From Octopus bimaculoides (lineage: Eukaryota), in assembly GCF_001194135.2 (NCBI RefSeq), contig NC_068984.1, positions 9,451,865 to 9,486,628 of the forward strand: 34,764 nucleotides of DNA. The letters run 5' to 3'. Of this stretch, positions 1 to 34,764 are shown one piece after another. The position numbers and the translations under genes are program-made. The notes beneath the pieces are model-generated. The model was given only the letters and a program-made list of their open reading frames with translations. It did not search any database and was not told where the DNA came from. Each line of letters starts with the position of its first letter. The stretch's first letter is position 1.

Positions 1-46
<46 letters not shown>

Positions 47-47
47 G

Positions 48-170
48 ATAGATTTCTTCCAGTTTGTGTTCATTGAAGGCTTTGGTCGGTCAATGGCTAT
101 TGTAGAAGAACTGATCCCGGAACTATGTGGTTAAGAAACAAACTTCTTACCACACATCCACGCCAGCACC
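48..170 (-). mobile_element. SINE family A, degenerate
   Basis: Reverse complement of the family A head (cttcttaccacaca, aaggctttggtcgg). Confidence 0.7.
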
Positions 171-319
171 TTTGTTTAGAAAAATATAAAACTCACTTGA
201 TTTAATATAATAGACACAAAGGATAAGTTGGGGCTTTCATAAGTTCCTCGGAAATATATCAAAGATAAGTTGTGGGATTAAAGAGGGAATCGACCAGACT
301 GTCTCGGGTCCTAAGATTC

Positions 320-500
320 ATAGGATCAGTTGCCCGGGTCCCATGATGTGTAAGTGAGCAAAATCACAACCCCTCTTCTTGAAAAGAATACCAGTCCATC
401 TCAAGGTTACTCGTTTACAACTAAATAGATTGGATCAACGTGAAATGAAGTGTCTTGCTCAAGAACACACCGAGACCTAACCACCAGGCTACGCGCCTTC
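320..500 (-). mobile_element. SINE family C-like, internally deleted
   Basis: caacgtgaaatgaagtgtcttgctcaagaacac...taaccaccaggctacgcgccttcac. Confidence 0.65.
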
Positions 501-676
501 ACGGAAATCGAAAACGGTTTGCGAATTCGGTTATTCAAGGAACTCAGAGATTTCTAAAAGGAAATAAAGCAACGCAAGAATACAACATAGGAAGTGGCTG
601 TGGCTGAATTATGGAAACTCGATTACTTTCAGTGTAAGGCGAGTAATGGTTTTCTTTATTATTCCTAATCTTTCGG

Positions 677-724
677 ATTGGCTGGGCGTGGTACTTTATA
701 AGGGTCATGAGTTCAACGTTCATC
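677..724 (+). promoter_or_regulatory. Candidate Pol II core promoter: reverse CCAAT box, GC box, TATA-like box
   Basis: ATTGG 677-681, GGGCGTGG 684-691, TTTATAAG 695-702 in canonical order and tight spacing, followed by CpG-containing unique sequence to about 1040. Confidence 0.35.
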
Positions 725-1317
725 AAAAGGGCCGCGATACTTGCTTTAACTCTGATTATGGATATGGGCGTTTATTGGTGATACAGTTCTTTGAAATCCA
801 TTGATAACTTTGCTTCGAGATCCTTTAATAATAACCGGTCGAAGTTCAAGGTTTCTTAACTCTATGGTTTACTAACCCAACATTTCCTTATGATTATATT
901 AATATTTAATATTTCCGTCCATTAACCGATAATGAGATCTGAAATAGTCTGCGAGGATCCTATTGCAGACACACTCGTCGTCTGTTTGTGTTCGTTCATG
1001 TATTGCTTTATAATGGTGCGTGAGCGCGTGTGCGATATATTCAAATAAAGGCGAGAAAATTATTGATTTCATACACAGACAGTTGGCCTTAAAACTACAA
1101 AGTTACAGAGGGAAGTAAATGAAATGCTGTGGCGTTTAAACCTTGTCTATGGCTGTGAACAATGTCATTTAAGTGCATTTGTTACAATTAAATTGAAACT
1201 ACGTAAGGGAGGGATTCTACTCATCTCTACAGTTCTCAGCAATAATTCTGTGCTTTTGTAAATTACATGTGACATTGGGATGTCCATTCAATTTCTATGG
1301 TTATTAATGAAGTACAG

Positions 1318-1755
1318 ATAATCTTTTCTACTCTAAGCACAAGGCCCGAACATTTTGGGGTGGGGGCCAGTCGATTACATCGACCCCAGTGCGTAGCTGG
1401 TACTTAATTTATCGACTACGAAAGGATGAAAGGCAGAGTCGACCTCGGCGGAATTTGAACTCAGAACGCAAAGACTGATGAAATACCGCTAAGCATTTAG
1501 CCCGGTTGGCTAAAGTTTCTGATTTCTTTCCTGCCCACAAGGGGCTACACTCTGAGGGGGACAAACAAGGACAGACAAACGGGTTAAGTCGATTATATCG
1601 ACCCCAGTGCTTAATTGATACTTATTTAATTGAGCCCGAAAGGATGAAAGGCAAAGTCGACCTCGGCGGAATTTGAACTCACAACGAAAAGACAAACGAA
1701 ATACCGCTCAGCATTTCGCCCGGTCTGCTAACGTTTCTGCCATCTCCCCGCCTTA
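1318..1755 (-). mobile_element. Two tandem family B tRNA-derived SINEs
   Basis: Repeated gaaaggatgaaaggcaaagtcgacctcggcggaatttgaactc block at about 1420 and 1640. Confidence 0.9.
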
Positions 1756-2116
1756 ATAAATCAATTAAATATTGATTTCTTCTGATAAGTTGCAAGTTAT
1801 AAGCATGGTGGTAGAATCGATTGAAGCTTTAGCATTTGATTCTGGACATTGATTTAGTAGGATCGGTCGAGCGTCAGACAAAATGAATCGCAGTGTTGGA
1901 ACAGCCACTTATATTCGACTTCAAATTCTGCCGAAATCATCTTTCATTATTGACCAAGCATTGGCTTAACTGTGTAATTAACAAATTCGCTTTGCGGATA
2001 CATGGTTTTTCAGTTCAATCCCACTGCGTAACACTGTCTACTGTAACCCCGGCCGATAAATGCCTTGAGTTAATTTAGTAGATAGAAACTGTGAGGAAGC
2101 CCGTCATATATATATA

Positions 2117-2497
2117 GGAGTGGCTGTGTGGTAAGTAGCTTGCTTACCAACCACATGGTCCCGGGTTCAGTCCCATTGCGTGGCATCTTGGGCAAGTGTC
2201 TTCTACTATAGCCTCGGGCCGACCAAAAGCCTTGTGAGTGGATTTGGTAGACGGAAACTGAAAGAAGCCTGTCGTATATATGTATATATATATGTATGTG
2301 TGTATGTGTTTGTATGTCTGTGTTTGTCCCCCCAACATCGTTTGACAACCGATGCTAGTGTGTTTATGTCCCCGTAACTTAGCGGTTCGGCAAAAGAGAC
2401 CGATAGAATAAGTACTAGGCTTCCAAAGAATAAGTCCTCGGGTCGATTTGCTCGACTAAAGGCGGTGCTCCAGCATGGCCACAGTCAAAAGATTGAA
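2117..2497 (+). mobile_element. tRNA-derived SINE, family A, near full length and cut by a gap
   Basis: Head ggagtggctgtgtggtaag...ggttcagtccc, internal (TA/TG)n, tail gactaaaggcggtgctccagcatggcc; many copies in the window. Confidence 0.9.
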
Positions 2498-3334
2498 NNN
2501 NNNNNNNNNNNNNNNNNNNNNNNNNNNNNNNNNNNNNNNNNNNNNNNNNNNNNNNNNNNNNNNNNNNNNNNNNNNNNNNNNNNNNNNNNNNNNNNNNNNN
2601 NNNNNNNNNNNNNNNNNNNNNNNNNNNNNNNNNNNNNNNNNNNNNNNNNNNNNNNNNNNNNNNNNNNNNNNNNNNNNNNNNNNNNNNNNNNNNNNNNNNN
2701 NNNNNNNNNNNNNNNNNNNNNNNNNNNNNNNNNNNNNNNNNNNNNNNNNNNNNNNNNNNNNNNNNNNNNNNNNNNNNNNNNNNNNNNNNNNNNNNNNNNN
2801 NNNNNNNNNNNNNNNNNNNNNNNNNNNNNNNNNNNNNNNNNNNNNNNNNNNNNNNNNNNNNNNNNNNNNNNNNNNNNNNNNNNNNNNNNNNNNNNNNNNN
2901 NNNNNNNNNNNNNNNNNNNNNNNNNNNNNNNNNNNNNNNNNNNNNNNNNNNNNNNNNNNNNNNNNNNNNNNNNNNNNNNNNNNNNNNNNNNNNNNNNNNN
3001 NNNNNNNNNNNNNNNNNNNNNNNNNNNNNNNNNNNNNNNNNNNNNNNNNNNNNNNNNNNNNNNNNNNNNNNNNNNNNNNNNNNNNNNNNNNNNNNNNNNN
3101 NNNNNNNNNNNNNNNNNNNNNNNNNNNNNNNNNNNNNNNNNNNNNNNNNNNNNNNNNNNNNNNNNNNNNNNNNNNNNNNNNNNNNNNNNNNNNATATATA
3201 TATACATATATATATATGTATGCATGTATGTATGTATGTATGTATGTATACAGTAATCATTCGCCATATCACGATTCATCTATCGCGGTCTATTATTTAA
3301 GCTTACGTCGACTCCCCCGTGGTGTTGTTTTGCT

Positions 3335-3535
3335 GTGCACAGTTTCTCTTCTATATCCCAAATCATTGTATCAGGTCTGTTGTGTCTACATTTTATTGAG
3401 GTCGTCACTGGTACATTCCACGAGTCTTCTTTTTTATTATGAATGGCTATGTCTTCTACCATAATGTGAGTTCTTATTTCTTTATCCACCGATTACCCTT
3501 TCGACGGATCTCGTTATACAGTGTCCTAGTTAAAT
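3335..3535 (-). mobile_element. REL-type LINE fragment embedded in (TATG)n
   Basis: DDLTRTLYNEIRR (RHD-region-like) and WNVPVTTSIKCRHNRPDTMIWDIEEKLCT (PD nuclease motif). Confidence 0.7.
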
Positions 3536-5274
3536 CATCATGTATGTATATATGCATGTATGTTATGTATATGTGTATGTATGCATATATGGAAGAGGTT
3601 ACAGCACAGTTTGTTTGTAAGAATCACCGAAATTCCAAATAACTCTGCCTAACCCTTGCTGCGCATTGGGATCGAACTCAAAACCTACAACGTGAAGGTT
3701 AAACGTACTTCTTAAATCACATGCTTACATCTCTTCTTATTATACATACATACATTTGTGCATGTGCGTAAACCCATATACATATATATATATATATATA
3801 NNNNNNNNNNNNNNNNNNNNNNNNNNNNNNNNNNNNNNNNNNNNNNNNNNNNNNNNNNNNNNNNNNNNNNNNNNNNNNNNNNNNNNNNNNNNNNNNNNNN
3901 NNNNNNNNNNNNNNNNNNNNNNNNNNNNNNNNNNNNNNNNNNNNNNNNNNNNNNNNNNNNNNNNNNNNNNNNNNNNNNNNNNNNNNNNNNNNNNNNNNNN
4001 NNNNNNNNNNNNNNNNNNNNNNNNNNNNNNNNNNNNNNNNNNNNNNNNNNNNNNNNNNNNNNNNNNNNNNNNNNNNNNNNNNNNNNNNNNNNNNNNNNNN
4101 NNNNNNNNNNNNNNNNNNNNNNNNNNNNNNNNNNNNNNNNNNNNNNNNNNNNNNNNNNNNNNNNNNNNNNNNNNNNNNNNNNNNNNNNNNNNNNNNNNNN
4201 NNNNNNNNNNNNNNNNNNNNNNNNNNNNNNNNNNNNNNNNNNNNNNNNNNNNNNNNNNNNNNNNNNNNNNNNNNNNNNNNNNNNNNNNNNNNNNNNNNNN
4301 NNNNNNNNNNNNNNNNNNNNNNNNNNNNNNNNNNNNNNNNNNNNNNNNNNNNNNNNNNNNNNNNNNNNNNNNNNNNNNNNNNNNNNNNNNNNNNNNNNNN
4401 NNNNNNNNNNNNNNNNNNNNNNNNNNNNNNNNNNNNNNNNNNNNNNNNNNNNNNNNNNNNNNNNNNNNNNNNNNNNNNNNNNNNNNNNNNNNNNNNNNNN
4501 NNNNNNNNNNNNNNNNNNNNNNNNNNNNNNNNNNNNNNNNNNNNNNNNNNNNNNNNNNNNNNNNNNNNNNNNNNNNNNNNNNNNNNNNNNNNNNNNNNNN
4601 NNNNNNNNNNNNNNNNNNNNNNNNNNNNNNNNNNNNNNNNNNNNNNNNNNNNNNNNNNNNNNNNNNNNNNNNNNNNNNNNNNNNNNNNNNNNNNNNNNNN
4701 NNNNNNNNNNNNNNNNNNNNNNNNNNNNNNNNNNNNNNNNNNNNNNNNNNNNNNNNNNNNNNNNNNNNNNNNNNNNNNNNNNNNNNNNNNNNNNNNNNTA
4801 TATATATATATATATATCTAATATCGTGTAAATAAAATTTATTCATACATTTAATCATAACCATCGTTTAAATGGGAGATTATTTCTGATAAATACGCAA
4901 AAAAGGAACCTTTCCATTGTTATCAGATATTCTACATTTATAATATATTTGTTCATTTACGTATATATTTTGTGTGCGTAGGATAAATCGTGTTTCTGAA
5001 AGGTAGAATAAAGTGAATTTTTGTCTGATACTGTATAGACAAAAATCATGAAACACTTTTACGAAACATTCCATAGACTGAACAATTTTATTCTTCACGG
5101 ACGCCACTCAAGTAATAATTAAACAGCTAGGTAGAGGGAAACATTTAATGGCTAACTCATTCACGTTGCAACTACATTAAGACATGCTGTAATTAGTAAT
5201 TTTTTTTATCAGTGATAATAATTTTTTCATCTGAATTCATGGGAGATAACTCCTATTTTAGATACTCACCAATA

Positions 5275-5350
5275 TATATTGTATTTGTCGGCGTATAAGA
5301 CGCACTCTGACATTAGACGCCCCCCTTTTTACACAGGTATTTTTAGTGGA
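5275..5350 (+). mobile_element. Possible Tc1/pogo-like MITE terminus remnant
   Basis: gtatttgtcggcgtataagacgcac resembles a common Tc1/pogo TIR start; the partner end was not found. Confidence 0.3.
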
Positions 5351-6210
5351 AAAAAAAAACTAATTCAGTATATTTCATCATACACTTACTGAAAGCTATT
5401 TTAAAGTGATTCTTGTAGGGAGATAATGTATGCGTTTGTGCGTGGAAATACAATGCTGTGACAGAGTACTGGAATAAAGAATGAAGTCGTAATTCGATAA
5501 TATACAATCTACGCTATACCATTAGTGTATTTCATTTTTTTTTTTTTTGGTGGGGGGGTTCAAATCAACGGCATAGATTTATTTTATATTTTTGCCGAGA
5601 GAATTGTCAAATTTTTTAAAACTCGTATGTTGGAGCATGGTGCTTTCCGTTACGGTAATTAGCAGTAATTAATTAGAACAGCGGTTCTTAAACAATGTGT
5701 TATGAGTTTGGTTCTCAAACGGGATCCATATAAGATTTTGTCGTTAAAATTTATGCACAAAAAAATTGGTTATATTTCTACGATACACAAAATATCTTGA
5801 CAATTTTTCATACAATTCCNNNNNNNNNNNNNNNNNNNNNNNNNNNNNNNNNNNNNNNNNNNNNNNNNNNNNNNNNNNNNNNNNNNNNNNNNNNNNNNNN
5901 NNNNNNNNNNNNNNNNNNNNNNNNNNNNNNNNNNNNNNNNNNNNNNNNNNNNNNNNNNNNNNNNNNNNNNNNNNNNNNNNNNNNNNNNNNNNNNNNNNNN
6001 NNNNNNNNNNNNNNNNNNNNNNNNNNNNNNNNNNNNNNNNNNNNNNNNNNNNNNNNNNNNNNNNNNNNNNNNNNNNNNNNNNNNNNNNNNNNNNNNNNNN
6101 NNNNNNNNNNNNNNNNNNNNNNNNNNNNNNNNNNNNNNNNNNNNNNNNNNNNNNNNNNNNNNNNNNNNNNNNNNNNNNNNNNNNNNNNNNNNNNNNNNNN
6201 NNNNNNNNNN

Positions 6211-6410
6211 GAGCTGGCAGAAATGCTAGCACTCCGGGCGAAATGCTTAGCGGTATTTCGTCTGTCTTTACGTTCTGAGTTCAAATTGCGCCGAGGTCGA
6301 CTTTTCCTTTCATCCTTTCGGGGTCGATAAAATAAGGACAAGTTGCTAGCTGGAGTCGATCTGGTCCCCGTCCCTCAAAATTTCGGGCCTTATGCCTAGG
6401 GTTGAAAAGA
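6211..6410 (+). mobile_element. SINE family B
   Basis: gagctggcagaaatgctagc...gagttcaaatt...gaggtcgacttt. Confidence 0.9.
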
Positions 6411-6754
6411 TAGTTTTGTTACCTTTTTCAAAGTGATCCCGTAATATTTTTTTTCATATGAAGTGCGCCAATAATTTTGTTGATAAATCTCCAGTTTACC
6501 ATGAATTCAGAAAAGATTGCGATTCACTGAAGTAGAACATTAAGTTAATCATATTTAGATACTCATATAAAGCGTGAAATGGTTTCTGACTAAGGCAAAA
6601 GGCCAGCAATTTTGAGGAGAGGGGTTAGTCGATTGCATCGACTCCAGCAATTGGCAGGTACTTTACTCTATTGACCGTAGATGGAAGAGTTTTCTAGAAA
6701 ATATTAGTTACAGAAAATCTTGCTGCAAATCTTGCTATGAGACGGTGGAGTAAT

Positions 6755-6915
6755 GTGACCTTCCTGCAAGGTTGAAGTTATTGGTGATCTTCCCGCAAGA
6801 CTATAAAGTAATGAGAGATATCCCTACAAGACTATGGGATGTTGTGGGCTTCCTGCAAGACTGGAAGAAGTGTCGATTTTCCTGCAATACTACTTGGTGA
6901 CCTTCTTGAAAGACT
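6755..6915 (+). repeat. Degenerate minisatellite: six copies of a 19-nt core GTGACCTTCCTGCAAGACT
   Basis: Starts 6755, 6784, 6815, 6844, 6873, 6897; 14-17 of 19 positions match. Confidence 0.8.
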
Positions 6916-7479
6916 GCAGACTAATCAGACATCTTTCCACTTTCCTCCTCAGTACAAAGAATTAGTAATAGGCAACAACGATATAAGATAAACAGAAAAT
7001 CGGCGCAGGCGTGGCAATGTTGTAAAAAGCTTGCTTCTCAAACACATAGTTCTGGGTTCAGTGAACTAACATGACTTGTCCGCATTTGTAAGTATAAGTT
7101 AATTTATTTGTAATAACTTGTAAGCACCCAATCATTTTGTTGTGGGGCATTACGATAAAGATCTTCCCCTGTTGTGTTGGTAGCCCTGACAAAGTTGTAA
7201 TACCATGTTTATAACCTCTCCGATTTTATAGTGTTGTGTGCTTTGTATACTTATTATCAATGCCTTAGAAAAAAATTTAGAGAAGTGAAACACCTAGAAA
7301 TACAGCACAGATTTAACCTAAGCTGAAATTTTGCACACCCCGTTGTTTTGTTTATTGGAACAAGATTAGGAGGTAGGAGCATCAAAATTGTAACTTTCGA
7401 AAAATTACCTATTGCTAAGTGCCACTACAATATACATACATACATACATACATACATACATACATGTATATATGTGTGT

Positions 7480-7715
7480 ATGTGTGTGTCTGTGTTGTCT
7501 CCCACTTCCGCTTGACAACGAGTGTTGGTGTGTTTACGTCCCCGTAACTTAGCAGTTCGGTGGAAGATATCGATAGAATAAGCACCAGACTTTAAAAAAC
7601 GGAATAAATACTAGTTTCGATTCATTCAACCAAAAGATTCCTCCAGGTGGTGCCCCAGCATGACCGAAGTCTATTGACTGAAACAAATAAAAGATAACAA
7701 GCAAACCATGAAAGA
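7480..7715 (+). mobile_element. SINE family A, 3' half
   Basis: gcttgacaac...cgtaacttagc...gatagaataag...ccagcatgaccg...gactgaaac. Confidence 0.8.
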
Positions 7716-8228
7716 TAAAAGAAAGGCGATAAAATAAAAATGGAAAATGTCTTGTTAGCATTCATTTGCTTTTTATAGTCTTTTAAATGTAAACACTCAA
7801 AAGGAAAAAATATTGCCGCATCACAATGTTTACACATTTTTAAACAAAGTGAAACGTGCTAATACAATAAAAAGTGATATGAGAGACGGTGTGTAGCAAT
7901 GAGATGTCCTGCGGGTCTAACATTATTTTTTATTACACATTCATAAATTTATTCTCTCTTGTATCAATAAATATTTGTGTAATTGCAATTAGTTTTGGTT
8001 TCGTTTGTTTGTTGGTTTTATAGTTTAATGTAAACGTATGTTAGTCGTTCAATTACAGGTTAACCAGCAACAACTTTAATTTTCGTTCATTTTCTTGTTG
8101 TTGTTGTTGTTGTTGTTGTTGCTTTTGCTATTGTTGTCTTTCTTGCTATTGTTGCAAATGTTGACCAGCTGAAGGTCATCCCTGACGAAGAGAAATATCA
8201 ACGAAAGCGTTCTTTATTTTCATTATTA

Positions 8229-8615
8229 CAGTACAACATCGCAGTACGAGTACCCCATTGTACGAGGAGTAATTTGCTGTACGATCTGAGATTCTTGCGA
8301 ATTTTTGTCTTGAAGTACGAACCGAAATCCGCGGCACGAGCACACAAATCATCCCATCTTTAAGGTAATTCAGTTAAAAAACCAGTTTACATATTTCTTT
8401 CGCATTCTGTTTTTTATAATTGTCATTTTACTTGTAACTGCACCTTTTCTGTTTTAAAACCCCTAAAAAATAATTTATGAGTGATTTTGCGGGACTAGAA
8501 CGGATTAATTATATTTTAGTTAATTTCAATGGGGAAAATTGATTTATAAAACGAGTAAATCGTAAGACGAGCTCAGTCATGGAACGAATTAAACTCGTAC
8601 TGCGAGGTATCACTG
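8229..8615. mobile_element. pogo/Tigger-like non-autonomous DNA transposon (MITE), 387 bp
   Basis: Termini ta-CAGTACAACATCGCAGTACGAGT ... ACTCGTACTGCGAGGTATCACTG-ta; 23-bp TIR with 4 mismatches; TA target duplication. Confidence 0.78.
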
Positions 8616-8634
8616 TACTGTGTTCCCATCTAAG

Positions 8635-9045
8635 ACAGCAAGCTGACAGAATCGTTAGCACGCCTTACGTTCTGAGTTCAAATGCGGCCGAGGTCCACTT
8701 TACCTTTCATTGTTTCGGGATCGTTAAAAAAAAGTACCAGAAGAGTACTGGAGGCCAATTTAATCGACTTCGCCCCCCCCCCCAAAAAAACTGCAGGCCT
8801 TGTACCAGAATTTGAAACCATCATAATTATGTCCCCCTCATCTCTACCCCTGTGGAAAACAAAAGAAACAATCGTCATCATAGCCATCATCCTTAGAACA
8901 GCACGCCGGACAAAGTGCTTAGCGGTAATTCGTCCGACTAGACGTTCTAAGTACCAGTCGAGCAATGGAGATCGATATAATCGATGTAATTAACAAACTC
9001 CCTTCCCCAAAATTACTGGCCTTGTGCCAAAATTTGAAATCACTA
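8635..9045 (+). mobile_element. Two family B SINE copies with ATT-rich tails
   Basis: Heads at about 8640 and 8895; both end ggccttgt.c.a.aatttgaaa followed by ATT-rich sequence. Confidence 0.8.
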
Positions 9046-9085
9046 TTAGTATTATTATTATGATTATTATTATTATTATTATTAT

Positions 9086-9867
9086 TGTTCAGTAGTTTTA
9101 TTTTTATAACATGCTTTCACTTCACTACCGAGCGCAGCTCTGTGTGCCTTGGGTATGTGCTGTGGTTTGCTGTGATGCTCTTATGGTTACTGTATTGAAA
9201 GTGTTTTGCGTAGGATGTGTGCAGTGCCCAGTAGTGCAATTTTCTGTGTGTTATATATATTTGTAAGTCCTGATGTTTTTGTTACGTATTTGTCTGAATA
9301 TTTTTTTTTATTATACCTAAGGCACCTACTATGATAGGAATTGTTTCTGTTTTTAGATTTCACATTCGAGTTATCTCTATTTCCAGGTCTTTGTATTTTG
9401 AAAGTTTTTCCATTTCTTTTAGAGAAACATTGTCATCTTCTGGTATTGATACATCAATTAGAAATCCTTTTTTTCCTTTCATGATCTCTCACAATTATAT
9501 CTGGCCTATTTGCCTTAATTTCTCTATCTGTGTGTATTGGCATATCCCAGAGTATGGTTGCTTTCTCGTTTTCTGTGACCTTTTCTGGCGTGTGTTTATA
9601 CCATCTTTTTTCTGTTGTTATTCTATAGTGTTGGCATAGCTTCCAGTGTATGTAGGTCCCAGCTCTGTCGAGTCTGTGAATATATTCCTTCTTAGCCAGG
9701 ACTGGGCAGCCAGAGATAATACGGTTTATTGTTTCTTATTCATCGCCACATATTCTGCAGTTACTTGTTATGTTTCTTTCCTAGAGTGGAGTTTTTTCGG
9801 TCTTTCATGTTTTTCAACAAGTTTTAGCATCCAATCGCTGGTTGTTTCAAGGTATTTGGCCATTTCT
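9086..9867 (-). mobile_element. 5'-truncated R4/Dong-like LINE (REL endonuclease C-terminus and 3' UTR) flanked by (TAA)n on both sides
   Basis: Minus-strand translation includes ILWDMPIHTDREIKANRPDIIVRDHE..FLIDVSIPEDDNVSLKEMEKLSKYKDLEIEITRM and QKIALLGTAHILRKTLSIQ*. Confidence 0.9.
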
Positions 9868-10020
<153 letters not shown>

Positions 10021-10599
10021 TTGTTGTTACTGTTGCGGTTTTTGTTGTCGCTGATTTGTCAAGAATTACCTTATCCAACGTATCCTTTTTAAAAACGAAT
10101 GGACGTTATTCCTGAGTATTTTTACTTCTATTTTTAGCGGACTGAGTGACCAACTATATGATTGTATGTTGTTTCTGCAATATTATTCTATAGTAATTTG
10201 ACCCTCTCATGTCTGTCTGAACGTTAACGATGTCAGACATTTTCCCCCGCCATCGATAGCTAAGACTATTTCATATTACACCACTTATTTGCCATAAACT
10301 GTTATCGTAAGCATTGTTTACGACAATATTCGGTCTTATGGGATTACCGGAACTATCAATCATGAAGCGACCATTAATCAAATTCGAAAGAAACACGAAT
10401 TAATTCTGCAAAATACAGGAATTCCGAAGGACAGATAGAAATTGAATCAGCAATAAATATTGTTAGCAACATATTGTAGATACATAATTATATTCTGCGT
10501 TCACACATTATTTTAGCTTTCATGAGCCAAAGCGGGCACCGCAGCGTGGTTGTTTCAACTGCTAGAAATAGCTCCAAGTTAATTTCTCTCAAACAGAAT

Positions 10600-10740
10600 C
10601 GCATTGCAACTATGTGGCTTCGAATTCAGCCCCGCAGCACGAAACCTTGGGTTAGTGTCTTCTACTATAGCTCCGCACTGACCAATACCTTGTGAGAGAA
10701 TTTGATAGGCGGAAACTGTATGGGAACTGGATGTGTATCG
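10600..10740 (+). mobile_element. SINE family A, degenerate 5' half
   Basis: gtgtcttctactatagc...ccttgtgag...ggaaactg. Confidence 0.6.
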
Positions 10741-10749
10741 CTATGATTG

Positions 10750-10935
10750 ACCGCTAACTCCACAAGTTTTTTTTATTCTCTGTTTATTCCCTCGTGTTCC
10801 TTTTTGTTGAAGAGCGTAAGCTCGAAACATAAAAGACTTTCTCACCTTCCGAGCGTCAAACTAATACACTTGCTTGTTGCTTATACACCTGTCTTCGTCT
10901 TTTGTTTTTCTGTAAATTTCAAATATATATATATA
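10750..10935 (+). mobile_element. Penelope-like element 3' tail ending in (AT)n, with a hammerhead-like core
   Basis: TTGAAGAGCGTAAGCTCGAAAC at 10807-10828; homologous inverted copy at 22880-23045. Confidence 0.5.
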
Positions 10936-11257
10936 ACAAACGGTAAGGCAAGGCAAACATCTCAAGTCATATACAATAGTATTATAGGAAGAACCTTCAA
11001 AATCTTACAGCTGTTTCTGGGGTATACCTGAGTATGGGATATTCCGTCATCAGAGACAAATAGGGGGAATGAGAAGGGTATATATTAATGAGATGACAAC
11101 ATAGAGGAAGGGAGTAAAAGAATAAGGAGATGGAAAGAAAGAAGAAAAAAGAAGCATAAAAGTTCATAGTTCAACTTATAGAAGCCAGAGCATGAGTCCT
11201 TAGGTGCAATCCTGCGTTGATCTATGTGGGTTAAAATCCTGATATAGTAGACATCCA

Positions 11258-11300
11258 GAGATAGACAGACAAGGACAGACAGACAGACAGACAGACAGAC

Positions 11301-11366
<66 letters not shown>

Positions 11367-11371
11367 GCAGG

Positions 11372-11429
<58 letters not shown>

Positions 11430-11444
11430 TAGAGACAGACAGAC

Positions 11445-11500
<56 letters not shown>
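11258..11500. repeat. (AGAT)n/(AGAC)n compound microsatellite
   Basis: Direct reading. Confidence 0.98.
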
Positions 11501-11983
11501 GAATATAGTCGATTGAATGAGCATCTATTTACTGCTAGTACTCACATTACTGGTCACAATTCCACGAATCTGGGCCAGTCAATGGAAACGAACATATAAC
11601 TCGCTGATAGTCACTGAAATTCATAGCTGGCCGATCAGGTTTTACACGCAATAGTGATGTCGTTATAAGGGCATTATTCTGCATCGGTGACTGCAGTTTA
11701 TACACGAGAAACTGGCAACTCGTGAAGAGCTTCAGCTAACCGAATAAATAGATAACGTGGTGAGAGACATCCACAGCGATGGAAGCAGCGGGATATCTTA
11801 TAATTGATGAGGGTTCGAAACAAACGCCCTTTTTTTTTTTGCTTTTTTTTAATCAAAAATTGAAAATGAAGCAAATTATGGAGAAAAGGTAAAATATATG
11901 GCAGTTATGAGGAAACAATCAATCATTTTGGCTTTTCACTGCATTTTTGGATTCTCTACCTCATCCAAAACAGAGCGTGCGCT

Positions 11984-12047
11984 TGTGTGTGTGTGTGTGT
12001 GCGTGTGTGTGTGTTTGCGTGTGTGCGTGTGCGTGCGCGTGTGCATT

Positions 12048-12095
<48 letters not shown>
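11984..12095. repeat. (GT)n microsatellite
   Basis: Direct reading. Confidence 0.98.
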
Positions 12096-12097
<2 letters not shown>

Positions 12098-12136
12098 TCT
12101 TTTTCTGTCCTAACCTTGACTTATATTCTTTATTGT

Positions 12137-12230
12137 GAAGGCGCATGGCTCAGTGGTTAGAGCGTCGAGCTTACGATCATGAACTTGTGAGTTCGATTCC
12201 CGGACTGGGCTGTGTGTTGTGTCCTTGAGC
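12137..12230 (+). mobile_element. tRNA-derived SINE head, family C
   Basis: A box TGGCTCAGTGG, B box GAGTTCGATTCC, then SINE body tgtgtgttgtgtccttgagc. Confidence 0.85.
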
Positions 12231-12914
12231 NNNNNNNNNNNNNNNNNNNNNNNNNNNNNNNNNNNNNNNNNNNNNNNNNNNNNNNNNNNNNNNNNNNNNN
12301 NNNNNNNNNNNNNNNNNNNNNNNNNNNNNNNNNNNNNNNNNNNNNNNNNNNNNNNNNNNNNNNNNNNNNNNNNNNNNNNNNNNNNNNNNNNNNNNNNNNN
12401 NNNNNNNNNNNNNNNNNNNNNNNNNNNNNNNNNNNNNNNNNNNNNNNNNNNNNNNNNNNNNNNNNNNNNNNNNNNNNNNNNNNNNNNNNNNNNNNNNNNN
12501 NNNNNNNNNNNNNNNNNNNNNNNNNNNNNNNNNNNNNNNNNNNNNNNNNNNNNNNNNNNNNNNNNNNNNNNNNNNNNNNNNNNNNNNNNNNNNNNNNNNN
12601 NNNNNNNNNNNNNNNNNNNNNNNNNNNNNNNNNNNNNNNNNNNNNNNNNNNNNNNNNNNNNNNNNNNNNNNNNNNNNNNNNNNNNNNNNNNNNNNNNNNN
12701 NNNNNNNNNNNNNNNNNNNNNNNNNNNNNNNNNNNNNNNNNNNNNNNNNNNNNNNNNNNNNNNNNNNNNNNNNNNNNNNNNNNNNNNNNNNNNNNNNNNG
12801 CCGAACCGCCGGCACCGCGATGGAAAGGCCGACGTGTCGGCTGCGATACGAGCCACGCGGCCGGTACCGTACCCGTGAGTTTGCGATCGAAAGCGCTGTC
12901 GGCCTTATCCACTT

Positions 12915-13750
12915 TAGTCTAAAAAATTGACCCCAGTACTTATTCTTTTTAAGCCTAGTTCTTATTCTATCGGATCTTTTTTGTCGAACTACTGTTATGG
13001 GGACGTAAATACACCAACATCGGTTGTCAAGCGTTGGTAGGGGAACAAATACAGATACAAATAACAAATGCATACACACATATCCATACATAAATATATA
13101 TACAACGGGCTTCTTTCAGTTTCCGTCTGCCAAATCCACTCACAAGGCTTTGGTCGGCCCAAGGCTGTAGTAGAAGATACTTGGCCAGGTGCCACGCAGT
13201 GGGACCGAATCCGGAACCATGTGGTTGGGAGGCAAGCTTCTTTATTTCATTTTATTGGCCATGACGGCCTTACATAGAAGAAAAGGGGGAAAAAAAGAAA
13301 GAAGCTGCGGGCTGGACAAAGACATAATGGTATGTGTAATGAAAGTGATAACAATGAATAAATGGGGGGAAACAGCAACGCCCGCCGATTGCTTGATCCC
13401 CGAAAACATTGTTCTCATATATGAAGCAACAAGCTTCTTACAAATGTTCATATTGTTCATGATATCTATCACTGAAGCATTTTCGCCTTTCATGCATAAC
13501 ACTCCTCATCACTTGTGTGTCCGATTCCCATCAACGTCCACGCCCTCTCTAGGCACACCTCGAGTGGCGTGTCGGCGTCGCTAGGCACCACGTAAAATAT
13601 TTCACTGAAGTCATATAGCTTCTGCACTGTGTCCCACATTAAGGCCTCCATAGCTATCTGCGATGGCCATTCGGGATCTCGCATGCATGTCATGGTTGCT
13701 CCCTTAGGATATTTTTCTAACTCCTTCTTACCACACAACCACTCTTATAT
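12915..13750 (-). mobile_element. SINE family A interrupted by the 481-bp insert
   Basis: Head 13724-13750, body 12915-13242; matches the 2117 and 25477 copies once the insert is removed. Confidence 0.85.
13243..13723 (-). mobile_element. 481-bp retroposed-type insert inside a SINE: 3' end of an unknown ORF, 3' UTR and AATAAA
   Basis: CTTCTT direct repeats at 13237-13242 and 13724-13729; removing the insert restores the SINE head gagtggttgtgtggt-aagaag-cttgcctcccaaccacatgg; open frame ELEKYP...EECYA* ends at 13490; AATAAA at 13251-13256 on the minus strand. Confidence 0.75.
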
Positions 13751-14253
13751 ATNNNNNNNNNNNNNNNNNNNNNNNNNNNNNNNNNNNNNNNNNNNNNNNN
13801 NNNNNNNNNNNNNNNNNNNNNNNNNNNNNNNNNNNNNNNNNNNNNNNNNNNNNNNNNNNNNNNNNNNNNNNNNNNNNNNNNNNNNNNNNNNNNNNNNNNN
13901 NNNNNNNNNNNNNNNNNNNNNNNNNNNNNNNNNNNNNNNNNNNNNNNNNNNNNNNNNNNNNNNNNNNNNNNNNNNNNNNNNNNNNNNNNNNNNNNNNNNN
14001 NNNNNNNNNNNNNNNNNNNNNNNNNNNNNNNNNNNNNNNNNNNNNNNNNNNNNNNNNNNNNNNNNNNNNNNNNNNNNNNNNNNNNNNNNNNNNNNNNNNN
14101 NNNNNNNNNNNNNNNNNNNNNNNNNNNNNNNNNNNNNNNNNNNNNNNNNNNNNNNNNNNNNNNNNNNNNNNNNNNNNNNNNNNNNNNNNNNNNNNNNNNN
14201 NNNNNNNNNNNNNNNNNNNNNNNNNNNNNNNNNNNNNNNNNNNNNNNNNNNNN

Positions 14254-14318
<65 letters not shown>

Positions 14319-14798
14319 AGAACTCTCCTAAAATGTATGGAGTAACGCTGTGGTTTAATATTAAATTGTTTTTCTATAGAGCTCGACACAACAACAACAG
14401 GCGTTAATGTGATGATAAATCATTGAAAGTGTTTTGATCCGAGACCTCACGCTGACGTTAAAGCGATTGCAGCGTGGATGTCACAAGTTAAACCATTCTG
14501 AAACACACAAAGACCGTTCTAATATGGCGTCAAAAACGTCGTCGCCCGAAGCTGCTACTTGTTCAACGACGAAATATTCTCCTGCAGAATTTTTTATCAG
14601 TAAACAGGTCACACTTTTGTGCGACGAAAATTATGACACCATATTATAAATAAATATTTAAGAGAAGTTCGCGGACTTCGTGTCTTTCTGAATGGCTAAC
14701 TTAATGTCTCACACGCTACAATCGTTATACATACATACATACATACATACATACATACATACATACATACATACATACATACATACATACATACATAC

Positions 14799-15012
14799 AG
14801 CCTTACCAGGTTTATAGTTGTCATTATTGGGGCCCTGGGATGTGTAACAAACTGCCTAAATACCAATCTTGAGAAATTAGGCTTCGCAAAACCAGAAAGG
14901 AGAAACCTAATTCGAAGACTACAGATTAAATCCATCACTGGAACTGTAAAAATCTGTAAAACTTTCAGAAGTTTATCATTTACATATACATGATCATGTC
15001 TAGATATGCAGC
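14799..15012 (+). mobile_element. 3' end of a REL-type LINE after a (TACA)n tract, running into a gap
   Basis: [52 protein letters not shown], the IGALG...GT..I C-terminal pattern of REL elements. Confidence 0.7.
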
Positions 15013-15679
15013 NNNNNNNNNNNNNNNNNNNNNNNNNNNNNNNNNNNNNNNNNNNNNNNNNNNNNNNNNNNNNNNNNNNNNNNNNNNNNNNNNNNNNNNN
15101 NNNNNNNNNNNNNNNNNNNNNNNNNNNNNNNNNNNNNNNNNNNNNNNNNNNNNNNNNNNNNNNNNNNNNNNNNNNNNNNNNNNNNNNNNNNNNNNNNNNN
15201 NNNNNNNNNNNNNNNNNNNNNNNNNNNNNNNNNNNNNNNNNNNNNNNNNNNNNNNNNNNNNNNNNNNNNNNNNNNNNNNNNNNNNNNNNNNNNNNNNNNN
15301 NNNNNNNNNNNNNNNNNNNNNNNNNNNNNNNNNNNNNNNNNNNNNNNNNNNNNNNNNNNNNNNNNNNNNNNNNNNNNNNNNNNNNNNNNNNNNNNNNNNN
15401 NNNNNNNNNNNNNNNNNNNNNNNNNNNNNNNNNNNNNNNNNNNNNNNNNNNNNNNNNNNNNNNNNNNNNNNNNNNNNNNNNNNNNNNNNNNNNNNNNNNN
15501 NNNNNNNNNNNNNNNNNNNNNNAATCGTTATACATACATACATACATACATACATACATACATACATACATACATACATACATACATACATCCATACATA
15601 TATATGAACAGGCATGACTGAATTGGAGTTTTCAAACACTGAAAACTTTGCCAACTTTCACAATATATTCACAGAGAAG

Positions 15680-16197
15680 TAAGTGGACAAACACACACAA
15701 GCAGTCAAACGCACATATCAGAGAATATATCATAAGAATGACAAAGATACGAAAGCCTGGAACATGCCGATTCACAGAGGCAGGGAGATTAAAGAAAATC
15801 TTTTAGATATTATTGTCAAAGACCATCAGGAAAAAAACTGTCCTAATCAGCATATGAATTCCAATGAAAGACAATGTATCTTTGAAGAACTCTGCGAATA
15901 TAAATGCCTGGGAATAGCGATAAACAGAATGTGGGTATTGAAAACAAAAATAATCTTCATAATAACAGGTGTCTTAGAAAAGATAAAATGTGGTGCAGGC
16001 AAATATAATGCCAAAATTGCAAGACTTGCACAAAAACACAACATACGTGAAATGGCAATGCTAATCACTGGCCATATATTATATAATGTTTATTCAATAC
16101 AATGGAGGACCACAGTCTGTACAGTAGAGCTCCAGGCCAGACAGAATTGAGAACGATTCTGCAGTGAAGGCAAGCAATAAAATTAAAACTGCCAAGC

Positions 16198-16256
<59 letters not shown>

Positions 16257-16257
16257 T
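15680..16257 (+). mobile_element. Degenerate R4/Dong-like REL-domain 3' fragment with (TAA)n tail
   Basis: KAWNMPIHRGREIKENLLDIIVKDHQEK...YKCLGIAINRMWVLKT...MLITGHIL aligns by eye to the 9086-9867 copy; tail 16198-16257. Confidence 0.75.
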
Positions 16258-16259
16258 AA

Positions 16260-16495
16260 ACGTATCTGTCAAGACCTACCAAAAACTGAGCAAGTATAAA
16301 GATTTTAAAATAGAAATTAGTAAAATGTGGAACCTGAAGACTAAAACAATACTTGTTGTTATAGGTACCCTATGAATGATAGCAAAAGGGGCTGATCGCT
16401 ACCTAGATCAGATACCAGGAAACCCCAAAATGACAGTAATTCAAAACATAGTGCTCATGGGAACTGCCCATATCCTACGTAAAATAATAATAATA
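16260..16495 (+). mobile_element. Short R4/Dong-like 3' fragment
   Basis: KLSKYKDFKIEISKMWNLKTKTILVVIGTL*MIAKG...QNIVLMGTAHILRK, then a short (ATA)n. Confidence 0.8.
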
Positions 16496-16496
16496 A

Positions 16497-17145
16497 TGCA
16501 GAAAGGAGACTTAAAAGGGCGCACTGGGGTATCAGTGTGCAGCGCTCAAGAACAAGCTCTAAGAACAAACTACTCTAAATATCACATCGATAAAAGCACT
16601 GACTCGCCACAGTGTAGGATGTGCTCCGAGAAGAGAGAAAGTATTAGCCATATTGTTAGTGAGTGCTGTAAGCTCGCACAACGCAAATACAAAAGGAGAC
16701 ACGACAATGTGGCCAGATATGTCCACTGGCTGCTGTGCGGTAAAGCAAACCTCGAGAGAGCCAAACAGTGGTATGAACACAAGCCAGAGGGAGTAATGGA
16801 AAACGAACATTACAAAATACTCTGGGATTTTAACATGCAGTGCGACCAAATGATAGAGACCAGATATCTTGCTCGTCCATAAAGATGAAAAAAAGAGTAA
16901 GGATAATAGATGTTGCAATACCAGGCGATTCGAGAGGGAAATGTAAGGAAACAGAAAAGATTGAGAAATACCAGCCACTGCGGAACGAGATAGGAAAGTT
17001 ATGGGGCATCAGGAAAGTAATGGTGATACAGGTGGTAAATGGAGCATTGGGAGCAGTTTCCAAGAGCCTTGAAAAACATATTAAGAATATTGGAGCTGCT
17101 GACAGGCTTGAGGTGATCCCGAAGACAGCATTGTTGGGTACAGCA
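16497..17145 (+). mobile_element. R4/Dong-like fragment of a second subfamily: CCHC zinc knuckle and REL endonuclease
   Basis: CRMCSEKRESISHIVSEC, RRHDNVARYVHW, ILWDF, IIDVAIPGD, EKIEKY, ALLGTA; one frameshift or deletion near 16860. Confidence 0.88.
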
Positions 17146-17325
17146 CTTTCCTCTCGACTCTCAATTTTCTTTTCAAGTTAAACTTGAGGAAGTCAATGAG
17201 AACTCAACCAATGTATTTGTCCTCATGCCTTTCAGCCTTGTCCACCAAACAACCTCTTTCGCCACAGCCTCTAGGCAAAGGAAAACTGCATTGTCTTCCC
17301 GATTGAAGGAGAGTGGCGGTGAACA
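17146..17325 (-). mobile_element. Fragment resembling the C-terminus of an L1/Tx1-type ORF2
   Basis: Minus strand EDNAVFLCLEAVAKEVVWWTRLKG... then frame-shifted LIDFLKFNLKRKLRVERKVL; resembles the K..IW..R motif after the L1/Tx1 zinc finger (recognition only, no search run). Confidence 0.5.
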
Positions 17326-17340
17326 CTTATTCAGTGACCT

Positions 17341-17480
17341 TCTGAGCAAGATGGGCTATTTGACCTGAAGAAAAATCTAACTGGTCCCCAACTACAAGGT
17401 TTTGCTTGATATGAGGTTCCATGTCTTTCACATATGGTTGTGATGCATGTGTCTGGTGTACCATTATCAAACGGAATAAT
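17341..17480 (+). repeat. Second copy of the R4-like LINE 3' UTR module also seen at 33335-33490
   Basis: gatgggctatttgacctgaagaaaaatctaactggtcccc versus gatgggctacccgacctgaagaaaattctaagtgggcccc; shared catatggttgtgatgcatgtg. Confidence 0.8.
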
Positions 17481-18117
17481 AATACGGGTTTCTAATATAA
17501 GCAACGGGTTAGAAATTTTGAGAGGGTTAAAGTGGACTAACTCAACTTCAGTTCTTCATTTTTACTCCAAGTAGGTAAAAAGCAAAGTCAGCTCCAGCAG
17601 GATTTGAACACGGAACATAAAACCCGAATTGACGGAACTGTAAGACGTTAGACCAAATCCTTTGCGTTATTTGTTCTGGTTCTTCACATTTTGTGGCCTT
17701 ACTCGGACTTGGAGGTTAATAGGCCGTCTCCCAGTTTGACGCTGTTACCCGGAATAAGGGTTCTTTCTGTTAAGTCGAATCCGTTACAAGCTTTTAGGTG
17801 AGGTTTGAGATTTGGGGGTACCTTCCTCCCTCTTGCCCTTTCTCCCATCAACCTCGGACCAGGAATATCTTCTCTCCTGATTCAAAAAGATATAAAATGT
17901 CACACACCATGGATTATTTCGCTCGATATCCTACCTCTATGTCTTTTAGATATATTTGAAACTACTCGAATCGTTTGGGTCTTGTAAGCTTTCCGAGAAC
18001 GGGGAGAGGTTAAGACAAAAAGGATTCGTGGGGTTTCGATTCAACACCAATTTTGCCACAACCCGATGAGAATTGGATGGTGTTATTCAAGAATATATTC
18101 AGTGAGAAGCAGAGAAC

Positions 18118-18960
<843 letters not shown>

Positions 18961-19156
18961 GAGGAAAATGATTAAAAGACCAAAACCTGTTGCGTTGTTC
19001 CCCGAGACTATTGATATTGTTCATATTACCTGTGGATCACAGCAGGTTATGGGGAGGAAACCTGCTCGTCTACTTGAGTCACATAAGGAGAGAGAAAGAG
19101 ATACAAAGAAAAAAAAGAAGAGAGTGAGTGAGAGAGAGAGAGAGAGAGAGAGAGTG

Positions 19157-19445
19157 CAGTAAACGAACACTCGTGCGGAGATGGTTGCTGGGGGAAATAT
19201 AGCCGAAACAGTTAGTAGCTGCATGTAAGAATGAGGGAGTGTGAAAGGGAGAAAGAAGAAAAGGGAGGAGACAGAAGGGAGGAAGGGAGTGGGTGGACGG
19301 GACAGAGAAAGAGAAAGCGAAAGAGAGAGATAGGGGCAGAGTGAGAGAGAGAGATCAGTAAAAGAACAATCGTGCAGAGATGGTTGGTGGAGGAATTAAA
19401 GGAGAAACGTTAGGTAGTTGCAAGTAAGAATGAGAATGGGGGAGA
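19157..19445 (+). repeat. Tandem duplication of a roughly 85-nt block, 199-nt period, embedded in GA-rich sequence
   Basis: cagtaaacgaacactcgtgcggagatggttg...gtaagaatgag versus cagtaaaagaacaatcgtgcagagatggttg...gtaagaatgag. Confidence 0.8.
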
Positions 19446-19528
19446 GTGACAGAGAGAGAAAGAGTGAGAGAGAGAAAGAAAGAGAGAGAAAGAGAGAGAG
19501 AAAGAGAGAGAAAGAGAAAGAGAGAGAA

Positions 19529-19572
<44 letters not shown>

Positions 19573-20134
19573 AGACGTAAAGCGGAGGCAGGGAGGGAGA
19601 GAGAGAGATAATTATCCTTGAATTTTCGACTTTATCCACTCTCATTGCCCTCCCTCCGCACATTCTACTCCAGCGGATTAATTCCACGTCGGAAATTAAC
19701 CGCTGACATGAAATGTTATAATAACACCCCCACCACCAACACCACCACCAACGCCATCACCATCGACAGCAGCAGTCAGCTGCCAGCCATAGGCTGAAAC
19801 ACTGGATATTAAAATCTAATACAGCAGCAATGGCAGTGGTAACAACAGCAACAACAGCAGCAGCATTAATAATAGCATAAGGAACTGATTGGAGAAGAAA
19901 TGATAATAACCTGTGGACAGTAATGAGGTAAAAAGATTTTCATTTAATCCGACAAATAAAACAAAAAAAATAATAACAACACATTATAAAATATTAATGG
20001 CGTTCAGAGTTGTTTTTGTTTTTTGCATTTTCGTTTGGTTTTTTTTTTGTTTTTTTTGTTTCGTTTTGTCTTGATGGGGGTTTTTTTCTCGGACAAATTG
20101 GATCACAGACGCACAGACACAAACAGGTATATAT

Positions 20135-20173
<39 letters not shown>

Positions 20174-20709
20174 CGCACACAAATGGGTATATATACACAC
20201 ACATACAGAGACAGAGGAATACATACACAGAGGTATACACACACGCACGCACAAATACATATAGATACACACACACGCAAGTAGGTATATATAAACACGC
20301 ATACACTCAAAGAGGAATAGATACACACAGATATACATATAGACATACATATACACATACATGCATGCATGCATACATACATATATATATATATATATAC
20401 ACACACACAAAACTAACGGGCGAACAGGAACTTGTAGATATTCAGTCAAATACACACACTCGAACAGACATAGCAGAGACAAACGGACAGACAGATATGG
20501 TGAGAAAGACAGACAGACAGACGGGCAGACAGACAGACAGACAGACAGGCAGGCAGGCAGGCAGGCAGACTGACGGGCAGGCAGACTGACGGGCAGGCAG
20601 ACAGACAGAGGGATTGAACGATAGACAGACCAGGAGACAAGTAGGTATGTGTGGATGAACACACACACACACACACGCATATGCAAACACACAAACAAAG
20701 ACGTACACA

Positions 20710-21085
20710 CACACACAAATTTAGACAGCCTCTCACACACACACATACACACACACAAATGCAGACAGTTTCACACACACACATATACACACACAAATGC
20801 AGACAGACTCACACACACAAACATACACACACACAAATGCAGACAGTCTCACATACACACGCACATACACACACAAATTCATACAATCTCACACACACAC
20901 ACATACACACACACAAATGCAGACAGACTCATACACACACACAAATGCAGACAGACTCACACACACACATACACACACAATCTCACACACACATACACAC
21001 ACACACTAATTGCAGACAGACTCTCACACACACACACACACACACACATACACTCACACAAATGCAGACAGACTTGCACGCACAC
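20710..21085 (+). repeat. About 40-bp CA-based minisatellite with core ACAAATGCAGACAGACTC
   Basis: About 9 units, mostly 40-nt spacing. Confidence 0.85.
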
Positions 21086-21179
21086 ACACAAGATTCAGCA
21101 TGACACAATGCGACAAGGATGGCCCTTTGTATTACAGGTTCTACTCATTTTTGCCACTTTGTTATACTGAAAAACCGTA

Positions 21180-21285
21180 AAATAAAGTGTCTAGCTCAAG
21201 GACCCAACGCGCCGCCTGAAATCGAACTCACAACCCTATGATCAAAAGCCGACTACCTTATGCACTAAGCCACGCGCCTTCACAC
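21180..21285 (-). mobile_element. SINE family C-like head
   Basis: atcgaactc...cactaagccacgcgccttcac. Confidence 0.7.
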
Positions 21286-21754
21286 CGCGCAGACACATAC
21301 ACACTGACATACTGACTGTTAAGTCTTTCCATAACCCTTCAAACCCTAATCAATTCAAAATCCACCGTTTTCATCTCAGTTAAACTCATAATGTAATAAC
21401 GTCCTAGCTCCCGCTAGATATTATGGATAGTCACGGCTGGAATGCATTGGCTAAGGGGGATACAAACAACAACAGCAAAACAGAAACATGGAATTTGTTT
21501 AATCGATGTCATTGTTATTAGTATAAGAAGAACAATGCTCTGTCCACAGTCTTCGGTAGTTCTGTGAGGGTTCCCTGAAGCTGGTGACGCTGACGCAATT
21601 GACACACAGGTTGGTAAAATGTTATCAGCAAATAGATTCCAAGCGGTTGCAGTTGGATTCCATTGGGTGGTGGAGGAAGGATTGGTCGAAATGCTTACCA
21701 TGAGATTTATGCGAGTCAGCCATAGGTAGAATTTTTTTTTAATATCTTTTATTT

Positions 21755-21855
21755 TTTACTCGTCTCTGTCATTTAGACTGTGGCCATGCTGTGGCACCGC
21801 CTTGAACAATTTTAGTCAGGCGAATCAACGCCAGTACTTATTTTTTTAAAGCCTG
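21755..21855 (-). mobile_element. SINE family A 3' tail
   Basis: tcatttagactgtggccatgctgtggcaccgccttg. Confidence 0.75.
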
Positions 21856-21859
21856 GCAT

Positions 21860-21975
21860 CAGTGACGTCGCAACTCGTTTCTACAGATGAGAGAACTGGA
21901 GCAACGTGAAATAAAATGTCTTGCTCAAGAACACAACACACAGCCCAGTCCTGGAGTCGAACTCACTACTTCATG
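21860..21975 (-). mobile_element. SINE family C fragment
   Basis: gacgtcgcaactc...ggagcaacgtgaaataaaatgtcttgctcaagaacacaac. Confidence 0.8.
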
Positions 21976-22009
21976 ATATATACATATGTATATATGTATT
22001 TATATATAT

Positions 22010-22250
22010 TTCGTTTTTGGATTTGGCTTGCAAGATTCTTTATGTGAGTTCGTGTGTTGAATCATATTCTGTTGTGTCTGGGGAGAGTCAGTCTCTTTTG
22101 ATCAAAACTATTGAAAAGGTTGCAAGACGCAACGAAAATTTTAGAAAAATAAAATTAAAATTAAAATTAAAAAGAAATAAGTGGAAATTTTACCGGTGAG
22201 TGTGTTAAATTATAAGACACCAAAAGAGAATGACTCTCCCCAGAGAGTCT
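22010..22250. mobile_element. Penelope-like terminus with a 24-bp inverted repeat and a hammerhead-like core
   Basis: IR 22077-22100 and 22221-22244 (23/24 match); core at 22108-22144. Confidence 0.45.
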
Positions 22251-22627
22251 GGGTAGGCAAGGTAGGCAGTGCCTTCCTTGAATAAAATAGATCGATAACA
22301 TTTTCCTTTCATGGCAAAATATGGACCTAATTCAATAAAATTATGAAGATTACTATGTATAAAATGCAAAATATTTTATTTTTTGTAGACTAGGTAGGCA
22401 TAATTCGTCCCTGCTTTTCAATCCCAGTGTTAAAGCTACTCATAATACTGCTATAATACAGTACACCTGCTGCGTACATTCCTACAACAATGTTTTCTTT
22501 ACGTGCTATAAACGCAGAAGTAAATCTGCAGCCAACTCAGTCATGTGCCTGTGTTTCGCTTAGTTTTGTGTTTTACTACATAAAGGTTACCAACCGCCTA
22601 CCCCGAGTAATTACTGACGACACGTGC

Positions 22628-22659
<32 letters not shown>

Positions 22660-22874
22660 NNNNNNNNNNNNNNNNNNNNNNNNNNNNNNNNNNNNNNNNN
22701 NNNNNNNNNNNNNNNNNNNNNNNNNNNNNNNNNNNNNAAAATTCAATTTAATTTAATCTATCAAAATTAAAATTAAATTAAATTTCACAATATATAATAT
22801 ATAAATTATTAAATTTTTCTAAATGTGATTGTGGATTTTCATAGATGAATTCAATAATTGTGGGTTTTTTCTCT

Positions 22875-22879
<5 letters not shown>

Positions 22880-22913
<34 letters not shown>

Positions 22914-23045
22914 GAAACTTATAGAAAAACAAAAGATGAAGGCATGTGTATGAACAACAAGTAAGTGTTTTACTTTGACGCTCGGGAAGAATGAAAAACT
23001 CTTTTGCGTTTCGAGCCTACGCTCTTCAACACATATATAATCCTT
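22880..23045 (-). mobile_element. Second copy of the same Penelope-like tail
   Basis: Minus strand gttgaagagcgtaggctcgaaacgcaaaagag...cccgagcgtcaaa...ttgttgttcatacac...cttttgtttttct matches 10800-10920. Confidence 0.55.
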
Positions 23046-23539
23046 AAACAAGAATATTATTGACAGCGACATCGAAGTTTCTGGCAGTTAAGCTATCGTC
23101 GGACTGCAAAAATATTCTTATTTAAGAATAGAAAATTCATACGCTACAGAAGTATAGAATAACTCATAAGATTAATGTAATATCGTAACAACATATTAAT
23201 ACCGCCAGAGGCAGCATTAATGCCGAGGTGGACATAAATATTGCCTCTAATGCAAAATTTTTATTATAACGTAATATAAACACACACACACACACATACA
23301 ATTATAACATACATATATGCCTATATATATATATATATACGTATGTACACAAATACTCACACAAACACATATATCTATATACATACGCACATTTATACAT
23401 ACATGACTGCGTATGGATACACATTTTAAATTCAAATCTTATGCATGTTGTGAGTTAGGTTAAAATGTCTCATCGTGAAGTTACCGTCTCTGAGGACGAC
23501 AAGGTTTCACTCCCATATCTCGTCTCGACATCTTCATCC

Positions 23540-23702
23540 CTACTACAACAACAACAACTACTACTACTACTACTACCGCCACCACCACCACCACTACCAC
23601 CACCACAGTCACTACTACCACCACCACAACCACTACTACCACCATCACAATCACCACCATCACCAACACCACCATCACCTTTACCGCCACCACCACCACC
23701 AC
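23540..23702. repeat. (CAA/TAC/CAC)n trinucleotide tract running into a gap
   Basis: Direct reading. Confidence 0.95.
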
Positions 23703-24519
23703 NNNNNNNNNNNNNNNNNNNNNNNNNNNNNNNNNNNNNNNNNNNNNNNNNNNNNNNNNNNNNNNNNNNNNNNNNNNNNNNNNNNNNNNNNNNNNNNNNN
23801 NNNNNNNNNNNNNNNNNNNNNNNNNNNNNNNNNNNNNNNNNNNNNNNNNNNNNNNNNNNNNNNNNNNNNNNNNNNNNNNNNNNNNNNNNNNNNNNNNNNN
23901 NNNNNNNNNNNNNNNNNNNNNNNNNNNNNNNNNNNNNNNNNNNNNNNNNCCATCACCCATTTTCTGTCTCAACCTCTTTCTTCCCAAATTCTCTATTAAG
24001 CATCATACATGTTTTTCCTTTTTATAAAACTGTTTCCATTTAAAACAAATTTCCTGTACATGTTTCCTATTTCTCCATTGCCGTCCTATAGAAATTTCAA
24101 GACAAAACAAATAAAAAAAAAAAAGGAAAAGAAGTAATTTAATCAATCATCTGTCCGCACTTCCGTTCCACATTGCAATATCCCTGATCAAATTTACCAT
24201 CGAACTCCTACAGGATACATCTCACCTTCCTAATATCGACCCAACCAAAACAGAAACACAAAAAGACAACTAAACAGGAACTCCAAGTCAGGCTGAATGG
24301 TTCTGTTTATCGAACTATATACTAAATAAATAATCGTTCTATTTTGGTAACAGCTTATATGTATCATTACTTGTGTGAGATTCGGTGACAAGGTGGACTT
24401 AGGTTATATTTGTTTTCGTTACAAAATTTGTTTTCGATAAAGCCCTGTTGAAGTTTTCAAGCCTCAATTTTTTTTTAATATAAATTTATACGAGTGAAGT
24501 GTATGAGGTATAGATTTGT

Positions 24520-34764: not shown

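What the first reader, a model, noticed from the sequence alone, without database searches (positions are those of the whole stretch)
13243..13723. Orphan coding 3' end retro-inserted into a SINE with a clean 6-bp TSD
Seen: a family A SINE is split by 481 bp flanked by CTTCTT repeats. The minus strand has 77 open codons (ELEKYPKGATMTCMRDPEWPSQIAMEALMWDTVQKLYDFSEIFYVVPSDADTPLEVCLERAWTLMGIGHTSDEECYA*), a 247-nt UTR and AATAAA near the end. There are no TG..CA ends and no TIRs. The ORF is more GC/CpG-rich than its surroundings and matches none of the LINE C-termini in this window. Inference: target-primed capture of an mRNA 3' end. DADTPLEVCLERA loosely recalls P-loop nucleotide-kinase segments, so a viral or host kinase transcript, or an undescribed retroelement, are candidates. 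The intact frame and its position inside a SINE suggest a young event.
Basis: partly seen in the sequence, partly recalled or inferred. Interest (0 to 1): 0.72.

Follow-up and report, generated by a model that had tools for sequence, protein, structure and literature searches.

The report
Two small insertions in octopus SINE
A common octopus repeat is interrupted by 481 bases that are really two unrelated short pieces inserted at almost the same spot, and the supposed gene fragment in one piece is no longer than chance would give, so the locus looks ordinary.

Summary
The physical observation holds. A SINE on the minus strand is interrupted at 13243-13723, and CTTCTT lies on both sides where uninterrupted copies have it once. 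The 77-codon open frame, its stop and an AATAAA are there, and there are no TIRs or TG..CA ends. The interpretation does not hold up.

1. An open frame of 77 codons or more appears in 47% of dinucleotide shuffles of the insert, and in 38.5% for piece B alone.
2. The peptide has no credible relative in Pfam, NCBIfam, PHROGs, PDB, 5.8 billion protein clusters, 1.84 billion representatives, viral, prokaryotic or metagenome contigs. It has no P-loop. Its AlphaFold model scores pLDDT 47.
3. The insert is composite. At 13430-13441 it carries CAAGCTTCTTAC, the SINE's own sequence across the insertion point (3 of 20,000 shuffles).

The locus therefore reads as piece A (187 bp, 10-bp TSD) plus piece B (282 bp, 8-bp TSD), inserted at overlapping cuts in the loop of the SINE's hairpin. 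The ORF is in B and the AATAAA is in A, so they are not one captured transcript.

The most likely reading is two 5'-truncated retroposed fragments of unidentified, low-copy origin. One compound repair event is the main rival. Genome-wide copy number could not be tested. Interest is low.

The parts
12912..13242 (-). Host SINE, the part left of the insertion (the 3' part in the SINE's own sense)
   Evidence: 78-86% identity to the copies at 2133-2461, 25496-25829 and 26593-26903 and to copies in O. vulgaris locus L003.
13233..13242 (.).
   Evidence: the repeat finder family D4, 100% identical to 13430-13439; junctions printed.
13243..13429 (.). Piece A, 187 bp, 40.6% GC, orientation unknown, unique in the window. 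The right border is ambiguous by 3 nt (CAA microhomology).
   Evidence: No TIRs. No Rfam or Pfam hit.
13251..13256 (-). AATAAA hexamer, minus strand, inside piece A
   Evidence: Read directly. A second AATAAA overlaps the A/TSD border, and a third lies on the + strand at 13358-13363.
13430..13441 (.). Internal 12-nt copy of the SINE sequence across the insertion point (CAAGCTTCTTAC). It serves as the second copy of A's TSD (13430-13439) and the first copy of B's TSD (13434-13441).
   Evidence: An in-register match of this size occurred in 3 of 20,000 dinucleotide shuffles. The same 12-mer occurs in uninterrupted O. vulgaris copies.
13442..13723 (.). Piece B, 282 bp, 46.8% GC, unique in the window. 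It carries the 77-codon open frame on the minus strand.
13490..13723 (-). 77-codon open frame plus TGA stop, open from the border of piece B. Probably a chance ORF.
   Evidence: Chance level. No homologues. pLDDT 46.8.
13724..13731 (.).
13724..13752 (-). Host SINE, the part right of the insertion (the 5' part in the SINE's sense), cut off by the assembly gap that starts at 13753
   Evidence: 90% identity to 2110-2138; gap map.
13221..13236 (.). Left arm of the SINE's own imperfect inverted repeat. Its partner is 13727-13742. The insertions sit between the arms.
   Evidence: the repeat finder I2, 16 nt, 81% complementary. Uninterrupted copies fold as a hairpin with a 7-nt loop, z = -2.7 and -2.2.

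Best explanation
The 481 bp are not one insert. They are two unrelated short pieces, A (13243-13429, 187 bp) and B (13442-13723, 282 bp), separated by 12 nt of the SINE's own sequence. Each piece is bracketed by its own target-site duplication: CAAGCTTCTT for A and CTTCTTAC for B. Two successive insertions at overlapping staggered cuts, in either order, reproduce the observed sequence exactly. Both cuts lie in the loop and 3' arm of a hairpin-forming inverted repeat of the SINE. The most likely mechanism (inferred, not shown) is target-primed reverse transcription by a resident octopus LINE, giving 5'-truncated copies of low-copy or unrecognised RNAs or repeats. The 77-codon frame in B is most likely a chance open frame, or at best an unverifiable remnant. 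The AATAAA lies in A and has nothing to do with it.
For: Composite structure:
- The 12-mer at 13430-13441 equals the uninterrupted SINE sequence across the site and is in register. This occurred in 3 of 20,000 shuffles; any 12-nt match to the site occurred in 0.27% of 3,000 shuffles.
- The same 12-mer is present in natural uninterrupted copies.
- The 10-bp repeat was found independently by the repeat finder (D4).

Insertion type:
- TSDs of 8 and 10 bp, no TIRs and no TG..CA ends.
- The cuts lie between the arms of the hairpin, in its loop and 3' arm.

Chance ORF:
- 47% and 38.5% of shuffles reach 77 codons.
- Two open frames that are as long or longer (113 and 87 codons) cross the A/B junction and so cannot be ancestral genes.
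- There is no homologue anywhere, although the database contains O. vulgaris annotated proteins and eukaryotic transposon ORFs.
- pLDDT is 46.8.

Background: octopus genomes carry RTE and Dong LINEs with complete ORFs and signs of recent activity (PMC9115989).
Against: - Two independent hits within 2 bp of each other need a hot spot. None is demonstrated: the seven other SINE copies examined are uninterrupted at this site.
- Neither piece ends in poly(A) or a clear simple-repeat tail.
- Neither piece resembles the LINE fragments in the window.
- Neither piece recurs in 29.7 kb of window sequence or in 20 kb of O. vulgaris, so a transposon origin is not shown.
- Orientation could not be determined for either piece.
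- The minus strand of the whole insert can be read with one change of frame, which only 2.2% of shuffles allow. This oddity is left unexplained.
Confidence: 0.5

Rival explanations
1. One compound event: a break in the SINE hairpin was repaired by end joining that captured two unrelated DNA or cDNA fragments. Between them it laid down a short templated copy of the flank (polymerase-theta-type templated insertion).
For: - This removes the need for two independent hits 2 bp apart.
- An internal copy of flanking sequence between filler pieces is a typical signature of templated end joining (established knowledge).
- A hairpin or cruciform-prone site is a plausible break point.
- Unique, non-repetitive filler fits the lack of other copies.
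Against: - The three partial copies of the target have exactly the boundaries that two ordinary TSDs would give. A repair event need not produce such clean nesting.
- Templated insertions are usually copied imperfectly or from either strand.
- Nothing here tests the mechanism directly.
Confidence: 0.2
2. One reading: a single target-primed capture of the 3' end of one mRNA (77 C-terminal codons, 247-nt UTR, AATAAA) with a 6-bp TSD.
For: - The frame is open from the border and ends in a stop, AATAAA lies 8 nt from the minus-strand end, and CTTCTT flanks both sides.
- The cut site TTCTT/AC is T-rich then purine-pyrimidine, loosely like L1-type nick sites (inference).
Against: - The internal 12-nt SINE target copy would be an unexplained coincidence (p about 1.5e-4).
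- There is no poly(A) tail.
- The ORF length is at chance level.
- No parent protein turned up among 1.84 billion representatives or 5.8 billion clusters, which include annotated O. vulgaris proteins.
- There is no kinase motif or family hit.
Confidence: 0.07
3. Assembly or gap-closing artefact: the arrangement does not exist on one DNA molecule.
For: The locus lies on a 953-bp island between gaps of 569 and 501 N, in a window with ten gaps. Repeats such as this SINE are where short-read assemblies fail.
Against: The shared sequence at the joins is only 6-12 nt, too short to mislead k-mer assemblers (inference). The nested TSD structure is biologically coherent.
Confidence: 0.08
4. Non-autonomous cut-and-paste DNA transposons: B of the hAT type (8-bp TSD) and A of the Mutator type (9-11-bp TSD).
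For: The TSD lengths of 8 and 10 bp match those superfamilies (established knowledge).
Against: No terminal inverted repeats at the ends of A, B or the whole insert. No other copy in the window or in L003.
Confidence: 0.04

Closest known systems
5'-truncated non-LTR (LINE) retrotransposon insertions nested in SINEs, made by target-primed reverse transcription
   Same: Short length, target-site duplications of variable length (8 and 10 bp), no TIRs or LTR-type ends, and microhomology (CAA) at one junction. The host genome is rich in LINE and SINE copies, and octopus RTE and Dong LINEs are reported as possibly active (PMC9115989).
   Different: There is no poly(A) or simple-repeat 3' tail, no reverse-transcriptase or known LINE C-terminal similarity, no second copy seen, and the orientation is undetermined.
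Processed retrocopy (retropseudogene) of a cellular mRNA
   Same: TSD, an open frame running in from the 5' border, and AATAAA near one end.
   Different: There is no poly(A) tail and no parent protein was found. The ORF and the AATAAA are separated by a copy of the target site, so they belong to different pieces.
Filler DNA or templated insertions at repaired double-strand breaks (alternative end joining)
   Same: Two unrelated unique fragments with a short copy of flanking sequence between them, at a hairpin-prone site.
   Different: The duplicated flank copies have the clean, nested boundaries of ordinary TSDs.
Octopus tRNA-derived SINE family (the host element)
   Same: High copy density: at least 4 copies in 30 kb of window and at least 4 in 20 kb of O. 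vulgaris. Copies are 74-86% identical. An internal hairpin with a 7-nt loop resembles an anticodon arm.
   Different: ARAGORN and Rfam do not call a tRNA in any copy. The tRNA origin rests on my own recollection of cephalopod SINE literature, not on a test here.

Membership tests
Processed mRNA retrocopy | Poly(A) tail at the 3' end, just inside the TSD | tested here: not met
   The minus-strand end reads ..AATAAAATGAAATA and is followed directly by the TSD. No A-run lies at any of the four piece ends.
Processed mRNA retrocopy | An identifiable parent gene or protein | tested here: not met
   There was no hit in 5.8 billion clusters. The only hit among 1.84 billion representatives is a bacterial SH3b repeat protein at E = 5e-4, which is a chance match multiplied by three repeats. 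The database includes annotated O. vulgaris proteins.
Processed mRNA retrocopy | Coding end, UTR and polyadenylation signal contiguous in one insert with one TSD | tested here: not met
   A 12-nt target copy at 13430-13441 splits the insert into two pieces, each with its own TSD.
Non-LTR retrotransposon, 5'-truncated copy | Target-site duplication of variable length, with no TIRs or LTRs | tested here: met
   TSDs of 10 bp and 8 bp; no terminal inverted repeats.
Non-LTR retrotransposon, 5'-truncated copy | A 3' end shared with other copies (poly(A) or simple-repeat tail) and multi-copy status | tested here: inconclusive
   There is no second copy in 29.7 kb of window or 20 kb of O. vulgaris, and no clear tail. 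A whole-genome search is not possible with these tools.
Non-LTR retrotransposon, 5'-truncated copy | Similarity of the ORF to LINE ORF2, its C-terminus or ORF1 | tested here: not met
   No Pfam hit. tblastn against the window's LINE fragments gave E > 5. A control LINE ORF from the window found 161 relatives in the same database.
Cut-and-paste DNA transposon (hAT or Mutator type) | Terminal inverted repeats | tested here: not met
   The repeat finder with seed 6 found no pair joining the termini of A, B or the whole insert.
LTR retrotransposon or solo LTR | TG..CA termini with a 4-6-bp TSD | tested here: not met
   The insert ends read TATTTC.. and ..AACTC.
P-loop nucleoside/nucleotide kinase | Walker A motif GxxxxGK[ST] and a family profile match | tested here: not met
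   The 77 residues contain no such motif. No Pfam, NCBIfam or PDB sequence match. The AlphaFold model is too poor (pLDDT 46.8) for a fold search.
Bacterial SH3b domain | Match to the SH3_3 profile | tested here: not met
   The peptide has no SH3_3 hit at E <= 10. The best single pairwise segment to P0001 scores 32 bits, far below significance for the whole library.
SINE (host repeat) | Short, interspersed, many diverged copies | tested here: met
SINE (host repeat) | Head derived from a tRNA or other pol III gene | tested here: inconclusive
   No ARAGORN or Rfam call. A hairpin with a 7-nt loop and a B-box-like GGTTCAGTCCC, read on the complement of copy 2, are suggestive only.

The most novel reading that the evidence does not exclude
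The loop of the octopus SINE's anticodon-like hairpin is a recurrent landing site for an uncharacterised insertion process that duplicates the target, leaves no TIRs and adds no poly(A). Piece B would then be the 3' end of an undescribed, octopus-restricted retroelement whose C-terminal 77 residues are a true orphan protein tail.
Probability: 0.08. Interest if true: 0.45.

Novelty: new member of a known kind. Interest (0 to 1): 0.13.

Why it matters
It matters little as it stands. Nested small insertions in SINEs are routine in repeat-rich cephalopod genomes, and the claimed orphan coding sequence is not distinguishable from a chance open frame.

Two points are useful. First, 70-110-codon open frames arise freely in this sequence, so an intact frame is not evidence of coding or of youth. 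Second, a 'clean short TSD' can hide a composite insertion.

If a genome-wide survey showed many SINE copies hit at the same hairpin loop, that would point to structure- or sequence-directed target choice by an octopus retroelement, which would be of moderate interest.

Tried and rejected
**Kinase or viral protein.** The 77-aa peptide gave nothing in Pfam, NCBIfam, PHROGs or PDB sequence searches, nothing in IMG/VR by protein and by two 21-mers, and nothing by blastn against phages and plasmids.

**Microbial origin.** GTDB genomes and JGI metagenomes gave no relative.

**SH3b lead.** The single phmmer hit, P0001 (E = 5e-4), is a protein with three SH3b repeats. Its score is the sum of three weak matches to the same short PEWPS-centred segment, and the best single segment scores 32 bits. 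I rejected it as a chance match.

**Exact look-up.** Seven ORF variants from the insert are not in the 15-billion-protein collection, so no other contig carrying the insert could be fetched.

**A longer frameshifted gene.** The minus strand needs only one frame change to be read end to end, which 2.2% of shuffles allow. The second frame crosses the A/SINE/B junctions and has no family hit, so I did not treat it as a gene.

**Structure.** The single-sequence AlphaFold2 model has mean pLDDT 46.8, so I ran no fold search.

**RNA gene.** Rfam gave only a sub-threshold snoRNA hit (18.9 bits against a gathering score of 45).

**Cloning-site contamination.** A palindrome of the GGCCNNNNNGGCC type at 13257-13269 suggested it, but the flanks look like no vector and the plasmid search was empty.

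**Database control.** A LINE ORF from the window found 161 relatives. The best were only 70% identical and lay on ENA contigs that lack the octopus SINE. The database therefore holds eukaryotic transposon ORFs but apparently not the unannotated ORFs of this genome. This limits what the negative result says about octopus-specific repeats.

Full report
**Setting**

The window is a gap-rich draft eukaryotic assembly with ten runs of N, 29,739 called bases and 38% GC. The finding sits on a 953-bp island (12800-13752) between gaps of 569 and 501 N.

An ORF that lies within a copy of the repeat in question (window 2147-2455, minus strand) has one relative among 5.8 billion protein clusters. That relative is a 'hypothetical predicted protein' of Octopus vulgaris, at 59% identity over 98% of the query. 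The 20-kb O. vulgaris locus around that gene (L003, GCA_951406725.2) holds at least four copies of the same repeat at 74-86% identity. The host is therefore an octopus or a close relative, and the repeat is a high-density short interspersed element.

ARAGORN and Rfam call no tRNA in any copy. Its tRNA ancestry is therefore my recollection of the cephalopod SINE literature, not a result obtained here.

**Checking the observation**

- The sequence at about 12912-13242 and at 13724-13752 matches the copies at 2110-2461, 25496-25829 and 26593-26903 at 78-86% identity.
- In an alignment, the uninterrupted copies carry CT(T/A)CTT once at the point where the split copy has CTTCTT twice, at 13237-13242 and 13724-13729, with 481 bp between.
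- Four O. vulgaris copies are also uninterrupted there, and two read exactly CAAGCTTCTTACC.
- The minus-strand frame is open for 77 codons from the border at 13723 to 13493, with TGA at 13492-13490.
- AATAAA lies on the minus strand at 13256-13251.
- No inverted repeat joins the insert termini, and the ends are not TG..CA.
- The ORF region is 50% GC against 38% for the window. Its CpG ratio (0.86) is the same as the window's (0.83) and lower than the left flank's (1.15).

The physical description is right. The CpG claim is not.

**Is the ORF more than chance?**

It is not.

- In 2,000 dinucleotide-preserving shuffles of the 481 bp, 47% had an open frame of at least 77 codons.
- For the 282-bp piece that actually carries the ORF, the figure is 38.5%.
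- The insert also has a 113-codon open frame on the + strand (136 codons if run into the SINE) and an 87-codon one in another minus-strand frame.
- Three such frames together are unusual (0.7% of shuffles). The minus strand can be read end to end with one change of frame (2.2% of shuffles). However, total stop-triplet content is normal, 45 against 47.6 ± 4.7.
- As shown below, the two longer frames cross junctions between unrelated pieces, so they cannot be inherited genes. They show how easily long open frames arise here.

**Is the peptide related to anything?**

- Pfam gave only a sub-threshold DUF3592 hit (E = 0.067, 14.3 bits against a cut-off of 25.3).
- NCBIfam and PHROGs gave nothing.
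- PDB sequences gave only E = 1.2 to a designed repeat protein.
- The indexed search of 5.8 billion clusters found no candidate.
- The exhaustive phmmer search of 1.84 billion representatives found one protein, P0001, at E = 5e-4. P0001 is a bacterial protein with three SH3b repeats. Its score is the sum of three weak alignments of the same PEWPS-centred segment, and the best single segment scores 32 bits, which would not be significant alone in a library of that size. The peptide itself does not match SH3_3. I treat this as a chance match multiplied by the repeats.
- There is no relative in IMG/VR, GTDB genomes or JGI metagenomes. There is no DNA match in phages, plasmids or viral contigs.
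- There is no Walker A motif, so the kinase recollection fails.
- The single-sequence AlphaFold2 model has mean pLDDT 46.8, too low to justify a fold search.

As a control, a LINE ORF from the same window (16376-16879) found 161 relatives. The best were only 70% identical and lay on ENA contigs that lack the octopus SINE. Together, this means the databases hold annotated octopus proteins and many eukaryotic transposon ORFs, but probably not the unannotated ORFs of this genome. A conserved host gene or a widespread transposon protein is thus disfavoured. An octopus-specific, unannotated element is not excluded.

**The insert is composite**

The repeat finder reported that CAAGCTTCTT at the left junction (13233-13242) recurs exactly at 13430-13439, inside the insert (D4). 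Read in context, 13430-13441 is CAAGCTTCTTAC. It is the uninterrupted SINE sequence across the insertion point, as it occurs in natural copies.

An in-register match of this extent occurred in 3 of 20,000 dinucleotide shuffles of the insert. Any exact 12-mer shared with the site occurred in 0.27% of 3,000 shuffles.

The simplest account is two insertions:
- Piece A (13243-13429, 187 bp) is bracketed by the 10-bp repeat CAAGCTTCTT.
- Piece B (13442-13723, 282 bp) is bracketed by the 8-bp repeat CTTCTTAC (13434-13441 and 13724-13731).
- Either order of events reproduces the observed sequence exactly.
- A's right border is ambiguous by 3 nt (CAA microhomology).

The consequences are:
- The ORF and 51 nt after it belong to B, while the AATAAA belongs to A.
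- The '247-nt UTR' is B-tail + SINE + A.
- The 6-bp TSD is simply the overlap of two longer TSDs.

A and B are each unique in the window and absent from the 20-kb O. vulgaris locus. Neither has TIRs, a poly(A) run or a clear simple-repeat tail at any end.

**Where the insertions landed**

The insertions lie between the arms of a 16-nt, 81% complementary inverted repeat of the SINE (13221-13236 and 13727-13742, I2). Uninterrupted copies in the window fold as a hairpin with a 7-nt loop (CAAGCTA), with z = -2.7 and -2.2 against shuffles. Both TSDs lie in the loop and the first bases of the 3' arm. This offers a reason, inferred only, why the same spot might be cut twice or might break.

**Mechanism**

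Shown:
- Target duplication of 10 and 8 bp.
- No TIRs or LTR-type ends.
- Two unrelated pieces.
- A position in a hairpin loop.

Inferred: each piece was inserted by target-primed reverse transcription by a resident LINE, as a 5'-truncated copy. RTE and Dong elements with complete ORFs and signs of recent insertion are reported in octopus (PMC9115989).

The main rival is a single compound repair of a break at the hairpin, capturing two fragments with a templated copy of the flank between them. It removes the need for a double hit but does not predict such clean nested TSDs.

Misassembly cannot be excluded on a 953-bp island between gaps, although the shared sequences at the joins (6-12 nt) are too short to mislead an assembler.

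**Novelty and verdict**

The insertion is real and its fine structure is more interesting than first described. Even so, it is an ordinary kind of event in a repeat-rich genome. The 'orphan coding 3' end' is not supported: the frame is at chance length, it has no relatives, and it is not joined to the AATAAA-bearing sequence. Whether A and B belong to catalogued octopus repeats could not be tested, because no octopus genome can be searched by DNA with these tools. That search, the state of the orthologous locus, and read support for the junctions are the decisive descriptive checks.

Noticed in passing
window 12800-12911: A GC- and CpG-rich stretch next to the gap continues from the SINE tail but is not shared with the other SINE copies in the window or in L003. 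CpG observed/expected for 12800-13242 is 1.15, against 0.83 for the window.
   Followed up: partly
window 13257-13269: GGCCATGACGGCC, a palindrome of the GGCCNNNNNGGCC type, lies inside piece A. The flanks resemble no vector and the plasmid search was empty, so it is probably chance.
   Followed up: partly
window 16376-17178 (+) and 32232-32842 (+): These are LINE fragments. The ORF at 16376-16879 has 161 relatives (best 70% identity) on large ENA contigs of an unidentified eukaryote that lacks the octopus SINE. Window 32676-32830 is 71% identical to DNA overlapping a called gene with a reverse-transcriptase (RVT_1) hit in L001.
   Followed up: partly
P0122 / L003 10001-10387: An O. vulgaris 'hypothetical predicted protein' (named 'Secreted protein' in UniRef) is 59% identical to an ORF that lies within a SINE copy in the window, and its own gene lies on a SINE copy in L003. 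This is very likely an annotation artefact in the public gene set.
   Followed up: partly
window 13299-13306: AAGAAGCT inside piece A is the reverse complement of 8 nt of the target site (I15). It lies in an A/G-rich tract, so it is probably chance, but it could bear on a compound-event model.
   Followed up: no
L002 8191-9979: Five evenly spaced 106-residue called genes at a 367-bp period form a tandem repeat array, just upstream of the LINE-like ORF on the ENA contig.
   Followed up: no
window 9850-10050, 18150-18330, 20000-21100, 23480-23700: Long microsatellite and low-complexity tracts give spurious ORFs of 100-250 codons. This is a further reminder that ORF length alone means little in this window.
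   Followed up: no
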